From Actinomycetes bacterium (lineage in GTDB: Bacteria > Actinomycetota > Actinomycetes > Prado026): DNA of 64,000 nt. Positions 1 to 64,000 of this stretch are shown here, piece by piece. Under the pieces are notes generated by a model. The model was not told the origin of the DNA. It did not search any database and saw only the letters and a program-made list of their open reading frames with translations. A program made the translations under genes and the position numbers. Positions within the stretch are counted from its first letter, which is position 1; each line of letters starts with the position of its first letter. The stretch is taken from NCBI GenBank assembly GCA_038210415.1, contig JBBQWS010000006.1, forward strand, positions 28,650 through 92,649, read 5' to 3'.

Positions 1-51
1 GTTGTACGCCGCCAGCCTCTCGTCCCAGACGAAGGTCACGCGCTCGCTCAT
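1..51 (-). CDS. Partial CDS (N-terminal 17 codons only, MSERVTFVWDERLAAYN), gene runs off the window start. Function not determinable; faint resemblance to the AcuC/histone-deacetylase-family N-terminus.
   Basis: ATG at 51..49 on the minus strand; a GGAGGTG Shine-Dalgarno about 15 nt upstream; reading frame open to the window edge. Confidence 0.3.
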   Translation of the reverse strand, partial: MSERVTFVWDERLAAYN

Positions 52-66
52 ACCTCGAACCTACTC

Positions 67-247
67 ACCTCCGCCCACCCCAAGGGCTCCCTCATGCCAA
101 TAGGTCGCGCTATCGCGTCACTCACCCAGCCGGAATGGGGGGTGGGTTGATGGGCCCGCCGGACCGAGGGTCCGAGCCGCGGCGCGCGAGAGGGGAAGCA
201 GAGCTCCACCTATTGGCGTGAGGGGACCCTTGTGGCGGAAAGGGGGG
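67..247. repeat. Copy A of a composite palindromic intergenic element: imperfect ~40-bp inverted arms (..CCAAGGGCTCCCTCATGCCAATAGG.. / ..CCTATTGGCGTGAGGGGACCCTTGTGGCGGAAAGGGGGG) flanking a ~95-nt core.
   Basis: Read directly. The right arm ends 1 nt before the TAA stop of the permease gene (248..250). The left arm ends ~16 nt from the start codon of the partial gene at 51. The arms and core are homologous to the element at 7652..7850. Confidence 0.7.
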
Positions 248-1435
248 TTACTCGGTGCGGAGGGCGACGACGGGGTCGAGCTTGCCGGCCCGTCGGGCCG
301 GGAACACCCCGAAGAACACGCCTACCGCGACCGAGACGCCGAAGGCGAGCGCGATCGACCACCAGGCGACCTGCACCGGTAGGTCCGGCACGAGGGCGTG
401 GCCCAGCAGCGAGGCGCCCGCGCCGAGGCCGATGCCGACCACGCCGCCGATCGTGGTCAGCAGCACCGCCTCGATGAGGAACTGCGCCAGGATGTCGCGC
501 TGCCGGGCGCCCAGAGCTTTGCGCAGCCCGATCTCCCGCGTCCTCTCGCGGACCGACACGAGCATGATGTTGGAGACGCCGACCCCGCCGACGAACAGCG
601 AGATCCCGGCGATCGCCGCCAGCACCAAGGTGAGCAGCCCGAGGATGGTGCCGACCGCCCCCAGGATCTGGGTCTGCGTCACGGCGGAGAACTTCTCGCC
701 CGGGTACTTCGACCGCAGCCCGTCGAGCAGCGAGCTCTGCAGGGCGGGGATCGCGTCGATCGTGGGCGCGCGCACGGCGAGCGCGTCGATCCGGGTGACG
801 CCGTAGAGCCGCTGGGCCGCCGTGATCGGGATGTGGATCTCGGTGTCACGGTTGATCCCGAACGCCGAGCCCACCTGCGTGAACACCCCGATGACCCGGA
901 ACCGGACGCCCCGGATCGAGACCTGGCGACCGAGCGGCTCGACCTCTCCGAAGAGTGCGCGCGCCGTCTCGGGACCCAGCACCACGACCCGGCGCCGGGT
1001 GTCGACGTCGACCTTGCTGATGTAGCGTCCGCGCGCGACCGGCCGGTCGAAGACGATGGGGACGTTCTCGTTGGTGCCGTTCACGGTGACGTACGTGACC
1101 TTGGAGCCGACCCGGACCTCGGACGACGACGTGGTCGTCGCCGCGACGAGGGTGCGGTCGCCGACGATCCGACCCAGCAGGTCGACGTCCTCCAGGCTGA
1201 GCTGGCTGATCGCAGGCGCGGCACCGAACGAGCCCGAACCGGGGAAGACCAGAATCAGGTTGGAGCCGAGGCCCTCGACCTGCGCCTCGACCTCGGCCTT
1301 CGCGCCGCTGCCGATCGCCACCAGCATGACCACCGCGGCCACGCCGATGATCACCCCGAGCATGGTCAGCGCGGACCGGAGCCGGTTGGCCCGCAACGCG
1401 TCGACGGCGGCACCGAACGCCTCGCCGAACCTCAT
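248..1435 (-). CDS. MacB-like ABC transporter permease (N-terminal TM, periplasmic core domain, C-terminal FtsX-type 3-TM domain)
   Basis: 395-aa ORF. The N-terminus MRFGEAFGAAVDALRANRLRSALTMLGVIIGVAAVV is typical of the MacB/FtsX family, and the C-terminal region is FtsX-like. Last gene of a 4-gene minus-strand operon. Confidence 0.85.
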   Translation of the reverse strand: MRFGEAFGAAVDALRANRLRSALTMLGVIIGVAAVVMLVAIGSGAKAEVEAQVEGLGSNLILVFPGSGSFGAAPAISQLSLEDVDLLGRIVGDRTLVAATTTSSSEVRVGSKVTYVTVNGTNENVPIVFDRPVARGRYISKVDVDTRRRVVVLGPETARALFGEVEPLGRQVSIRGVRFRVIGVFTQVGSAFGINRDTEIHIPITAAQRLYGVTRIDALAVRAPTIDAIPALQSSLLDGLRSKYPGEKFSAVTQTQILGAVGTILGLLTLVLAAIAGISLFVGGVGVSNIMLVSVRERTREIGLRKALGARQRDILAQFLIEAVLLTTIGGVVGIGLGAGASLLGHALVPDLPVQVAWWSIALAFGVSVAVGVFFGVFPARRAGKLDPVVALRTE

Positions 1436-1473
1436 GGGACGAACCTCATGGGTCGAACCTCATGGGACGAACC

Positions 1474-1482
<9 letters not shown>
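1427..1482. repeat. Tandem repeat: 14-bp unit GAACCTCATGGG[A/T]C x4 (minus-strand reading GTCCCATGAGGTTC) spanning the ABC ATPase stop and the permease start.
   Basis: Units at 1427-1440, 1441-1454, 1455-1468 and 1469-1482. Each unit carries CCCATGAGG, so on the minus strand each supplies an ATG overlapping a TGA. This gives three 5-codon mini-ORFs (MRFVP*, MRFDP*, MRFVP*) before the real MRFGEAFG start at 1435. Confidence 0.9.
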
Positions 1483-2162
<680 letters not shown>

Positions 2163-2166
<4 letters not shown>

Positions 2167-3530
2167 TTCGTACCGACCTGCATCCCCTCGGTGACCTTGT
2201 CGGCGCCCTTGACCACCACGGTGTCCTGCGTGGTCAAGCCGGACGCGACCTGGATCAGCGCGTCGCCCTGCGCACCCAGCTCGACGTCACGGCGCCGGGC
2301 CACCCCGCCTTCGACGACCCACACGGCGTCGCGCTTGCCGTCGCGGAACACCGCCGCCGCCGGCACCGAGACGGCATCCTTGGCGGTCAGCACCTTGAGC
2401 GAGACGACCGCGGACATACCCGGTCGGGGTACGGGGGCGCGCTCTCCGGTGCTGGTGACGCCCGGGTCGAGCGAGAGCCGCACGACGTAGGAGACGCCAC
2501 CTCTGCTGGACGTCGTCGGCGCCAGGTCGACCGAGGTGACGATGCCGGTGTACGTGACCCCGGGGACAGCGTCGAAGTCGACATCGGCTGCGACACCTGG
2601 CCGCACGGTGAGGATGTCGGTCTCGTCGACGGAGACAGCAAGGGTCAGCGCCGACACGTCGGTGACGGTGAGCAGGCTGGTACCGGCCGACACCGGGGTG
2701 CCGACCTCCAGGACGCCGACCACCGACGCGTTCGAGCCGGCGCCGGCACCACCGAGCAGCGACTGCGCTGCTCCCTGCACGGAGGCCGGCAGCTGCGAGA
2801 GCAAAGACGATGTGCTGTTCGGCGAGCTGCCGCCGGAGACTCCACCAAGGACCACCGTGCCGGCGATCGGTGCCTTGACCACGAGCGCGTCGACGGTCGC
2901 CTGTGCCGCTGCGAGGGCAGCTCGGGTCTGCGCCCGTTGCGCGTCGGCCAGCGACTGCGCCGCCCGGTTGATGCCGGCCAGGCCCGAGTTGGCCTGGGCG
3001 AGCGCCTGCCGGGCGGCGGCCTGCGCCGAGGCGTACTGCCCTTCGGCTGTCGCGATCTGGGTGAGTGCCTGGGCCTTGAGACCGGCATCGGGGATGGCGG
3101 CAGCGGCCGTCCTCGCCGCGTCGAACGCCCGTTTGGCCGTCACGTCCGCCTGGTCGAGCGCGCCGCCGCTGACGGACCCGACGGAGACCGACCCAGTGTT
3201 CGAAGCCCTGGCGTCGGCCTGCTTCGCGGAAACGAGGGCGGCTTGGGCCGAAGGGCTGGCGATGCGCAGGAGCAGGGCGCCGGCCTTGACCTTGACACCG
3301 TCCTTCACCAGGACCGCCGCGACCGCTCCCGCGGTCGGCGAGGTCACCGTGGCGGTCGCCCGGGCGACGACGCTGCCCGGCGCCTGCACGACCTCCGTCA
3401 CGGTGCCGAGGGCGACCCGGGCGGTACGGATGTCGGGCGCGGGGGTGTTGCTGCAAGCAGCCAGCACGAGAACTGCGGTCGCTGACGAGGCGATCACGAG
3501 AAGGGAGCGTCGGGGAAGAGTGGGCTGCAC
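2163..3530 (-). CDS. HlyD-family periplasmic adaptor / membrane fusion lipoprotein (MacA-like)
   Basis: The real gene is the C-terminal 455 aa of the 709-aa ORF. The GTG start shares 1 nt with the TAG stop of the upstream membrane-protein gene. The N-terminus MQPTLPRRSLLVIASSATAVLVLAAC has signal-peptide and lipobox (LAAC) character. Long Ala/Gln-rich coiled-coil, then a beta-barrel C-terminus typical of HlyD/MFP proteins. Confidence 0.8.
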
Positions 3531-4327
3531 TACCTCATCGTAGGTTTCGCGGACCGGTCCGGCAGACCGGGGCCGACCCCGCCGGTCGCCTGCCAGGAGA
3601 GTCCGGCCCCAAGGAGTGCCACGAGCAGCGCCCCGACGAACGCACCGTGGTCGGTCTCGAGGACCAGCCCGGCCATCGGCACTGCGACCAGCTGAAGCAC
3701 CACACTGGCCGCGACCGCTCCGCAGCACGCAACAGCCGCCACCGGGGCCAGCCGGCTGGCCAGGACCAGACCAAGACCCCAGGGCAACGAGTACAGCAAG
3801 GCGAACGCACCCAGGGACGTGAAATCGGTCAGCTGCGGGTCGCCGCCCGCGATCACCCACGGCAGCGAAACCGCGACCACCACGCCGATCAGGGCGACGA
3901 CCCCCTCGGCCCAGGTCCACCCAGTCACGTCGACGACCCCCGACCGCACGAGCTCGCGCAGACAGATCGACGTGGCTGTCAGCCCGGCTGCTGCCAGCAG
4001 GGCCGCGAGGGACCGGAGAAAGACCAGGCCCTCGCCTCCGCCCGCCATGCCGGTCAACGGCTCCCAGTGCTTCACCGCCACGACGCCGAGCCCGGTGAGC
4101 TGCAGGGCGACGACGACGCCGCCTGCGAGCGCACCCGCGCGCAGCTGGCCGGCCGGGCGGGCCGCCATCACGAGCCCGACGCCCAGCAGCGCAGCGGCGA
4201 GCAACAAGCTGGTCCAGGGGTAGAGCCGAGGTGCGTCGTCCAGGACCACGGCATTGGGGATCGCGACGACGGCGAGCGCAGCGACCCCGCACCAGCCAAG
4301 CGCGAGCCCCGCGCGCGACCGGGTCAT
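3530..4327 (-). CDS. Polytopic integral membrane protein, function unknown; first gene of the efflux operon
   Basis: Start chosen at MTRSRAGLALGWCGVAALAVV, internal to the 345-aa ORF. About 8 hydrophobic segments; no recognisable motif. Confidence 0.5.
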   Translation of the reverse strand: MTRSRAGLALGWCGVAALAVVAIPNAVVLDDAPRLYPWTSLLLAAALLGVGLVMAARPAGQLRAGALAGGVVVALQLTGLGVVAVKHWEPLTGMAGGGEGLVFLRSLAALLAAAGLTATSICLRELVRSGVVDVTGWTWAEGVVALIGVVVAVSLPWVIAGGDPQLTDFTSLGAFALLYSLPWGLGLVLASRLAPVAAVACCGAVAASVVLQLVAVPMAGLVLETDHGAFVGALLVALLGAGLSWQATGGVGPGLPDRSAKPTMR

Positions 4328-4358
4328 CGTCACCGAGTCCGTCGTCACGGCCGGCCCG

Positions 4359-5165
4359 TCAGGCCTGACCGGAGGCGAGCTCACGAGACCGGTCGCGCGC
4401 TGCTTGCATCGCGGACAGGAACGCGGCCCGCACCTTGTGGTCCTCGAGCTCGCGCACTGCCGCCGCGGTGGTGCCGGCCGGCGACGTGACGTTCTCACGG
4501 AGCACCGTCGGATGCTCCCCTGTCTCGCGCAGCATCTTTCCCGCGCCGACGAGCGTCTGGACGACAAGCTCGTTCGCTGTCGCGCGGGGCAGCCCGAGGT
4601 GCACGCCCGCCTCGATCATCGACTCGACGACGAAGAAGATGTACGCGGGGCCAGACCCGCTGATCGCCGTGACGGCATCCTGCTGCTTCTCGGGCACCCG
4701 GATCACCTTGCCCACAGCAGCGAGCAGCGCCTCGGCCTCCGCCAGGTGCGCCTCGTCGCAGTGCGAGCCGGCCGAGATCGCCGCCATGCCCTCGTCGACC
4801 AGGGCGGGGGTGTTCGGCATGACCCGCACGACCGGTGTTCCCGTGGCCAGCCTCGCCTCGACGAATGAGGTCGTGATGCCGGCCGCGAGCGACACGACCA
4901 GCGCGCCCGGCCGGACGTGGGGGGCGATCTCGTCGAGCACCCCGCCCATGTCCTGTGGCTTCACGACCAGGACGATGGTGTCGGCCTTCGCGGCCGCCTC
5001 GACGTTGCCGAGCACCTCGACGCCGTACCGCTCGTTCAGCTCGATGGCGCGCTCCGGGCGCCGCTCGGCGACGACCAGCTCGTGCACCCGCCGGCCGGAG
5101 CGCAGCAGCCCGGACAGCAGCGCCTCACCCATCACGCCAGCGCCGACGACAGCAACCAGTGCCAC
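4359..5165 (-). CDS. proC: Pyrroline-5-carboxylate reductase
   Basis: N-terminal Rossmann motif VAVVGAGVMGEALLSGL. The MPNTPALV, SGSGPAY and C-terminal SPAGTT motifs are all characteristic of ProC. Confidence 0.9.
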   Translation of the reverse strand: MALVAVVGAGVMGEALLSGLLRSGRRVHELVVAERRPERAIELNERYGVEVLGNVEAAAKADTIVLVVKPQDMGGVLDEIAPHVRPGALVVSLAAGITTSFVEARLATGTPVVRVMPNTPALVDEGMAAISAGSHCDEAHLAEAEALLAAVGKVIRVPEKQQDAVTAISGSGPAYIFFVVESMIEAGVHLGLPRATANELVVQTLVGAGKMLRETGEHPTVLRENVTSPAGTTAAAVRELEDHKVRAAFLSAMQAARDRSRELASGQA

Positions 5166-5168
5166 GGC

Positions 5169-6098
5169 TCAGCCCTTCGAGGTGAGAGCGCGCAGGAACA
5201 GACTCAGGTTGGCTGGCTTCTCGGCCATCCGCCGCACCATGTAGCCGTACCACTCGTCGCCGTACGGGACGTAGACCCGCATCTTCTCGCCCTGAGCGGC
5301 CAACCGCTTCTGCTCCTCGGGTCGCACGCCGTACAACATCTGGAACTCGTACGAGCCCTTGGCCCGGTCGTGCCGCACCGCAAGCGCACCGGCGATCTCG
5401 ACGAGGACCGGGTCGTGCGAGGCCACCATCGGGTACCCGGCGCCGGCCATCAGCACCTTGAGGCAACGGACGTACGACCTGTCGACGTCGCCGTTGTCCT
5501 GGAACGCGACGGACTCAGGTTCCTTGTACGCCCCCTTGCAGAGCCTGACCCGGGAGCCCGCGTGCGCGAGGTCGCGGCAGTCGGCCTCGGTGCGGAACAG
5601 GTAGGCCTGCAGCACGGCCCCGGTCGACGGGAAGTCCTTGCGCAGCTCGGAGAGGATGCCGAAGGTCGAGTCGGTCGTGGTGTGGTCCTCCATGTCGAGG
5701 GTCACCGTGGTGCCGACCTGAGCCGCCTTCTCGCAGATGGCGTGCGCATTCTCGAGCGCGATCTTCTCCCCGTCGCCCGGCAGCGCCTGCCCGACGGCGG
5801 ACAGCTTGACGCTCACCTCGGCGCCGCTGGTCAGCCGCGCCTCGCCGAGCAGACCCAGCAGCTCGACGTACGCGTCGCGCGTCGCCTCCGCCTGAGCGAG
5901 ATCGAGGGTGTCCTCGCCGAGGTGGTCGACCGTGACCAGTCGCCCGCTGCCGACCAGCTCGTGGGTCACCCGCACCACGTCGGCTGAGGTCTCGCCCGCC
6001 ACGAAGCGGGTCACGACGTTGCGTGAGACCGGCGCGCCGGCGACCAAGGCCTTGATCCGGTCGCTGCGCGAGATCGACAGCAGTGCTTGGCGAATCAC
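5169..6098 (-). CDS. Proline dehydrogenase (monofunctional PutA-like PRODH domain)
   Basis: 309 aa, TIM-barrel PRODH family by overall pattern (..VSVKLSAVGQ.., ..GAYKEPE.., ..YEFQMLYGV..). Adjacent to proC. Confidence 0.8.
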   Translation of the reverse strand: MIRQALLSISRSDRIKALVAGAPVSRNVVTRFVAGETSADVVRVTHELVGSGRLVTVDHLGEDTLDLAQAEATRDAYVELLGLLGEARLTSGAEVSVKLSAVGQALPGDGEKIALENAHAICEKAAQVGTTVTLDMEDHTTTDSTFGILSELRKDFPSTGAVLQAYLFRTEADCRDLAHAGSRVRLCKGAYKEPESVAFQDNGDVDRSYVRCLKVLMAGAGYPMVASHDPVLVEIAGALAVRHDRAKGSYEFQMLYGVRPEEQKRLAAQGEKMRVYVPYGDEWYGYMVRRMAEKPANLSLFLRALTSKG

Positions 6099-6131
6099 CT
6101 GGGACCTCCTCGGCGGGCAGCTGCCCCCAGG

Positions 6132-6869
6132 CTACGGCGTCCGTCGTCGCAGCGTTGCCGCACCCGACACAAGCGCAGCGCCGATGAAGCCAACGACCAA
6201 GGCGATGTCCCGCCAGAACGTGCCGTCGACCTCCGGGTAGGCGATCAGCTGCTTCATCGCGTCGACGGCGTACGACATCGGCAGCACGTTGGAGATCAGC
6301 TCGAGCGGTCTGGGCAGCATCTCCCTGGAGCCGAAGAGCCCGCACAGCATCAGCTGCGGGATGAGCAGTGCGGGCATGAACTGCACCGCCTGGAACTCGC
6401 TGTTGGCGAAGGCGCTCACCAGGAGCCCGAGCGTGCTGCCGAGCACCGCCACCAGAACCGCCACCAGGACCACGGCCCACACCGGGCCGGTCACCGTCAG
6501 CCCCAGCAGCCCGAAGGCGACCGCGCTCACGAACAGGGCCTGCACGGTCGCGGCCAGCGCGAATGCGATGCCGTACCCGAGCAGGAAGTCGACCTTGCTG
6601 ATCGGCAGGGCCAGCAGCCGTTCGAGGGTGCCTCCGGACCGTTCCCGCAGGGTCGCCACGCTCGTGAGCAGGAACATGATGATGAGCGGGAAGATGCCCA
6701 GCAGCGTGGCCCCCCACCGGTCGAACACGCCCGGAGTCTGGCTGAACATCCAGGCCAGCAGCGACATGATGACCGTCGGTGCGAGCAGGAGCAGCGCCAC
6801 CGTACGGTGGTCGTGACGGAGCTGCTGGAGCACGCGCAGAGTCGTGGCGAGCAGGATCCGCGGGGTCAT
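6132..6869 (-). CDS. ABC-2 type transporter permease
   Basis: Six hydrophobic segments; ABC-2 family pattern. The ATG shares 1 nt with the TGA of the upstream ATPase (TGATG). Confidence 0.8.
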   Translation of the reverse strand: MTPRILLATTLRVLQQLRHDHRTVALLLLAPTVIMSLLAWMFSQTPGVFDRWGATLLGIFPLIIMFLLTSVATLRERSGGTLERLLALPISKVDFLLGYGIAFALAATVQALFVSAVAFGLLGLTVTGPVWAVVLVAVLVAVLGSTLGLLVSAFANSEFQAVQFMPALLIPQLMLCGLFGSREMLPRPLELISNVLPMSYAVDAMKQLIAYPEVDGTFWRDIALVVGFIGAALVSGAATLRRRTP

Positions 6870-7615
6870 CACGCACCACCCTCGGCGGCCGCACCGTCGA
6901 CGATCGCGAGGAAGGCGGCCTCGACATCGGTCGTGCCGGTGGCCGTTAGCAGGCCGGCCTCGGTGTCGTCCGCCACCAGGTCGCCGTCGCGCACCAGCAG
7001 CAGCCGGTCGCACCGCGTCGCCTCGTCCATGACGTGCGACGAGACGAGCAGCGTGGTCCCGTGGTCGGCCAGCCGGTGGAACAGGTCCCAGAGGTCGCGA
7101 CGCAGCACCGGGTCGAGCCCCACCGTCGGCTCGTCCAGCACGAGCATTCTGGGCGACCCCAGCAGCGCCGTCGCGAGCGAGACCCGGCTGCGCTGGCCGC
7201 CGGACAGCGCGTCGACCCGGCGGTCGGCAATCGGGGTGAGGTCGACCTCGTCGAGCACCCGGGCGATGTCCGAACGGGGAGCGTCGACCACGGTGGCGAA
7301 GTAGGCGAGGTTCTCGCGGATGGTGAGGTCGTTGTAGACGGCCGGCGCCTGGGTGACGTAGCCGATGGTCTTGCGCAGCTCAGGGTCCCCGGCGGGGCGG
7401 CCGAGCACCGTACAGGTGCCGGTCACCTTGGCTTGGACCCCGACCAGCGCGCGCATCAGGGTGGACTTCCCGCCACCGCTCGGCCCCAGCAACCCGGTCA
7501 CCGTGCCGCCGAGCACCTCGAAGGTGAGACCGTGCAGCACCTCGTTGCCACCGCGGACGACCCGCAGGTCGCTCACGCTGATCGCAGCGGCATCGCGGTT
7601 GTCGTCAGGATTCAT
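6869..7615 (-). CDS. ABC transporter ATP-binding protein (DrrA/ABC-2 exporter type)
   Basis: Walker A GPSGGGKST, signature LSGGQRSRVSLA, Walker B LVLDEPTVGLD. Start taken at ATG 7615 (MNPDDN..), which has a GAAGGTGA Shine-Dalgarno upstream; an alternative GTG start lies at 7630. Confidence 0.85.
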   Translation of the reverse strand: MNPDDNRDAAAISVSDLRVVRGGNEVLHGLTFEVLGGTVTGLLGPSGGGKSTLMRALVGVQAKVTGTCTVLGRPAGDPELRKTIGYVTQAPAVYNDLTIRENLAYFATVVDAPRSDIARVLDEVDLTPIADRRVDALSGGQRSRVSLATALLGSPRMLVLDEPTVGLDPVLRRDLWDLFHRLADHGTTLLVSSHVMDEATRCDRLLLVRDGDLVADDTEAGLLTATGTTDVEAAFLAIVDGAAAEGGA

Positions 7616-7651
7616 GCTCAGGGTGATCACCTTCGCCTACGGTCTGCTGGC

Positions 7652-7850
7652 TCCCCACCGTAGGCCAGCCCCTCCCCCACCCCTCCTTCCGCCACAAGGG
7701 TCCCCTCATGCCACTACGTCGAGTCATCTGTCCCTTCACAGCTGATGGCCGCTCGGACAGCGCGCGCCGAGGGGGTGGCGAGAGCGCGGCCTAGTGGCAT
7801 GAGGGGACCCTTGTGGCGGAAGGGGGTGGGGTCAGTGGGGGTGGGCGGCG
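7652..7850. repeat. Copy B of the composite palindromic element: 30-bp perfect inverted arms TTCCGCCACAAGGGTCCCCTCATGCCACTA (about 50 bp with imperfect GC-rich extensions) around a 74-nt core.
   Basis: Read directly: the left arm (7652..7716) and the right arm (7791..7850) are reverse complements. The right arm overlaps the last codons and the stop of the isomerase gene (..AAAHPH*). The core shares the motif TGATGG(G)CC.GC.CGGAC.G.G and a GCGCGCG..GAGGGG tract with copy A. Confidence 0.8.
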
Positions 7851-8644
7851 GCGAGGTTCAGCCGCGCGAAGGCCAGGGCCTCGGCGAGGTCGGCCTCGCG
7901 TTCGGCCCGGTTCGCCGCCCGCCGGGTCGACACCTCGAGGACCACCGTGCCGGCGAACCCGGCGCGGGCGAGCCGCTCGAGCACCTCGGCGCACGGCTGA
8001 CCCCCGCGTCCGGGCACGAGGTGCTCGTCGCGGCCGGATCCCGAGCCGTCGGCCAGGTGCAGGTGCGCGAGCCGCGACCCCAGCGCCCCTACCATCGCCA
8101 CCGCGTCCGAACCCGACACCGCCGTGTGCGACAGGTCGAGAGTGACGTGCTCGTAGTCCTCGTGGGTGGGGTCCCAGGCGGGGGCGTACGCCTCGGCCTC
8201 GCGCTTGCCCGCCCGCCACGGGTACATGTTCTCGACGGCGAACACGACGTCGGTCTCCGTGCCCATCCGAGCCACGCCCTGGACGAAGCCACGGGCGTAC
8301 TCGCGTTGCCACCGGAACGGCGGGTGCACGACGACGGTCGAAGCCCCCAGGGTCTCCGCCGCCTCACGCGACCGCTGCAGCTTGGGCCACGGCTCGCTGC
8401 CCCACACGCGCTGCGTGACGAGCAGGCACGGCGCGTGGATCGCGAGGACAGGGACGCCGTAGTGGTCGCTCAGCCGACGAACCGCGTCGATCTCCTGGCT
8501 GACCGGGTCGGTGAACACCATGAGCTCGACGCCGTCGTAGCCCAACCGGGCCGCCAGCTCGAACGCCACGGCGGTCGACTCCGGATAGACGGACGTCGTG
8601 GACAGCGCGATCCGCGCTAGCGGTACATCGACGGCGTCGGCCAT
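7832..8644 (-). CDS. Sugar phosphate isomerase/epimerase (xylose-isomerase-like TIM barrel) family protein
   Basis: 270 aa; ..GYDGVEL.., ..VLEVSTR.. patterns typical of the AP-endonuclease-2/xylose-isomerase-like TIM-barrel family. Confidence 0.7.
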
Positions 8645-8680
8645 ACCGTCCAGGGTAGGCGTGGCCGGGGGACCCGGCTG

Positions 8681-9607
8681 CTAGGCCAGCTGGTCCAGCC
8701 TGCGCAGGATGACCCCTTCGCGCAGCGCCCAGGGGCAGATCTCGAGCTCCGGGATGCCGAGCAGGTCCATCGCCGCGTCGGCCACGAGGGCGCCCGCGAG
8801 AAGTTGGTGGGCCCGGCCGGCGGAGATACCGGGCAGGCCGGCGCGGTCGGCCGCGGTCATGGCGGCGATCTTCGGCAGCCACGTCAGGAGCTGGTCGTGC
8901 CGGAGCAGGCGCCGGACGTAAGGCCCGTCGGTCGAAGGAGCCGCGCCGGTGAGCCGGGCCAGCGAACGGAACGTCTTCGACGTGCCGACCACCCGGTCCG
9001 GCGCCCCCGCCCGGGTGACGCGGCCGACGTCGCGCGCGAAGACCGCACGGATGTGCTTGCGGGCGGCCCGAACGTCGGTGGCCGACGGTGGGTCTCCTGC
9101 CAGCAGGTCACGGGTGAGGCGGCCAGCGCCCAGCGGCATCGAGTTCGCAGCGTCGGGTTCCTCGTCGGAACCGGTGGCCACCTCGAGGGAGCCGCCGCCG
9201 ATGTCGAGGACCAGCACCCGGCCGGACGACCAGCCGTACCAGCGGCGGACGGCCAGGAAGGTCAGCCGCGCCTCGTCGGCACCGGACAGCACCTGCAGGT
9301 CCGCCCCGGCCTCGCGGCGGACCCGGGCGAGCACGGCGTCACCGTTCGGTGCGTCGCGGACGGCGGACGTCGCGAACGACAACATCTCCTCGACGCCTTT
9401 GTCCTCGGCCTGCCCGATCGCGTCGGCCACGAAGGCGACCAGCCGGTCGGCGCCCTCGTCCCGGATCCGGCCCTGGTCGTCGAGCAGCTCGGCCAGCCGG
9501 AGCTCGGTCTTGTAGGAGAAGGCGGGCACCGGTGCGGCTCCGGCATGGGCGTCGACGACGAGAAGGTGAACGGTGTTCGAACCGACGTCCAGAACTCCAA
9601 GTCGCAT
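8681..9607 (-). CDS. ppx: Ppx/GppA family exopolyphosphatase
   Basis: [19 protein letters not shown].. and ..[12 protein letters not shown].., an actin-like ATPase fold typical of Ppx/GppA. Only the C-terminal 308 aa of the 726-aa ORF are genic. Confidence 0.85.
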
Positions 9608-9676
9608 GCGCGAACGGTACCCGCACCCGGTGAGGTCGTTGTCAGGAGTCCCGAGCCGTACGCCTAGGCTCTCGCC

Positions 9677-10441
9677 ATGCCCGAAGTAGACCTCGACTTC
9701 CCCCGCGCCTTCGTGGAGTTCCTCGACCCGGCGGACGCGCGCCAGCTGTTCCGCTGCGACCTCACCTGGCTGACCTCCAGCTGGAGCTGCATCTACGGGT
9801 CCGGCTGCAAGGGCATCGTCGCCGGACGGCCCGACGACGGCTGCTGCACCCACGGCGCCCATTTCTCCGACAAGAAGGACGAGAAGCGCGTCCGCGCCTA
9901 CGCCAAGCAGCTGACCAAGCAGACGTGGCAGCTGCACGGCACCAAGCAGCTCGTCGACGTCGACGAGGACGGCGCCCGCAAGACGGCGGTGGTCGACGGC
10001 GCCTGCGTCTTCCTGAACCGGCCCGGGTTCGCGGCCGGCGACGGGTGCGCCCTGCACGGGCTGGCGCTGCAGCTCGGCAGGCACCCGCTGGAGACCAAGC
10101 CGGACGTGTGCTGGCAGCTCCCTATCCGGCGTGGCTTCGAGCGGGTCACCCGCACCGACGGCTCCAAGGTCCTGGTCGTAACGATCGGCGAGTTCGACCG
10201 GCGGGGCTGGGGCGCAGGCGGCCACGACCTCCAGTGGTACTGCTCCGGGGCGACAGAGGCCCACGTGGGCAAGGAGCCGGTGTACGTCTCGAACGCACCT
10301 GAGCTCGTCGCGCTGATGGGTGAGCCGGCGTACGCAGAGCTGGCCCGCTTGTGCGAGCAACGGCTTGCGGGCATGCGTGGCAGAAGCAGGGGGAAGGCCG
10401 CGTCGATCGTGGCTCTGCACCCCGCCGATCCACAGGTCTAG
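9677..10441 (+). CDS. Conserved cysteine-rich hypothetical protein
   Basis: 254 aa, cysteine cluster [18 protein letters not shown]. Divergent from ppx. Confidence 0.5.
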
Positions 10442-10501
10442 CCACTCCCTAGTTCTCCACAGGCGGGCACGCGCGGGGCGCGCCGTGATGCCCGGTTCGC
10501 G

Positions 10502-10813
10502 TTGCCTGGCCGCATGCCCACCACCCCACTTCTCGTTGTCCCGCTCGAGGTTCTGGCGACCGCCGCCGTCATCGACGAGTGCGCTGCAAACGCCCGCGGT
10601 GGTCAAGGTGAGCTTGCTGCGATCGGTCCGACCGGCGGCTGCGGCGGGGTCGCGGGCGCAGCCTTCGGCCGGACGAGCGCGGCATGGCTCAGCGAGCTCG
10701 CGCGGCTCGCCGAACAGTCGGGAGCTCTCGCCGGTCTGCTCAGGGCGTCGGCCGTCGACTACCTGACCACCGACCGGGCAGCGATCACCTCGACACCAGG
10801 TGGGCATCCGTGA
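10502..10813 (+). CDS. Small (~100 aa) helical protein, EspC-like (type VII secretion-associated, DUF2580-like); first gene of the candidate toxin cassette
   Basis: Ala/Gly-rich helical hairpin with a central G..C..F turn, resembling EspC-family proteins. The TTG start is at 10502 (alternative ATG at 10514). Its TGA overlaps the GTG of the next gene (GTGA). Confidence 0.45.
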
Positions 10814-12057
10814 CCGCGCTGCTGGAGCAGGTCGGTCCGGTCGTCGTCCCGCCGCCACCACCCGATCTTCGAGAACCGCCGGGTGACGCCGCGGCCGCGA
10901 CTGCTGCGGCCCGCCGCTGTCTGGCCGCCGCCCAGGCCCTGCACGACAACCAGAGCCGGCTCACCGAGCATGCGGGTTCGCTGCTGGCCCGCCGACTCTG
11001 GTGCGGCGCTGCGTCCGCCGCGTTCCAACGCAGCCGCACCGAGGCCGCGGCCTGGCTCGGCAACGCCGGCCGGGCGCTGGCGCTCGTCGCAACCGCCCTC
11101 GTCACCTACGCCCAAGCACTCGAGCAGGCCCAGGGCCTCGCGCGCGGTGCCGCCACCCGGGCCGACGACCTGCGCCAACAGCGCAGCAGACTGCTCGCCG
11201 AGATCGAGCAGGCCCGTTCGTCCGACCCTGCCCCGGGGTTGCTCTTCGGCACCGCCGCCTTCACGCCCGCGACCGTCGCGCTCCAGCACCGAGCGGACCT
11301 GCTCGCCGACGACATCGCCGCCGTCGCTGCGGCCGTCGAAACGGCACAGGCGCTGACCCGACGGGCCGAGCAGACCGCGGCGTCAGCATTCGACGAGGCC
11401 ACCTCGATGACCTTCGCGGCCCGCGAGCGGGCTGCCCTGCGCCGGGCCGGTCGCAGCTCAGACAGCTCGGCTGGCACCTGGCTCGACGTCGGCGAGCTGG
11501 TCGGGCTCGGCTTGATCGACCTGGCCCTCGGAGTCGCCGACGTCGCACAGGGCGGGCTCGACCCGGTCACCGACGCCGCCGAGCTGGCCGCCGTCAGCCG
11601 GACCGGCACGGTGGCCTCCCGGTTGGGCGCGCGGTTCCTCGCCGACGACACCGTGGCCACAGCCGCGGCCGAGGCGACCCGGCTCGCGGAGGGCGAGGCG
11701 CTCGCAGCGGTCGAAGCGGAGACCGGCGGTGGCTGGCTCGCCGCGGCCCGGGCCAAGCTCCCCGACGGTTGGGGCCCGGGCACACCGGCCAGCAAGGGCA
11801 ACGGTTTCCGCTGGATCGAGCCAGAGGGCCAGGGCAGCTACTTGCGCATCGACCCGGGTCGGCCCGGGCACCCCGATGTCCTGCAGCGCGTCGACCACGT
11901 CCACGTCCGGCAGGGCTTCAGCCGCATCGGCCGCGGTGGCCAGCGCCTTTCGGACAGGACCGCAGATCTCACCGACGCCGAGCTCGACGAGCTGGCACGG
12001 CTCGAACACGTCCCCCTCAGCGAATGGCTGACCTGGAAGAACTGGTGGCAACGATGA
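10810..12057 (+). CDS. Candidate T7SS-type polymorphic toxin: N-terminal WXG100-like helical domain ([10 protein letters not shown]) + long Ala-rich helical linker + C-terminal ~110-aa His-rich domain of unknown function (..[40 protein letters not shown]..)
   Basis: The GTG start overlaps the upstream stop. The W-x-G motif sits in a predicted helix-turn-helix. The C-terminal domain matches no family I recognise. The TGA overlaps the ATG of the next gene (ATGA). Confidence 0.5.
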
Positions 12058-12473
12058 CCGTTCGATTCCCCGCGATGCGCGACGAAGTGCTCTTCGCGCT
12101 CGAGCTGCTCGGCGACGCCGACCGGCAGCGACGCTTCTGGCTGAGTCCGGAGGCCGGCAGGTCCTACCCGGATCTCGACTGGGTCATCCGCGGGCTCTTC
12201 GACACCGTGGTGCTCCCCGACCCCGTGCTCCAGGTCGGCGTCTGTGTCTACGACGACGAAGTCGGGCTCCTGGTCGACCTGAACCGGGTGCTCGAACCGC
12301 TCATCGAGCAGCTCGACGACGTCCCGGACGCAGAGTACGTCGCCCACCCGACCTGGTCAGAAGTGGTTCGGCTGGCCGGACTCGCCGCGGCCGTCCTGCG
12401 GGCCCGCGACGACGCCGAGGCGTCGCGTCCCGATCCTGTCGGTCCCGATGCCTACGCTGACCCCCATGGCTAA
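12054..12473 (+). CDS. Small acidic cytoplasmic protein, candidate cognate immunity protein
   Basis: 139 aa, Asp/Glu-rich, no signal peptide. Translationally coupled to the preceding gene (ATGA). Overlaps the radA start by 8 nt. Confidence 0.45.
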   Translation: MTVRFPAMRDEVLFALELLGDADRQRRFWLSPEAGRSYPDLDWVIRGLFDTVVLPDPVLQVGVCVYDDEVGLLVDLNRVLEPLIEQLDDVPDAEYVAHPTWSEVVRLAGLAAAVLRARDDAEASRPDPVGPDAYADPHG

Positions 12474-13854
12474 GGCGATCGGCAGCTCCCGGGCAGGCGG
12501 AACGAACCGCGCGGCATACAAGTGCGGCGAGTGCGGGTGGCAGGCCGCGAAGTGGGTGGGGCGCTGTGGTGAGTGCCAGGCGTGGGGCACCGTCGACCTG
12601 ATCGGTGGTCCCCAGCTCCGCCAGGTATCCGCCGGGCCGGTCACCGTGAGCGCCCAACCCATCGGGGACATCGACGTTGCCGAGGCTGCCGTGCGGGCCA
12701 CGGGCGTCGGCGAGCTCGACCGGGTGCTGGGTGGCGGGCTGGTGCCCGGGGCGGTGGTGCTGCTCGCCGGCGAGCCGGGAGTCGGCAAGTCCACGCTCCT
12801 GCTCGCGGTCGCCGCGCAGGCGGCCCGATCGGGGCGTCGCGCTTTGTACATCACCGGCGAGGAGTCTGCGGCCCAGGTGCGACTGCGGGGGGGCCGGATC
12901 AGCGCACTCGACCCCGAGCTGTTCCTCGCCGCCGAGAGCGACCTCGGTGCCGTTCTCGGCCAGATCGACGCCGTGCGACCTCAGCTCCTGGTGCTCGACT
13001 CGGTCCAGACCATCTCGACCGCCGAGGCCGACGGGGCAGCCGGCGGCGTGACCCAGGTGCGCGAGGTCGCCGCTGCACTGATCAGGGTCGCCAAGGAGCG
13101 TGACATCGCCACGGTGCTGATCGGCCACGTCACCAAGGACGGCTCCATCGCCGGCCCGCGCGTCCTGGAGCACCTCGTCGACGTCGTGCTCCAGTTCGAA
13201 GGCGAGCGGCACTCTCGCCTCCGGGTGGTCCGGGCCACCAAGAACCGCTACGGACCCTCCGACGAGATCGGCTGCTTCGACCTCGGCGACTCCGGCATCG
13301 TCGGGCTACCCGACCCCAGCGGGCTCTTCCTGTCGCACGGCCTCGGCCCCGTGGTCGGAACGACCGTGACGGTCACGCTTGAAGGCCGGCGCACCCTCGT
13401 CTCGGAAGTGCAGGCCCTCGTCGGTATCGCGTCCTCGCCGAACCCACGGCGTGCCACCTCGGGCCTCGACTCCGCTCGGATGGCGATGCTGCTCGCGGTC
13501 CTCGAACGGCGGGCGGGCATGCGGATCGGGCACTACGACATCTACACCTCGACGGTCGGCGGCGCGCGGCTCGCCGAGCCCGCCGCCGACCTGGCCGTCC
13601 TGCTCGCTATCGCCTCGGCCGCCCATGACCGCCCGCTCCCGTTCGGCACCGTGGCGATCGGCGAGGTCGGGCTCGCGGGCGAGGTCCGGCGGGTCTCGGG
13701 GATCACCCAGCGGCTCGCCGAGGCAGCCCGCCTGGGCTTCACCCGCGCGATCGTCCCCCTCGACTCCGGAGTCGTGCCCAAGGGACTGCAGGTGACGGAG
13801 GTCGCCCACATCGGGGCCGCTCTCGAACAGCTCGCGCCGCTCCCGGTCCCGTAG
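12466..13854 (+). CDS. radA: DNA repair protein RadA (Sms)
   Basis: Zinc finger [23 protein letters not shown], Walker [11 protein letters not shown], a KNRYGP motif and a Lon-like C-terminal domain. Confidence 0.92.
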
Positions 13855-13916
13855 ACCGCTCGGGAGGAGCCCCGCCCGCTAGACTTCCGGCGAGTTCCGA
13901 CGGCGGGAGTGGACGG

Positions 13917-15023
13917 GTGTCACCGATCGAGCGACCGGGGTCGACCGACAAGGGCGAGCTCCTCCTCCGGCAGACCCTGGCAGCGGTCGCCCCAGGCACA
14001 GCGATGCGCGACGCGCTCGAGCGCATCCTGCGGGGCCGCACCGGCGCCCTCATGGTCCTCGGCCACGACAAAGCCGTCGAAGCGATCTGCAGCGGCGGCT
14101 TCTCCCTCGACGTCGCGTTCTCCGCGACCGGCCTGCGCGAGCTCGCCAAGATGGACGGCGCCGTGGTGCTCGACCGGGACGCGACGCGCATCCTGCGCTG
14201 CAACGTGCAGCTCGTCCCCGACTCCTCCATCGCCACCGAGGAGTCGGGCACCCGGCACCGCACGGCCGAGCGGGTGGCGAAACAGACCGGCTACCCGGTC
14301 ATCTCCGTCAGCCAGTCGATGCACATCATCGCCCTGTACGTCGCCGGGCGGCGCTACGTTGTCGAGGAGTCCGCCGCGATCCTGTCCCGCGCCAACCAGG
14401 CACTGGCAACGCTCGAGCGCTACAAGATGCGCCTCGACGAGGTGTCCGGAACGCTCTCGGCGCTCGAGATCGAAGACCTCGTCACGGTGCGCGACGTCGC
14501 CGCCGTCGCCCAGCGCCTCGAGATGGTGCGGCGCATCGCCGGCGAGATCGAGGGCTACGTCGTCGAGCTGGGGGCCGACGGACGACTCCTGGCCCTCCAG
14601 CTCGACGAGCTCATCGCCGGGGTCGAGCTCGACCGCGAGCTGGTGGCCCGCGACTACCTTCCGCCGAGCTCCAGCCGGCGAGCGCGCACGGTCTTCGATG
14701 TGCTCGCCGACCTAGACGGACTCACCTCGGCCGAGCTGCTCGACCTCTCGTCGGTCGGCCGGGCCCTCGGGCACAACAGCTCCGGCGAGGCGCTCGACAG
14801 CGCGGTCGTGCCTCGCGGCTACCGCCTGCTGGCCCGGGTGCCCCGGCTGCCCGGCGCCGTCGTCGACCGCCTCGTGGAGCACTTCGGCTCACTACAGAAG
14901 TTGCTCGCCGCGGGCATCGACGACCTGCAGGCCGTCGAGGGGGTCGGCGAGAGCCGGGCCCGAACGGTCCGCGAGGGCCTGTCCCGGCTGGCTGAGTCGT
15001 CGATCCTCGAACGCTACGTGTGA
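13917..15023 (+). CDS. disA: DNA integrity scanning protein DisA (diadenylate cyclase)
   Basis: DAC-domain motifs (..GALMVLGHD.., ..DGAVVLD.., ..RHRTAERV..) and a C-terminal HhH region. Canonical radA-disA pairing. Confidence 0.9.
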
Positions 15024-15024
15024 C

Positions 15025-15048
15025 CAGGGCGCTCGCAACCGCGCCCTG
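15025..15048. terminator. Stem-loop CAGGGCGC-tcgcaacc-GCGCCCTG between the convergent disA and cheW genes
   Basis: 8-bp perfect inverted repeat 2 nt after the disA stop. No U-tract, which is common in high-GC actinobacteria. Confidence 0.4.
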
Positions 15049-15077
15049 CCGGGACGGGGCCGAAGCGATCGACGCCG

Positions 15078-15521
15078 CTAGCTGAACGCAGCCTCGGTGC
15101 CCGGCAGCGACGCGCTGAGGCCGGCCATCAGCCGCAGGTCGACCAGCAGCACCGGCCGGTAGTCCTCGTCGGTCGTACGCAGCACCTCGAGCACGTACGC
15201 CGGCAGTCCGATCGGCCTTGGCGCCGGATCGCTCTCCATGGCGTCCAGGTTGACCACAGCGAGCACCCGGTCGACGGCCACGCCCACCGGACCCTCCGGA
15301 CCGGGCGACATCACCACGACGTCGCCGAGCCCACCCGGGTCGGCCGCCCCGCGCAGGTCGACGATGGGAAGTGGGTCGCCCCGGAGCTCGATCAGCCCGG
15401 TGACCGGTGCCCGGACCCCGGCCAGCGGTTCCAGCCCGACCGCGCGGATGATCTCGCGGACCTGTTCCAGCGGGGCGGCGAGGTCGCGGCCACCCATGAC
15501 GAACGTCAAGTAACCGCTCAT
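15078..15521 (-). CDS. cheW: CheW-like chemotaxis coupling protein
   Basis: 147-aa single CheW domain (..LTFVMGGRDLAAPLEQVREI.., ..VNLD..). Confidence 0.8.
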   Translation of the reverse strand: MSGYLTFVMGGRDLAAPLEQVREIIRAVGLEPLAGVRAPVTGLIELRGDPLPIVDLRGAADPGGLGDVVVMSPGPEGPVGVAVDRVLAVVNLDAMESDPAPRPIGLPAYVLEVLRTTDEDYRPVLLVDLRLMAGLSASLPGTEAAFS

Positions 15522-17002
15522 GTCCCTCTCCCAGCCGGTGCGGGCACCGTTCGCGCCGTCTCAGCCTCGTCCTGATCTTGGGCTGCTCCCTCTGCTGCAT
15601 CGGCCAACCGGCGGCACAACTGCACCAGTTCCGTCATCTTGCGCCCATCCAGCAGCCGGCGCACCGTGTCCGGCGCGACCTCGGCCAACGTTGCGGCCGC
15701 CGCGCGGTAGGACGGCCCGGCCTGGGCCACCCGGCCGCACGAGCTGAGAGCGACCGCGAGCAGGAAGTGCGCGTGCCCGGCTCGGGGCTCCAGGAACACC
15801 GCCTTCTGTAGCGGGCCCACCGCCCCGGGGGCGTCTCCCTCGTTGAGCAGGGCGTGTCCGAGCAGCACGTAGGCAGCCGGGTGCACCGGGTCGGCATCGA
15901 CGATCGTCTGGCACTGCTGGGCTGCGCGGTCGTACCGGCCCAGGTCGAACTCCGCCTGAGCCTGCTCGAACGGGGTGCCGATCGGTGTGACGGTTTGTGC
16001 GGGTACCCGGGGCGAGGTCCCATGGGTCGGCCCGGCGGGGACAGCCGCCAGGGAGGTCCGCAACCGAGCGGTCAACGGCACCCCGAGCCGGCGCGGCAGG
16101 ATCCCACGCGCCTCCGCGCCCGAGGTCCGCGGACGCGGCTGGGCGGGCACCATGTCCGGAGCCGCCCGGTACGCGAAGGCCTCGCCCACGGCCTGCAACG
16201 TGAAGGCGTCGCTCACCTGCCACAGCGACTCGGCGGGTCCCATCAGCAGCCAACCCTGCGGGTCGAGTGCGCCGTGGAACCGCCCGACGAGCGCCCTGGT
16301 CGTCTCCCGGGAGAAGTAGATGGTGACGTGCCGGCAGACGATGAGGTCGACGCTGCCCACCCTGAACGGGGGGGCGTCGGCGATCAGGTTGTTGTGGACG
16401 AAAGTCACCAGCGCGCGCACCTCGTCCCGCACGACGTAGGTTCCGTCGGGCTCGCGTTGCAGCCACCGCTGGACGGCCTCCGGCTCTGCGAGGTCGATGG
16501 TGCGGCCCGAGTAGGTCGCCGACGTGGCGACCTGCAACGCCGCAGACGATACATCGGAGCCCACGACGCGCATCGCCGGCCGGGCCAGCCAGGGCGGCAG
16601 TGCGGCGGCCACCTCGAGCATGAGCATCGCGAGGGTGAACGGTTCCTCGCCCGTGGAGCAACCCGCGCTCCACACGACGACCTCCCGGCTCTCCTCGGCG
16701 GCCCGGCGAATGATGTCCGGCAGGATCTGGTCGCGCAGCGCGTCGATCTGCGGCCGAGCGCGGTGGAAGTGGGTCTCCTGGATCGTGACCGCGTCGAGCA
16801 GCCGTTGGCGTTCGACCGACCCGGACGCCGAGTCGAGTGCCGCGACATACTCCGGCACCCCGGGCAGGCCGGTCGCGCTGACCCGCGTCGCGATGATCGA
16901 CGCGAGCCCGCTGCGGCGGGCCTCGTCGAACTCCAGCCCGGCCGTACGCCGCAGGTAGTCGCGGAGCAGCTCGAAGTCGCTCTGGCTCAACGGGCGGCTC
17001 AT
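15518..17002 (-). CDS. cheR: CheR-type protein-glutamate O-methyltransferase with C-terminal TPR repeats
   Basis: SAM-binding CheR core (..VWSAGCSTGEEPFTLAML.., ..VGSDVS.., ..HNNLI..). The C-terminal ~150 aa are TPR-like. The ATG shares 1 nt with the cheB TGA. Confidence 0.85.
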   Translation of the reverse strand: MSRPLSQSDFELLRDYLRRTAGLEFDEARRSGLASIIATRVSATGLPGVPEYVAALDSASGSVERQRLLDAVTIQETHFHRARPQIDALRDQILPDIIRRAAEESREVVVWSAGCSTGEEPFTLAMLMLEVAAALPPWLARPAMRVVGSDVSSAALQVATSATYSGRTIDLAEPEAVQRWLQREPDGTYVVRDEVRALVTFVHNNLIADAPPFRVGSVDLIVCRHVTIYFSRETTRALVGRFHGALDPQGWLLMGPAESLWQVSDAFTLQAVGEAFAYRAAPDMVPAQPRPRTSGAEARGILPRRLGVPLTARLRTSLAAVPAGPTHGTSPRVPAQTVTPIGTPFEQAQAEFDLGRYDRAAQQCQTIVDADPVHPAAYVLLGHALLNEGDAPGAVGPLQKAVFLEPRAGHAHFLLAVALSSCGRVAQAGPSYRAAAATLAEVAPDTVRRLLDGRKMTELVQLCRRLADAAEGAAQDQDEAETARTVPAPAGRGT

Positions 17003-18126
17003 CAGACACCGCCCAGCGGCTGCAGGCACCGGTGGACCGCCGCGACTATGGCCGGCCCGATCTCCGGCAGCGGGAGCTCGTCGTCCACGGCGAGCAGGGC
17101 CCGCGCGGCGGCGGGCATGCCCCACACCGCACTCGTCTGCTCGTCCTGGCCCAGCGTCCGGGCGCCGGCGCGGCGCATGGAGAGCAGACCCGCCGCCCCG
17201 TCGCGACCCATGCCCGTCAGCAGCACCCCGACGGCTCGCTCACGGCAGACCCGGGCGACACTGTTGAACGTCGCATCGACCCCGGGTACGTGGTACTGAC
17301 CGGGGTCGGGCGGCAACAGCTCGATACGTCCGGTGCGGACCAGCCGCAGGTTGAGCCCGGCCGGCGCGAGGTAGATGGTTCCCGGCGCGAGCCGTTGACC
17401 GTCGACGGCGACCCGCACCGGCATCGCCGAGATGTCGTCGAGCCAGTGCGCCAGACCTTCGATGAACCCTTCGGCCATGTGCTGAACCACCAAGACAGCC
17501 GCGGGCAGGTCCTCGGGCAGGTGCTTCAGGACCGCCGACAGCGCCGGCGGGCCGCCGGTCGACGCACCGATGGCGACCACGAGCGGCAGAGCGACGGGCA
17601 ATGCCACCGCGTCCTCCCGCTCGGCCGCGACCGGGCCGTCGGACGTGCGCTGCAACCGCGGCTCGACACGGCTGGCCCGCAGCCGGGCCCGAGGGTGCGT
17701 GATGACCTTGACCCGGCTCGCGTCGCGCAGCCGCGCCCGCAGCAGGTCGCCCAGAGCAGCACCCGCCGCCGACTCGTCGAGCCCGACGATGTCGACGGCA
17801 CCCGCGGCGAGAGCGGCAGGGGCGTCCTCCGGCGAGGTCCCGACGACGACGATCGGGGTGGCCCGGACAGCCATGATCCGCTCGATGGCTTCGAGTCCCG
17901 CCGCCGCGTCACCCAGGTCGATGAGCACCGCGGCGGGGTTCGTGACGCTGACCTTGGCCTCGGCGGTCTCGGCGGTCTGCGCGGACCCGACCAGGGTCAC
18001 GTCCGGGCCGGCGACGAGGCGTTCCAACTGCCGGACCCGCGCGATGCTGGCGGCGAAGACGACGACGCTGGTGGGGACGTGCGCGGCTCGTCGCGTGGCT
18101 TCAGAGCTACCCACCCGCCGCCTCAC
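17002..18126 (-). CDS. cheB: CheB-type protein-glutamate methylesterase with a degenerate N-terminal receiver domain
   Basis: Methylesterase core ..IGASTGGPPAL.., ..TGMGRDGAAGL... The N-terminal receiver aligns to CheB, but the acidic-pocket DD is replaced by AA (VVVFAASIA) and the conserved Lys appears absent. The start codon is uncertain. Confidence 0.8.
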   Translation of the reverse strand: MRRRVGSSEATRRAAHVPTSVVVFAASIARVRQLERLVAGPDVTLVGSAQTAETAEAKVSVTNPAAVLIDLGDAAAGLEAIERIMAVRATPIVVVGTSPEDAPAALAAGAVDIVGLDESAAGAALGDLLRARLRDASRVKVITHPRARLRASRVEPRLQRTSDGPVAAEREDAVALPVALPLVVAIGASTGGPPALSAVLKHLPEDLPAAVLVVQHMAEGFIEGLAHWLDDISAMPVRVAVDGQRLAPGTIYLAPAGLNLRLVRTGRIELLPPDPGQYHVPGVDATFNSVARVCRERAVGVLLTGMGRDGAAGLLSMRRAGARTLGQDEQTSAVWGMPAAARALLAVDDELPLPEIGPAIVAAVHRCLQPLGGV

Positions 18127-18234
18127 TCTCGCCCGTTCCGGCAGCCCTGTCGCGGTCGTTGCGACGTGTCGGTGCTGTTCTGTTGGGTTGTCGTCCAGAC
18201 GGGGCGGTGGCTTGAGCCGGTGGGAGGCGGCGAG

Positions 18235-18888
18235 TCAGCGCAGGATGAAGCGAACCGGCTGCGACGCGATCGTGCTGTTGGTCGCCACCAGGTCGTACGT
18301 GCCGGGGGTCGCGCTGGGCAGCCCGGGCGGACAGCCGACCTTCGATGTGAGCCGGGTCCACGACACCGCCTGGGTGACCCTCTGTCCGGGCGGCATCAAC
18401 TTCGGGCCGAGCGGACCGCCGGGAGCGCAGTCCTCCGACGACCAGGTGCGCACCCCGCCGGAGGTGACTGTGAGGCTGACTGCGCCCTGCCCGAGGTTGC
18501 GCAGACAGGGAACCGAACCGGAGTTGGTCACGACCAGGGTGAGCACCGGACGTCGACCCGGCTCGTAGGTGGCCGCGTCGGTTGCGGCCTCGACCCGGAT
18601 CGCCGACGGCACGCAGGCCACCGGGGCCGCGCTCGCGCTGGTCGTCGGCTTGGGTGACACGCTGGGCTTGACGGACGGAGTCGACTTGGCCGAGCTGGTC
18701 TGAGTCGGTGAGGCCTTGGGCGCGGAGCTCGGGCCCGCAGCCGAGGAGGCCGGCGCCGCACCGGAGTCACGACCGAAGACCCACCACCCGGCCACCACCA
18801 CCAGGGCGGCGAGGAACAGCGCAAGTGCGCGCCGCAGCCAGTACGCCCCCGGGGGCAGCGGACCGACCGGATGCAAGATGCTCCCCAC
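18235..18888 (-). CDS. Membrane-anchored/secreted protein with a Ser/Pro-rich linker and DUF4232-like C-terminal domain
   Basis: TM/signal segment ALALFLAALVVVAGWWVF, then a low-complexity S/P/T linker, then a Cys-containing globular domain. The start codon is uncertain (GTG 18888 or TTG nearby). Confidence 0.45.
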   Translation of the reverse strand: MGSILHPVGPLPPGAYWLRRALALFLAALVVVAGWWVFGRDSGAAPASSAAGPSSAPKASPTQTSSAKSTPSVKPSVSPKPTTSASAAPVACVPSAIRVEAATDAATYEPGRRPVLTLVVTNSGSVPCLRNLGQGAVSLTVTSGGVRTWSSEDCAPGGPLGPKLMPPGQRVTQAVSWTRLTSKVGCPPGLPSATPGTYDLVATNSTIASQPVRFILR

Positions 18889-18925
18889 AGGCCGAAGCCT
18901 AGGGCGCCGTGCGAGGATCGGAAGG

Positions 18926-19819
18926 ATGTCCGCCGAACCGACACGCGCCGTCCTAGCGCTGGTCATTGACTGGTATGCCCAGCATGCTCGCGACCTGCCC
19001 TGGCGCGCCCCCGGTATCGGTGGCTGGGCGGTGCTCGTCAGCGAGGTGATGCTGCAGCAGACCCCGGTCGCCAGGGTTCTCCCGGTGTACGAGCAGTGGC
19101 TCGACCGCTGGCCGACTCCGGCACACCTGGTGGCCGACTCCCCCGGTGAGGCCGTCCGCATGTGGGGACGGCTCGGCTACCCCCGCCGCGCGCTCCGCCT
19201 GCACGAAGCCGCCCTGGTCTGCGTCGAGCGCCACGACGGCCAGGTGCCGCGCGGCGTCGCCGAGCTTCGGGCGCTGCCCGGTGTCGGCGAGTACACCTCA
19301 GCCGCTGTGGCCTCGTTCGCGTATGGCGGGCGGCACGCCGTCCTCGACACCAACGTGCGACGGGTACAGGCCCGGCTCTTCGGCGGTCAGGAGTTCGAGC
19401 CAGCCGGGGCGACGACCGCCGCAGAGCGCAGCCGGGCGAACGGGTTGCTGCCAGACGACGCGAAAACCGCCGCGACGTGGGGGGTCGCGGTCATGGAGCT
19501 TGGCGCCCTCGTCTGCACCGCCCGAGCGCCGACGTGCGGCCAGTGCCCGGTGCGGTCGGGCTGCGCGTGGGTGCGAGCCGGTCAGCCGGCCTGGACCGGC
19601 CCGCCCCGCACCGGACAGACATACGCAGGCACCGACCGGCAGGTGCGGGGGCTGCTGCTCGCCGTCCTGCGCGACCAAGCGGGACCAGCCAGCCAGGACG
19701 CCCTCGACCGCACCTGGCCGGACGCGGTGCAGCGCGCGCGGGCCTTGGACGGTCTCGTGGCGGACGGGCTGGTCGAGCCCCTCGCCGGCGGCGGCTTCGC
19801 GCTGCCGTCGGCGAGGTGA
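18926..19819 (+). CDS. mutY: A/G-specific adenine glycosylase (MutY family)
   Basis: HhH-GPD motifs (..WYAQHARDLPWR.., ..LLALPGVGEYTSAAVASFAYG..) and an Fe-S cluster motif CTARAPTCGQCPVRSGC. Confidence 0.85.
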   Translation: MSAEPTRAVLALVIDWYAQHARDLPWRAPGIGGWAVLVSEVMLQQTPVARVLPVYEQWLDRWPTPAHLVADSPGEAVRMWGRLGYPRRALRLHEAALVCVERHDGQVPRGVAELRALPGVGEYTSAAVASFAYGGRHAVLDTNVRRVQARLFGGQEFEPAGATTAAERSRANGLLPDDAKTAATWGVAVMELGALVCTARAPTCGQCPVRSGCAWVRAGQPAWTGPPRTGQTYAGTDRQVRGLLLAVLRDQAGPASQDALDRTWPDAVQRARALDGLVADGLVEPLAGGGFALPSAR

Positions 19820-19828
19820 GCTCGGTTC

Positions 19829-22330
<2,502 letters not shown>

Positions 22331-22690
22331 ATCTCTGCGCTCCTTGCACGAGCGGTCCGGTCGGGGGCCGTGAGACACCCTCTTCCGTACCGATGCTAGA
22401 CCCGCGGGCGCGGGACCTCACTCCGACCTTCCGGCGTGGCCCCCGGTCCGAGGGCCCACACGGGCGTCATCGTCATCAACCGACCGGATCTGGAGGTCGT
22501 TCCCACGCCACCTACGCCGGGGGCGAACAGGCGCCCGAAGGGTCACCCGGACGGGTCACGGAATAGTCGGCGACGAGCGGTACGTTCTACGGGTGCACCG
22601 GATCACCGGTAAACCCCGGGTCCCAACCTAAGCCGCCTAGAGCGAGCATCGCGCCGTGAGGCGTTTTCAGGTGGTCCGGTGCGCACCATC

Positions 22691-22726
22691 TCGGAACGGG
22701 CAGCGGGCGGGTCCCCATCGGGGACC
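22691..22726. terminator. Perfect 16-bp stem-loop CAGCGGGCGGGTCCCC-atcg-GGGGACCCGCCCGCTG about 30 nt downstream of the lsr2 stop
   Basis: Read directly. Intrinsic-terminator-like hairpin lacking a U-tract. Confidence 0.55.
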
Positions 22727-22754
22727 CGCCCGCTGCTGTCGTTCGGGATCTGGC

Positions 22755-23087
22755 CTAGTGCGCAGCGTCGTACTTCGCGACGACGTCGGCCGAGAGGCGG
22801 CCGCGCTCGTTCACCTTGATGCCCTTGGACCGGGCCCAGGCGCGGACCTCGGCCGTGTGCCCAGCGCCGCCGCCGGCAGCTGCCTTGCGGGTGGCGCGAC
22901 GAGCGGGCCGCCCACCGCTGCGGCGAGCGGCACCCACGTACGTCGCGAAGGCGTCGCGGAGCTTGGCGGCGTTCTTCGCCGACAGGTCGATCTCGTAGCT
23001 CGTGCCGTCGACCGAGAAGGAGACCGTCTCGACCGCCGTTCCGCCATCGAGGTCGTCGACGAGTAGAACCTGAATCTTCTGAGCCAT
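22755..23087 (-). CDS. lsr2: Nucleoid-associated protein Lsr2
   Basis: MAQKIQVLLVDDLDGG..SFSVDGTSYEIDLS.. N-terminal dimerisation region and C-terminal ..RGRI.. AT-hook-like DNA-binding region. Notably AT-rich upstream region. Confidence 0.9.
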   Translation of the reverse strand: MAQKIQVLLVDDLDGGTAVETVSFSVDGTSYEIDLSAKNAAKLRDAFATYVGAARRSGGRPARRATRKAAAGGGAGHTAEVRAWARSKGIKVNERGRLSADVVAKYDAAH

Positions 23088-23191
23088 TGTTTCTCCTGAC
23101 TGAGTGCGCACCGACTGCGCTGTCTGTGGATGCGTCCATCCCCTAGGACCGCATGCAAACAATAGCCCAGAACAGCGGTCTCGTAACAACG

Positions 23192-23725
23192 TCAGAGCGT
23201 TCGCAGCATTCGGGTATTCCCGAGGGTGTTCGGCTTCACCCGTTCGAGCTCGAGGAATTCTGCGACGCCTTCGTCGTACGACTGCAACAGCTGTTCGAAG
23301 ACTTCGTGCGTCACGGGTGAGCCTTCGATCTCGACGAATCCGTTGCGCGCGAAGAACTCGGTCTCAAACGTCAGGCAGAACACCCGGGTGACACCGACCT
23401 CGCGAGCCTGCTCGAGCAGCTGGGTCAGCACCAGCCGGCCGATCCCGTGGCCACGAAGGTGCGGGGCCACGGCGACGGTCCGGACCTCAGCGAGGTCCTC
23501 CCACAGCACGTGCACCGCTCCACAACCGACGACCTCACCGGCCAGCTCTGCGACGAAGAACTCCTGGACGTCCTCGTACAAGGTGACGGTCGCCTTGGAG
23601 AGCAGTCGGCGATCGTCAGCGTACGCGTCGACGAAGGAACGAATAGCGCGGACGTCCGAAGTGCGGGCGCGGCGCACGAGGGTTTCTCCGGAACGCTCCG
23701 GCCCCGAAGGCTGATCGACGGTCAC
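23192..23725 (-). CDS. GNAT-family N-acetyltransferase (amino-acid N-acetyltransferase-like)
   Basis: Acetyl-CoA-binding motif ..[17 protein letters not shown]... The GTG start overlaps the lysS TGA (GTGA). Confidence 0.7.
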
Positions 23726-25230
23726 TGCTGTGGTTTCACCAGCGGGAACAGGATCGTCTCGCGAATACCAAGACCGGTGAGAGCCATCAACAGGCGGTCG
23801 ATCCCCATGCCCATCCCGCCGGTCGGAGGCATTCCGAACTCGAGCGCGCGCAGAAAGTCCTCGTCGAGCCGCATCGCCTCGACGTCGCCGCCCTCGCCGA
23901 GCAGCGCCTGCGCGACCAGCCGTTCGCGCTGGACCACCGGGTCGACGAGCTCCGAGTACCCAGTTGCGAGCTCGAATCCGTCGACGTACAGATCCCACTT
24001 CTCGACGATGCCAGGCTTGTCCGGGTGCTCACGCACGAGCGGGGAGGTGTCGACGGGGAAGTCCCGCACGAAGGTGGGCCCGGTGAAGGTCGGTGCCACG
24101 TGGTGCTCGAACAGCTCTTCGACCCACTTGCCGTGGATCGCCTTCGTGTCGACGGCGAGACCCGCGTCGGCGGCGAGCCCGGCGAGGACGTCGATCGGCG
24201 TGCGGGGGCTGATCTCGGCGCTCAGCGCCTCGGAGAGGGCGTCGAACATCGACACCTGGGACCACGGGCCGGACAGGTCGTGCTCGGACCCGTCGCGGTG
24301 GGTCACGACGAGCGAGCCACCCGTCGCGAGGGCCGCCTCCTGGACGATTTCGCGGGTCAAGGTGGCGATGGTGTCGTAGTTGCCGTAGGCCTCGTAGGCC
24401 TCGAGCATCGCGAACTCCGGGCTGTGCGAGGAGTCGGCCCCCTCGTTGCGGAAGTTGCGGTTGATCTCGAAGACCTTCTCCAGGCCCCCGACGACGCACC
24501 GCTTGAGGAACAGCTCCGGGGCGATGCGCAAGTAGAGCTCGAGGTCGTACGCGTTGATGTGCGTGACGAACGGGCGGGCCGTCGCGCCGCCGTGCAGCGT
24601 CTGCAGCATCGGCGTCTCGACCTCCATGAAGCCGCGCCGGTCGAGCGAGTCGCGCAAGGACTTCACGGTGCGGCTGCGGATGACGGCGTTCTCGCGGGCC
24701 TCGGGCCGGACGATCAGGTCGACGTAGCGCTGCCGAACGCGCAGCTCCTCCGACAGCGGCTTGTGGGCGACCGGCAGCGGGCGCAGCGTCTTGGCAGTGA
24801 TCGCCCAGCTGTCGACGAGCACCGAGAGCTCGCCCCGCCGGGACGAGATGACCTCACCGACGACTCCGACGTGGTCGCCAAGATCGACCCGCGCCTTCCA
24901 GTCGGCCAAGGACTGCGGCCCCACCTTGTCGAGCGAGAGCATCGCCTGCAGCTCGACGCCGGCCCCGTCGCGCAGGGCGGCGAAGCAGAGCTTGCCGCCG
25001 TTGCGGATGAACTGGACCCGGCCGGTCACGGCCACTGTGTCGCCGGTCGCGGAGTCGATGGCGAGGTCGAGGTACGCCCCGCGCACGTCGGCCAGAGTGT
25101 GCGTGCGGGCGAACCCGCGGGCGTACGGCGGGATCCCGGCGTCGACCAGAGCCTGCCGCTTGTCGCGCCGGACCCTCAGCTGCTCCGGCAGGTCGTCGGC
25201 GGCATCAAGGCTCTCGGGCTCGGCGGTCAT
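23722..25230 (-). CDS. lysS: Lysine--tRNA ligase (class II)
   Basis: OB-fold N-domain, class II motifs ..FRNEG.. and ..[12 protein letters not shown]... Confidence 0.95.
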
Positions 25231-25251
25231 GGGCCCAAGGGTAGTGGCGGG

Positions 25252-26006
<755 letters not shown>

Positions 26007-26007
<1 letters not shown>

Positions 26008-26927
26008 CAGCGGTCCCCCGCCAGCGGTCGGAGGTCGAGCGCGATGTCGAGCACGGGGGCCGAGTGGGTCAACGCACCGACGGCGATGAAGTCGACTCCC
26101 GTCTCTGCGACGACCCGGGCGGTGTCGAGGGTGAGGCCACCGCTGGCCTCGAGCCGAGCCCGTCCGGCGGTCAGCTCGACCGCCTCGCGCATAGTCCCGA
26201 CGGCCATGTTGTCGAGCAGCACGAGGTCGGCCCCGACCGCGAGCACCGCGCGAAGCTCGTCGAGCGAGTCGACCTCGACCTCGACCGGGAGACCCGGCCA
26301 CATCGACCGCACCGCCTCGAACGCCTCGGCGACGCCACCAGCCGCGACGACATGGTTGTCCTTCACCAGGGCCACGTCGGACAGCGACATGCGGTGATTG
26401 ACGCCGCCGCCGCACCGCACGGCGTACTTCTCCAGAGCCCGTAGGCCCGGAGTGGTCTTCCGGGTGTCGCGGACTGCGGCGTGGGTGCCCGCAACTGCGT
26501 CGACCCAACGCCGGGTCAACGTGGCAACTCCGGACAGGTGGCACAGCAAGTTGAGAGCGGTGCGCTCGCCGGTCAGCAGGTCGCGGGTGCGTCCGGTGAC
26601 GGTGAGCAGCACGTCTCCGGCGTGGACGCGATCACCGTCGGACGCTGCAGGCAGGAAGGAGCAGTCGCCCCCGGTGACCAGCTCGAGGACCGCCTCGGCG
26701 ACCGCCAGGCCGGCGACGACGCCGTCGGTCCGGGCCACGAAGTCGCCCGTCGACACCTGGTCCAGGGGCACGGTCGCCGTGGACGTCACGTCGACGCCGC
26801 CGGCGAGATCTTCGGCCACGGTCGCGGCCACCAGGTCGCCGACGGCGGCGGGATCGAGGCCGGTCGCCAAGAGGCGGGCGGCGAGCGACGGGCTGACCGC
26901 ACGAGCGGCGGGCCGGGTCGGGGTCAC
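26007..26927 (-). CDS. nadC: Nicotinate-nucleotide pyrophosphorylase (carboxylating), quinolinate phosphoribosyltransferase
   Basis: ..RTALNLLCHLSGVAT.., ..LLDNM.. QPRTase patterns. The GTG start overlaps the nadB TGA (GTGA). Confidence 0.85.
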
Positions 26928-28600
26928 GCGTTCTCCTCTGCGGGGACGAGCTCGGGCTGGGGCACCTTCAACGGGTCGTAGGTCAGCTCGACGGCGCCGC
27001 CGACGAGGGTACCGACGAGGTGCCCGCCCCAACGCTCGTCATCCCGCTCGGGGTAGTCCTCGCGCCAGTGGCTGCCCCGCGTCTCCTGACGCTCACGGGC
27101 GGCCGTGGCGACGAAGGACGCGATGGTGTGCAGGTTCGTCGCCTCCCACGCGGCGGTGCTCGGCTCCTCCGTCGTGAGCAGCCGCAGCTCGACGAGCCGG
27201 CCGAGCGTGCGGCCCAGGCTCTGGCGACTGCGCAGGACACCGGCGCCTCCGGCCATCGTGTTCGCGACGTGCTCCCGGATCGACGCGTCGTAGAGCAGGG
27301 TCGGACGCGAGTCCGGCGCCGGGTCACGACGTGGCGGCAGCTGCTCGGCGAGGTCGGCGGCGATGCGCTCGGCGAAGACGAGCCCCTCGAGCAGCGAGTT
27401 CGATGCCAACCGGTTGGCGCCGTGCACGCCGGTGCAGGCGCACTCGCCGCAGGCGTACAGGCCCGGGACGTTGGTGCGGCCGCGCGTGTCCGTGCGGACG
27501 CCGCCGCTGGCGTAGTGAGCGGCTGGGGCGACGGGGATCAGGTCGGTGCGCGGGTCGACGCCGTGCGCGAGGCAGGACTCCAAGATCGTGGGGAACCGGT
27601 GCTCCCACATCGTGGACCCGAGGTGGCGGCCGTCGAGCCAGACGTGCGGCGCCCCCGTCTCGCGCGTCCGGCGCATGATCGCCTTGGCCACAACGTCGCG
27701 GGGCGCCAGGTCGGCCAGCGGGTGCTCCCCGACCATGAACCGGTCGCCCGCGTCGTCGACTAGGAAGGCGCCCTCGCCCCGGACCGCCTCGGAGACGAGC
27801 GGCTGCTGACCTCTGGCACCGGGTCCGACCCACAGCACGGTCGGGTGGAACTGCACGAACTCCATGTCGGAGACCGCGGCACCAGCCCGCAGCGCGAGCG
27901 CCACCCCGTCGCCCGTGGACACGACCGGGTTCGTGGTCTGCGAGAAGACCTGCCCGAAGCCCCCGGTGGCCAGGACGACGACGCGGCCCAAGGCGGCACC
28001 TACTCCCTCCTCACTTCCTTCGCCCATCACGTGCAGGGTCACCCCCGCGGTATTGCCGGCCGGGTCGAGCAGCAGGTCGAGCACGAGCGCGTTCTCGATC
28101 ACCTCGATCGCCGGGTCCACGCCGACCGCCGCGGCCAGCGCCCGCGAGACCTCCGCACCGGTGGCATCGCCGCCCGCGTGGGCGATCCGGTTCCGCAGGT
28201 GGCCGCCTTCGCGGGTCAACGAGAGCTCGCCGTCCGCGTCGTGGTCGAAGCCTGCCCCGCGAGCGATCAGCCGGCGGACCGCATGGGGGCCGTCCGTGAC
28301 GAGGATCCGGACGGCTTCGACGTCGCACAGCCCGACGCCAGCGACCAGGGTGTCGCCGAGGTGCTGGTCCGGGCTGTCGCCTTCACCCAGCGCGGCCGCG
28401 ATACCGCCCTGCGCCCATCGCGTGGACCCGGCCTCGAGCTGGGCCTTGGTGACGAGCAGGACGCTGTGTCCGGCCGCCCTCGCGTCCAGCGCCACCGTCA
28501 GCCCGGCGATACCGCTGCCGACCACGATCACGTCTGCGGACGCCGTCCAGCCCGGCTCGGGAGCCCTCAGCCGTGCGGGCAGCGGAAGCCTGAGGGTCAC
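26924..28600 (-). CDS. nadB: L-aspartate oxidase
   Basis: FAD motif ADVIVVGSGIAGL.., ..RWAQGGIAAA.., ..GLYACGECACTGVHGANRLASNSLLE... The GTG start overlaps the panC TGA (GTGA). Confidence 0.9.
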   Translation of the reverse strand: MTLRLPLPARLRAPEPGWTASADVIVVGSGIAGLTVALDARAAGHSVLLVTKAQLEAGSTRWAQGGIAAALGEGDSPDQHLGDTLVAGVGLCDVEAVRILVTDGPHAVRRLIARGAGFDHDADGELSLTREGGHLRNRIAHAGGDATGAEVSRALAAAVGVDPAIEVIENALVLDLLLDPAGNTAGVTLHVMGEGSEEGVGAALGRVVVLATGGFGQVFSQTTNPVVSTGDGVALALRAGAAVSDMEFVQFHPTVLWVGPGARGQQPLVSEAVRGEGAFLVDDAGDRFMVGEHPLADLAPRDVVAKAIMRRTRETGAPHVWLDGRHLGSTMWEHRFPTILESCLAHGVDPRTDLIPVAPAAHYASGGVRTDTRGRTNVPGLYACGECACTGVHGANRLASNSLLEGLVFAERIAADLAEQLPPRRDPAPDSRPTLLYDASIREHVANTMAGGAGVLRSRQSLGRTLGRLVELRLLTTEEPSTAAWEATNLHTIASFVATAARERQETRGSHWREDYPERDDERWGGHLVGTLVGGAVELTYDPLKVPQPELVPAEENA

Positions 28601-29502
28601 GTGCGTTCTCCTTCGGCCAGGCGGACAGCGGGTCGGACGTCGGGCAGCGAGACGATCGCGGTGTCGATCAACCGGGTGCCCCCGACCCGTGCTGCGACAA
28701 GGATGCGAGCGAGCCCGGTGGCCGACAGGTCCCGGCCAGGGCCGAGGGGCTCGAAGGTAGCGGGGTCGACGAGCACGCAGTAGTCGACAGCGAGATCCGG
28801 CTCCGCGTCGAGGACGGCTCGGGCTGCGGCGACCGTGGCCAGGCTGCCGCTCTGCGCCGATTCTTCTGCCGCGGCCAGGGCCCGGGAGAGCGCGAGCGCG
28901 TGGCGGGCGCCGTCCGAGTCCAGGTAGGTATTGCGGCTCGACAGCGCGAGTCCGTCGGGAGTGCGCACCGTCGGAGCCGCTTCGATGCGTACGGGCAGGT
29001 CGAGGTCGGCGACCATGCGCCGGACCAGGGCGAGCTGTTGCGCGTCTTTCTCGCCGAACACCGCGACGTCGGGGCGGACGATGCCGAACAGCTTGGCGAC
29101 GACGGTGAGCACACCGTCGTAGTGACCCGGTCGGATCGCCCCCTCGAGGACGTCGCCCAGCGGGCCGGCGTCGACAGTGACGGACGGGTGGCCCATCGGG
29201 TACATCACGTCGACGCCCGGCGCGAACACGACTGCCACACCCTCGGCCGCACAGGCCACGAGGTCGTCGTGCATCGTCCGCGGGTAGCGGGAGAGGTCGT
29301 CGCCGGGACCGAACTGCAACGGATTGACGAAGATGCTGACCACGACCGCGTCGGCGAGAGAGCGGGCGCGCGCCATGAGCGACCGGTGGCCGGCGTGCAG
29401 TGCGCCCATGGTCGGCACCAGGGCCACTGTGCCCGCGTCGTGCAGCGGGTCGAGTGCCGCCCGGAGCTCCTCGCGCGAGCGAGCCACCACGAGGTCCGTC
29501 AT
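28597..29502 (-). CDS. panC: Pantoate--beta-alanine ligase
   Basis: ..LVPTMGALHAGHRSL.., ..FGEKDAQQL.. HIGH-like and KMSKS-like motifs of PanC. The ATG overlaps the upstream gene's stop (ATGA). Confidence 0.9.
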   Translation of the reverse strand: MTDLVVARSREELRAALDPLHDAGTVALVPTMGALHAGHRSLMARARSLADAVVVSIFVNPLQFGPGDDLSRYPRTMHDDLVACAAEGVAVVFAPGVDVMYPMGHPSVTVDAGPLGDVLEGAIRPGHYDGVLTVVAKLFGIVRPDVAVFGEKDAQQLALVRRMVADLDLPVRIEAAPTVRTPDGLALSSRNTYLDSDGARHALALSRALAAAEESAQSGSLATVAAARAVLDAEPDLAVDYCVLVDPATFEPLGPGRDLSATGLARILVAARVGGTRLIDTAIVSLPDVRPAVRLAEGERT

Positions 29503-30422
29503 GCGGTTCCACCGGCGAGGGCCTCGAGCAGGGCCTCGGCGTCGGCCGGGTGCAGGCGCCGGTTCACCAGCGCCCGGTCAGCGGTGGCCCGGGCCAGCGC
29601 GCGGTACGTCGCGAGGATCTCGGGAGCGACCGCGCCGATCGCGGCGACGTGCTCGGCGACCGTCCCGGCGTCACCGCGGACGACCGGTCCGGTGGTAGCC
29701 GCGTCCCCTGAGCGCAACGCGTTGTCGAGCGAGGCCCCCAGCAGCGGCGCCAGCAACCTGGCCGGGTCGGCGACCCCGGCCGCGGCAAGCAGGTCCATCG
29801 CCTGGGCGACCAGCGTCACCAGGTGATTCGAGCCGTGCGCGAGTGCGGCGTGGTAGAGCGGGCGGGCCTCCTCCTCGATCCACACCGGCTCGCCGCCCAT
29901 CTCGATCACCAGAGCCTCGGCGACGGGACGCAGCGGCGCGGGCGCAGTCACGCCGAACGGGCATCCCGTGAGCCGACCGAGGTCGAGCGAGGTGCCGGTG
30001 AAGGTCATCGCCGGGTGGAGCGCCAGCGGCAGCGCACCGACCCGCACGGCAGGCGCCAGCACCGCAGTGCCGTACCGGCCCGAGGCGTGGACGAGCAGCT
30101 GCCCCGGCCGGATCGCGTGTACGGCCGTGAGGCCCGCCACGAGGCCGGCGAGCGCGTCGTCGGGGACGGTGAGCAGGACCAGGTCGGCTTGCTCGAGCAC
30201 TTCCTGGGGCGTCATGAGCGGCACGCCCGGCAGCATGATCTCGGCGCGGGTGCGCGAGAGCTCGGAGACCCCCGAGGCGGCGACGACGGTGTGCCCGGCG
30301 GCGGCGAGAGCGGAGCCGAGGATGGCGCCGACCCGCCCGGTGCCGACCACGCCGACGGCGAGCCGGCCTGGTCGTTCGCTCGGCGGCGCCGCGGGGAGCC
30401 GCTCGGCTTCGTGCTCGCTCAT
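29499..30422 (-). CDS. Rossmann-fold oxidoreductase-like protein (DUF2520-like; conserved upstream of panC in actinobacteria)
   Basis: GVVGTGRVGAILGSALAAAGHTV dinucleotide-binding motif. The start is taken at MSEHEAER. Confidence 0.55.
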   Translation of the reverse strand: MSEHEAERLPAAPPSERPGRLAVGVVGTGRVGAILGSALAAAGHTVVAASGVSELSRTRAEIMLPGVPLMTPQEVLEQADLVLLTVPDDALAGLVAGLTAVHAIRPGQLLVHASGRYGTAVLAPAVRVGALPLALHPAMTFTGTSLDLGRLTGCPFGVTAPAPLRPVAEALVIEMGGEPVWIEEEARPLYHAALAHGSNHLVTLVAQAMDLLAAAGVADPARLLAPLLGASLDNALRSGDAATTGPVVRGDAGTVAEHVAAIGAVAPEILATYRALARATADRALVNRRLHPADAEALLEALAGGTA

Positions 30423-30504
30423 CGGTTGCGTCCTGACGTCGTTCCAGTCCACCGGGGTACCGGACGGTGCACCTCCAGCCTACGGCGCGAGTACGTTCGC
30501 AGTT

Positions 30505-31596
30505 GTGTCACGTCGTCCGATCCCGCGCCAGCCGGGGCACCCGGCCGGTCGACGCCTCGCACGCTCACGGGCCCGGACCTGGCGCGAGGCGACCGAGCAG
30601 GCGTTGTACGGACCCGGAGGGTTCTTCCACCGACCCGAAGGCCCGGCGGGGCACTTCCGGACCTCGGTCCACGCTTCGCCGCTGTTCGCTCGGGCGGTGC
30701 TCACCCTCCTCGAGGTGGTCGACGCCGAGCTGGGCCGCCCGCCGCGGCTGGACCTCGTCGATGTGGGGGCCGGTCGCGGCGAGCTGCTGCGCCAGGTCGG
30801 GGAGCTGCTCGAGAGCAGCTCAGAGGTTGGGACCCTCGGCGGTCGGCTGCGGCTGCACGGGGTGGAGCGGGCTTACCGTCCGGACGGGCTGCCGGACACC
30901 GTCGCTTGGGGGGCCGACCTGCCCGAGGACGTGGTCGGCCTGGTCGTCGCGAACGAGTGGCTCGACAACGTGCCGGTCGACGTGGCCGAGCTCGGTGCCG
31001 AAGGCCTGCACCAGGTCCTGGTCGATCCTTCGACGGGAGAAGAGGCCCCGGGCGGGCCGATCGGCCTGCGGGACGCGTCGTGGCTGAACCTCTGGTGGCC
31101 GCTGGGCGGAGCCGAGAACGGCTCGCGGGCCGAGGTCGGCTACCCGCGAGATCGCGCCTGGGCCACGGTCATCGAGGCGATGGACCGGGGGCTGGCGGTC
31201 GCGGTCGACTACGGCCACCTGCGGCCCGACCGAGTCTCCGGCTCGTACGCCGCAGGCACGATCACCGGGTACCGCGACGGCCGGGCCGTGCCGCCCGTCC
31301 CCGACGGATCCTGTGACCTCACCAGTCACGTGGCCATGGATGCGTGCGCTGAAGCCGGAGCGCAGGCTGGGGCCGACAGCACGGCGCTGCTGCGTCAACG
31401 GGACGCGCTGCTCGCCCTCGGCGTCTCGCCGGTTCTCCCGGATGTCGCTCTGGCGCGCACGGATCCGCCTGCGTACGCCCGCGCGCTCTCGGCGTCATCC
31501 CAGGCCAGCGAGCTGCTCGACCCGGGCGAGCTGGGTGGATTCTGGTGGCTCGTTCAAGGAGTCCGGCTCGCTGTGCCGCAACCGCTACGGCGCTGA
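30505..31596 (+). CDS. SAM-dependent methyltransferase, MidA/NDUFAF7-like (DUF185)
   Basis: ..ALYGPGGFF.. N-terminal signature and ..LDLVDVGAGRGEL.. SAM motif. GTG start. Confidence 0.55.
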   Translation: MSRRPIPRQPGHPAGRRLARSRARTWREATEQALYGPGGFFHRPEGPAGHFRTSVHASPLFARAVLTLLEVVDAELGRPPRLDLVDVGAGRGELLRQVGELLESSSEVGTLGGRLRLHGVERAYRPDGLPDTVAWGADLPEDVVGLVVANEWLDNVPVDVAELGAEGLHQVLVDPSTGEEAPGGPIGLRDASWLNLWWPLGGAENGSRAEVGYPRDRAWATVIEAMDRGLAVAVDYGHLRPDRVSGSYAAGTITGYRDGRAVPPVPDGSCDLTSHVAMDACAEAGAQAGADSTALLRQRDALLALGVSPVLPDVALARTDPPAYARALSASSQASELLDPGELGGFWWLVQGVRLAVPQPLRR

Positions 31597-33381
31597 CCGC
31601 TTCTTCTTCGGCGCCTTGCGGCGCGGCTTCGCCTCGTCGCCGTTGGGGTCCTGCTCGTCGGTCGCCTCCACCGCGATCCGCTCCTCGTCCGGGCCGAACA
31701 CCGGCTCGTCGTCCAAGGGGTGCTCCGCCTTCAGCCCCGTCACGATGCGTCCCTCGCGTACTCCTTGCGAGATCGAGTGCCACTCATGCCCCGGGCCCAG
31801 CTCGGCCAGGAACCCCGACCGCTGCAGCACCGTCCGAACCGGCTTGAAGACCCGGACCAGCTCGAGGTCGAGGTCGCGCGCGCGCAACCGGTGGAGCAGG
31901 TCGAGCAGCATGTCGGCACTGGTCGTGTCGAACTGGTTGCTCGACTCGAGGTCGAGCACCACGACGCGGATGTCGGGGTACCGGTCGACCTGTGCGAGCA
32001 CCGCCGACCGGACGAGGGAGGCATTGACCCAGAACACCGGCCCGTTGACCCTGAGGACCAAGACGCCCTGCACGTGCTTGCGTTCGGGGTGTCGGGCCGT
32101 GCTGCCCCACGCGGCCTTCTCGCCGGCCACCTTGCCCATCGCGTCGACGCCCACCCGGCTCGACCGGTAGACCAGGCCCGCGACGGACTGCACGATCGCA
32201 GCGAGCAGCCCGTACAGCACACCGAACACGAGGACCCCGACCAGCGCCGCAACCGCGCCCACGAAGTCGTTGCGGCGGATCCGGGCGTACCGCCGGATGG
32301 ACGCGACGTCCATGAGCGACCAGACGGCATGGACGACGATCGCCGACAGCACCGCCCGCGGCAGCGGAGCGAGTTGTCCCCCGATCGAGACCAGGGCCAG
32401 CGCCGTCACCGCCGCGGTGACGAGGCCGGTCAGCTGCGTGTGGGCGCCGGCGCGCGCAGCAGCTGCGGTCTTGGACAGGCTGCCGGCCACCGCGAGCCCG
32501 CCGGAGAGGGCCGCTGCGACGTTCGACGCGCCGGTCGCGAACAGCTCCCGGTCCGCGTCGACGGAGTACCCGCCCCGACTTGCGAACAACCGGGCGGCGC
32601 TCATGCCCTCGGCGACTGCGACGAGGGCCAGCGACCCGCCGCCCACCAGCACCTCGATCCGGTCGGACGCAGTGACGGTGGGCAGCGCCAGGGGTGGAAG
32701 TCCGGTCGACACCGAGCCGACGATCGCCACCCCCTGACCGGCGAGGTCCAGCAGCCGCGATGCCACCACCCCACCGACCAGCACGAGCAGGCCCCACGGG
32801 ATGCGCGGCAGGAGCCGCTGTCCGCCGAAGAGCAGCACCAGGGCGACCGCCGAGACCGCGGCCGTCTGGAGACTGGCGCTACCGATGTGCCTACCGATCC
32901 CGAGGGCCCGGTCAGGGACCGTGCCGGGGACGGGTGAGAGCCCGAGCAGCGAAGGCAGCTCACCGAGGACGATCAGCACGGTGAGCCCGAAGACGAATCC
33001 CGTCACGATCGGCTTGGAGAGGAACTCCGCCAGCCAACCGAGTCGCAGCAGGCCGGCCGCCATGAGCAGGAGCCCGGCTGCCGCCGCATAGGCGGTCGTC
33101 AACGCCACAGCCTGAGCGGGCGAGTGCGCCTGGCTGGCGACCAGCGAGCCGGAGAGCACGGCGATCGTCGACACGGGACCGACCACGAGCTGGCGGGACG
33201 AACCGAACGCCGCGTACGCGACCAGCGCTAGGGGCACGGCGTACAGCCCGACCTGTACCGGGACCTTGGCGATCAGCGCGTAGCCGAGCGCCTGCGGGAT
33301 CACCAGCGCGGCGACGACGACCCCGCCCATCAGGTCGCCCCTGAGCCAGTCGCGGCGGTAGTCCCTCACCCACCCGAACAT
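31585..33381 (-). CDS. SulP-family inorganic anion (sulfate) transporter with C-terminal STAS domain
   Basis: ..VVAALVIPQALGYALIA.. SulP signature region, 10+ TM segments and a STAS-like C-terminus. Confidence 0.9.
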   Translation of the reverse strand: MFGWVRDYRRDWLRGDLMGGVVVAALVIPQALGYALIAKVPVQVGLYAVPLALVAYAAFGSSRQLVVGPVSTIAVLSGSLVASQAHSPAQAVALTTAYAAAAGLLLMAAGLLRLGWLAEFLSKPIVTGFVFGLTVLIVLGELPSLLGLSPVPGTVPDRALGIGRHIGSASLQTAAVSAVALVLLFGGQRLLPRIPWGLLVLVGGVVASRLLDLAGQGVAIVGSVSTGLPPLALPTVTASDRIEVLVGGGSLALVAVAEGMSAARLFASRGGYSVDADRELFATGASNVAAALSGGLAVAGSLSKTAAAARAGAHTQLTGLVTAAVTALALVSIGGQLAPLPRAVLSAIVVHAVWSLMDVASIRRYARIRRNDFVGAVAALVGVLVFGVLYGLLAAIVQSVAGLVYRSSRVGVDAMGKVAGEKAAWGSTARHPERKHVQGVLVLRVNGPVFWVNASLVRSAVLAQVDRYPDIRVVVLDLESSNQFDTTSADMLLDLLHRLRARDLDLELVRVFKPVRTVLQRSGFLAELGPGHEWHSISQGVREGRIVTGLKAEHPLDDEPVFGPDEERIAVEATDEQDPNGDEAKPRRKAPKKKRSAP

Positions 33382-33383
33382 GG

Positions 33384-33671
33384 TCAGACCTCCACGGCGA
33401 GGCGGACGGTCACCGTGTCCCCCACGTCCAGGCCCTCTGCCTTCTGCACCAGAGCCTTCACCGGCACGAGGTATCCGCCGTCCTTCGGGAAGAGCGACGT
33501 GGTCCACTCGGTTCCCCCGATCCGCGCCGTCACCGGAACCATGCCCCAGCCGTAGGTCACGAGCGCGGACACCGCCTGAAGCTCTCCGGACTCGTGATCC
33601 GGAACGGTGACGAAGTGGAACGGGGACGGGCCTCTCCAGAACCACAGCTCGCCGCTGAACTCCAGGTTCAT
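33384..33671 (-). CDS. DUF1905 domain protein
   Basis: 95 aa, ..GELWFWRGPSPFHFVTVP.. characteristic of DUF1905. Confidence 0.6.
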   Translation of the reverse strand: MNLEFSGELWFWRGPSPFHFVTVPDHESGELQAVSALVTYGWGMVPVTARIGGTEWTTSLFPKDGGYLVPVKALVQKAEGLDVGDTVTVRLAVEV

Positions 33672-33696
33672 CCGGTCAGGATAGGAGCCAGGACCA

Positions 33697-33742
33697 CTGA
33701 TGCAGCGAACGGCGCCGGCCCGGTTCAGTCTCGCGCCAGGCC
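33697..33742. terminator. Perfect 14-bp inverted repeat GAACGGCGCCGGCC-(18 nt)-GGCCGGCGCCGTTC downstream of the secreted-protein gene
   Basis: Read directly. Lies between the stop of the gene at 33787 and the start of the DUF1905 gene. Confidence 0.5.
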
Positions 33743-33786
33743 GGCGCCGTTCTGATTGAGCGGTTCGTCGGGTCGAGCCATTCGGC

Positions 33787-34470
33787 CTAGTGGTTGGCGT
33801 GAACGCCGTTCCACTGGACGGTCAGCTTGCGGCCGTTGGACGCGGTGCGGACCTCGACGCGGTGGGCCTGGGCCGATGCCGAGCCCGGGTCGCGGACGTG
33901 GGCCGGCACGTTCGCGACATCCTGGCCCTTGGCACCGTGGCCCTTGGGGCCATGGCCCTTGGAGCCGTTGGCGTTGGAGCCGCTGGTCACGGCCTTCGTC
34001 CTGTCCGCGCCCCGGTGTCCGGCCTGGCCGGCCATCAGGTCGCGGAGCTCGTCACGGTCGGCCCAGAGCAGCTTTCCCCCGGCGGCCACGTACGCCTTGA
34101 CCGCTGCGCGAAGGTCCGCCTCGGTCGTCGCCGCGGCGACCGCGGACTTTAGCGTGAGCAGAAGCGTCGCCTTCGCGGCGAGCTTGGTGGTGAGGTCCGT
34201 CTTCTGCTGCGCGGTCAGGACCGTGCTGGCGGTGACGAGGGCCTCGGCCTTGAGGATCCGGGCCAGCCGGCGGCCGATCCGCTCGGTGATCTGGGCCTGG
34301 ACCTCGGCCACGGTCGCCCGGTGCTGCTTGGCGTGCTCGGTCGCCGTCGACTTCATGGCTTTCACCGGAGCCGAGCCGTTCGCGAACGCCGGGCCGGTGA
34401 GACCGAAGGCAAGCATCGCCGCACCGGTGGCGGCCGTGGCCGCGGTGACCTTTTTGGCATTGCTGAGCAT
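33787..34470 (-). CDS. Secreted protein of unknown function (signal peptide, helical Ala/Lys-rich body, C-terminal GHGPKGHGAKG repeat)
   Basis: Start at MLSNAKKVTAATAATGAAMLAFGLTGPAFA, a signal peptide. Confidence 0.5.
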   Translation of the reverse strand: MLSNAKKVTAATAATGAAMLAFGLTGPAFANGSAPVKAMKSTATEHAKQHRATVAEVQAQITERIGRRLARILKAEALVTASTVLTAQQKTDLTTKLAAKATLLLTLKSAVAAATTEADLRAAVKAYVAAGGKLLWADRDELRDLMAGQAGHRGADRTKAVTSGSNANGSKGHGPKGHGAKGQDVANVPAHVRDPGSASAQAHRVEVRTASNGRKLTVQWNGVHANH

Positions 34471-35156
34471 GTGAGGTGGATCCCCTCTGTGGTGCCTCAT
34501 TGGTCGTGCTCTGGCACTCGCACCCTGCCCCGGCCCGCGGCGACCAACCCTGCTCAGCCGCACGGTATGCACCGCTTAACCGGGCCTTGAGGCCACGCGC
34601 TCAGCCGATGTTGCGCTAGGCCGCTGCCTCGATCGGCTCGAGCGTCTTCCGCATGTTCTGCTCGTCAGTGGTTGGTCCGGTCGCTCACGCCGGTCGCGTT
34701 CAGCGCGAGCAGGCGAATGCGGCCCCGCGCTGGTCCTGCGTCGACTCCACCGCGAGCCTGCCACCGTCGGGTTCCGGCTCGAACACGTAGCGCCACAGCG
34801 CGACCGGCATCCCGAGCGAGCTCGACCGCCAGCCCAGCTCGCGACCGGGCTTCGCCGCCTCGATCGTGCACGTGGTCTGCCGGCGCGCGCTGTCGCGACG
34901 AAGTCGATCCGCGCGGGCCGTCGTAGCGTGGCCACGACGAGACAGCGTTCGCCTGGCCACCGCCGACGGATCGAGGACCGCATGGATTCGGCGTCGCCAG
35001 CTGACCACGAAGTGGCGGGCCGACCGGGCACCGTTCTCGGCGGGCTCTGAGCACCGTGAACCTGACCCCCAGCGGGTAGCCGACGGGGGTCGCGTTGGTT
35101 GGTGGTTGGTCCGATCGGGTGGTACACCGGAGCAGGTCCATCCCGATGCAATAGTC

Positions 35157-36584
35157 ATGAGACGGAGAATCCGGGACATGTCCCACGTGTGCCCGCGCTT
35201 CGCCTCGTCCCTCGGCGCCGCTGCAGTGATCGTGGCCCTCGGCCTCACGAGTCCGCTGGCGCAAGCCGCTGCCCCGGTCGCCGTCGCCGCTCACCCCGAG
35301 CCGGTCGTGAGCGCGTCGAGCAGCACCTTGAGCGCTTCGGCAACCGCGGCGTCGATCGGCCCGGCGGTCACGCGGGCCCAGGTCATGCACAACGCCATGG
35401 GCTGGCTCGCCTACGACCCGCCCTACAGCCAGAGCGCGTACTACCCCGGGATCCAGACACCGACCACGAAGTACCGCACGGACTGCTCCGGCTTCGTCTC
35501 CATGGCATGGAACGTGTACGTCAACGCGCCCGGCAGCATCTCCACCGGTGGCTATGTCACCTGGACACTCCCGAGCGTCGCCGTCCAGCTGGCCAGCACC
35601 TCGTTGCTGCAGCCCGGCGACATCCTCGACTACCCCTACCACCACGTGATCCTGTTCACCGGCTGGGTCGACCGGACGGCCGGGACGTTCAGCTACATCG
35701 CCCAGACGGCACCAGGCCTCAACATGCAGTTCGTCGACACCGAGAGCGTGAACACGGGCAACATCTCCGGCTATCCGCACAACGTGTTCATCCCCTACCG
35801 GTACAAGAACATCGTCGACTCGACCCCGACCGGCGTCCGAGGCGACTGGGACTCCAACGGGACGGTCGACCTGCTCGCCCGCAACGGCACCGACCGGCTG
35901 TACGAGTATGAGGGCAACGGGCGTGGCGGGTTCGGGTTCAGCCGGGCCGCCCCGATCGCGACCGGCTACGGCTCCGACCCGGTCGTTGTCCGGTCACCGT
36001 CGCTCGTCACCGGGACCCTGGCGCCCGACGTGGTCACCATCGACAAGGGTGGGGCGATGTGGGTCGTGCCCGGCACCGGCCTCGGCAGCTTCGCCCCCCG
36101 CACCCAGATCGGCCAGGGCATGGCGGGGTATCGCCTGCTCGCACCCGGCGACCTGAACCGGGACGGCAAGAACGACCTGCTGGCCATCGCCCCGGACGGA
36201 TCCCTGCTGCTCTACCCCGGCACCGGGGCACCCGGGGTCGGGACACCGGTCAAAGTCGGCGCGGGCTGGTCCACCATGACCGCTGTGGCGGTCGGGGACT
36301 TCAACGCCGACGGCAAGCCCGACATGCTCAGCACGTCGCCCTCCGGGACACTCGCCATCTACCCCGGCAACGGGCTGGGTGGGTTCGGCGTCCACACCAA
36401 CATCGGTCGGGGCTGGGTCGGCTGGAAGCTCGTGGGGCCTGGCGACTTCAACGGTGACCACAAAGCGGACCTCGTGGGCATCGATTCCCTCGGCGACCTC
36501 TGGCTCTACCCCGGCACCGGCACCGGCATGGTCGGCCCGAGGGTCCACCTCGCGTCCCACTGGGGCGCGATCACCCTGCTCTGA
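35157..36584 (+). CDS. Secreted NlpC/P60-like cysteine peptidase domain fused to FG-GAP/VCBS-type repeats
   Basis: Signal peptide; ..TDCSGFVSMAWN.. catalytic-Cys motif and a later His. The C-terminal half carries repeated DxNxDGxxD loops (..DFNADGKPD.., ..DFNGDHKADL..). Confidence 0.55.
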   Translation: MRRRIRDMSHVCPRFASSLGAAAVIVALGLTSPLAQAAAPVAVAAHPEPVVSASSSTLSASATAASIGPAVTRAQVMHNAMGWLAYDPPYSQSAYYPGIQTPTTKYRTDCSGFVSMAWNVYVNAPGSISTGGYVTWTLPSVAVQLASTSLLQPGDILDYPYHHVILFTGWVDRTAGTFSYIAQTAPGLNMQFVDTESVNTGNISGYPHNVFIPYRYKNIVDSTPTGVRGDWDSNGTVDLLARNGTDRLYEYEGNGRGGFGFSRAAPIATGYGSDPVVVRSPSLVTGTLAPDVVTIDKGGAMWVVPGTGLGSFAPRTQIGQGMAGYRLLAPGDLNRDGKNDLLAIAPDGSLLLYPGTGAPGVGTPVKVGAGWSTMTAVAVGDFNADGKPDMLSTSPSGTLAIYPGNGLGGFGVHTNIGRGWVGWKLVGPGDFNGDHKADLVGIDSLGDLWLYPGTGTGMVGPRVHLASHWGAITLL

Positions 36585-37790
36585 CTATGCCTGGGCAACC
36601 CGGACGGCTTCGTAGCCGCGAAGGACGAACGTCCCGCGCAGCACCGGTTCCTCGGCCAGCGCGAGCTTCGGGAAGCGTTCGACGAGCAAGGGCAACGAGG
36701 TCTGCAGCTCGAGCCTGGCGAGCGGCGCGCCCAGGCAGAAGTGGATGCCGGAGCCGAAGCCGATGTGCGGGTTCTGGTCGCGTCCGACCACCATGGCGCC
36801 GGCGCGGTCGAAGACCGACGGGTCCCGGTTCGCGGACCCGAGCAGCGCCGCGATCTTCTCGCCCTCGGCGACCCGCACCCCCCGGACGGCCAGGTCGCGC
36901 TTGGCCGTCCGCTCGAACAGCTGCAGCGGGCTGTCGAACCGCAGGAACTCCTCCACGGCGGTCTCGGCCAGGGCCCACGGGTCCGACCGCAACCGCGCCA
37001 GCTCGGACGGCGAGCGGAACAGGGCGACCATGCCGTTGCCGAACGCGTTGACGCTGGCCTCGTGCCCAGCATTGAGCAGCAGCACGCACGTGGCCACGAG
37101 CTCGCGCTCGGACAGACGTTCGCTGCCGTCCTCGACCAGCGCCAGGTGGCTGACGAGGTCGTCGCCAGGCGCTGCGCGACGAGCCGACGCCAGCTCCGAG
37201 ACGTATGCGGCGAACTCGGCCGCGGCGACCTTCGCCAGCGCCTCCTGCTCAGCCGTCCGGTCGTACTCGTACATCTTGACGATGGCCTGGGACCAGGGCC
37301 GAAGCAGGTGCCGGTCGGCTTCGGGGACGCCGAGGAGCTCGGCGATGACCATGACGGGCAACGGTTCGGCGTAGTCGGCCAGGACGTCGAAACCGCCGGC
37401 CATCTCGGCCGCCCTGTCGAGCAGACCCTCGGCGAGCTCACGCACCCGTGGCCGGAGCCGCTCGACATGGCCGCGCGCAAACGCCTTGGCCACCAGGGAC
37501 CTCAGCCGGGTGTGCTTCGGCGGTTCGCTGTCGAGGATCGAGTCGGCGTGCAGCCAGTTGAACGTGTCCCACTCGTCGCCGGGTTCGCGGGGCCGGTAGA
37601 CCCGTCCCAGCGCACGGTCGCGCAGGACCGCATCGGCGTCCGCATGGCCGAAGGCAAGCCACAACCCCAGATCTTCGTGCCAGAGCGGGCGCCCCGCGGC
37701 CCGCAGCTCGTCGAACGCGGGGTAGGGGTCCAGCACGAACGCACGGTCGGCCGGGTCGAACCCGACGGCCTCGTGCGGACGCGACGTCAC
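36585..37790 (-). CDS. Cytochrome P450
   Basis: Haem-binding loop FGSGIHFCLGAPLA, the ExxR motif region and the I-helix ..LLLNAGHEAS... The GTG start overlaps the upstream TGA (GTGA). Confidence 0.9.
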   Translation of the reverse strand: MTSRPHEAVGFDPADRAFVLDPYPAFDELRAAGRPLWHEDLGLWLAFGHADADAVLRDRALGRVYRPREPGDEWDTFNWLHADSILDSEPPKHTRLRSLVAKAFARGHVERLRPRVRELAEGLLDRAAEMAGGFDVLADYAEPLPVMVIAELLGVPEADRHLLRPWSQAIVKMYEYDRTAEQEALAKVAAAEFAAYVSELASARRAAPGDDLVSHLALVEDGSERLSERELVATCVLLLNAGHEASVNAFGNGMVALFRSPSELARLRSDPWALAETAVEEFLRFDSPLQLFERTAKRDLAVRGVRVAEGEKIAALLGSANRDPSVFDRAGAMVVGRDQNPHIGFGSGIHFCLGAPLARLELQTSLPLLVERFPKLALAEEPVLRGTFVLRGYEAVRVAQA

Positions 37791-39130
37791 GACGTCCCCT
37801 CGGGTCGAGCCGCCCAGCGCTCGGGACGGGACGCGGCCCTGGCCGCGCCGGCGAGCACCGCCTGCGACTCGGCCAGCCGCCGGGCGTCCGCGCCGGAACG
37901 TTGCCGGGCGGCCGGCGTGACCGGCCCGGGCGTGGAGTCGACGTGGGTGGTCGCCAGCCCGAGCAGCCGTTGCCAGGGACCTTGGGTGACACGGACGCTC
38001 TGGGTCCGGGCGTGCGGCACGACGTCGAGCCCACGGGTCAGCCAGCCGCCGCGCGCCACGAACAGCGCGGCGTCGGACCCGGCCGCGAGCTGGGAGTACT
38101 GGAACGGGGAGCGCCGCCGGGCCGCCCGGGGCGCCGGCACCAGCGTCACGCCGGGGATGTCGACCCCTGGCAGCACCCGCGCCAGCAGGCCGTACGCCAC
38201 CTCGACCGGGCCGACCGGAAGCAGCATCACGGAGCCCCTCGTACCGTTCGAGCGGTCGTTGCCCTCGTGACCGCCGCTGCCGGCGACGTTGAGCTGCACC
38301 CGGACCCAGCCTTTCCAACGCCAGAGCAGAGGCTGCGAGATGCGCACGGCCTGCACCCGCCCCGGCGGGACCGTCTGGGAACTCGTCGACAGCAGCCCGG
38401 CCCGCAGCCGCAGCCCGTCGGCCGACTCGGCGACGGTGAAGTCGTAGTAGGCGAGGTACCCGTTGACGATGCTCAGGCTCGGAAGGCCGGAGGCGAAGAC
38501 GAACGCGAGGAAGCCGCCGATGTGACCGGTGAGGAGCGACGTCAGCAGGAAGCCGGCGCCCAGGACGGTGCCGATGATCACCCAGTGGTTCAACGCCATC
38601 GACAGGGCCAGATCGCCCGCAGGCACCCGGATGAGCGGGCGCTCCTGCGGCTCCGGCGCGTCGACGTGGCCGACCCGCACGCCGGCGGCCCGGGCGAGCA
38701 GCTCGGCCCGCAACGACGACGCCTCCGCCTCGGACAGGTACGCGAGCGCGATCTTGGCGTTCTCGCCGCCCGCCACCTCCGGGCGGACCTCGGCCAGCCC
38801 GACCAGTCGGGCCACCAGCGGTCGGGTGATCTCGACCGACTGCAGGCGCGAGAGCTGGAGCCTGCGCTCGTTGCGGTAGAACAGGCCGCTCGCGACGCGC
38901 AGGTCACCGTCGTCGTCGAACCAGAAGGTCGTGCGCCACCACGAGACCCAGCCCAGGAGCCCGGCGCCGATCAGCAGCAGCGCGACCAGAGCCAGCCGGG
39001 CGAAGAACCCGCCAGGGATGTCGCGGGCGAAGAAGAACACCGCGATGACGAGCCCGGAGAGCCCCTGCCCGGCCTTGGCGAAAGGGCTCAGCGGGTGCGT
39101 CCTTCGGGGAGGCGTGGACAGCTCGGTCAC
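37787..39130 (-). CDS. PH-domain (bPH_2/YdbT-like) membrane protein with three repeats
   Basis: 447 aa, TM hairpins alternating with PH-like segments. The GTG start overlaps the upstream TGA. Confidence 0.65.
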   Translation of the reverse strand: MTELSTPPRRTHPLSPFAKAGQGLSGLVIAVFFFARDIPGGFFARLALVALLLIGAGLLGWVSWWRTTFWFDDDGDLRVASGLFYRNERRLQLSRLQSVEITRPLVARLVGLAEVRPEVAGGENAKIALAYLSEAEASSLRAELLARAAGVRVGHVDAPEPQERPLIRVPAGDLALSMALNHWVIIGTVLGAGFLLTSLLTGHIGGFLAFVFASGLPSLSIVNGYLAYYDFTVAESADGLRLRAGLLSTSSQTVPPGRVQAVRISQPLLWRWKGWVRVQLNVAGSGGHEGNDRSNGTRGSVMLLPVGPVEVAYGLLARVLPGVDIPGVTLVPAPRAARRRSPFQYSQLAAGSDAALFVARGGWLTRGLDVVPHARTQSVRVTQGPWQRLLGLATTHVDSTPGPVTPAARQRSGADARRLAESQAVLAGAARAASRPERWAARPEGTS

Positions 39131-39630
39131 AGGCCTGCCGTCCGGGCCTCACCCAGTGCTGCGAGGCGGTCGCGCAGCCGTCCCGCCTCGGCGACCGGCA
39201 GCCCCGGAATCGCAGCGTCAGTGGTCGCGGCCGCGGTGTGCAGCTGCAGGGTCGACATGCCGTACCGACGGGCCAGCGGCCCCCCGCGCACGTCGACGAG
39301 CTGCATCCGCCCGTACGGGACGATGACGAGCTCACGGAACATCACGCCACGGGTCACCACCAGGTCGTCCGCCCGCTCGCAGTAGCCGATCGCGCGCACC
39401 TGGCGGCCGACGACCCAGAACAGCCACCCGGCGGCGAGCACGGTGACCGCGTCGACCGCAGCGGCGATCGCGGCCAGGTCGTTCACAGCGAGCACCGCGG
39501 CAACCAGCAGGCCGATCGGGAGCACCACGGCGAGGCCGATCGCGCGGCGGACGAAGGCCAACCGGGGGGAGACGCGGACCCAGCCGCCGGGAGGCGGGGC
39601 GAACGGATCGACGCTCGGATCGGGGGTCAC
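39127..39630 (-). CDS. PH-domain (bPH_2/YdbS-like) membrane protein
   Basis: 167 aa, an N-terminal TM hairpin followed by a PH-like domain. Confidence 0.65.
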   Translation of the reverse strand: MTPDPSVDPFAPPPGGWVRVSPRLAFVRRAIGLAVVLPIGLLVAAVLAVNDLAAIAAAVDAVTVLAAGWLFWVVGRQVRAIGYCERADDLVVTRGVMFRELVIVPYGRMQLVDVRGGPLARRYGMSTLQLHTAAATTDAAIPGLPVAEAGRLRDRLAALGEARTAGL

Positions 39631-39784
39631 CCACTCAGGCTAGCCGCCCGACACAGCACCGGTTTTCGTCTTTGCTTGCCAAAGTTGCACAAACGAACCA
39701 TTGAATCCGCTATACCTGCCTCGGAGGGATGACGGGCCCGCCGTCATCCCCTGGCGCTCTCGGTGCTCCGAGGGAGGGACAGTC

Positions 39785-41440
39785 GTGGTCGATACCAGCA
39801 ATCTCAGCTCGGACGAGCAGCGCCTGGCAGAGCTCGGGTACAAGCAGGAGCTCAATCGCTCCTGGTCCGGGTTCTCGAACTTCGCGATCTCGTTCTCCAT
39901 CATCTCGATCCTCGCCGGATGCTTCACCACGTTCGGTCAGGCATGGAACAACGGCGGTCCGATCGCGATCTCCATCGGTTGGCCGATCATCTCGGCGTTC
40001 ATCCTGGTGATCGGGTTCTGCATGTCGGAGCTCGTCTCCGCGTACCCCACCTCGGGCGGGATCTACTGGTGGGCCTCAAAGCTCGGCGGTGCCAAGGCCG
40101 GCTACTACACCGGCTGGCTCAACCTGATCGGCCTCCTCGCGATCATCGCCTCCGTCGTCTACGGCGCGGCGACGTTCCTCAACGTCTTCATCGACAGCTT
40201 CTCCGACAGCTACGCGGCGAACTTCCTCGGCGGCGACTACCTCAAGCAGCAGTTCTTCTGGTTCATCGTGCTGATGGTCTTCGTCACCGCGGTCAACGTC
40301 TTCAGCTCGCACCTGCTGGCCGTCATCAACAACATCTCGGTGTGGTGGCACGTGTTCGGCAGCGCCATCGTCGTGCTGATCCTCATCCTCGGCCCGAAGT
40401 CGCACCAGAGCCTCTCGTTCGTCTTCACCGAGCGGATCAACAACTCCGGCTTCCCCAACGCCGCCAGCGGGCTCGGCTTCTGGTTCTACGTCCTGCCGCT
40501 CGGCTTCCTGCTGACGCAGTACACGATCACCGGGTACGACGCGTCTGCCCATCTCTCGGAAGAGACCCAGGGCGCCGCCAACGCGGCGGCCAAGGGCATC
40601 TGGCAGTCGATCTTCTACTCGGCGATCGGCGGCTGGATCCTCCTGCTTTCCTTCCTGTTCGCCGCTACGAACACCGACTACATCAACTCGTTCGACCCGA
40701 CGGTGAACCCGTACGGCGGTGGCACCGCGCTCTCGATCTTCGCCAGCTCACTCACCCCGGGCTTGTTCAAGATGATCGTCTTCATCACGGTCTCCGGGCA
40801 GATCTACTGCTCGACCGCCTGCATGACGTCGTCCTCTCGGATGCTGTTCGCATTCAGCCGTGACGGTGCCGTGCCCGGTGCGATGCTCTGGGCCAAGGTC
40901 AACAGCAAGCGGGTCCCCGTAAACGCTGTGATCGCGTCGGCAGTCGCGGGGGTCATCCTCACCCTGCCAGCCCTCTACAAGAGCCCGACCGGCGTGCCGA
41001 CCGCGTTCTATGCCGTCGTCTCGATCGGCGTCATCGGGCTCTACACCGCCTTCGCGATCCCGATCTTCCTGCGCTGGCGGGCCGGGGACTCCTTCCAGCC
41101 CGGGCCTTGGACGCTCGGCTCGAAGTACAAGTGGATGTCGCTCCTCGCCCTCGGCGAGATCGCGATCACCACGGTCTACTTCGTCCTGCCGTTCACGCCG
41201 ACCGGAATCCCGTTCCACAAGACGGACGGAGTCACTGACTTCGCCTGGACGGCAGTGAACTACACCCCGATCGTCATGGGCGGAGCACTGATCGCGCTGT
41301 GGATCGGCTGGCACCTGTCGGCCAAGAAGTGGTTCACCGGGCCGAAGATGACGATCAACCTTCCTGAGGGCATGTCCTCTGCGGACGAGATCGCTTTGGA
41401 GCACGGCCACCACCCGCACGGAGGCGACACCGCCTCGTAG
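39785..41440 (+). CDS. APC-family amino acid permease
   Basis: 12 TM segments, ..[19 protein letters not shown].. permease signature region. GTG start 4 nt after a GGGAGGGA Shine-Dalgarno. Structured 150-nt leader. Confidence 0.85.
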
Positions 41441-41463
41441 CACCATCGGCACGGTACGGATCG

Positions 41464-41502
41464 TCCGAAGGAGCGTGGGCCATGGCCCACGCTCCTTCGG
41501 AC
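41464..41502. terminator. Perfect 39-bp palindrome TCCGAAGGAGCGTGGGCC-ATG-GGCCCACGCTCCTTCGGA (18-bp stem, 3-nt loop) 24 nt after the permease stop
   Basis: Read directly. The loop is the first ATG of the nuoD ORF. Confidence 0.6.
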
Positions 41503-42711
41503 GCAAGAGGGGGTTGGGGTGGCAGGATCAGCCGCGTGACCGCCCCCGAGACCACGACCCCGGACACGCGCGAGCTCGTCGTCGCGACCGGCGACCTCGC
41601 CACGGCCGACATGGTGCTCAACATCGGACCTCAGCACCCGGCAACGCACGGGGTCCTGCGGCTGGCTCTCACCCTCGACGGCGAGCGGATCGTGCACGCG
41701 GAGCCGATCGTGGGCTATATGCACCGCGGCGCCGAGAAGCTGTTCGAGGTGCGTGATTACCGGCAGATCATCGTCCTGGCCAACCGGCACGACTGGCTCT
41801 CCGCCTTCGCGAACGAGCTCGGCGTCGTGCTCGCGGTCGAGCGGATGCTCGGCATGGAGGTGCCCGTTCGTGCGGTCTGGGCCCGCACCCTCCTCGCCGA
41901 GCTGAACCGGGTGCTGAACCACCTGATGTTCCTCGGCTCGTACCCGTTGGAGGTCGGGGCGATCACCCCCGTCTTCTACGCGTTCCGCGAGCGGGAAGCC
42001 ATCCAGGCCGTGCTCGAGGAGGTCTCGGGCGGCCGGATGCACTACATGTTCAACCGGGTCGGTGGACTGAAGGAAGACCTGCCCGCCGGCTGGACCGGCC
42101 GGGTCCGGCAGACTGTGGCCGACGTCCGTCGCAGGCTGCCCGCGTTGTACGACCTGATCCTCGGCAACGACATCTTCCGGGCCCGCACGGTCGGCGTCGG
42201 AGTGCTCAGCCGGGAGCAGGTCCTGCAGTACGGCGTGAGCGGGCCGATCGCACGGGCGTCGGGTGTCGAGATGGACCTTCGGCTGGACGAGCCGTACCTC
42301 GCGTACGCCGAGCTCGCCGCCGGCGGGGTCCTGCGCCGCGTGACCCGGGACACCGGCGACTGCTACGCGCGGTTCTGCGTGCTCGCCGACCAGGTCGACG
42401 TCTGCCTCGACCTCGCGGAGGCGTGCTTGGACCGGCTCGACTCGTTGCCGCCCGGACCGATCAACCTCAAGCTGCCCAAGGTCGTCAAGGCGCCCGAGGG
42501 TCACACGTACGCCTGGACCGAGAACCCGCTGGGGATCAACGGGTACTACCTCGTCTCACGCGGCGAGAAGACGCCGTGGCGGCTGAAGCTGCGGTCGGCG
42601 TCGTTCAACAACGTGCAGGTGCTTCCGGAGCTGCTCGCGGGTCAGCTGCTCGCCGACATGGTGGCGATCCTGGGGTCCATGTTCTTCGTCGTCGGAGACG
42701 TCGACAAATAG
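41482..42711 (+). CDS. nuoD: NADH-quinone oxidoreductase subunit D homologue (NuoD/Nqo4 family), standalone
   Basis: ..[18 protein letters not shown].. NuoD signature. The coordinates span the full ORF. The ATG at 41482 lies in the hairpin loop, so the true start may be the in-frame GTG at 41536. No other nuo genes flank it. Confidence 0.8.
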
Positions 42712-42735
42712 CGCAGAAGTCGAAAGAGCAGGGGG

Positions 42736-43461
42736 TCAGGCGGGGCGGGCATATTGGCCCCACGCCGCGGCGGGGGTCGGCCACTCGGCGGGTTCGAGCT
42801 CGGAGCCGGAACCGGAGTCGGAGTCGGTGAGGTCGAGGATCCGCATCGAGACGGCCGCGGGCTCGCCCTCGACCTGGATGTCGCGGACCACCCAGGTCGT
42901 GACGGGGACGGTCGGAGTGTAGGGCCGGCGAGCACCGGGCTCGTCAGCCGGAGCCGCGACGGGCGCTGCCGCCTCCGGGGCAGCCACCTCAGGAGTGACA
43001 GCTACCTCAGGAGTGGCAGCGGCCTCCTCCGCGACGGCCGACGGTGTGGGGACGGCCGGGGCCATCGGGACTGCGGCCAGTGCCGCGGCCTCGAGCATCA
43101 ACCGAAGTCGGGCGATCTCGTCGGACAGTCCGGTGACGGCATCGAGCAGCATTCCTTCACGCCGGATGCCGTCGAGCACGCGCTGGTGCAGCTCTTCGCC
43201 CTCGGCCCGGGTGCGCAGCTCGAGCACGCGCAGCCGTTCCTGGGTCCGGGCGAGGGTCCGGGTCATCGTGCGCTGCTGGGCCGAGATGGCGAGCAGCTGA
43301 ACGACCATCAGGGCCGCGAGCGCGAGGACGCCGAGCCGCACGCTCCGGATCCCCCCGGGGCTGAGGGCGTACGCGAGTCCGGCGCCGCCGATCAGCACCG
43401 CGAGCAAGGCGGTGAAACCCCCTCCTCGGGGGTTCGGACGGGCGTGGACGCCTTGGGTCAT
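42736..43461 (-). CDS. Membrane-anchored coiled-coil protein, unknown function
   Basis: One TM segment (FTALLAVLIGGAGLAYAL), a coiled-coil and a Pro/Ala/Glu-rich acidic tail. Confidence 0.4.
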   Translation of the reverse strand: MTQGVHARPNPRGGGFTALLAVLIGGAGLAYALSPGGIRSVRLGVLALAALMVVQLLAISAQQRTMTRTLARTQERLRVLELRTRAEGEELHQRVLDGIRREGMLLDAVTGLSDEIARLRLMLEAAALAAVPMAPAVPTPSAVAEEAAATPEVAVTPEVAAPEAAAPVAAPADEPGARRPYTPTVPVTTWVVRDIQVEGEPAAVSMRILDLTDSDSGSGSELEPAEWPTPAAAWGQYARPA

Positions 43462-43598
43462 AGAGGGAGGGTAGATCCCGTTTGCCGCCGGGTGGAGCCA
43501 TTCCGCCGAACGTTCCGTCGAGAATCTGCGCAAACCATCATCAAACCGACAGCACACCCCCGGTGGTGTCACGGTCCGACCCCACCTAAGGTCTTAGG

Positions 43599-45248
43599 GT
43601 GCCCAGTCTCACCTGGATCGTCGACCTGGCGGACCCGTCCCACAGCGCGGCGGTCAACCGCCTCCAGCTTTCGTTCGACGCCGCCGGATACCCCGCCGCC
43701 ACGTCCGAGATCCCCGACGTCGTCGTGGTGTGGGTCGACCGGCCGCTACCGGCTGAGGTCCTCGACCGGCTCGACGCGACCCCCGCCGTGGTCGTCCTCG
43801 CCGGCGGCACCCTCGAGCACGGTGACCCCGACGGGCGGCTGGCCGACCGGGCCGGCCTGCTGGTCGGTGTCGCGACACCGAGCCACGACATGCGGATCCG
43901 GGCCGGCGCGGACGCCCCCGACGTTCTCCGGCCGGCCGGCCATGCCCACGCCGACGCGGCCCACCTCGGCGAGCACGTCCACGTCGTCGACCGCGTCCTC
44001 ACGGTCGACAAGGTGCTCCCCGACGTCCAGGTGCTGCTCACGGCCCAGCTTGGCCTGACGGCGCAACCCGTCGCGACCTGGCGGCCGGGCACCAACGTCC
44101 TTGTCTGGAACCTCGGCACGACGGGCCCAGCGACCGACGTGCGTCCGGTCAACCGGCTGCTCCTGCAGTGCCTCGGACACGTCCTCGGCCGGCCCGTGGC
44201 GCGCCCGGTGCGCGTGGGTCTGCTGGGCTACGGCGCCATCGGCCACGAGCACAGCCGGGCGGCCCGAGCCGTCGCCGGGCTCGAGCTGGCCGCGGTCTGC
44301 GACACCTCGCCCCAACGGGTGGCTGCTGCTCAGCAGGCGGCGTCCAGGCTGCGCGGCTACGTCGACCCGAACGCCCTCCTCGGCGACGACGACATCGACC
44401 TGGTCGTCGTCTCCACCCCGCCCAGCACCCACGCCGTGTGGGCCCTGCGAGCGATCGAGGCCGGCAAGCACGTCGTCGTCGAGAAGCCGTTCGCCCTGCG
44501 CACCGAGGAGGCCGACGCGGTGCTCGACGCCGCGGCCGCGCGAGGACTGCTCGCGGTCGTCTACCAGAACCGGCGCTTCGACGCGGACCACCTCGCGGTG
44601 AAGCGTCTCGTCGAGGCCGGTCGACTCGGTGAGGTGTTCCAGCTCGAGACGTTCGTCGGGGGCTACGGGCACCCGTGCAACCTCTGGCACTCCGACGAAG
44701 GCGTGTCCGGCGGAGCGTTCTACGACTGGGGATCACACGTTCTGGACCAGCTGCTTGACCTGGTGCCCGACGAGATCACCCACGTCACGGCTGCGAACCA
44801 CAAGCGCCGCTGGTTCGACGTCACCAACGCCGACCACTCCCGCGTCACGATCCGGTTCGCCAGCGGCGCCGAGGCCGAGTTCGTCCACTCCGACCTCGCG
44901 GCCGCGCTCAAGCCTCGCTGGTACGTCCTGGGCACGCAGGGCGCCGTCGTCGGGTCCTGGCGCACCGAACGCGTCGTGTCCCGTTCCGACATCGGCACGC
45001 TGGTCGAGGACGTCCTCGCTCCGGCCGATTCACCGCCGGTGATCACGCTGCACTCCGCCGACGGTTCGGTGACCCAGGTCGCCACGCCGCCCGCGCCGCC
45101 GTACGAGTTCCACCAGGAGCTCGCCGACCGCCTCCTGCTCGGGCTGCCGATGTCGGTCACGGGCGAGCAGTCCCGCCGGGTGCTGTCGGTCATGGAAGCC
45201 GCCCGGGAGTCAGCCGCCGACGACAGCAGGCCCGTGGCGCCACGGTGA
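43599..45248 (+). CDS. Two-domain protein: N-terminal ~200-aa domain of unknown function + Gfo/Idh/MocA-family NAD(P)-dependent oxidoreductase
   Basis: The Rossmann motif VRVGLLGYGAIGHEH begins at about residue 205, followed by ..EKPFA.. and a C-terminal alpha/beta dimerisation domain. Confidence 0.7.
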   Translation: MPSLTWIVDLADPSHSAAVNRLQLSFDAAGYPAATSEIPDVVVVWVDRPLPAEVLDRLDATPAVVVLAGGTLEHGDPDGRLADRAGLLVGVATPSHDMRIRAGADAPDVLRPAGHAHADAAHLGEHVHVVDRVLTVDKVLPDVQVLLTAQLGLTAQPVATWRPGTNVLVWNLGTTGPATDVRPVNRLLLQCLGHVLGRPVARPVRVGLLGYGAIGHEHSRAARAVAGLELAAVCDTSPQRVAAAQQAASRLRGYVDPNALLGDDDIDLVVVSTPPSTHAVWALRAIEAGKHVVVEKPFALRTEEADAVLDAAAARGLLAVVYQNRRFDADHLAVKRLVEAGRLGEVFQLETFVGGYGHPCNLWHSDEGVSGGAFYDWGSHVLDQLLDLVPDEITHVTAANHKRRWFDVTNADHSRVTIRFASGAEAEFVHSDLAAALKPRWYVLGTQGAVVGSWRTERVVSRSDIGTLVEDVLAPADSPPVITLHSADGSVTQVATPPAPPYEFHQELADRLLLGLPMSVTGEQSRRVLSVMEAARESAADDSRPVAPR

Positions 45249-46228
45249 GCACCCCCATCCGCTGGGGGTTCCTCGGCGCCGGCTACATCGCGTCGCGTGC
45301 CCTCGGGCCGGCCGTGCATGCGGCCGACGGTGCTGTGCTGCAGGCTGCCGCCGCCCGCGACCTCGACCGGGCGCGTGCGCTCGAGCCGTCCGGGCACTCC
45401 TACACCGACTACGCCGCCGTCTGCGCGGACCCCGAGGTCGACGTCGTCTACGTCGCGCTGCCGGGCAACGACCACCTGCGATGGACGCTCGCCGCTCTCG
45501 CCGCCGGCAAGCACGTCCTGTGCGAGAAGCCGCTAGGAGCCGACGCCGCCGAGGTCCGACGGATGACCGACGCAGCCGCTCGCGCCGACCGGTTGCTCGT
45601 CGAGGCGGCGTGGAACCGCTGGCACCCGCGCACCCGACGACTGCTCGACCTGGTGGCCGACGAAGCCCCGCGTGACCCGCCGCTCGAGGTCGTCGCGGCG
45701 TTCACGTTCGGCGGCGTGCCCCCTGACAACTTCCGGCTCGACCCGGCACGGGGTGGCGGCGCCCTTTACGACGTCGGCTGCTACTGCGTCGCCGTCTCGG
45801 CGGCGCTGCTCACGGCACCGGGCCAGGCCCTGGACGTCCGTTCGGTCACCACCACCATCGGGCCGACCGGGGTCGATCTCACGACGGTCGCCGAGCTGGC
45901 GGGAACACGCGGCACCGCTCGCATCACCGCGTCGATCGATGCGCCCGAGGGGCAACAGCTGACGGTGACGGCAGGCACCTGGGGTGTCGAGTCCGTCGGC
46001 GACGCCTTCGCCTCGTGGCGTGAACCGTCTCGGCTGCGGATCCACGACGCCAGCGCGACCCGGGTCGAGCAGTTCGCGGCCGTCGACGCGTACCAGTGCA
46101 TGGTCGAGGCGGTCAGTCGACGGGTCGGCGGCGACCCGACAGCTTGGGTCCTGCCGCTCGCCGAGTCCGCCGCCACCGCACAGACCCTCGACCGCATCCG
46201 CGGCTACAGCAGAGAGACGTCAGCATGA
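45245..46228 (+). CDS. Gfo/Idh/MocA-family oxidoreductase
   Basis: IRWGFLGAGYIASRAL.., ..CEKPL... The GTG start overlaps the upstream TGA. The TGA overlaps the next ATG. Confidence 0.8.
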   Translation: MSTPIRWGFLGAGYIASRALGPAVHAADGAVLQAAAARDLDRARALEPSGHSYTDYAAVCADPEVDVVYVALPGNDHLRWTLAALAAGKHVLCEKPLGADAAEVRRMTDAAARADRLLVEAAWNRWHPRTRRLLDLVADEAPRDPPLEVVAAFTFGGVPPDNFRLDPARGGGALYDVGCYCVAVSAALLTAPGQALDVRSVTTTIGPTGVDLTTVAELAGTRGTARITASIDAPEGQQLTVTAGTWGVESVGDAFASWREPSRLRIHDASATRVEQFAAVDAYQCMVEAVSRRVGGDPTAWVLPLAESAATAQTLDRIRGYSRETSA

Positions 46229-47508
46229 GTCGACTAGTCATCATGGGTTCCGGCGAAACCGCGCCGACGATGGTGCGCGTGCACCGACGGGTGTTCGCGG
46301 ACACAGGCTTCGGCAACGGCGGCCTGCCCAGCGCCGCAGTGATGCTCGACACCCCGTTCGGCTTCCAGAGCAACGCTGACGAGCTGGTCGAGCGCACGGT
46401 CACCTACTTCGCCGACAGCGTGGGCCAGCAGGTCTCGGTCGGCACCTGGCGCCGCGCTGACCAGCCGTCGATGCTCCGCGAGAAGACCCTCGCCCTGCTG
46501 CAGCAGGCCCGGTGGGCCTTCGCCGGCCCGGGGAGCCCCACGTTCGCCCTGCGGCAGTGGATCGGCACCCCGATCCCGGCCGCCCTCGCGGAGGTCGCCA
46601 CCCGGGGTGGCACCGTCGTCATGGGGAGCGCCGCTGCGGTGACGCTCGGCACGCACGCGATCCCGGTGTACGAGATCTACAAGGCCGGCGAGGACCCGCA
46701 CTGGGAACCAGGGATCGACCTGTTCGGCACCCTCACCGGGCTGACCGCCGTCGTCATCCCGCACTACAACAACAACGAGGGCGGCACCCACGACACCCGG
46801 TTCTGCTACCTCGGCGAGGAACGGCTCGCGCCGATGGAGCGCAAGCTCCCGGCCACCACCGGTGTCCTCGGCGTCGACGAGCACACCGCGTTCGTCCTCG
46901 ACCTGGAAGCTCGCACGGGCACCGTCGAGGGCAACGGTGTCGTCACCGTCCGGCATGCCGGGGTCTCCTACGAGCTGGAGGCCGACACCGTCGTCGGGTT
47001 CGACGAGCTCGCCGCCCTCCTCCGCGGCGAGGGCCAGGGCTCGCAGCCTGTCGCAGCCACCGCTCACCCGGTTCACGAGCCCGCACTCAACGCCCACCAC
47101 TCCACGCCTGCCCCGACCTCGGTGGCCGAGAGCGCCGAACAGGCCCGAGTGGCTTTCGACCTGGCCCTGGCCTCGCGGAATGTCACCGGGTGCGTCGCCG
47201 CCGTGCTCGAGCTGGAGGAGGCGATCCACGACTGGAGCGCCGACACGCTGCTCAGCGACGACGGCAACCACGCCCGCCGGCTGCTCCGCTCGATGGTCGT
47301 GCGGCTCGGCGAGCTGGCCGAGGTCGGCGCCCGCGACCCGCGCGACCAGGTCGCCCCGTACGTCGACCTGCTGCTGCGGCTGCGGGCCAACGCCCGCGGC
47401 GCCAAGGACTTCGCGACTTCCGACCTGGTGCGCGACCAGCTTGCTGCCGCCGGGGTCGAGGTACGCGACACCCCCGACGGCGCGACCTGGGGGCTCGCGG
47501 GCGCCTGA
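46225..47508 (+). CDS. Fusion protein: N-terminal class-I-glutamine-amidotransferase-like / peptidase-S51-like domain + C-terminal region resembling the cysteinyl-tRNA synthetase C-terminal (DALR-2/anticodon-binding) helical domain
   Basis: N-terminus MSRLVIMGSGETAP... The C-terminus ..LRANARGAKDFATSDLVRDQLAAAGVEVRDTPDGATWG resembles the CysRS/MshC C-terminal pattern (RKAKDWA.AD.IRD.L...GI...D.P.GT.W). Confidence 0.45.
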   Translation: MSRLVIMGSGETAPTMVRVHRRVFADTGFGNGGLPSAAVMLDTPFGFQSNADELVERTVTYFADSVGQQVSVGTWRRADQPSMLREKTLALLQQARWAFAGPGSPTFALRQWIGTPIPAALAEVATRGGTVVMGSAAAVTLGTHAIPVYEIYKAGEDPHWEPGIDLFGTLTGLTAVVIPHYNNNEGGTHDTRFCYLGEERLAPMERKLPATTGVLGVDEHTAFVLDLEARTGTVEGNGVVTVRHAGVSYELEADTVVGFDELAALLRGEGQGSQPVAATAHPVHEPALNAHHSTPAPTSVAESAEQARVAFDLALASRNVTGCVAAVLELEEAIHDWSADTLLSDDGNHARRLLRSMVVRLGELAEVGARDPRDQVAPYVDLLLRLRANARGAKDFATSDLVRDQLAAAGVEVRDTPDGATWGLAGA

Positions 47509-47538
47509 GCCGACCCCCGGCGTGGCATCATCCCCAGG

Positions 47539-49947
47539 GTGACGGCAGCGCAGGAGCAGACGAGCGCTGCCGGGGTCCTGGTGCTCGAGCCCGAGCTACC
47601 GCGTCGCGTCCGGCGTCCCGTGGACCTGCTGCGGCTGATCTCCACCGGCGTCGTCCTGGCCGCCACCCTCACAGTGGGCGACCTCGCCGTCGGCACGGCA
47701 GCCGGGCTCGAGCAGGATCTCGTCGGCGCCACCACCGGCTTTCCCCGCCTGCTGCTCAACTTGTTCACCCTGGTCGCGGCCCTCGGCGTGCTTGCGCTTC
47801 CCGTCGCTGTCGCGATCGACCTGCTGCTGCGCCGGCACGTGCGGCAGCTGGTCGACTCCCTCGTCGCAGCCGGGCTCGGCGCCGTGGCCGCCCTGCTGCT
47901 GAAGATGCTCGTCGCCGACGTCGAGCCGGCCGGCCTGCTCCAGGCGCTCACCAAGACCCTGCCCGGTGGCGGTCGGAGCGCCCCTCTCGACGGGCTGCTG
48001 GTGGCGACGGCCGCGTTCCTCACGGTCGCCGACATCGGCGCGCGGCGCTGGCTGTCCACGTTGGCGTGGACCTTCATCGGATCGGTCGCCCTCACCGGCT
48101 TCCTGTCCGGCGACATCACGGCGCTCGCTCTGGTCTGCAGTCTGCTGATCGGACGGGCGATCGGGCTCGGCCTCCGGTACGCGACCGGGGCGTCCTCGAC
48201 CAGGCCGCCGGGAACCGACGTGGCCGACGCCCTGTTCGCGTGCGGTGTCAAGGTCCCCCGGCTCGAGGCGATGAACGATGATGCCGCGCCGGACCGCCAC
48301 TACTCCGCGCAGTGGCAGGGCTCGCCGGTGCTCGTCCACGTCTTCGACCGTGACACGTACGGGTCCGCGCTGGGTCGGCGGATCCTGCGCCGGCTGCGGC
48401 TGCGCGCGTTCGCGACGCGTGGCCCGGCGCTGACCGTCCGACGCGCGGTCGAGCACGAGATGCTGATGGCGCTGGCCCTCGACAAGCTCGGCATCCTCAC
48501 CCCCGAACCCCTGGCTGCCACCGACGTCGGGCCGTACGCCGCGCTGGTCGCATTCCGCATGCCGAGCGGCACGGTGACCCTGGCCGAGGTCGCGGCCCGC
48601 GACGAGCCGCCGACGGGCTCAGAGCTGGAAGCGCTGTGGCGGCTGCTCGCGACGTTGCAGCAGGCCAAGGTCGCCCACCGCGGCCTGACGGCCGGACGGC
48701 TGCTGCTCTCCGAGGACGCCCGGGCCGGAGTGCTCGACGGTGCGGTCGGCGAGATCGCCGCTGCCGACCTCGCGCTGCGCCTGGACACCGCCCAGCTGCT
48801 CGTCACCGTGGCTCTGATCGTCGGCCCGGAGCGCGCTGTCGAGACCGCCCGCGAGACCCTCGGGGACGCGCCGGTACTGCGCGCCCTCCCGCTGCTGCAA
48901 GGGGTAGCACTGTCGGGATCGACCCGGCGGGCTCTGCGCGAGCACAAGCGGCTGCTGCACGAGCTGCGCGACCAGGTGCTTGCCCTGGTGCCCGGGTCCG
49001 AGCCTGTCGAGGAGGTCGAGCTCCGCCGGGTGCGTCCCCGCACCGTCATCACGGTGATGGGCGGAGCCGTCGCCGCGTACGTCCTGCTGACCCAGCTGGC
49101 GCGGGTCGACTTCAAGCTGGTGCTCAGCAACACCGACTGGCGCTGGGCGATCCTGGTCGTGCTCTTCACCGCGATGACGTTCGTCGGAGCCTCACTCGTG
49201 ATCACCGGGTCGGTGCTGACCAAGCTCATCTTCGTGCGCACTTACCTCACCCAGCTCGCGGTGTCGTTCACCGGTCTGGTCGCGCCCGCGGCCATCGGCA
49301 ACATCGCGATGAATGCCCGCTACCTCGAACGATCCGGCACCGACCCCGCGGTGGCAGCCGCTAGCGTGGGACTCGCCCAGATCGCGCAGTTCACGAGCTA
49401 CACGATTCTGCTTGCCGTCTCCGGAGTGCTCGCGGGCACCGGCTTCCATGCCTCGTTCACGCCGTCGCCGACGCTGGTCGTCGCGTTCCTCGGCGTCGTC
49501 GCCGTGATCATCGTGGTGCTGCTCCTGCCGTTCGGCCGCAAGCTCGTGCAGGACCGGGCGCTGCCGGTGCTCAAGCAGGTGGGGCCGCGCATCGTGTCGG
49601 TCTTCCAGCATCCGCGCAAGCTGGTCACCCTGCTCGGAGGCGCGCTGCTCCTCGACCTCTCGTTCGTCGGGGCCTTCACCTGCTCGACCCGGGCCTTCGG
49701 CGGGACTCTGGCGATCCCGGCGCTCGCGGTCGTCTACTTCGCAGGGGCGATCGTGGGTTCGGCCGTGCCGACGCCCGGCGGTCTGGGCGGCGTCGAAGCG
49801 GCCCTCGCCGCCGGGCTGACGGCGGCCGGAACCGACAGCGGAGTCGCCGTCTCCGCGGTGCTGCTCTTTCGGCTCGCCACCTACTGGTTGCCCATTCCCT
49901 TCGGCTGGGCCTCGATCAACTACCTGCAGCGCAAGGGTTCTCTCTGA
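47539..49947 (+). CDS. Lysylphosphatidylglycerol-synthase-like (UPF0104/flippase-like) transmembrane protein, two TM modules around a central soluble region
   Basis: 802 aa, an N-terminal 6-8 TM block, a central ~300-aa soluble region and a C-terminal 8-TM block with an MprF-flippase-like pattern. GTG start. Confidence 0.55.
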   Translation: MTAAQEQTSAAGVLVLEPELPRRVRRPVDLLRLISTGVVLAATLTVGDLAVGTAAGLEQDLVGATTGFPRLLLNLFTLVAALGVLALPVAVAIDLLLRRHVRQLVDSLVAAGLGAVAALLLKMLVADVEPAGLLQALTKTLPGGGRSAPLDGLLVATAAFLTVADIGARRWLSTLAWTFIGSVALTGFLSGDITALALVCSLLIGRAIGLGLRYATGASSTRPPGTDVADALFACGVKVPRLEAMNDDAAPDRHYSAQWQGSPVLVHVFDRDTYGSALGRRILRRLRLRAFATRGPALTVRRAVEHEMLMALALDKLGILTPEPLAATDVGPYAALVAFRMPSGTVTLAEVAARDEPPTGSELEALWRLLATLQQAKVAHRGLTAGRLLLSEDARAGVLDGAVGEIAAADLALRLDTAQLLVTVALIVGPERAVETARETLGDAPVLRALPLLQGVALSGSTRRALREHKRLLHELRDQVLALVPGSEPVEEVELRRVRPRTVITVMGGAVAAYVLLTQLARVDFKLVLSNTDWRWAILVVLFTAMTFVGASLVITGSVLTKLIFVRTYLTQLAVSFTGLVAPAAIGNIAMNARYLERSGTDPAVAAASVGLAQIAQFTSYTILLAVSGVLAGTGFHASFTPSPTLVVAFLGVVAVIIVVLLLPFGRKLVQDRALPVLKQVGPRIVSVFQHPRKLVTLLGGALLLDLSFVGAFTCSTRAFGGTLAIPALAVVYFAGAIVGSAVPTPGGLGGVEAALAAGLTAAGTDSGVAVSAVLLFRLATYWLPIPFGWASINYLQRKGSL

Positions 49948-49954
49948 CCGACGG

Positions 49955-51866
49955 TCAGTCGCTGGCCCCAGCGGTCAGGTCGTAGACCGTCGCGCCGCCG
50001 ACCGTCACGGCGGTGAAGCGCGACGCCACCCAGGTCGTGATCTCGGTGGTAGCGCTGCTTCCACCGTTGGCCTGTCCCATCCCTCCTCCGGCGATGAAGT
50101 AGTGCACCTTCCCCGACTTCACGTACTGCTGGAACATCGCGAGGGTCGGGTAGGGGTCGCTGCCGTTGAAGCCGCCCAGCGACATCACCGGGGCGCCGAT
50201 CGCCAACTGGTAGCCGGCCGCCGAGTTCGCCCCGACCGCGGCCGCGGCCCACGTGTACGAGGACGCGTCGGTCTGCAACAGCTGCTCCAGCTCGGTGGAG
50301 GGCGAGCCGGCGTCGAGCGGGCCTCCCGTCCCGCCGCCGGGCCCGCCACCACCGGGACCGCCACCACCGGGACCGAGGCCGGCTCCGGCGACCGCCGGCC
50401 CAGCCGAAGGGATCGAGCCGGCGTGCGCGGCAACTGCGGTCTGGACCGAGTACGCGGCCGGGCCGGCCAGCCCAGCAACGACCGCGAGCCCGGCGAACGC
50501 GAGTGCCGCCCGCTGCGGCAGCCGGTCGACCACCAAGAGCACCGCCGCCGCGCCGACCCCGACGACCACGACGGTCGGTCGTAGCCAGCCCTGCCAGTCG
50601 GCCGACCGGCCGAGGAGGACGTACGACCAGGCCACGGTGACGAGCAATGCGGAGCTGAGCAGGATCCGCCAGGCGAGCCGATCGCGCTGCTTCCACACGG
50701 CCGTCGCACCGATGCCGACGAGCGCCGATGGCCGGAGCGAGGGCCACCGTGTAGTAGGGGTGGATGATGCCCTGGCCGAAGCTGATGATGACGCCGGTGA
50801 CGAGCAGCCAGCCGCCCCACAGAACGGTCGCGGCGCGCAACCGGTCGGTGCGTCCGGCGCGCAGCGACAGCCACAGCAAGGCGACCATCAGGATCAGGGC
50901 CGTCGGGAGCAGCCACGACACCTGGCCGCCGAAATCGGAGTCGAAGAGCCGGCTCCATCCCGTCGCGCCCCACCTGCTGGTACCGCCGGCAGCGCCGGCG
51001 CCCCCGGTGACGCTGCCAGTCTCGTTCCCGGTGATCCGTCCGAGCCCGTTGTAGCCGAAGATCAGGTCGAGGACGCTGTTGTTCTGCGAGCCGCCGATGT
51101 AGGGCCGGCTGGACTCAGGCCACAGCTCGACGATCGCCACCCACCAACCTGAGGCCGCGACGAGCGCCGCGCCGGCAGCGACCAGGTGGAGCATGCGCTT
51201 GCGCAGCGACGTCGGGGCGGCAACCACGTACATCGCGGCGAACGCCGGCACGACCAGGAGCGCCTGCAGGCTCTTGGTGAGGAAGCCGACCCCTACGAAG
51301 GCCGCTCCGAGCATCAACCACGGGGCGGACGCGCTCTCGACCGCCCGGGTGGTCGCCCACGCGCCGAGGACCAGCAGCAGCACCAGCAATGCGTCCGGGT
51401 TGTTGAAGCGGAACATCAAGGCTGCGACCGGAGTCAGCGCGAGCACCGTCCCGGCGAGCAGCCCGGAAGCCGGCCCGAACCACCGCCGGACAGTCGCGAA
51501 CAGCATTCCCACGGCGGCTACCCCTTCGAGGGCCTGCGGCGCGAGGATGCTCCACGCGTTGACCCCGAAGACCCGGGCCGAGATCTCCATCACCCACAGG
51601 GAGGCCGGCGGCTTGTCTACGGTGATCAGGTTCGCGGCGTCGGACGAGCCGAAGAACATCGCCTTCCAGCTCTGCGTCCCGGCCTGCACCGCGGCGGAGT
51701 AGAACGAGTTGGCCCAGCCCGAGGCGCCGAGGTCCCACAGGTAGAGGACTGCGGAGAGTGCGAGCAGACCGAGGAGGGCTGGGCGCACCCAGCGGGGGTC
51801 GGTTGGTCGTGACGGCGGAACGAGGTCCGCCGGGTCGTCGTCGAGGAAACGCAGGTCGCTGGTCAT
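49955..51866 (-). pseudogene. GT39/PMT-family (ArnT-like) polyprenol-phosphate-sugar-dependent glycosyltransferase, split by an apparent net +1/-2 frameshift near 50717..50726
   Basis: The N-terminal 380 aa are in one frame (..HPYYTVALAPAIGA|). The C-terminal 247 aa continue in another frame (|LVGIGATAVWKQRDRLAW..). The join is at GGCGC/TCGTC. Confidence 0.6.
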
Positions 51867-51869
51867 GGG

Positions 51870-53102
51870 TCAGGCCTTCGCGGTCGTAGCGGACAGGCGA
51901 GGGAAGACCCAGGCCCGGAAGAGCAGGAAACGAAGGACGGTCGCGAAGACGTTCGCCGTGACCAGCACCGAGAGCTCGACCCAGGGCGATGCACCGGGGT
52001 CGAGCTGGCCGAGCAGCAGCAGCGAACCCGTCGCGAGTCCGAGCCCGAGCCCGAACACCGCGAGCCCCCGTGCTTGATGACGCAGCTGGCCCGCGGGACC
52101 TCGGACCCCGAAGGTGACCCGACGGTTCAGCGCCGTGTTGACGACAGCCGTGGCCAGCAACGCGGTCGCGTTCGCCCACAGCGCCGGCATGACATCTCGC
52201 AGCAGGACATACATCAGCACGTAGGCGGCGGTGCAGAAGACGCCGACCACGGCGAAACGAAGCAGCTGCTGGATCAGCGAACCAGCAGCTGGGACCGCCG
52301 GCTCGACCGCAGCCCGGTCCCGCAGAGCCGCGAGCGGCAGCCGTCCTGACCCGAGCGCCCGGCCGATCCGCACGATCCCCTTGAGGTCCTCGACCGCGGT
52401 GGCCACGATGTCGACCCGGGAGTCCGGATCGTCCACCCAGTCGACGGGAACCTCGTGGATCCGCAGGCCGACTCGCTCGGCCAGCACCAGGAGCTCGGTG
52501 TCGAAGAACCAGCCGGTGTCCTCCACGAGGGGCAGCAGCTGGCGGGCCCGGTCGGCCCGGATCGCCTTGAACCCGCACTGCGCGTCGGAGAACTTTGCTG
52601 ACAGAGCGGTGCGAAGGATCAGGTTGTAGCAGCGGGAGATCACCTCACGCTTCGGCCCTCTGGCCACCCGCGAGCTGCGGGCCAGCCGGGTGCCGATCGC
52701 CAGGTCGGAATGCCCAGACACGAGCGGGGCGACGAGCGGGAGCAGAGCGGCGAGGTCGGTGGACAGGTCCACATCCATGTATGACAGGACGTGCGCTTCG
52801 GAGGCCAGCCACACGTGGTGCAGGGCCCGACCTCGCCCCTTCTGCTCCAGGCGCACCACGGTGACCTCGGGGAGCTCGTCGCTCAGCTTCCTCGCGATGT
52901 CCAACGTCGCGTCCGTGCTCGCGTTGTCGGCGATGGTGATCCGGAACGTGTACGGGAAGTGGGCCACGAGGTAGTCGTGCAGCCGCCGCACGGACCGCTC
53001 CAGGTCGTGCTCCTCGTTGTGCACCGGGACGACAACGTCCAGGACGGTGGGTCGGGAGGCCACCAGGAACGGGTCCGGGGCCAGTGAAGTTGTCGTTGCC
53101 AT
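51870..53102 (-). CDS. GT2 polyprenol-phosphate glycosyltransferase (Ppm1/DPM-synthase/GtrB-like) fused to a C-terminal GtrA-like 4-TM domain
   Basis: ..VVVPVHNEE.., ..DADL.. GT-A fold; the C-terminal ~120 aa are GtrA-like. Immediately upstream of the GT39 gene. Confidence 0.8.
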   Translation of the reverse strand: MATTTSLAPDPFLVASRPTVLDVVVPVHNEEHDLERSVRRLHDYLVAHFPYTFRITIADNASTDATLDIARKLSDELPEVTVVRLEQKGRGRALHHVWLASEAHVLSYMDVDLSTDLAALLPLVAPLVSGHSDLAIGTRLARSSRVARGPKREVISRCYNLILRTALSAKFSDAQCGFKAIRADRARQLLPLVEDTGWFFDTELLVLAERVGLRIHEVPVDWVDDPDSRVDIVATAVEDLKGIVRIGRALGSGRLPLAALRDRAAVEPAVPAAGSLIQQLLRFAVVGVFCTAAYVLMYVLLRDVMPALWANATALLATAVVNTALNRRVTFGVRGPAGQLRHQARGLAVFGLGLGLATGSLLLLGQLDPGASPWVELSVLVTANVFATVLRFLLFRAWVFPRLSATTAKA

Positions 53103-53252
53103 GACCGAACGATCGGCGCCGACCCAGTCGACAACCTTTCCAGTTCCTCAAGACAGCCTGAGGGATTCCCGAGGTTAGGTCCGGCTGTTGCGCGCGGGCG
53201 CTCCCTGACCGATGCTTCGGGGACGGCCCCGCTCACGCCCTCAGGAGGCACC

Positions 53253-53858
<606 letters not shown>

Positions 53859-53865
53859 TCGTCGC

Positions 53866-55239
53866 TCAGCACTCGATCACGTTGACCGCGAGACCGCCGC
53901 GCGACGTCTCCTTGTACTTGATCTTCATGTCCGCGCCCGTCTCGCGCATCGTCTTGATCACCTTGTCGAGCGAGACGTGATGTTCGCCGTCGCCGTGCAG
54001 GGCCATGCGCGCCGCGGTGATCGCCTTGATCGAGGCGACGGCGTTGCGCTCGATGCACGGGATCTGGACGAGCCCGCCCACCGGGTCACAGGTCAGACCG
54101 AGGTTGTGCTCCATCCCGATCTCGGCTGCGTTCTCGACCTGTCGTGGGGTTCCGCCGGTCACCTCGGCGAGCCCCGCAGCAGCCATCGAGCACGCTGACC
54201 CGACCTCACCCTGGCAACCGACCTCCGCCCCCGAGATCGAAGCATTCTCCTTGAACAGCATTCCCACGGCGCCGGCCGCCAGCATGAAGCGGACCACCCC
54301 GTCGTCGTCGGCGTCGGGCACGAAGCGCGTGTAGTAGCTCAGCACAGCGGGGATGATCCCGGCGGCGCCGTTGGTCGGCGCGGTGACGATGCGGCCGCCC
54401 GCCGCGTTCTCCTCGTTGACGGCGAGCGCGCACAACGTCACCCACTCGATCGCCCTCAGCGGGTCGTGCTCGCGGTCCTGGGCGAGCAGCTGGCGCTTGA
54501 GGTCGGCGGCCCTGCGTCGCACCTTCAGTCCACCGGGCAGCGTGCCCTCGATCGAGGACCCGCGTTCGATGCTCTGCTGCATGACCGCCCAGATGTGCAG
54601 CAGGCGATCGCGGATCTCGGCCTCAGGTCGCCACGTCTTCTCGTTCTCCAGCATCAGCTCGCTGATGCTGAGCCCGGTGGCGTCGGTGAGAGCCAGCAAC
54701 GCGTCGCCCGTGCGGAACGGGTACGGCAGCACGGAGTCGTCGGGCACGATCCGGTCCGAACCGGTCGCGGCGTCGTCGACGACGAACCCGCCGCCGACGG
54801 AGTAGTAGGTCTTGCTCAGCACCTCGGCACCCGCACCGTCGTACGCGGTGAACCGCATCCCGTTGGCGTGGAACGGCAGTCGTTCACGGCGGTACATCGT
54901 CAGGTCGTCGTCCTGGTTGAACGCGATCGGGTGCGTACCGAGCAACCGCACGGTGCCGGACTCACGAATCCCGGCCATCAGGGCCTCGATCGAGTCGGGG
55001 TCGATGCTCTCGGGGTGGTAGCCCTCGAGGCCGAGGACCACGGCCTTCGGGCTGCCGTGGCCGTGGCCGGTCGCGCCGAGGGAGCCATACAGCTCGGCAT
55101 GCACCCGGGTGACCCGGTCGATGAGCTCCCCGCGGTCGAGCCGGGCGGCGAACATCCGGGCAGCGCGCATGGGTCCGACCGTGTGCGAGCTCGACGGTCC
55201 GATCCCGACCGAGAAGAGGTCGAAGACGCTGATCGCCAC
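53866..55239 (-). CDS. sdaA: L-serine ammonia-lyase (Fe-S L-serine dehydratase, single-chain)
   Basis: [24 protein letters not shown].., ..[10 protein letters not shown].., ..CIERNA.. patterns of SdaA. Confidence 0.9.
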
Positions 55240-55280
55240 GAAGCGGTCCCTTCTGCCGGCTCACCACGATACGCACTGCG

Positions 55281-55297
55281 ATACCCCATGGGGGTAT
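55281..55297. promoter_or_regulatory. CsoR operator: perfect palindrome ATACCCC-ATG-GGGGTAT, 22 nt upstream of the csoR ATG
   Basis: Read directly. It matches the GC-rich ATACCC..GGGTAT operator class described for Streptomyces and Bacillus CsoR. An AAAAGGAGG Shine-Dalgarno follows. Confidence 0.7.
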
Positions 55298-55318
55298 AGT
55301 TGGGAAAAGGAGGTCGCC

Positions 55319-55609
55319 ATGCATTCCACACCCGGGTACGCCGAGAGCAAGGACGCCCAGCTCAAGCGGCTGCGACGGATAGAGGGCCAGGTCCGCGGCC
55401 TGCAACGCATGGTCGAGTCCGACACATACTGCATCGACGTGATCACCCAGGTCTCCGCCGCCAGCCGCGCACTCGAGTCGTTCGCGCTCGGTCTGCTCGA
55501 CGAGCACCTGGCCCACTGCGTGAGCGCCGCCATCGCCACCGGCGGCGCCGAAGCCGACGCCAAGCTCAAAGAGGCGTCCGCCGCCATCGCCCGCCTCGTC
55601 AAGAGCTGA
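55319..55609 (+). CDS. csoR: CsoR/RcnR-family copper-sensing transcriptional repressor
   Basis: 97 aa, ..RIEGQVRGLQRMVESDTYCIDVITQVSA..LLDEHLAHC.. with Cu-ligand positions C-H-C. The real start is internal to the 166-aa ORF. Confidence 0.85.
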   Translation: MHSTPGYAESKDAQLKRLRRIEGQVRGLQRMVESDTYCIDVITQVSAASRALESFALGLLDEHLAHCVSAAIATGGAEADAKLKEASAAIARLVKS

Positions 55610-55633
55610 CCCACAACTGAAGAGAGCAATCCC

Positions 55634-55852
55634 ATGCCGAACCACCAGACCTACCTCGTCGACGGAATGACCTGCGAGCACTGCGTGAAGGCCGTGACGA
55701 CCGAGCTGACCGCCATCGACGGCGTCACCCAGGTCGCGATCGACCTCACCGCCGGTGGCACGTCAAGCGTCTCGGTCGTCTCCGACCGGCCGCTGCCGCA
55801 CGAAGCCGTGGCCGCCGCGATCGACGAGGCCGGCTACGTCCTCGCAGGATGA
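55634..55852 (+). CDS. copZ: Copper chaperone CopZ (heavy-metal-associated domain)
   Basis: GMTCEHCVKAV MxCxxC motif; 72 aa. Confidence 0.85.
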   Translation: MPNHQTYLVDGMTCEHCVKAVTTELTAIDGVTQVAIDLTAGGTSSVSVVSDRPLPHEAVAAAIDEAGYVLAG

Positions 55853-58104
55853 CGAGTCCGCAGATGACCAACATCGAGCTCACCATCGGCGGGATGACCT
55901 GCGCGTCGTGCGCAGCCCGGATCGAGAAGAAGCTGAACCGGGTCGCGGGCGTGACCGCGTCGGTCAACTACGCCACCGACAAGGCGACCATCGAGTACGC
56001 CGCTGAGGTGACCCCCCAACAGCTGGTCGACGTCGTCGAGGCGACGGGCTACACCGCAGGGTTGCCGGCGGCACCCGTGGCACCTGATGGCAGCGCCACC
56101 CCGGCGGTCCCCGTGCCCGACGAGGCAGACGCCCTGCAGCAGCGCTTGCTGATCTGCGTCGTCCTCGCGCTGCCCGTGCTCGTGCTGTCGATGGTCCCGG
56201 CTCTGCAGTTCACCTCCTGGCAGTGGCTGGCCTTGACGTTGGCGAGCCCGGTGGTGGTCTGGGGCGCCCTGCCGTTCCATCGCGCCACCTGGGTGAACGC
56301 CCGGCACGGTGCGGCCACCATGGACACCCTGATCTCGGTCGGCGTCGGCGCGGCGTACCTGTGGTCGCTGTGGGCGCTGTTCTTCGGTCGGGCTGGCGAG
56401 CCGGGCATGCGGATGGACGTCCGCCTCTTCGCATCCGGCGGGAGCGGCTCCGACGCGATCTACCTCGAGATCGCCTCAGTGGTCACGGTGTTCATCCTCG
56501 CCGGTCGACTGTTCGAGGCCCGGGCCAAGCAGCGGGCGGGGTCAGCCCTGCGCGCGTTGCTGACGTTGGGTGCCAAGGACGTCGCAGTGCTCAGGGGCCC
56601 GGCCGACCAGCGGGTCGAGTCGCTGATCCCGATCGCCCAGCTGGCAGTGGGCGACCACTTCGTCGTGCGGCCCGGCGACAAGGTGGCCACCGACGGCACC
56701 GTGCTCGAGGGGACGTCCGCCATCGACGCCTCCATGCTGACGGGGGAGTCGGTTCCGGCCGAGGTCGGCCCCGGTGACGTCGTAGTGGGCGCAACGGTCA
56801 ACTCCGGTGGTCGTCTGGTCGTGCGGGCCGACCGCGTCGGGTCGGACACCGCACTCGCCCAGCTCGCCCGGCTCGTCGAGCAGGCGCAGAGCGGCAAGGC
56901 CGAGGTGCAGCGGCTTGCCGACCGGGTGGCCGGCGTCTTCGTTCCCGTGGTCATCGTGCTGTCGCTGCTCACTCTGGCCGCCTGGCTGGCCACGGGGCAC
57001 CCCGCCCAGCAAGCCTTCACCGCGGCCGTGGCCGTGCTCATCATCGCGTGCCCCTGCGCCCTCGGTCTCGCGACGCCGACTGCCCTGCTCGTGGGCACCG
57101 GACGCGGCGCGCAGCTAGGCATCGTCATCAAGGGGCCGCAGGTGCTCGAGTCGACCCGCGCGGTCGACACCATCGTGCTGGACAAGACCGGAACCGTCAC
57201 CTCGGGCCGGATGAGCGTGCACGACGTCCTCGTCGAGGACGGTGTCGACTCCGCAGAGCTGCTCAGGGTCGCGGGGTCGATCGAGCACGCCTCGGAGCAC
57301 CCCATCGCCCGGGCGATCGTGGCTGCTGCCGATGGTCTGCTCGGCTCCGCCGCCGACTTCGCCTCCGCTGAAGGCCTCGGAGTCACCGGCACGGTCGCCG
57401 GCCGCGATGTGTGCGTCGGTCGGCTGGGTTTCGTCCAGAGCCAGGGCTTCGGGCGGCCTACGCCGGGCCTGGCCGAGCAAGCCGCAGCCGCAGCGCGTCA
57501 GGGCCGCAGCGTCGTCGTCGTGGGCTGGGACGGGCAGGTGCGTGGAGCCGTCGTCGTCGCTGACACCGTCAAGCCGACCTCCGCCGAAGCCGTGCGCGCG
57601 CTGCGGGCACTGGGACTCAACCCGGTTCTTCTCACGGGTGACAACGAACCGACAGCGCGCGCAGTCGCCGACGAGGTCGGCATCGACGAGGTCGTGGCCG
57701 ACGTGCTGCCGGCGGACAAGGTCGCGGTGGTCCGCCGGCTGCAGTCAGCCGGTCACGTCGTAGCGATGGTCGGCGACGGGGTGAACGACGCTGCCGCGCT
57801 GACGCAGGCCGACCTGGGACTCGCGATGGGCACCGGCACAGACGTCGCGATCGAGGCTTCGGACCTGACCCTCGTCAGCGGCGATCTTCTCAGTGCAGTC
57901 GACGCCATCCGGCTGTCCCGGGCGACGCTCCGCACCATCAAAGGGAACCTTTTCTGGGCCTTCGCGTACAACGTGGCAGCGATCCCGCTGGCCGCGCTGG
58001 GCCTGCTCAACCCGTTGATCGCGGGCGCAGCGATGGCGTTCAGCTCAGTCTTCGTGCTGAGCAACAGCTTGCGACTGCGTCGGTTCCGGTCGGACTTCCA
58101 CTGA
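55849..58104 (+). CDS. copA: Copper-translocating P1B-type ATPase
   Basis: N-terminal GMTCASCAARIEKKL metal-binding domain, a CPC motif (IACPCALGLATP) in the TM segment, DKTGT phosphorylation site and GDGVNDA hinge motif. Confidence 0.9.
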   Translation: MTSPQMTNIELTIGGMTCASCAARIEKKLNRVAGVTASVNYATDKATIEYAAEVTPQQLVDVVEATGYTAGLPAAPVAPDGSATPAVPVPDEADALQQRLLICVVLALPVLVLSMVPALQFTSWQWLALTLASPVVVWGALPFHRATWVNARHGAATMDTLISVGVGAAYLWSLWALFFGRAGEPGMRMDVRLFASGGSGSDAIYLEIASVVTVFILAGRLFEARAKQRAGSALRALLTLGAKDVAVLRGPADQRVESLIPIAQLAVGDHFVVRPGDKVATDGTVLEGTSAIDASMLTGESVPAEVGPGDVVVGATVNSGGRLVVRADRVGSDTALAQLARLVEQAQSGKAEVQRLADRVAGVFVPVVIVLSLLTLAAWLATGHPAQQAFTAAVAVLIIACPCALGLATPTALLVGTGRGAQLGIVIKGPQVLESTRAVDTIVLDKTGTVTSGRMSVHDVLVEDGVDSAELLRVAGSIEHASEHPIARAIVAAADGLLGSAADFASAEGLGVTGTVAGRDVCVGRLGFVQSQGFGRPTPGLAEQAAAAARQGRSVVVVGWDGQVRGAVVVADTVKPTSAEAVRALRALGLNPVLLTGDNEPTARAVADEVGIDEVVADVLPADKVAVVRRLQSAGHVVAMVGDGVNDAAALTQADLGLAMGTGTDVAIEASDLTLVSGDLLSAVDAIRLSRATLRTIKGNLFWAFAYNVAAIPLAALGLLNPLIAGAAMAFSSVFVLSNSLRLRRFRSDFH

Positions 58105-58125
58105 CGCGATAACCTTCTCGGCACC

Positions 58126-58665
58126 ATGAGCGAGCACGAAGGACTTCCCCGACGCGCGATCGCGGCTGGCGCCGCCCGGTCGACGGGCATCACGATCGCC
58201 CTGGTCATCGTCTACTACCTGGTTCCCATCGATGGCGTGGGCAGGCTGGGAACCCTGATCGGGCTCGTCGTGACCATCGTCGTCTTCGGGGTCGCGCTCG
58301 TCTGGGAGCTCCGCGCCATCGTCAAGGCGCGATTCCCGGTCTCCAAGGCCGTCGAGGCCATGGCGACGTTGCTCCCTCTATTGCTCCTGCTCTTCGCCGC
58401 GCTCTACTTTGCGATCGAGCAGCAGACCCCTGACGCGTTCTCCACGTCGTTCGACCGAACGGGTTCGCTCTACTTCACGGTCACGACGTTCGCCACAGTT
58501 GGGTACGGCGACATCACCCCTGTCTCGAATCTCGCGCGCGTCGTAGCCATCGTGCAGATGCTCGTCGACCTCGCCGTCATCGGCGCGGTCGCCCGCATCG
58601 TCGTCGGCGCCGCGCAACGCACCAGGGCCCGCCAGACCGCCGAGCAGGACCAGCCGACGGGCTGA
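58126..58665 (+). CDS. Two-TM potassium channel family protein
   Basis: Selectivity filter TVGYGD within a pore loop between two TM helices. Confidence 0.75.
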   Translation: MSEHEGLPRRAIAAGAARSTGITIALVIVYYLVPIDGVGRLGTLIGLVVTIVVFGVALVWELRAIVKARFPVSKAVEAMATLLPLLLLLFAALYFAIEQQTPDAFSTSFDRTGSLYFTVTTFATVGYGDITPVSNLARVVAIVQMLVDLAVIGAVARIVVGAAQRTRARQTAEQDQPTG

Positions 58666-58683
58666 CCGAGAAGGGGACGGTCC

Positions 58684-59064
58684 ATGATCAGCCCAACCCG
58701 CTCACGCCTTGCCGCCGCGGCGGGCGCCTCCTTACTGGCGCTCGCAGCCTGCTCCGGCTCGTCCGGCACCGCTCCGACGACGAGCGTGACCGCGACAGAC
58801 AGCGTCCAGGTCATCAAGGTCGGCTGGGCCGCCGGCAAGCCCGCCGTCCCGAGCAACCGGGTGGCGGTGAGGCTGGGGTCGAAGGTGCGGCTCGAAGTGA
58901 CCAGCGACGTCGACGAGGTCGTGCACGTCCATCTCAACGACGCCGAGCAGGACGTCAAGGCCGGCGGCACGGTGGTCTTCACGTTCACGGCCGACAAGCC
59001 GGGCATCTTCGACGTCGAGGTGCACAAGGCCGACCAGCTGGTCGTTCAGCTGCAGGTGTCCTAG
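58684..59064 (+). CDS. Small secreted lipoprotein, beta-rich, possible cupredoxin-like/metal-binding protein
   Basis: Lipobox LLALAAC, a Thr/Ser linker and a ~90-aa domain containing a HVHLND motif. Downstream of the copper operon. Confidence 0.4.
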   Translation: MISPTRSRLAAAAGASLLALAACSGSSGTAPTTSVTATDSVQVIKVGWAAGKPAVPSNRVAVRLGSKVRLEVTSDVDEVVHVHLNDAEQDVKAGGTVVFTFTADKPGIFDVEVHKADQLVVQLQVS

Positions 59065-59843
59065 CTCGACCGCGGCCGGCCGCGGTAGGCGTCGAGCAGC
59101 TCGTCCCGGTCGGCCGGCGACAGGTACTTCACTGCTTCTCGCAGGGTGAGTCCGGCGAGCCGGTCGACTCGTGCGGCGAGCCAGTCGCGCACCTCGTCCG
59201 GTCGCCGCTTGGCGGTGTCTCGCAGCACCCAGCCGATGGCCTTGCGGATGAAGAACTCCCGCTCGTCGAGCATGCCGTCGGCATACCGACCGAACCGGAC
59301 GAAGTCGCCCTCGCATCCCCGCAGTCCGGGAAGCAGCGAGAGCAGCGCGCTGCGTCGCAGCCAGAAGTCCTCGTCCACCGCCCAGCGGTCCAAAGTCCGC
59401 GATACGAGGGCGTCCTCAGTCCCTGCTTGCGTGACGATGCGGCCGGCCACCGACGCGGCGAGGCCGTCGACCAGCGCCCAGGTCTGCGAGTCGCGGACCA
59501 GGCGCTCGACGACTGCCAGGTCGGCCGGGCCGAGCCGCGAACCGTAGAGCTCGAGCACCTCGACGGCGGCGAACCGGCGCTCGTGCACCGGGTCGGCCCA
59601 CAACGCGTCGACGAGAGTGACGACCTCGTCGTGCGTCAGCCCGGGATGCGACGCTCGGACCGCCTTCACGGCCGACCTGATCTGCGGCACCGTGGCACCG
59701 AGGTGCTCCAACGAGCTCTTGAGGTACGCCTTCTCCTGCGCGGCGCGCTCCGGGGTCGCCACCGACACCAGGTCGCGGGTGAGCTGGTCGGCGACGGCCT
59801 CGGCGTCGAAGGGGACCGGTGGGCTGGCGACGGGTTCGGGCAC
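59061..59843 (-). CDS. DNA alkylation repair protein (AlkD-like HEAT-repeat glycosylase family)
   Basis: ..PERAAQEKAYLKSSLEHLGATVPQIR.., ..WALVD.., ..FFIRKAIGWVLRD.. typical of the AlkC/AlkD family. The GTG start is chosen at 59843; the remainder of the 581-aa ORF is antisense to corA. Confidence 0.6.
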   Translation of the reverse strand: MPEPVASPPVPFDAEAVADQLTRDLVSVATPERAAQEKAYLKSSLEHLGATVPQIRSAVKAVRASHPGLTHDEVVTLVDALWADPVHERRFAAVEVLELYGSRLGPADLAVVERLVRDSQTWALVDGLAASVAGRIVTQAGTEDALVSRTLDRWAVDEDFWLRRSALLSLLPGLRGCEGDFVRFGRYADGMLDEREFFIRKAIGWVLRDTAKRRPDEVRDWLAARVDRLAGLTLREAVKYLSPADRDELLDAYRGRPRSS

Positions 59844-59891
59844 GGTTCCATCATGCCGGGTCGGGTCGAGTCGCCCGGCTAGCCTTGGGTC

Positions 59892-60890
59892 GTGACCGAG
59901 GCCCGCACGACCGACCAGATCGCCCGCACCCGCCTCTACCGCGGAGGGGTCCTGGCGCTGGACAACTTCCCGGTCGACCACATCGACAAGTACCTCGCCG
60001 ACCCGGAGTGCACCGTGTGGGTGGACCTGTGCGCGCCGGACGCCGCCGACCTCGCTCTCGTGGGCGAGGAGCTCGGTCTGCACGAGCTGGCCGTGGCCGA
60101 TGCGGTCGTGCGCCAGCAAAGGCCGAAGCTCGACCGCTACGCGACCCACGAGTTCCTCAACATGTACGCGGTCGACCTCAGCCGTTCGACCGGCGCCCTG
60201 CGGCTCAGTGAGCTTTCGGCGTTCGTGACGCCTAACGCCCTGATCACGGTCCGCAAGGACAACACGTTCGACATGGACGACGTCGTCAGTCGCTGGGACA
60301 ACTCGTCCGACCTCACCCGGTTCGGGGTCGGCTTCTTGCTCTACGCGCTGATCGACCACGTCGTCGACAGCCACTTCGAAGCGGTGCAGACCCTCGATGA
60401 CGAGATCGAGCAGCTCGAGGACCTTCTCTTCGACGACCGGGCCCGCGACAAGGACGTCCAGGTCCGCAGCTTCGCGCTGCGCAAGAGCCTGGTAAACCTT
60501 CGTCGAGTCGTGACCCCGATGCGCGAAGTCGTCAACGCGCTCATGCGGCGCGACGTGCAGATCGTCGCGCCGGAGCTGCTGCCGTACTACCAGGACGTCT
60601 ACGACCACGTGCTCCGGGCCACCGAGTGGACCGAGTCGTTGCGCGACCTGGTCACCACGATCGTCGAGACGAACCTGACCCTGCAGGGCAACCGGCTCAA
60701 CGTCATCACCAAGAAGGTCACCAGCTGGGCGGCCATCATCGCCGTCCCCACGGCCATCACGGGGTTCTACGGGCAGAACGTGCCGTACCCCGGGTTCGCG
60801 GCCCACAGCGGGTTCTGGGCATCAACCGGCCTCATCTGCGGCCTCTCCGGCGGCCTCTACCTCGCGTTCCGCAAGCGCGACTGGCTCTGA
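59892..60890 (+). CDS. corA: CorA-family magnesium/cobalt transporter
   Basis: Cytoplasmic alpha/beta domain, then two C-terminal TM helices with a YGQNV (GMN-type) motif between them. Confidence 0.85.
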   Translation: MTEARTTDQIARTRLYRGGVLALDNFPVDHIDKYLADPECTVWVDLCAPDAADLALVGEELGLHELAVADAVVRQQRPKLDRYATHEFLNMYAVDLSRSTGALRLSELSAFVTPNALITVRKDNTFDMDDVVSRWDNSSDLTRFGVGFLLYALIDHVVDSHFEAVQTLDDEIEQLEDLLFDDRARDKDVQVRSFALRKSLVNLRRVVTPMREVVNALMRRDVQIVAPELLPYYQDVYDHVLRATEWTESLRDLVTTIVETNLTLQGNRLNVITKKVTSWAAIIAVPTAITGFYGQNVPYPGFAAHSGFWASTGLICGLSGGLYLAFRKRDWL

Positions 60891-61040
60891 TCGCGCGGTG
60901 TGCAGACATCAGCACAGGAGGCGGTGCTGGGGACCGACCGAGTCGATATCCCGCCCGCGCGTCGAATCAGCCAACCCTTGCAGTCGTAGCCAGCCGGGTC
61001 GGCTCCCTCCTCGAGTCCTCGACGAGATGGGGCAGCGCAA

Positions 61041-61079
61041 GAAGGTGCCGGGCGCCTCGTGCTGGCGCTCGGCACCTTC
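61041..61079. terminator. Stem-loop GAAGGTGCCGGGCGC-ctcgtgctg-GCGCTCGGCACCTTC (15-bp stem, 1 mismatch) between the convergent corA and lipoprotein genes
   Basis: Read directly. Confidence 0.5.
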
Positions 61080-61097
61080 TCCTCCGATCCTCCCGCC

Positions 61098-61733
61098 CTA
61101 CTTCGTGTTGACCGTGATCTTCGCGATCCCCACGAGCAGATCGGCCTTCACCGCGTCGGTGTGGAAGGTCTTGTTGAGCAGCCCGGCAGCGTCCGGTGAC
61201 ATGAGCACCCGCGTGCCTGCGAGGATCGCCGTGCCGTCGGACCCGGTCTGCAACGGCTTGAGGGTGCTGCCGTCGAGGTTGAACAGGTACGCGTGCGTCG
61301 CAGCTGTCGCGCCGTTGACCGATACGTCCCCGTACAACTTGGACGTGCCCGGGTCGATGTCGAAGTTCGTCAGCTCGACCTTGGTCGAGCCTGCGGTCAA
61401 AGAGAGCCCGCTGCCGTTGTGCTTGATGTCGCCGGTGACGTAGGGCATCCGGCTGTAGGGGGTGTAGTACGTGACGTTCCCGCCGGTGATCGGGAAGCTC
61501 AGCGAACCGTCCGCCAGGGTGGCAGAGCCGACCCTGCCGGGCGCCAGCTTCAGCGTGGTCAGGGCCGCGACGAAGCCGCTGTCCAGCGCGACCGCGGTGC
61601 TCTGGCCCGAAAGGGCCGCGATGTCCGCAACCGGCTTGTCCGACGGCGACGAGCTGGACGAGCAACCGGCGAGGGCCGTGCCAGCGAGTGCCACTACGGA
61701 GAGCCCGAGGGCCACACGTGACTTGGTACGCAT
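61098..61733 (-). CDS. Lipoprotein of unknown function
   Basis: Lipobox LAGC, a Ser-rich linker and a beta-rich body. Confidence 0.55.
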   Translation of the reverse strand: MRTKSRVALGLSVVALAGTALAGCSSSSSPSDKPVADIAALSGQSTAVALDSGFVAALTTLKLAPGRVGSATLADGSLSFPITGGNVTYYTPYSRMPYVTGDIKHNGSGLSLTAGSTKVELTNFDIDPGTSKLYGDVSVNGATAATHAYLFNLDGSTLKPLQTGSDGTAILAGTRVLMSPDAAGLLNKTFHTDAVKADLLVGIAKITVNTK

Positions 61734-61803
61734 CAGTATTCTTTCCTTCGATTCTTGGGTGGCTGTCGCAGGTTCTTCGCCACCACCCAGCCGAAGGTTT
61801 GGT

Positions 61804-62703
61804 CTATGGACAGCCAGACCCTGCGTCGACCAAGGTGAAGGGGAACAGGAACGGGTAGTCGCAGGTGCCCTTCAGCGTCACCCAGAGCGCCTGCTGGAAG
61901 CGCAGCTGCTCGAGATCGTCACAGCTGACCGGCCGCCAGGTTCCGCGCAGCCGCAGAGCACCGTCCGCGCCGGGCGTGACGATCGCGTCGACGAAAGGAA
62001 CCGAGGCAGAGCTCGACGACGACAGAACCCAGTGGGGGTTGACAAGAGATCCGGTCCAGCTGGCCCTGCCGGTGACCGTCATCCCCGCTCCTACAACGAC
62101 GAGCAGGTGACCGCCCGAGCGCGACACCGCCACCGACGAGGTGCGCTCTGACACAGCCGGTGCACCCGTGCAGAGCGCTGCGGCCCGGGGCAGCACAGCG
62201 ACGCCGGGGTTTTCGAAGTAGAGACTCAGGCGGATCGTCGCCAACGCATCGTGCTGCAGCACCGACGGATCGTCGCAGGAGTCCACGACCAGCTCGGACA
62301 CGATCTTGGTGTCCGCGTGCCCGGCGACATTGATCGGCCCGGGCTCGGCGCGTGGGGTGACGAGCAGCTGCGCCGCAGCGCCGCCGGCGTTGCCGCTGAA
62401 GGTGAAGGAGCGGCTGGTCGGGTTCCGCACGGTCCACGTCAGCCGCAGTACCGGGGCCACCGGATCAACAGTCACCCCCATCGCGGTGACCAGCAACGGG
62501 TTCGCGGCCCTGTAACCGTGCCGGTCCAGGTCGCGCAGTGGACGGTCACGTGGAAGAACAACTCCCCGGGTGGGTCCAACCAGGTGGACCTGCTCGCCGA
62601 GCCGATCCCCCACGGTGACCTTGAGCCGGATCTCGAGCTCGACGGTTCCGGAATCCTCCTCCGAACTCGAGTCCACCGTGGCACTGAGGGCGATCGTGGG
62701 CAC
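61804..62703 (-). CDS. Hypothetical protein (beta-rich, C-terminal Cys pair). The N-terminus is uncertain: a signal-peptide-like segment lies in frame upstream but is separated by a stop codon.
   Basis: 299-aa ORF from GTG. In frame upstream, ..IGVTLLALAAGGFAW.. follows a TGA. Confidence 0.35.
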   Translation of the reverse strand: MPTIALSATVDSSSEEDSGTVELEIRLKVTVGDRLGEQVHLVGPTRGVVLPRDRPLRDLDRHGYRAANPLLVTAMGVTVDPVAPVLRLTWTVRNPTSRSFTFSGNAGGAAAQLLVTPRAEPGPINVAGHADTKIVSELVVDSCDDPSVLQHDALATIRLSLYFENPGVAVLPRAAALCTGAPAVSERTSSVAVSRSGGHLLVVVGAGMTVTGRASWTGSLVNPHWVLSSSSSASVPFVDAIVTPGADGALRLRGTWRPVSCDDLEQLRFQQALWVTLKGTCDYPFLFPFTLVDAGSGCP

Positions 62704-62929
62704 CGGCAGGGGTCCCGGAGGTGCGTGCCGCCACGCGAAGCCGCCCGCTGCGAGGGCCAGGAGCGTGACCCCGATTCAGCAGCCACGGGTGCCGGTGCCA
62801 CAACCTGGCGCGACGCGCCCGAAGACGAAACCCGAACTCGGCCAACCGACCAGGCGGCGCACCGGATCCGACGACGTCCAGCTCATCAGGGGGTCCACGA
62901 TCCCCAGTCTGCCTCTCGTGCGGGCGCCG

Positions 62930-63784
62930 TCACGAGATGTCGAGCAGGTCCCCCGCGCGCTTCTGGAACGCGGGGCAGATCAGGTTGTGGTCGAGCTCAC
63001 CGTCCGCCGTCGTCTCGACCCACTGGACGATCGCCGAGATCGACCCGGCGAACGACTTGGAGCAGGCGGCCGAGCCGGAGGCCTCGTCGCCGGGCCCGGT
63101 GGCGTACCAGACCGGCAGGCCCGGTCTCCAGGTCCCCGCGATCTCTTCCCACATCTTCGGGGTCGAGTAGATCCCGACCCGCACCCCGAGCTCCTGCAGT
63201 CGCGCCGCCATGCTGTCGAGGACTGTGGCGTTCTGGCGCGCGCTCCCGGCCCAGGTGTTCACGGTCTCGACATCGAGCCACCAGACCGAGGTGCCGCTGA
63301 TGCCGAGGGCGTGCTCGCGGGCCACCGCGTCATCGACCAACCGGCGGCCGTACGCGACCTCGTCGCCCACCCCCGGGTAGCTCGTGTTGACGTAGACGGC
63401 GTGCCCCGCCTTCGCCCTGGCCCAGTCGAGCTGCGCCGACGCGCACTTGTTGGAGCTCAGCGGGCGGCCACCGTTGAGGCCGACGATCGCGAAGCCGCCG
63501 CTCCTCGGCAGCGGCGACCCGCACTGCGGGTACGAGACGTCGAAGCCCCGAACAGGGACGGTCGCCGCCGGGGCCGCGGCCTGCGGTCGGACCACCGGTG
63601 CACCCGGCAGCAGCGGCTCGAGGCTGACTTCAGCGACGGCGGAGTGCCGCCAGCGGGCCAACGTCCACGCGCCGGCGCCGGCCCCGACGAGGGCGGCCAA
63701 CAGCAGCAGGACCACGAGCAGCCGTCTGCGAAGGGGCGAGCGGGAGGGGGCCGGCTCAGCAGCCGCGTTCGTCGTGTCCTTCAC
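62930..63784 (-). CDS. Secreted glycoside-hydrolase-like protein (DUF1906/Rv2525c-like TIM barrel)
   Basis: GTG start, a TM/signal segment RRRLLVVLLLLAALVGAGAGAW, then ..GFDVSYPQC.., ..VYVNTSYPG.., ..VWWLDVE... An alternative upstream start would extend the protein by ~60 aa. Confidence 0.45.
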   Translation of the reverse strand: MKDTTNAAAEPAPSRSPLRRRLLVVLLLLAALVGAGAGAWTLARWRHSAVAEVSLEPLLPGAPVVRPQAAAPAATVPVRGFDVSYPQCGSPLPRSGGFAIVGLNGGRPLSSNKCASAQLDWARAKAGHAVYVNTSYPGVGDEVAYGRRLVDDAVAREHALGISGTSVWWLDVETVNTWAGSARQNATVLDSMAARLQELGVRVGIYSTPKMWEEIAGTWRPGLPVWYATGPGDEASGSAACSKSFAGSISAIVQWVETTADGELDHNLICPAFQKRAGDLLDIS

Positions 63785-63865
63785 CCCCACTCCCCTCTCG
63801 TCGCCTCGACTCGAACTGTGCCACGATCGCGACGGCAGCGACGGACCGGGTGAGCGGGAGACATC

Positions 63866-64000
63866 GGTGGACTGGGCCACGCAGGTGCTCGACCTCGTCG
63901 ACGCACGCGAGGCCGAGATGACCTCGCTGCTCACCCGCCTTGTCTCGACGCCGAGCGTCACCGGCAGCGATACCGAGAACGCGCTGCAGGAGCAGCTTGC
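63866..64000 (+). CDS. Partial CDS (N-terminal 45 codons): M20-family peptidase (ArgE/DapE-like)
   Basis: GTG start; ..LLTRLVSTPSVTGSDTE.. matches the N-terminal pattern of M20 deacylases. Runs off the window end. Confidence 0.4.

Follow-up and report, generated by a model that had tools for sequence, protein, structure and literature searches.

A tandemly reiterated ATGA coupling junction at the ATPase-permease boundary of an actinobacterial MacA/MacB-type exporter operon

In this study, we report an ATPase-permease junction in which the stop/start overlap of two neighbouring genes is present four times. Four tandem 14-bp units (GTCCCATGAGGTTC, minus strand) lie between an ABC transporter ATPase gene and its MacB-type permease gene, and the co-directional NTGA (−4 nt) overlap between stop and start codons occurs as four ATGA overlaps in series, with three five-codon ORFs between them. 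All 23 contigs of the closest relatives carry one NTGA junction and, therefore, the array is derived and lineage-specific. It probably reflects tandem duplication at random, the products of which were sieved by selection for a translational coupling without breaks, and would persist through units whose length is 3n−1.

The window (the whole 64,000-nucleotide stretch of DNA that was analysed) contains co-directional genes for an HlyD-family adaptor, for an ABC ATPase and for a permease carrying MacB_PCD and FtsX domains, which is the composition of a MacA/MacB-type exporter operon, with NCBIfam scores falling far under the MacB equivalog cut-off. The adaptor start is uncertain, its maximal ORF extending to position 4292, and the adaptor and ATPase genes overlap by GTGA. 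The features of the locus are provided in Table 1. The stop codon of the ATPase gene is located inside the first unit of the array, and the permease, whose sequence begins MRFGEAFG, opens at the fourth ATG of the series. The sequence-only reading that preceded this analysis had placed the permease start at this codon, and we agree, since all the permease homologues are 394-395 aa in length and start with M/V-R-F-G-E-A-F-G.

Table 1. Coordinates of the features at the reiterated ATPase-permease junction (positions in the window).
Feature	Position	Strand	Remarks
HlyD/MacA-like periplasmic adaptor CDS, C-terminal part	2163..3299	minus	Pfam/NCBIfam
Adaptor/ATPase overlap	2166-2163	minus	GTGA
ABC transporter ATPase CDS	1474..2166	minus	230 aa, GTG start; Pfam/NCBIfam
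ATPase stop codon	1476-1474	minus	TGA
Tandem array, four 14-bp units	1427..1482	minus	Sequence, TRF, unit search
Unit 1	1482-1469	minus	
Unit 2	1468-1455	minus	
Unit 3	1454-1441	minus	GACCC variant
Unit 4	1440-1427	minus	
Mini-ORF 1	1460..1477	minus	ATG AGG TTC GTC CCA TGA (MRFVP*); ATG 1477 overlaps ATPase stop (ATGA)
Mini-ORF 2	1446..1463	minus	ATG AGG TTC GAC CCA TGA (MRFDP*); ATG 1463, ATGA overlap with mini-ORF 1
Mini-ORF 3	1432..1449	minus	ATG AGG TTC GTC CCA TGA (MRFVP*); ATG 1449, TGA overlaps permease ATG
SD-like GAGGT, unit 1	1471..1475	minus	TGA + AGG (Arg); ATG 1463 lies 7 nt downstream
SD-like GAGGT, equivalent site	1457-1461	minus	Before ATG 1449
SD-like GAGGT, equivalent site	1443-1447	minus	Before permease ATG 1435
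MacB-type permease CDS	248..1435	minus	395 aa, MacB_PCD + FtsX, ATG 1435; Pfam/NCBIfam

The four units and the chain of three mini-ORFs described in that reading were recovered by the sequence itself, by TRF and by a unit search. TRF delimited the repeat at 1426-1482, with a period of 14, 4.1 copies, 95% matches and a score of 107, the highest of the 55 rows obtained for the window. When up to two mismatches were allowed, the unit matched four times in the 64-kb window (0.54 matches expected), always within the array and nowhere beyond it, and none of 100 shuffled sequences yielded four matches. Two details had to be amended. A single variant unit, differing at position 2, had been correctly recognized, but the base given for it was C, while it is actually A, in keeping with the Asp that had been noted in the second mini-ORF. 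In addition, each unit holds three permease codons (ATG AGG TTC) and not two. From the geometry it follows, as had been argued, that a change in copy number never shifts the permease frame, the stop of the ATPase and the frame of the permease being preserved whatever the number of units.

The 23 contigs of the closest relatives (permease identity of 94-96%) come from several samples and assemblers and represent other species-level lineages, with ATPases about 90% identical and of 230 or 237 aa, while the lineage bearing the array is represented by one contig of one assembly (P0001). The single NTGA junction of these relatives has the same flanks, colinear with those of the array, which bears out the earlier proposal that the array is the native coupling junction reiterated. 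Among named records, the nearest are metagenome-assembled genomes with the label Mycobacteriales (L061, 93% identical across a partial match) or Kineosporiaceae (identities of 73-75%).

Among 95 orthologous ATPase-permease junctions of actinobacteria, 76 were plain NTGA overlaps, one was a 14-nt overlap and 18 carried inserts of 8 to 358 nt. All 18 inserts were tiled end to end by one to three overlapping ORFs, so that an untranslated spacer was found in none of the 95. The mini-ORFs of these other lineages had 3-6 codons in the short inserts and were longer elsewhere, encoding peptides such as MRYAE, VRHAE, VRPG, VRHP, VNRR, VRP and MMTARP. In a null model in which the length, the content and the pre-stop base were all random, 10-30% of the trials per event gave tiling. 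The resulting probability is of about 5e-8 for 10 events taken as putatively independent and, by hand multiplication, of about 1e-6 for a conservative 8; the number of independent events (8-10) is a matter of judgement, and L038 may share its ancestry with L067. When only the insert interior was shuffled, complete tiling was obtained with a frequency of 0.94-1.0, which is nearly uninformative for single-link inserts. Given the right length class, tiling is thus almost automatic in such stop-poor, GC-rich sequence and, therefore, it is the number of independent events that gives the statistics their weight.

Independent tandem repeats were found at the same junction in Spirillospora sp. CA-255316 (14 bp × 3; L067, complete chromosome CP192047.1) and in the isolate genome of Nonomuraea sp. 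NPDC050202 (17 bp × 4.8; L039), together with decayed two-copy forms of periods 14 and 17. All the repeats spanning the orthologous junctions have periods of 3n−1, with a probability of (1/3)^5 = 0.004 for five events under a null model that considers the period only. Downstream of the terminal stop of the permease there is no coupled gene, and the arrays across this stop show periods of 16 (L019) and 10 (L015), both 3n+1; repeats within the ATPase tail have 3n periods (15 bp in L078). This pattern is the one that random duplication would leave once filtered by reading-frame and coupling constraints. In viral contigs, where series of four ATGA were also sought, none of the 104 arrays listed at period 14 and one of the 110 listed at period 13 lay between two long ORFs; those listed were almost only AT-rich intergenic repeats and are uninformative on generality.

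In attention to the above, the sequence of events that we consider most plausible would begin with replication slippage or unequal exchange, which may have duplicated 14 bp around the ATGA recently and only in this lineage. The array would have persisted because its unit is 3n−1 and contains ATGA, each copy remaking a stop overlapped by a start. Ribosomes finishing the ATPase would terminate at the first TGA and be handed along the three five-codon ORFs through successive rounds of termination-reinitiation, for which the −4 spacing is optimal, probably assisted from the second unit on by a GAGGT located 7 nt before each ATG, until the relay ended at the fourth ATG and the permease was made with its normal N-terminus. 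The geometry, the derived state, the lack of untranslated spacers across the family and the phase rule come directly from the sequences, while the relay and how efficient it may be are inferred. Translational coupling is known to work best when stop and start are spaced from −4 to +3 nt, and to fade over tens of nt (PMC12548453). As for the array, it is most likely close to neutral, selection presumably maintaining unbroken translation across the junction and not the repeat. It must be noted, however, that the expansion to four copies instead of two, and the gain of Shine-Dalgarno (SD)-like sites, could mean that the array is not neutral.

Other kinds of element were also considered. An RNA structure, riboswitch or sRNA was discarded, the fold z-score being −1.3 and Rfam giving only sub-threshold chance matches, and neither an internal promoter nor a terminator was found at the array. 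The MacB of proteobacteria is a fused ATPase-permease, and a programmed −1 frameshift fusing both proteins was also discarded, since the array would abort the product after five codons and a slippery heptamer is absent. A protein-binding iteron or operator is unlikely in a translated junction whose 14-bp period is off the helical phase and which is not repeated in the relatives.

The SD-like sites are the basis of an adaptive explanation, which we regard as unlikely. Given the ATGA overlap, the second permease codon must start with A, and its conserved Arg is therefore encoded by AGG, so that the junction reads TGAGGT; with each duplication, the former start region would become a GAGGT located 7 nt before the new start. 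The ATPase tail would have lost the G-rich tract of the relatives, duplication would have restored efficient (re)initiation, and further copies would be slippage noise or an upward fine adjustment. In agreement with this, with an assumed anti-SD (there is no 16S gene in the window), the ATG of mini-ORF 1, which lacks an SD-like site upstream, scored −1.7 kcal/mol and the three following ATGs −7.0 kcal/mol. Only one of the 17 plain NTGA junctions scored among the at least 17 present in the window was as weak as this first ATG (median −6.4), while the relatives reach −7.1 and −9.8 thanks to a GGGG tract that the window lacks. The GAGGT-7 nt-NTG layout is shared by the Spirillospora array, and AGG, although rare (2 of the 54 Arg codons in the genes of the locus), is used at the second codon of the permease. 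In addition, an SD usually increases the efficiency of reinitiation and coupling (PMC12548453; PMC6728339). Across the family, insert-bearing junctions had stronger sites than plain ones (medians of −8.3 and −6.8; Mann-Whitney p = 0.008), in a comparison that ignores phylogeny. However, a score of −7 is reached at 21% of random positions in the genome, and a single extra copy would suffice for the gain, which leaves four copies unexplained.

Less likely still is that the array works as a rheostat, a form of the tuning of the ATPase:permease ratio that the sequence-only reading had suggested, in which each unit would add a round of termination-reinitiation of less than full efficiency, with peptidyl-tRNA drop-off on the five-codon ORFs as a further loss, thus lowering the permease relative to the ATPase, and slippage would provide heritable and reversible tuning. 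Its frame-neutral geometry, a repeat perfect enough for slippage and the independent arrays of three to five units at the orthologous junction are consistent with it. Against it, the SD-like sites favour efficient hops and, since every unit brings a further GAGGT, 7 nt ahead of the ATG that follows, the direction of the copy-number effect is ambiguous; to judge from these sites, extra units could increase the yield of permease instead of reducing it. In MacB-type transporters, the NBD and TMD subunits come together 1:1, so that under-production of the permease has no obvious benefit. Its absence from the 23 relative contigs indicates that the array is not a conserved device, and no copy-number polymorphism has been observed, the lineage being known from one contig. 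It is very improbable that the array arose as an artefact of assembly or sequencing, with one junction or another number of copies in the real genome. The array is known from a single assembly, look-ups of the exact ATPase and permease proteins matched no contig of the index searched, and its relatives are all single-copy, but its 56 bp are shorter than a read, its flanks are colinear with those of the relatives, the point variant in unit 3 is not something that collapse or expansion artefacts create, and the isolate genomes of Spirillospora and Nonomuraea, the former a complete chromosome, contain similar arrays. We give least credit of all to the idea that the pentapeptides are functional, clearing the ribosome in cis before the permease in the way of the macrolide- or ketolide-evicting E- and K-peptides. 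The ORFs do have exactly five codons and an M-R-F start, in a MacB-like operon, the ketolide K-peptide is MRFFV and the erythromycin E-peptide consensus is MRLFV; nevertheless, macrolide pentapeptides have Leu or Ile as the third residue and end in Val or a hydrophobic residue, whereas those of the array carry Phe at position 3 and Pro at position 5. Pentapeptide mini-genes for erythromycin resistance are documented (PMC5239772; PMC5179076), with leucine as the key residue (PMC5239772). Moreover, the array peptides are an automatic by-product, in which the N-terminus of the permease supplies MRF and the C-terminus of the ATPase supplies VP, and the mini-ORFs of other lineages differ in both length and sequence.

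With respect to its significance, a junction that is never an untranslated gap in about 95 cases and the 3n−1 rule constitute comparative evidence that the coupling of NBD and TMD genes is strongly selected, and that the fate of a slippage product is settled by frame arithmetic. For annotation, a junction repeat that seems intergenic may in fact be a relay translated along its whole length. High-GC actinobacteria have very many NTGA overlaps, of which few have been tested; if the relay works, the natural series of 1, 2, 3, 4 and about 5 units would allow the efficiency of termination-reinitiation to be estimated per hop, and would also inform on the contribution of the embedded SD and the behaviour of very short ORFs in these bacteria. 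A bolder and rather doubtful generalization is that reiteration of the NTGAGG junction creates a recurrent, selectable module of stop, SD and start, whose copy number would act as a frame-neutral, slippage-driven rheostat of ribosome handover from the ATPase to the permease. If so, it would be a quantitative counterpart of on/off phase variation that has arisen independently at the same junction in at least three actinobacterial genera.

The array can be compared with several known systems. Each of its links is a standard ATGA overlap, as in ordinary NTGA coupling (Huber et al. 2019, PMC6728339; PMC12548453), but an ordinary junction has one overlap while the array has four in series, with five-codon ORFs between them. 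Delivery ORFs and bicistronic designs (PMC12548453) likewise pass the ribosome from a very short ORF through a stop/start overlap with an embedded SD, whereas the array mini-ORFs would be fed by the upstream gene, are reiterated and were apparently born by duplication. The macrolide-resistance mini-genes (Tenson & Mankin; PMC5239772, PMC5179076) also have five codons, but here the peptides are duplication by-products that are not conserved across lineages. Contingency loci, too, are slippage-prone tandem repeats associated with genes, in which heritable changes in copy number are possible; their on/off switching works through a frameshift or through the spacing of a promoter, in contrast to a frame-neutral array at which no promoter was found.

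The closest precedent is that of the MIRUs (mycobacterial interspersed repetitive units). Their units are roughly 40-100 bp in length, dispersed at many loci and apparently mobile. They were described as tandem repeats residing at gene junctions (Supply 1997, per Brown & Wade 2025), with ORFs coupled at −4 nt, a coupling thought to permit insertion with minimal effect on expression (PMC12548453). Like them, the array is a tandem repeat at an operon junction whose ORFs overlap the flanking stop and start codons; the MIRUs are, in addition, VNTRs whose copy number varies in mycobacteria. The array differs in its 14-bp unit, which is built from the junction's own sequence and is not dispersed within the window. 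An element of about 111 bp at the Nonomuraea junction (L012, L013, L017) is nearer to the MIRUs in size. In the literature on VNTRs, MIRUs and translational coupling, nothing was found directly on short reiterated junctions. The sequence-only reading had knowledge of no described example, a statement that is not supported, given the MIRUs and the independent reiterated junctions in Spirillospora and Nonomuraea. The four-fold junction is a variant of the junction repeats for which the MIRUs set the precedent.

The minus strand from 1482 to 1427 reads GTCCCATGAGGTTC GTCCCATGAGGTTC GACCCATGAGGTTC GTCCCATGAGGTTC, followed by GGCGAGGCG. Tandem Repeats Finder reported this array at 1426-1482 with a period of 14, 4.1 copies, 95% matches and a score of 107, the highest among its 55 rows for the window. 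The 14-bp unit (up to 2 mismatches) occurred four times in the 64 kb, always inside the array, against 0.54 expected, and none of 100 shuffles reached four. The sequence, the ORF table and Tandem Repeats Finder confirmed the four tandem units and the three ATGA-linked mini-ORFs between ATPase and permease that the sequence-only reading had described, with two corrections: the variant base at unit position 2 is A and not C, and each unit holds three permease codons (M-R-F) instead of two. As that reading also held, a change in copy number never shifts the permease frame, since each unit brings its own stop and start. The array leaves the ATPase (230 aa, as in relatives) and the N-terminus of the permease unaltered.

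Features of the window and of the orthologous loci compared with it
Feature	Locus	Position	Strand	Remarks
ATPase	window	1474-2166	minus	230 aa, C-terminus ...DTGLVP, stop TGA 1476-1474
Mini-ORF 1, MRFVP-TGA	window	ATG 1477, overlaps ATPase stop	minus	sequence and ORF table
Mini-ORF 2, MRFDP-TGA	window	ATG 1463	minus	sequence and ORF table
Mini-ORF 3, MRFVP-TGA	window	ATG 1449	minus	sequence and ORF table
Permease, MRFGEAFG...	window	ATG 1435	minus	395 aa; sequence and ORF table
~111-bp Nonomuraea element	L012; L013; L017	2260-2500; 2150-2500; 2240-2500		directly upstream of permease start (~2501)
~111-bp Nonomuraea element, single copies	L006; L015; L028			directly upstream of permease start (~2501)
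Terminal-stop repeat (GAATGA region)	L019, Actinomadura rudentiformis	3678-3747		16-bp unit x4.4
Terminal-stop repeat (GAATGA region)	L015, Nonomuraea rosea	3672-3700		10-bp unit x2.9

By Pfam and NCBIfam, the permease carries MacB_PCD and FtsX domains (E = 2.8e-40 and 6.2e-24), the ATPase is an ABC ATPase of MacB/LolD/FtsE type, and the upstream gene encodes a HlyD/MacA-like periplasmic adaptor linked to the ATPase by a GTGA overlap at 2166-2163. The maximal adaptor ORF (2163-4292, minus strand, 709 aa) has an Arg/Gly/Pro-rich N-terminal half, which overlaps other long ORFs and gave no domain match; judging from the adaptors of relatives (435-456 aa or more), the real start probably lies much further downstream. 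A weak 11-bp repeat is present at 4281-4315. A rough scan of the window revealed 17 or more NTGA overlaps joining long high-GC3 ORFs (13 of 17 being GTGA), and the Tandem Repeats Finder listing showed no repeat at these other junctions. Around the array, Rfam yielded no match, neither a promoter-like nor a terminator-like site was found, and the mRNA folded no better than shuffles (z = -1.3). Elsewhere, Rfam gave sub-threshold matches to the actinobacterial sRNAs Ms_IGR-5 (1991-2126, minus strand, inside the ATPase gene; 18.4 bits against a gathering score of 45) and ASdes (4969-5036, plus strand; 20.4 against 40), both with E ~0.5 and most likely due to chance.

All permease homologues were 394-395 aa long with 99-100% coverage, except for one 384-aa entry at 97%, and relatives at 94-96% identity share the N-terminus V/M-R-F-G-E-A-F-G, of which positions 2-4 vary in more distant orthologues. 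Therefore, the fourth ATG is the true permease start, as had been proposed. The window's own permease is known from a single NCBI record (P0001). We compared it with 23 contigs (JGI, ENA and Logan; several samples and assemblers) encoding permeases 94-96% identical to it, which represent other species-level lineages (ATPase ~90% identical). Each of the 23 shows colinear flanks around one NTGA junction, e.g., ...GACACCGGGGTCGTGGC GTG AGGTTCGGCGAGGCG; therefore, the window has its own junction in three additional copies, and the earlier view of a reiterated native coupling site stands. Judged from this comparison, the array is derived and lineage-specific. In two close relatives (L179 and L419), the ATPase tail extends ~7-8 codons past DTGL before the NTGA, within the 40 nt that precede the permease start; that of L179 is ...DTGLVEPAEPDQK followed by the stop, its ATPase being called at 237 aa. 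A ACCGGCCT(C/T)GTC stretch common to L179 and the window suggests that L179 is the nearest sampled lineage to the pre-duplication state.

Using tblastn, we placed ATPase stops and permease starts independently at 95 actinobacterial loci (at least 59% permease identity). A plain NTGA overlap was found in 76 (L023 and L058 resolved by hand) and an insert of 8-358 nt in 18; none of the 95 had an untranslated spacer or a permease extended in frame at its N-terminus. When overlapping start/stop links (NTGA or TGATG) were traced, beginning at the ATPase stop, each of the 18 inserts was covered without gaps by a chain of one to three ORFs ending exactly on the permease start. Three of these were first scored incomplete, their projected permease starts being 3-18 nt off, and each chain ends on ATGA. 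The last locus, Nonomuraea thailandensis (L040, 2470-2520), is the only orthologue of the 95 with a longer overlap: its ATPase extends 14 nt beyond the permease ATG (...GCTGATGAGGAGCGGTGA), out of phase, in place of NTGA. Among more distant homologues, eight loci (L077, L096, L100, L101, L104, L108, L126 and L144; two labelled Gammaproteobacteria MAGs, the remainder metagenome contigs) encode fused NBD-permease MacB proteins, in which the ATPase frame continues straight through the permease (offsets near -1190 to -1212); such fusion is an alternative solution to 1:1 production.

The complete chromosome of Spirillospora sp. CA-255316 (L067) has the junction ATGAGGTACGCGGA GTGAGGCACGCGGA GTGAGGTACGCGGA..., encoding MRYAE-stop, VRHAE-stop and then the permease VRYAES..., and Nonomuraea sp. 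NPDC050202 (L039) has 4.8 partly decayed copies of a 17-bp unit. As read from these sequences, both are clear and independent junction reiterations in two further genera. Actinomadura L019 and L025 retain two decayed copies at period 14, as does L086 at period 17; L038 (11 nt) may be a further case and may share its origin with L067. In addition, several Nonomuraea species have a ~111-bp element, in one to three tandem copies, lying precisely between ATPase stop and permease start. One ORF runs through the copies and ends ...GVRP-stop overlapping the permease ATG (ATGA), and the element was confined to this junction within the 6-kb loci examined.

When only the insert interior was shuffled, 94-100% of trials still gave complete single-link chains (two inserts of ~110 nt, 53-60%), because stops are rare in GC-rich sequence. 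Tiling is then nearly automatic given the right length class, which is the informative variable; this null was non-trivial for the multi-link arrays only (window 0.001, L067 0.047). Under a second null with random length (+/-4 nt), content and base before the stop, each locus was tiled in 10-30% of trials. The joint chance is ~5e-8 for ten putatively independent events, or ~1e-6 for a conservative eight, the number being a judgement, given the possible common ancestry of L038 with L067 and of L034 with L036. The five clear junction duplications have periods of 14, 14, 17, 14 and 17, all 3n-1 (period-only null, (1/3)^5 = 0.004). As an internal control, two arrays across the terminal permease stop, followed by a convergent gene or hairpin and not by a coupled gene, have periods of 16 and 10, both 3n+1. 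Within the ATPase C-terminal tail, in the last 70 nt before the permease start, apparently in-frame repeats were seen by eye in Microbispora L078 (15-bp unit GCTCGGCATCGGACG) and in L052, L049, L048 and L090. The tail also differs in length from one species to another, which makes the junction region as a whole look like a small-duplication hot spot. The periods follow the pattern that would be expected if tandem duplications arise phase-blind and constraints of reading frame and coupling then sift them.

Ribosomes ending the ATPase at TGA 1476-1474 would re-initiate on the overlapping ATG, translate five codons, terminate, and repeat this cycle twice before reaching the permease start. Coupling is optimal at -4 to +3 nt and is progressively lost by 30-40 nt (PMC12548453); thus, the chain would swap a single 41-nt gap for hops at optimal spacing. 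From unit 2 onward GAGGT lies 7 nt ahead of each ATG, with a predicted Shine-Dalgarno (SD) pairing of -7.0 kcal/mol at ATG2-4 against -1.7 at ATG1 (anti-SD tail assumed, the window having no 16S). With the same assumption, the median over the 17 plain NTGA junctions of the window is -6.4 kcal/mol, and only one is as weak as ATG1. Several show clear GGAG/GAGG 6-10 nt upstream (e.g., 28600, 26927, 15521 and 37790), so coupled junctions of this genome commonly keep an SD. Across the family, junctions with inserts had stronger SD scores than plain ones (median -8.3 against -6.8, Mann-Whitney p = 0.008, uncorrected for phylogeny). A score of -7, however, is also reached by 21% of random positions. 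The GAGG arises because the overlap forces permease codon 2 to start with A, the conserved Arg being therefore AGG, a rare codon used for 2 of the 54 Arg in the ATPase and permease genes, one being permease codon 2. An adaptive gain of an SD site by duplication is unlikely in our estimation. An SD before the downstream start usually raises coupling (PMC12548453, PMC6728339); extra units could therefore raise, lower or not change permease output, and we give little credence to the attenuating rheostat of the sequence-only reading, in which copy number tunes the ATPase:permease ratio.

We consider it probable that the array is a near-neutral slippage product that survived the phase filter: none of the relatives has it, arrays of this kind appear and disappear in other genera, and what the family as a whole conserves is continuity and not the repeat. 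An assembly artefact is very improbable, as a read is longer than the 56-bp array, the array contains a variant unit, and isolate genomes have homologous arrays. The mini-ORF peptides do not fit the consensus of macrolide E-/K-peptides. Functional pentapeptides of that kind are hardly to be expected here: although the mini-gene phenomenon is documented (PMC5239772, PMC5179076), these peptides are duplication by-products varying freely among lineages.

The sequence-only reading knew of no described junction of this kind, but MIRUs are described tandem repeats at mycobacterial operon junctions (Supply, 1997, via PMC12548453). The ORFs they carry are coupled at -4 nt, and PMC12548453, summarising Supply (1997), suggests that this lets a repeat insert while disturbing expression minimally. 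The ~111-bp Nonomuraea element resembles them in size and behaviour. The array is MIRU-like in its working, with junction tandem repeats and ORFs coupled at -4 nt, yet it is not a MIRU: its unit is 14 bp instead of tens of bp, derives from the sequence of the junction itself and has no dispersed copies in the 64-kb window. Its mini-ORFs also resemble the short "delivery" ORFs of bicistronic designs (PMC12548453), while its frame neutrality distinguishes it from classical phase-variable repeats. Our literature search, of incomplete coverage, found no description of short self-derived reiterated coupling junctions. Junction repeats with -4-coupled ORFs are thus already known from MIRUs, and what appears to be new is their short, self-derived reiteration.

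What the first reader, a model, noticed from the sequence alone, without database searches (positions are those of the whole stretch)
10502..12473. Translationally coupled three-gene cassette resembling a T7SS-type polymorphic toxin/immunity module with an unrecognised C-terminal domain
Gene 1 (~100 aa) is an Ala/Gly-rich helical hairpin reminiscent of EspC/DUF2580-type T7SS-associated proteins. Gene 2 (~415 aa) has a GTG start overlapping gene 1's stop. It begins with a WXG100-like helix-turn-helix (..[14 protein letters not shown]..), continues through a long Ala-rich helical region, and ends in a ~110-aa domain ([58 protein letters not shown]) that I cannot assign to any known toxin fold. 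Gene 3 (139 aa, acidic, no signal peptide) starts by ATGA overlap, which is the classical position and character of an immunity protein. The cassette sits between the conserved ppx and radA-disA loci. N-terminal secretion domain plus variable C-terminal toxin plus downstream immunity is the polymorphic-toxin architecture. The His-rich C-terminus (GHPD..DHVH) could be a metal-dependent nuclease-like active site. No ESX core genes are present in the window.
Basis: partly seen in the sequence, partly recalled or inferred. Interest (0 to 1): 0.8.

Follow-up and report, generated by a model that had tools for sequence, protein, structure and literature searches.

The report
Secreted nuclease toxin with immunity gene
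This is a three-gene bacterial weapon cassette: a small helper protein, a toxin whose tail belongs to the recently characterised PT7 family of DNA/RNA-cutting toxins, and a protective immunity protein. It is a new example of a known kind of system, not a new kind.

Summary
The three overlapping genes are real: g1 10514-10813, g2 10810-12057, g3 12054-12473. The polymorphic-toxin reading holds.

**Toxin domain.** The "unassignable" C-terminal ~100 aa of g2 matches no Pfam or NCBIfam model. It does belong to a large family: 372 cluster representatives, always at the extreme C-terminus. Carriers include RHS, CdiA, WXG100/T7SS_signal, PT-HINT and phage-portal proteins.

**Immunity.** g3 is an acidic DUF7945/SCO4402-family protein. 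This family lies directly downstream of 24 of 30 distinct toxin-domain genes, so it is the cognate immunity protein. It is unrelated to PIM7.

**Export.** g2's N-terminus has an invariant WxG and recurs with other C-termini. g1 is WXG100/EspC-like with an invariant YxxxD. Type VII export is therefore inferred, not shown; no secretion-machine gene lies in the window.

**Extra finding.** The cassette is a fast-evolving island (57-67% protein identity against 90-97% in the flanks). It is fused to radA.

Verdict: new member of a known kind; moderate interest.

The parts
10514..10813 (+). g1: 99-aa Ala/Gly-rich acidic protein, probably a WXG100/EspC-like partner or targeting factor for the toxin. 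An alternative TTG start at 10502 would give 103 aa.
   Evidence: The gene is called as 99 aa in L001 and is present as an exact sequence in the collection. Pfam hits are sub-threshold but nearly full-length, to WXG100 (E 0.15) and T7SS_ESX_EspC (E 0.23). The same two families are the top hits for its homologues in L008 (0.14 / 0.057) and L010 (0.017 / 0.0014). A small gene sits in the same position, with the same 4-nt overlap, in L007-L010.
10760..10774 (+). YxxxD motif of g1 (Y-L-T-T-D), the C-terminal motif of the bipartite type VII secretion signal
   Evidence: Y87, T90 and D91 are invariant in the alignment of g1 with its homologues, including the 22%-identical Saccharopolyspora protein. 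The meaning of the motif comes from Daleke et al. 2012, as cited in PMC8191103.
10810..12057 (+). g2: 415-aa polymorphic toxin with a GTG start and a GTGA overlap with g1's stop
   Evidence: An identical protein, P0001, is on record. Ten relatives of 57-59% identity are co-linear over the full length.
10870..11211 (+). g2 N-terminal WXG100-like helical domain (residues ~21-134), with the invariant WxG (W64-C65-G66) at 10999-11007
   Evidence: W64, C65 and G66 are invariant in A1. The ortholog P0002 hits Pfam WXG100 at E 0.0069, residues 26-113. hhalign of the N-terminal alignment against the L002 protein gives E 9.6e-10, probability 96.5%. Against the PF21725 T7SS_signal region of P0040 it gives E 5e-5, probability 68%. 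No Pfam hit was found for g2 itself.
11551..11583 (+). Conserved junction motif [11 protein letters not shown] (residues 248-258), lying between the helical N-terminal region and the linker to the toxin domain
   Evidence: The motif is invariant in A1. It is shared with P0090 (GADPLTDGAE) and with the L002 protein ([10 protein letters not shown]), both of which carry different C-termini. A role as a recombination or processing junction is inference.
11752..12054 (+). g2 C-terminal toxin domain (residues 315-415), a PT7-like nuclease. The predicted catalytic codons are D348 (11851-11853), H363 (11896-11898) and H400 (12007-12009).
12054..12473 (+). g3: 139-aa acidic DUF7945/SCO4402-family protein, the predicted cognate immunity protein. 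It has an ATGA overlap with g2's stop, and its 3' end overlaps radA.
   Evidence: NCBIfam SCO4402_fam scores 90.6 bits against a cut-off of 50. Pfam DUF7945 scores 52.6 bits against a cut-off of 27. pI is 4.2. The same family lies directly downstream of the toxin domain in Caballeronia, Desulfobacterales, Saccharopolyspora, phage and metagenome loci, 24 of 30 distinct cases.
12466..13854 (+). radA (context, not part of the toxin system). Its probable start, ATG 12466, overlaps g3's stop codon by 8 nt, so g1-g2-g3-radA form one overlapped gene string.
   Evidence: radA in L007 is 462 aa and overlaps g3 by 8 nt.

Best explanation
The region encodes a polymorphic toxin-immunity cassette of the type VII secretion style.

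**g2, the toxin.** Its N-terminal ~300 residues are a WXG100-like helical trafficking domain. Its last ~100 residues are a small nuclease domain of the PT7 superfamily. The predicted mechanism of the toxin domain is metal-dependent cleavage of nucleic acid in a target cell, using D348, H363 and H400. DNA is the likely substrate, and possibly rRNA as well.

**g3, the immunity protein.** g3 is an acidic DUF7945/SCO4402-family protein. It is predicted to bind the toxin domain in the producer cell and block its active site.

**g1, the partner.** g1 is a small WXG100/EspC-like protein. It is predicted to pair with the N-terminal domain of g2 and supply the YxxxD half of the bipartite signal that, together with g2's WxG, targets the complex to a type VII secretion system encoded elsewhere in the genome.

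**Shown here**
- The gene structure.
- The modular shuffling of both halves of g2.
- The fold and sequence relationship to PT7, with conservation of its three essential residues.
- The conserved toxin/DUF7945 gene pairing.

**Inferred**
- Nuclease activity.
- Neutralisation by g3.
- The g1-g2 complex.
- Type VII export.

Confidence by sub-claim: toxin-immunity pair with a PT7-like nuclease about 0.85; type VII export about 0.6.
For: **Toxin domain is a mobile module**
- A profile of g2 against 1.84 billion representatives found 372 proteins (216 at E<=1e-10). Nearly all match only profile positions ~305-417, at the extreme C-terminus of proteins 114-2722 aa long.
- Carriers include RHS proteins, a CdiA/DUF637 protein, T7SS_signal proteins, WXG100_2 and WXG100 proteins, PT-HINT and phage-portal fusions.

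**N-terminal domain is also modular**
- P0106 matches g2 residues 38-225 and ends in a CdiA-CT RNase A domain.
- P0090 matches residues 18-313 and has another C-terminus.
- The L002 protein has a third C-terminus.

**Relationship to PT7**
- AlphaFold model: pLDDT 93, pTM 0.84.
- PT7 sequence recovered from a B. cereus plasmid: BLASTP E 2e-7, 38% identity over 52 columns.
- hhalign E 4.5e-5 over PT7 residues 3-76.
- Shared blocks: KLPxGW, NGF, R(I)DP, DHVH, AHIP.
- PT7 D37, H47 and H73, whose alanine mutants lose toxicity, align with D348, H363 and H400.
- PT7 is a Mg2+-dependent, EDTA-sensitive endo-DNase. Wild-type protein also degrades rRNA.

**Immunity**
- g3 passes the curated cut-offs of SCO4402_fam and DUF7945.
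- That family directly follows the toxin domain in all five lineages outside the window's own group that I examined by gene calls.
- It does so in 24 of 30 distinct loci by HMM.
- g3 has pI 4.2. PIM7 and PIM1 likewise present negatively charged, DNA-mimicking surfaces.

**Export**
- WxG is invariant in g2.
- YxxxD is invariant in g1 homologues.
- There are weak but consistent WXG100/EspC/T7SS_signal similarities.
- The same three-gene layout is described for WXG-100 polymorphic toxin cassettes of mycobacterial prophages.

**Selection**
- Cassette dN/dS is 0.21-0.40, with the catalytic residues kept, so the genes are maintained.
Against: - g2 has no hit to any Pfam, NCBIfam or PADLOC model.
- g3 is unrelated in sequence to PIM7. 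Its structure could not be modelled (pLDDT 48.7), so the immunity mechanism is inferred from synteny and charge only.
- In vitro, PIM7 itself failed to block PT7 mutants.
- BLASTP and HMM do not connect the g2 N-terminus to the PF21725 domain of P0040. Only hhalign does.
- g1's WXG100/EspC hits are all below the gathering score, and g1 finds nothing in the PDB.
- No type VII core gene is in the 64-kb window.
- The cassette sits in a fixed core-genome position overlapping radA. That is unusual for interbacterial weapons.
Confidence: 0.72

Rival explanations
1. The cassette is a non-secreted toxin-antitoxin-like (addiction, stress-response or abortive-infection) module. The nuclease would act inside the producer when the labile or titrated g3 protein is lost, and the N-terminal domain and g1 would have a regulatory rather than an export role.
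For: - Many family members are short stand-alone toxin-domain proteins of 99-140 aa followed by DUF7945, which looks like a two-gene TA pair.
- No secretion machinery lies in the window.
- The cassette is vertically inherited at a fixed core position and overlaps radA.
- Zhang et al. note TA-like versions of some polymorphic toxin domains.
Against: - In g2 the domain is fused to a 300-aa WxG-bearing domain that recurs with other toxin C-termini.
- The same domain is fused to RHS, CdiA, PT-HINT and WXG100 delivery modules.
- There is no PADLOC hit.
- The short stand-alone copies are typical orphan cassettes or contig fragments of polymorphic toxin loci; for example, L003 lies next to RHS fragments.
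Confidence: 0.12
2. The architecture is the same, but the toxin domain is chiefly an RNase (rRNA or another RNA) rather than a DNase.
For: - Purified wild-type PT7 degrades rRNA as well as DNA.
- UniRef names one family member 'Bacterial toxin 24 domain-containing protein'.
- Ntox24 was predicted by Zhang et al. to be a metal-independent endoRNase found with RHS, FilH, WXG, LXG and MuF carriers. That carrier range resembles the one seen here.
- A two-His active site is common in RNases.
Against: - PT7 mutants degraded plasmid and genomic DNA in a Mg2+-dependent, EDTA-sensitive way and did not cut tRNA. PT7-expressing cells lost DAPI signal.
- None of 64 family members, nor PT7, hits a Pfam Ntox24 model, even at E<=10. 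The Ntox24 name is therefore an untested label.
Confidence: 0.2
3. g2 and g3 are housekeeping DNA-repair accessory proteins that work with RadA and DisA, not a conflict system.
For: - g1-g2-g3-radA are co-directional with overlapping stop and start codons, and this arrangement is conserved in relatives.
- The predicted activity is a nuclease.
Against: - In Saccharopolyspora the same three-gene cassette lies nowhere near radA.
- The toxin domain plus DUF7945 pair occurs behind RHS, CdiA and phage-portal genes in unrelated bacteria.
- The cassette evolves 5-15 times faster at non-synonymous sites than radA and disA. That is the opposite of a housekeeping partner.
Confidence: 0.03
4. The cassette is a decaying relic and the toxin is no longer active.
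For: - Protein divergence is high relative to the flanks.
- GC3 is lower than in neighbouring genes: 0.75-0.86 against 0.90-0.93.
Against: - The reading frames are intact and the 4-nt overlaps are conserved in both lineages.
- All invariant family residues, including D348, H363 and H400, are kept.
- dN/dS is 0.2-0.4, well below 1.
Confidence: 0.05

Closest known systems
PT7 / PIM7 toxin-immunity pair of Bacillus cereus (Nachmias et al., 'Systematic discovery of antibacterial and antifungal bacterial toxins', bioRxiv 10.1101/2021.10.19.465003; PDB 8owu)
   Same: - A small C-terminal toxin domain of polymorphic toxins.
- Shared motif blocks KLPxGW, R(I)DP, DHVH and AHIP.
- PT7's three essential residues D37, H47 and H73 correspond to D348, H363 and H400.
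- An acidic immunity gene lies directly downstream.
- Fusion to type VII-type N-termini: LXG in PT7, WXG-like here.
   Different: - Only 23-38% identity.
- This family is ~25 residues longer. It has a longer loop between RID and DH, an inserted helix in the window's lineage, and a conserved Trp-rich tail (PLSEWLxWxxW) after the HIP motif, where PT7 ends.
- The immunity protein is a different family: DUF7945, predicted helical, against PIM7, with no sequence similarity between them.
- PT7 was reported in Firmicutes and Proteobacteria. This branch is abundant in Actinobacteria-like high-GC sequences, Proteobacteria and phages.
WXG-100 polymorphic toxin cassettes of mycobacterial prophages (McProf gp98-gp97-gp96; PMC8191103)
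   Same: The three-gene order is identical: a ~100-aa WXG100-like protein, a large toxin with an N-terminal WXG-100 motif and a C-terminal nuclease domain, and then an immunity gene. Export by an actinobacterial type VII system is predicted.
   Different: - The toxin domain differs: Toxin_43/Tde-like HxxD DNase there, PT7-like here.
- The immunity family differs: GAD-like/DUF1851 there, DUF7945 here.
- The location differs: prophage-borne there; here chromosomal, at a fixed core locus, and fused to radA.
LXG toxins with Lap targeting factors, and EsaD with its small partners, of the Firmicute T7SSb (PMC9600955, PMC10801868, PMC10653861)
   Same: A helical N-terminal domain carries a swappable toxin. 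Small helical-hairpin partner protein(s) are encoded immediately upstream and are needed for export. An immunity gene lies downstream (abstracts).
   Different: - g2 has no LXG domain hit.
- There is one upstream partner gene, not two or three.
- The host is a high-GC actinobacterium-like organism, where antibacterial type VII toxins are mostly predictions.
Ntox24 of Zhang et al. 2012 (PMC3482391)
   Same: The carrier range is similar: RHS, FilH, HINT, WXG/LXG and MuF. TA-like stand-alone versions exist. Conserved histidines are present. UniRef labels one family member 'Bacterial toxin 24 domain-containing protein'.
   Different: - No member of this family, nor PT7, matches any Ntox24 model in the Pfam copy used.
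- The listed partners Imm50 and Imm53 are not what is found here.
- Ntox24 is described as all-beta with a Y, H, H signature, whereas this family's signature is D, DH, H plus several Trp. The relationship is unresolved.

Membership tests
Polymorphic toxin system (sensu Zhang/Aravind 2012) | The C-terminal toxin domain is found on different N-terminal delivery scaffolds | tested here: met
   The same ~100-aa domain is found at the C-terminus of RHS, CdiA/DUF637, T7SS_signal, WXG100_2, WXG100, PT-HINT and phage-portal proteins.
Polymorphic toxin system (sensu Zhang/Aravind 2012) | The N-terminal domain is shared with proteins carrying other C-terminal toxin domains | tested here: met
   P0106 carries RNAse_A_bac as its C-terminal domain and matches at E 2e-15 library-wide. 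P0090 has a different C-terminal domain, E 6e-16. The L002 protein matches by hhalign at E 9.6e-10 and has a third C-terminus.
Polymorphic toxin system (sensu Zhang/Aravind 2012) | A cognate immunity gene lies immediately downstream and co-varies with the toxin domain rather than with the scaffold | tested here: met
   A DUF7945 ORF lies directly downstream in 24 of 30 distinct toxin-domain genes and in every gene-called locus checked, whatever the scaffold.
Polymorphic toxin system (sensu Zhang/Aravind 2012) | The C-terminal domain is toxic and the downstream gene product neutralises it | not testable with these tools
   This needs expression and rescue experiments.
PT7 toxin family (PDB 8owu) | Same fold as the solved PT7 structure | tested here: met
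PT7 toxin family (PDB 8owu) | Detectable sequence homology | tested here: met
   BLASTP E 2e-7 in a single comparison. hhalign E 4.5e-5, probability 69%, over PT7 residues 3-76. The hmmsearch of the family profile against PDB sequences did not list it.
PT7 toxin family (PDB 8owu) | Residues essential for toxicity (D37, H47, H73) are conserved | tested here: met
   They align with D348, H363 and H400. Both His are invariant, and the Asp is conserved in at least 90% of 64 members.
PT7 toxin family (PDB 8owu) | Mg2+-dependent nuclease activity | not testable with these tools
   Biochemical assay needed. The activity is known for PT7 only.
PT7 toxin family (PDB 8owu) | Paired with a PIM7-family immunity protein | tested here: not met
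   g3 compared with the gene downstream of PT7 in B. cereus gives no BLASTP alignment at E<=100. g3 is a DUF7945 protein instead. Hence this is a distinct branch of the superfamily, not the PT7/PIM7 family proper.
DUF7945 (PF25656) / SCO4402 family (NF047838) | Score above the curated cut-off of the family model | tested here: met
   NCBIfam: 90.6 bits against a cut-off of 50, over 1-119 of 119 model positions. Pfam: 52.6 bits against a cut-off of 27, over 1-121 of 123 positions.
Type VII secretion substrate (WXG100 superfamily / T7SS_signal PF21725) | g2 N-terminus matches a WXG100, WXG100_2, LXG or T7SS_signal model above the gathering score | tested here: not met
   g2 has no hit even at E<=10. 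The ortholog P0002 hits WXG100 only at E 0.0069, 17.1 bits against a cut-off of 27.3.
Type VII secretion substrate (WXG100 superfamily / T7SS_signal PF21725) | Profile-level similarity to a bona fide T7SS_signal or WXG100 domain | tested here: inconclusive
   hhalign against the PF21725 region of P0040 gives E 5e-5 and probability 68%, with the PGDP and WxG blocks aligned. The L002 protein, itself a sub-threshold WXG100 hit (E 0.0027), matches at E 9.6e-10. BLASTP and hmmsearch against P0040 were negative.
Type VII secretion substrate (WXG100 superfamily / T7SS_signal PF21725) | Bipartite signal: WxG in one partner and YxxxD/E near the C-terminus of the other | tested here: met
   W64-x-G66 is invariant in g2 and also present in P0040, P0090 and P0106. 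Y87-x-x-x-D91 is invariant in g1 homologues. Short motifs can arise by chance.
Type VII secretion substrate (WXG100 superfamily / T7SS_signal PF21725) | A type VII machine (EccC/EssC ATPase etc.) in the same genome, and export dependent on it | not testable with these tools
   Only 64 kb is available. It has no ORF above 862 aa, and no core gene was found among those scanned.
WXG100 / EspC (g1) | Match to PF06013 or PF10824 above the gathering score | tested here: inconclusive
   Matches are sub-threshold but nearly full-length, and they are the top two hits in three divergent homologues (E 0.0014-0.23). A profile search of the PDB found nothing.
Ntox24 (Zhang et al. 2012) | Match to the Ntox24 family model | tested here: not met
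   No Ntox24 hit for 64 family members, for P0162 or for PT7 at E<=10. The only link is a UniRef protein name.

The most novel reading that the evidence does not exclude
The cassette may be a vertically inherited, rapidly co-diversifying type VII nuclease toxin-immunity locus that is hard-wired into the radA-disA DNA-repair and c-di-AMP checkpoint operon.
- Toxin and immunity expression would then be coupled to the DNA-damage response.
- Closely related strains, with 90-97% identical backbone proteins, would carry mutually non-protective toxin/immunity alleles that define incompatibility groups.
- DUF7945/SCO4402 would be a previously unannotated, very widespread immunity family for a PT7-like nuclease superfamily.
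- The locus would be a handle for showing antibacterial type VII antagonism in environmental Actinobacteria.
Probability: 0.2. Interest if true: 0.6.

Novelty: new member of a known kind. Interest (0 to 1): 0.4.

Why it matters
**A predicted function for two unnamed families.**
- The C-terminal domain of g2 and at least 370 cluster representatives match no Pfam or NCBIfam model. They can be annotated as PT7-like nuclease toxins.
- DUF7945/SCO4402-family proteins can be annotated as their immunity proteins.
- I found no paper mentioning DUF7945, SCO4402, PF21725 or DUF6317.

**Antibacterial type VII toxins beyond Firmicutes.** It adds a chromosomal, high-GC example to a list that is almost entirely Firmicute on the experimental side. 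It comes with a compact, testable three-gene unit.

**A natural pair of alleles.** The contrast between near-identical flanks and 57-67% identical cassette proteins offers two natural alleles. They could be used to ask whether toxin and immunity specificity have co-diverged.

None of this changes the current picture of polymorphic toxins. It extends that picture.

Tried and rejected
**Family and structure searches that found nothing**
- Pfam, NCBIfam and PADLOC scans of g2: no hits.
- PDB sequence searches with g2, the C-terminal-domain profile, g3 and the g1 profile: only chance-level hits.
- The afdb50 library was unavailable.

**Limited searches for relatives**
- The word-indexed search found only 11 relatives of g2 and 2 of g3.
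- The genome-contig scan gave a single weak locus, so the source organism could not be named. Exact look-ups returned no names.

**g3 structure**
- The 2-sequence run gave an unusable model, pLDDT 48.7. No fold comparison of g3 with PIM7 or other immunity proteins was possible.

**N-terminal domain**
- BLASTP of the g2 N-terminus against P0040, and hmmsearch of the N-terminal profile against P0040, were negative.

**Ntox24 identity**
- Considered because of a UniRef name. Not supported by any model hit, and the 2012 paper's supplement holds no alignment.

**Other negative checks**
- Promoter and terminator scan: no sites of note.
- Rfam: no RNA family in the window.
- No paralogous cassette or orphan toxin or immunity fragment elsewhere in the window.

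**Recent horizontal acquisition rejected.** The cassette's synonymous divergence from the relative is similar to that of the flanks, and its GC content is not anomalous.


Full report
**1. Observation**

The window is high-GC DNA (about 72%) with no compositional break at the locus.

- g1 ends at TGA 10811-10813.
- g2 begins at GTG 10810 (GTGA overlap) and encodes 415 aa.
- g3 begins at ATG 12054 (ATGA overlap) and encodes 139 aa. It is acidic, with pI 4.2.

Independent assemblies call the same three genes. Relatives of about 58% identity keep the same lengths and the same 4-nt overlaps.

- g1 most probably starts at ATG 10514 (99 aa).
- An Rv0495c/DUF3109-like gene lies between ppx and the cassette.
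- g3's stop overlaps the probable radA start at 12466 by 8 nt. g1-g2-g3-radA therefore form one overlapped string.

radA, disA and clpC were confirmed by Pfam.

**2. The C-terminal domain of g2**

g2 has no hit in Pfam, NCBIfam or PADLOC, and none by sequence in the PDB.

A profile of g2 and its ten close relatives (A1) was searched against 1.84 billion representatives. It found 372 proteins, 216 of them at E<=1e-10. With two exceptions among the best 150, the hits matched only profile positions ~305-417. Nearly always the match was at the very C-terminus of proteins ranging from 114 to 2722 aa.

Pfam scans of these carriers showed:

- RHS repeats;
- a CdiA-type haemagglutinin with DUF637;
- T7SS_signal (PF21725);
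- WXG100_2 and WXG100;
- a pretoxin HINT domain;
- a phage portal domain in viral contigs.

This is the defining behaviour of a polymorphic-toxin C-terminal module.

A 64-sequence alignment of the domain (A2) has the consensus K-x-P-x-x-W-G ... G-x-R-W-x-D-P ... G-x-R-I-D-x-G ... Q-Q-V-D-H-V-x-V-R ... I-G-R-D-G ... A-H-I-P-L-S-E-W-L-x-W-x-x-W. Two histidines are invariant (g2 H363 and H400). One aspartate is nearly invariant (D348). None of the 64 members hits any Pfam model.

**3. Fold and identity of the domain**

AlphaFold2 on A2 gave a confident model: pLDDT 93.1, pTM 0.84.

8owu is the PT7(Bc) D37A toxin bound to its immunity protein PIM7, from Nachmias et al. In that work PT7 was reported as follows:

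- an LXG-fused polymorphic toxin domain;
- toxic to bacteria and yeast;
- a non-specific, Mg2+-dependent, EDTA-sensitive endo-DNase;
- of a previously unseen topology;
- D37A, H47A and H73A abolish toxicity.

A 2026 preprint adds that wild-type PT7 also degrades rRNA.

I reconstructed PT7 fragments from the mutagenesis primers. I then recovered the full domain from a B. cereus plasmid that matches those fragments at 100%. Comparison with the window gave the following:

- BLASTP of the window's domain against PT7: E 2e-7, 38% identity over 52 columns.
- hhalign of A2 against PT7: E 4.5e-5 over PT7 residues 3-76.
- The alignment pairs KLPEGW with KLPDGW, MRIDP with LRIDP, YDHVH with VDHVH, and AHIP with EHVP.
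- D37, H47 and H73 correspond to D348, H363 and H400.

The His in GHPD is not conserved.

Relative to PT7, this family has a longer RID-to-DH loop and a conserved Trp-rich tail after HIP. The window's lineage also has an inserted helix.

One family member carries the UniRef name 'Bacterial toxin 24 domain-containing protein'. The carrier range of Ntox24 in Zhang et al. is similar. No Ntox24 model hit could be obtained for any member or for PT7, so I treat that only as a lead.

**4. g3 as the immunity protein**

g3 passes the curated thresholds of NCBIfam SCO4402_fam (90.6 bits against 50) and Pfam DUF7945 (52.6 against 27). I found no paper on either name.

In gene-called loci, a DUF7945 gene follows the toxin-domain gene directly or with overlap. 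The loci were:

- a Caballeronia RHS fragment;
- a Desulfobacterales MAG;
- two metagenome contigs;
- Saccharopolyspora subtropica;
- the window's relatives.

I then scanned 36 further viral and metagenome loci with HMMs built from A2 and A3. Of 30 distinct toxin-domain genes with at least 330 bp downstream, 24 are followed immediately by a DUF7945 ORF. Three of the exceptions share another small ORF type.

The pairing holds whatever the N-terminal scaffold, which is what is expected of a cognate immunity protein.

g3 shows no sequence similarity to the PIM7-like gene next to PT7. This branch of the toxin superfamily therefore uses a different immunity family.

A structural test failed. The blocking mechanism is therefore inferred from synteny, from g3's acidity, and from the PT1/PT7 precedents, where acidic immunity surfaces occlude the active site.

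**5. The N-terminal domain, g1 and the export route**

Two library hits match only the N-terminal part of g2:

- P0106 matches residues 38-225 and ends in a CdiA-CT RNase A domain.
- P0090 matches residues 18-313 and has another C-terminus.

A 482-aa protein of an Acidimicrobiales MAG (L002) is also related, at hhalign E 9.6e-10. It shares the junction motif [10 protein letters not shown] and has a third C-terminus. The N-terminal half is thus itself a reusable trafficking module.

It carries an invariant WxG (W64-C65-G66). Its links to known type VII families are weak but point the same way:

- WXG100 at E 0.0069 for the ortholog P0002, and E 0.0027 for the L002 protein.
- hhalign E 5e-5 against the PF21725 region of P0040, with the PGDP and WxG blocks aligned.
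- BLASTP and hmmsearch were negative.

P0040, from Saccharopolyspora, has the same overall design: a 108-aa upstream gene, a T7SS_signal domain fused to the same toxin domain, and DUF7945.

g1 and its counterparts give only sub-threshold matches. These are nearly full-length and are consistently the top-ranked hits, to EspC and WXG100. The proteins share an invariant Y-x-x-x-D near the C-terminus, which is the second half of the mycobacterial type VII signal.

The same gene order is described for WXG-100 polymorphic toxin cassettes of mycobacterial prophages. Small upstream helical partners are required for LXG and EsaD export in Firmicutes.

No type VII core gene is present in the window. There is no ORF above 862 aa, and the genes scanned are housekeeping. 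Type VII export is therefore the most likely route, but it is inferred.

**6. Evolutionary context (not in the original finding)**

In relatives (L007-L009) the cassette sits in exactly the same place: AP endonuclease 2, ppx, Rv0495c-like, g1, g2, g3, radA, disA.

| Measure | Flanking genes | Cassette genes |
|---|---|---|
| Protein identity | 90-97% | g1 67%, g2 57%, g3 62% |
| Nucleotide identity | 80-93% | 58-71% (about 10490-12400) |
| dS | 0.52-0.86 | 0.75-1.0 |
| dN/dS | 0.04-0.09 | 0.21-0.40 |

Synonymous divergence is similar inside and outside the cassette, but dN is 5-15 times higher inside. The cassette was therefore inherited vertically and is evolving fast at the protein level, while keeping its catalytic residues. 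That pattern fits a toxin-immunity arms race or relaxed constraint. It does not fit recent transfer or a housekeeping role.

**7. Verdict**

The domain is not of unknown kind. It is a divergent, unannotated branch of the PT7 nuclease toxin superfamily, paired with DUF7945 as its immunity family and carried here on a WXG-type scaffold.

This is a new member of a known kind. Its value is in annotation (two unnamed families gain a predicted role) and in providing a compact experimental system. It is not a new mechanism.

Unshown steps:

- nuclease activity and substrate;
- neutralisation by g3;
- the g1-g2 complex;
- type VII export.

Noticed in passing
window 10490-12400 versus L007 7800-9670: The cassette is a hypervariable island in a conserved backbone. 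Flanking proteins are 90-97% identical between the window and its relative, but g1, g2 and g3 are only 67%, 57% and 62% identical. dS is similar inside and outside the cassette, while dN is 5-15 times higher inside.
   Followed up: yes
window 12448-12473: g3's stop codon overlaps the probable radA start (ATG 12466, ATGGCTAA), as in L007. g1-g2-g3-radA are therefore all joined by overlapping stop and start codons. A nuclease toxin operon is thus physically fused to the radA-disA repair genes. The listed radA ORF start at 12448 is probably 6 codons too early.
   Followed up: partly
L012-L014 (1516-3683) and L005 (3024-4911): In viral contigs the same toxin domain ends a 588-aa protein whose N-terminus is a phage portal fragment (Pfam Phage_portal, 6e-14), and a DUF7945 ORF follows it. 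Several further portal-fragment ORFs lie around it, one of them beside an RNase A-type toxin gene. This looks like an array of alternative portal-toxin cassettes.
   Followed up: partly
L016 1072-1470, L038 661-1011, L042 2103-2504: Three of the six toxin-domain genes that lack a DUF7945 neighbour are followed by another small ORF type. These share a motif: VP-x-EL-x-x-W-[FE]-D-x-[FS]-F. They may be a second immunity family or a very divergent DUF7945.
   Followed up: no
L002 5104-6890 (Acidimicrobiales MAG DASZKW010000016.1): A 482-aa protein has the same N-terminal family as g2 and the same [10 protein letters not shown] junction motif, but an unidentified C-terminal domain with no Pfam hit. 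A 114-aa ORF follows it. This is likely another toxin-immunity pair on the same scaffold.
   Followed up: partly
window 11551-11583 (g2 residues 248-258): The motif [11 protein letters not shown] is invariant in g2 orthologs and is kept in proteins that share the N-terminus but not the toxin domain. It might mark a recombination or processing junction, analogous to VENN in CdiA. That analogy is my own inference and was not tested.
   Followed up: no
L017 778-1080 and 3109-3575: One metagenome contig carries two toxin-domain genes about 2 kb apart. Only the second has a DUF7945 ORF next to it.
   Followed up: no
P0162 (UniRef100_A0ABX1BAR9, Nonomuraea): UniRef names this 99-aa stand-alone family member 'Bacterial toxin 24 domain-containing protein', yet the Pfam copy used here gives it no hit at E<=10. 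The name may be machine-predicted, or may come from a newer model.
   Followed up: partly
window 1-64000: No Rfam family reaches its gathering score anywhere in the 64-kb window. The consensus scan found no sigma-70-like promoter in 9600-15200.
   Followed up: no
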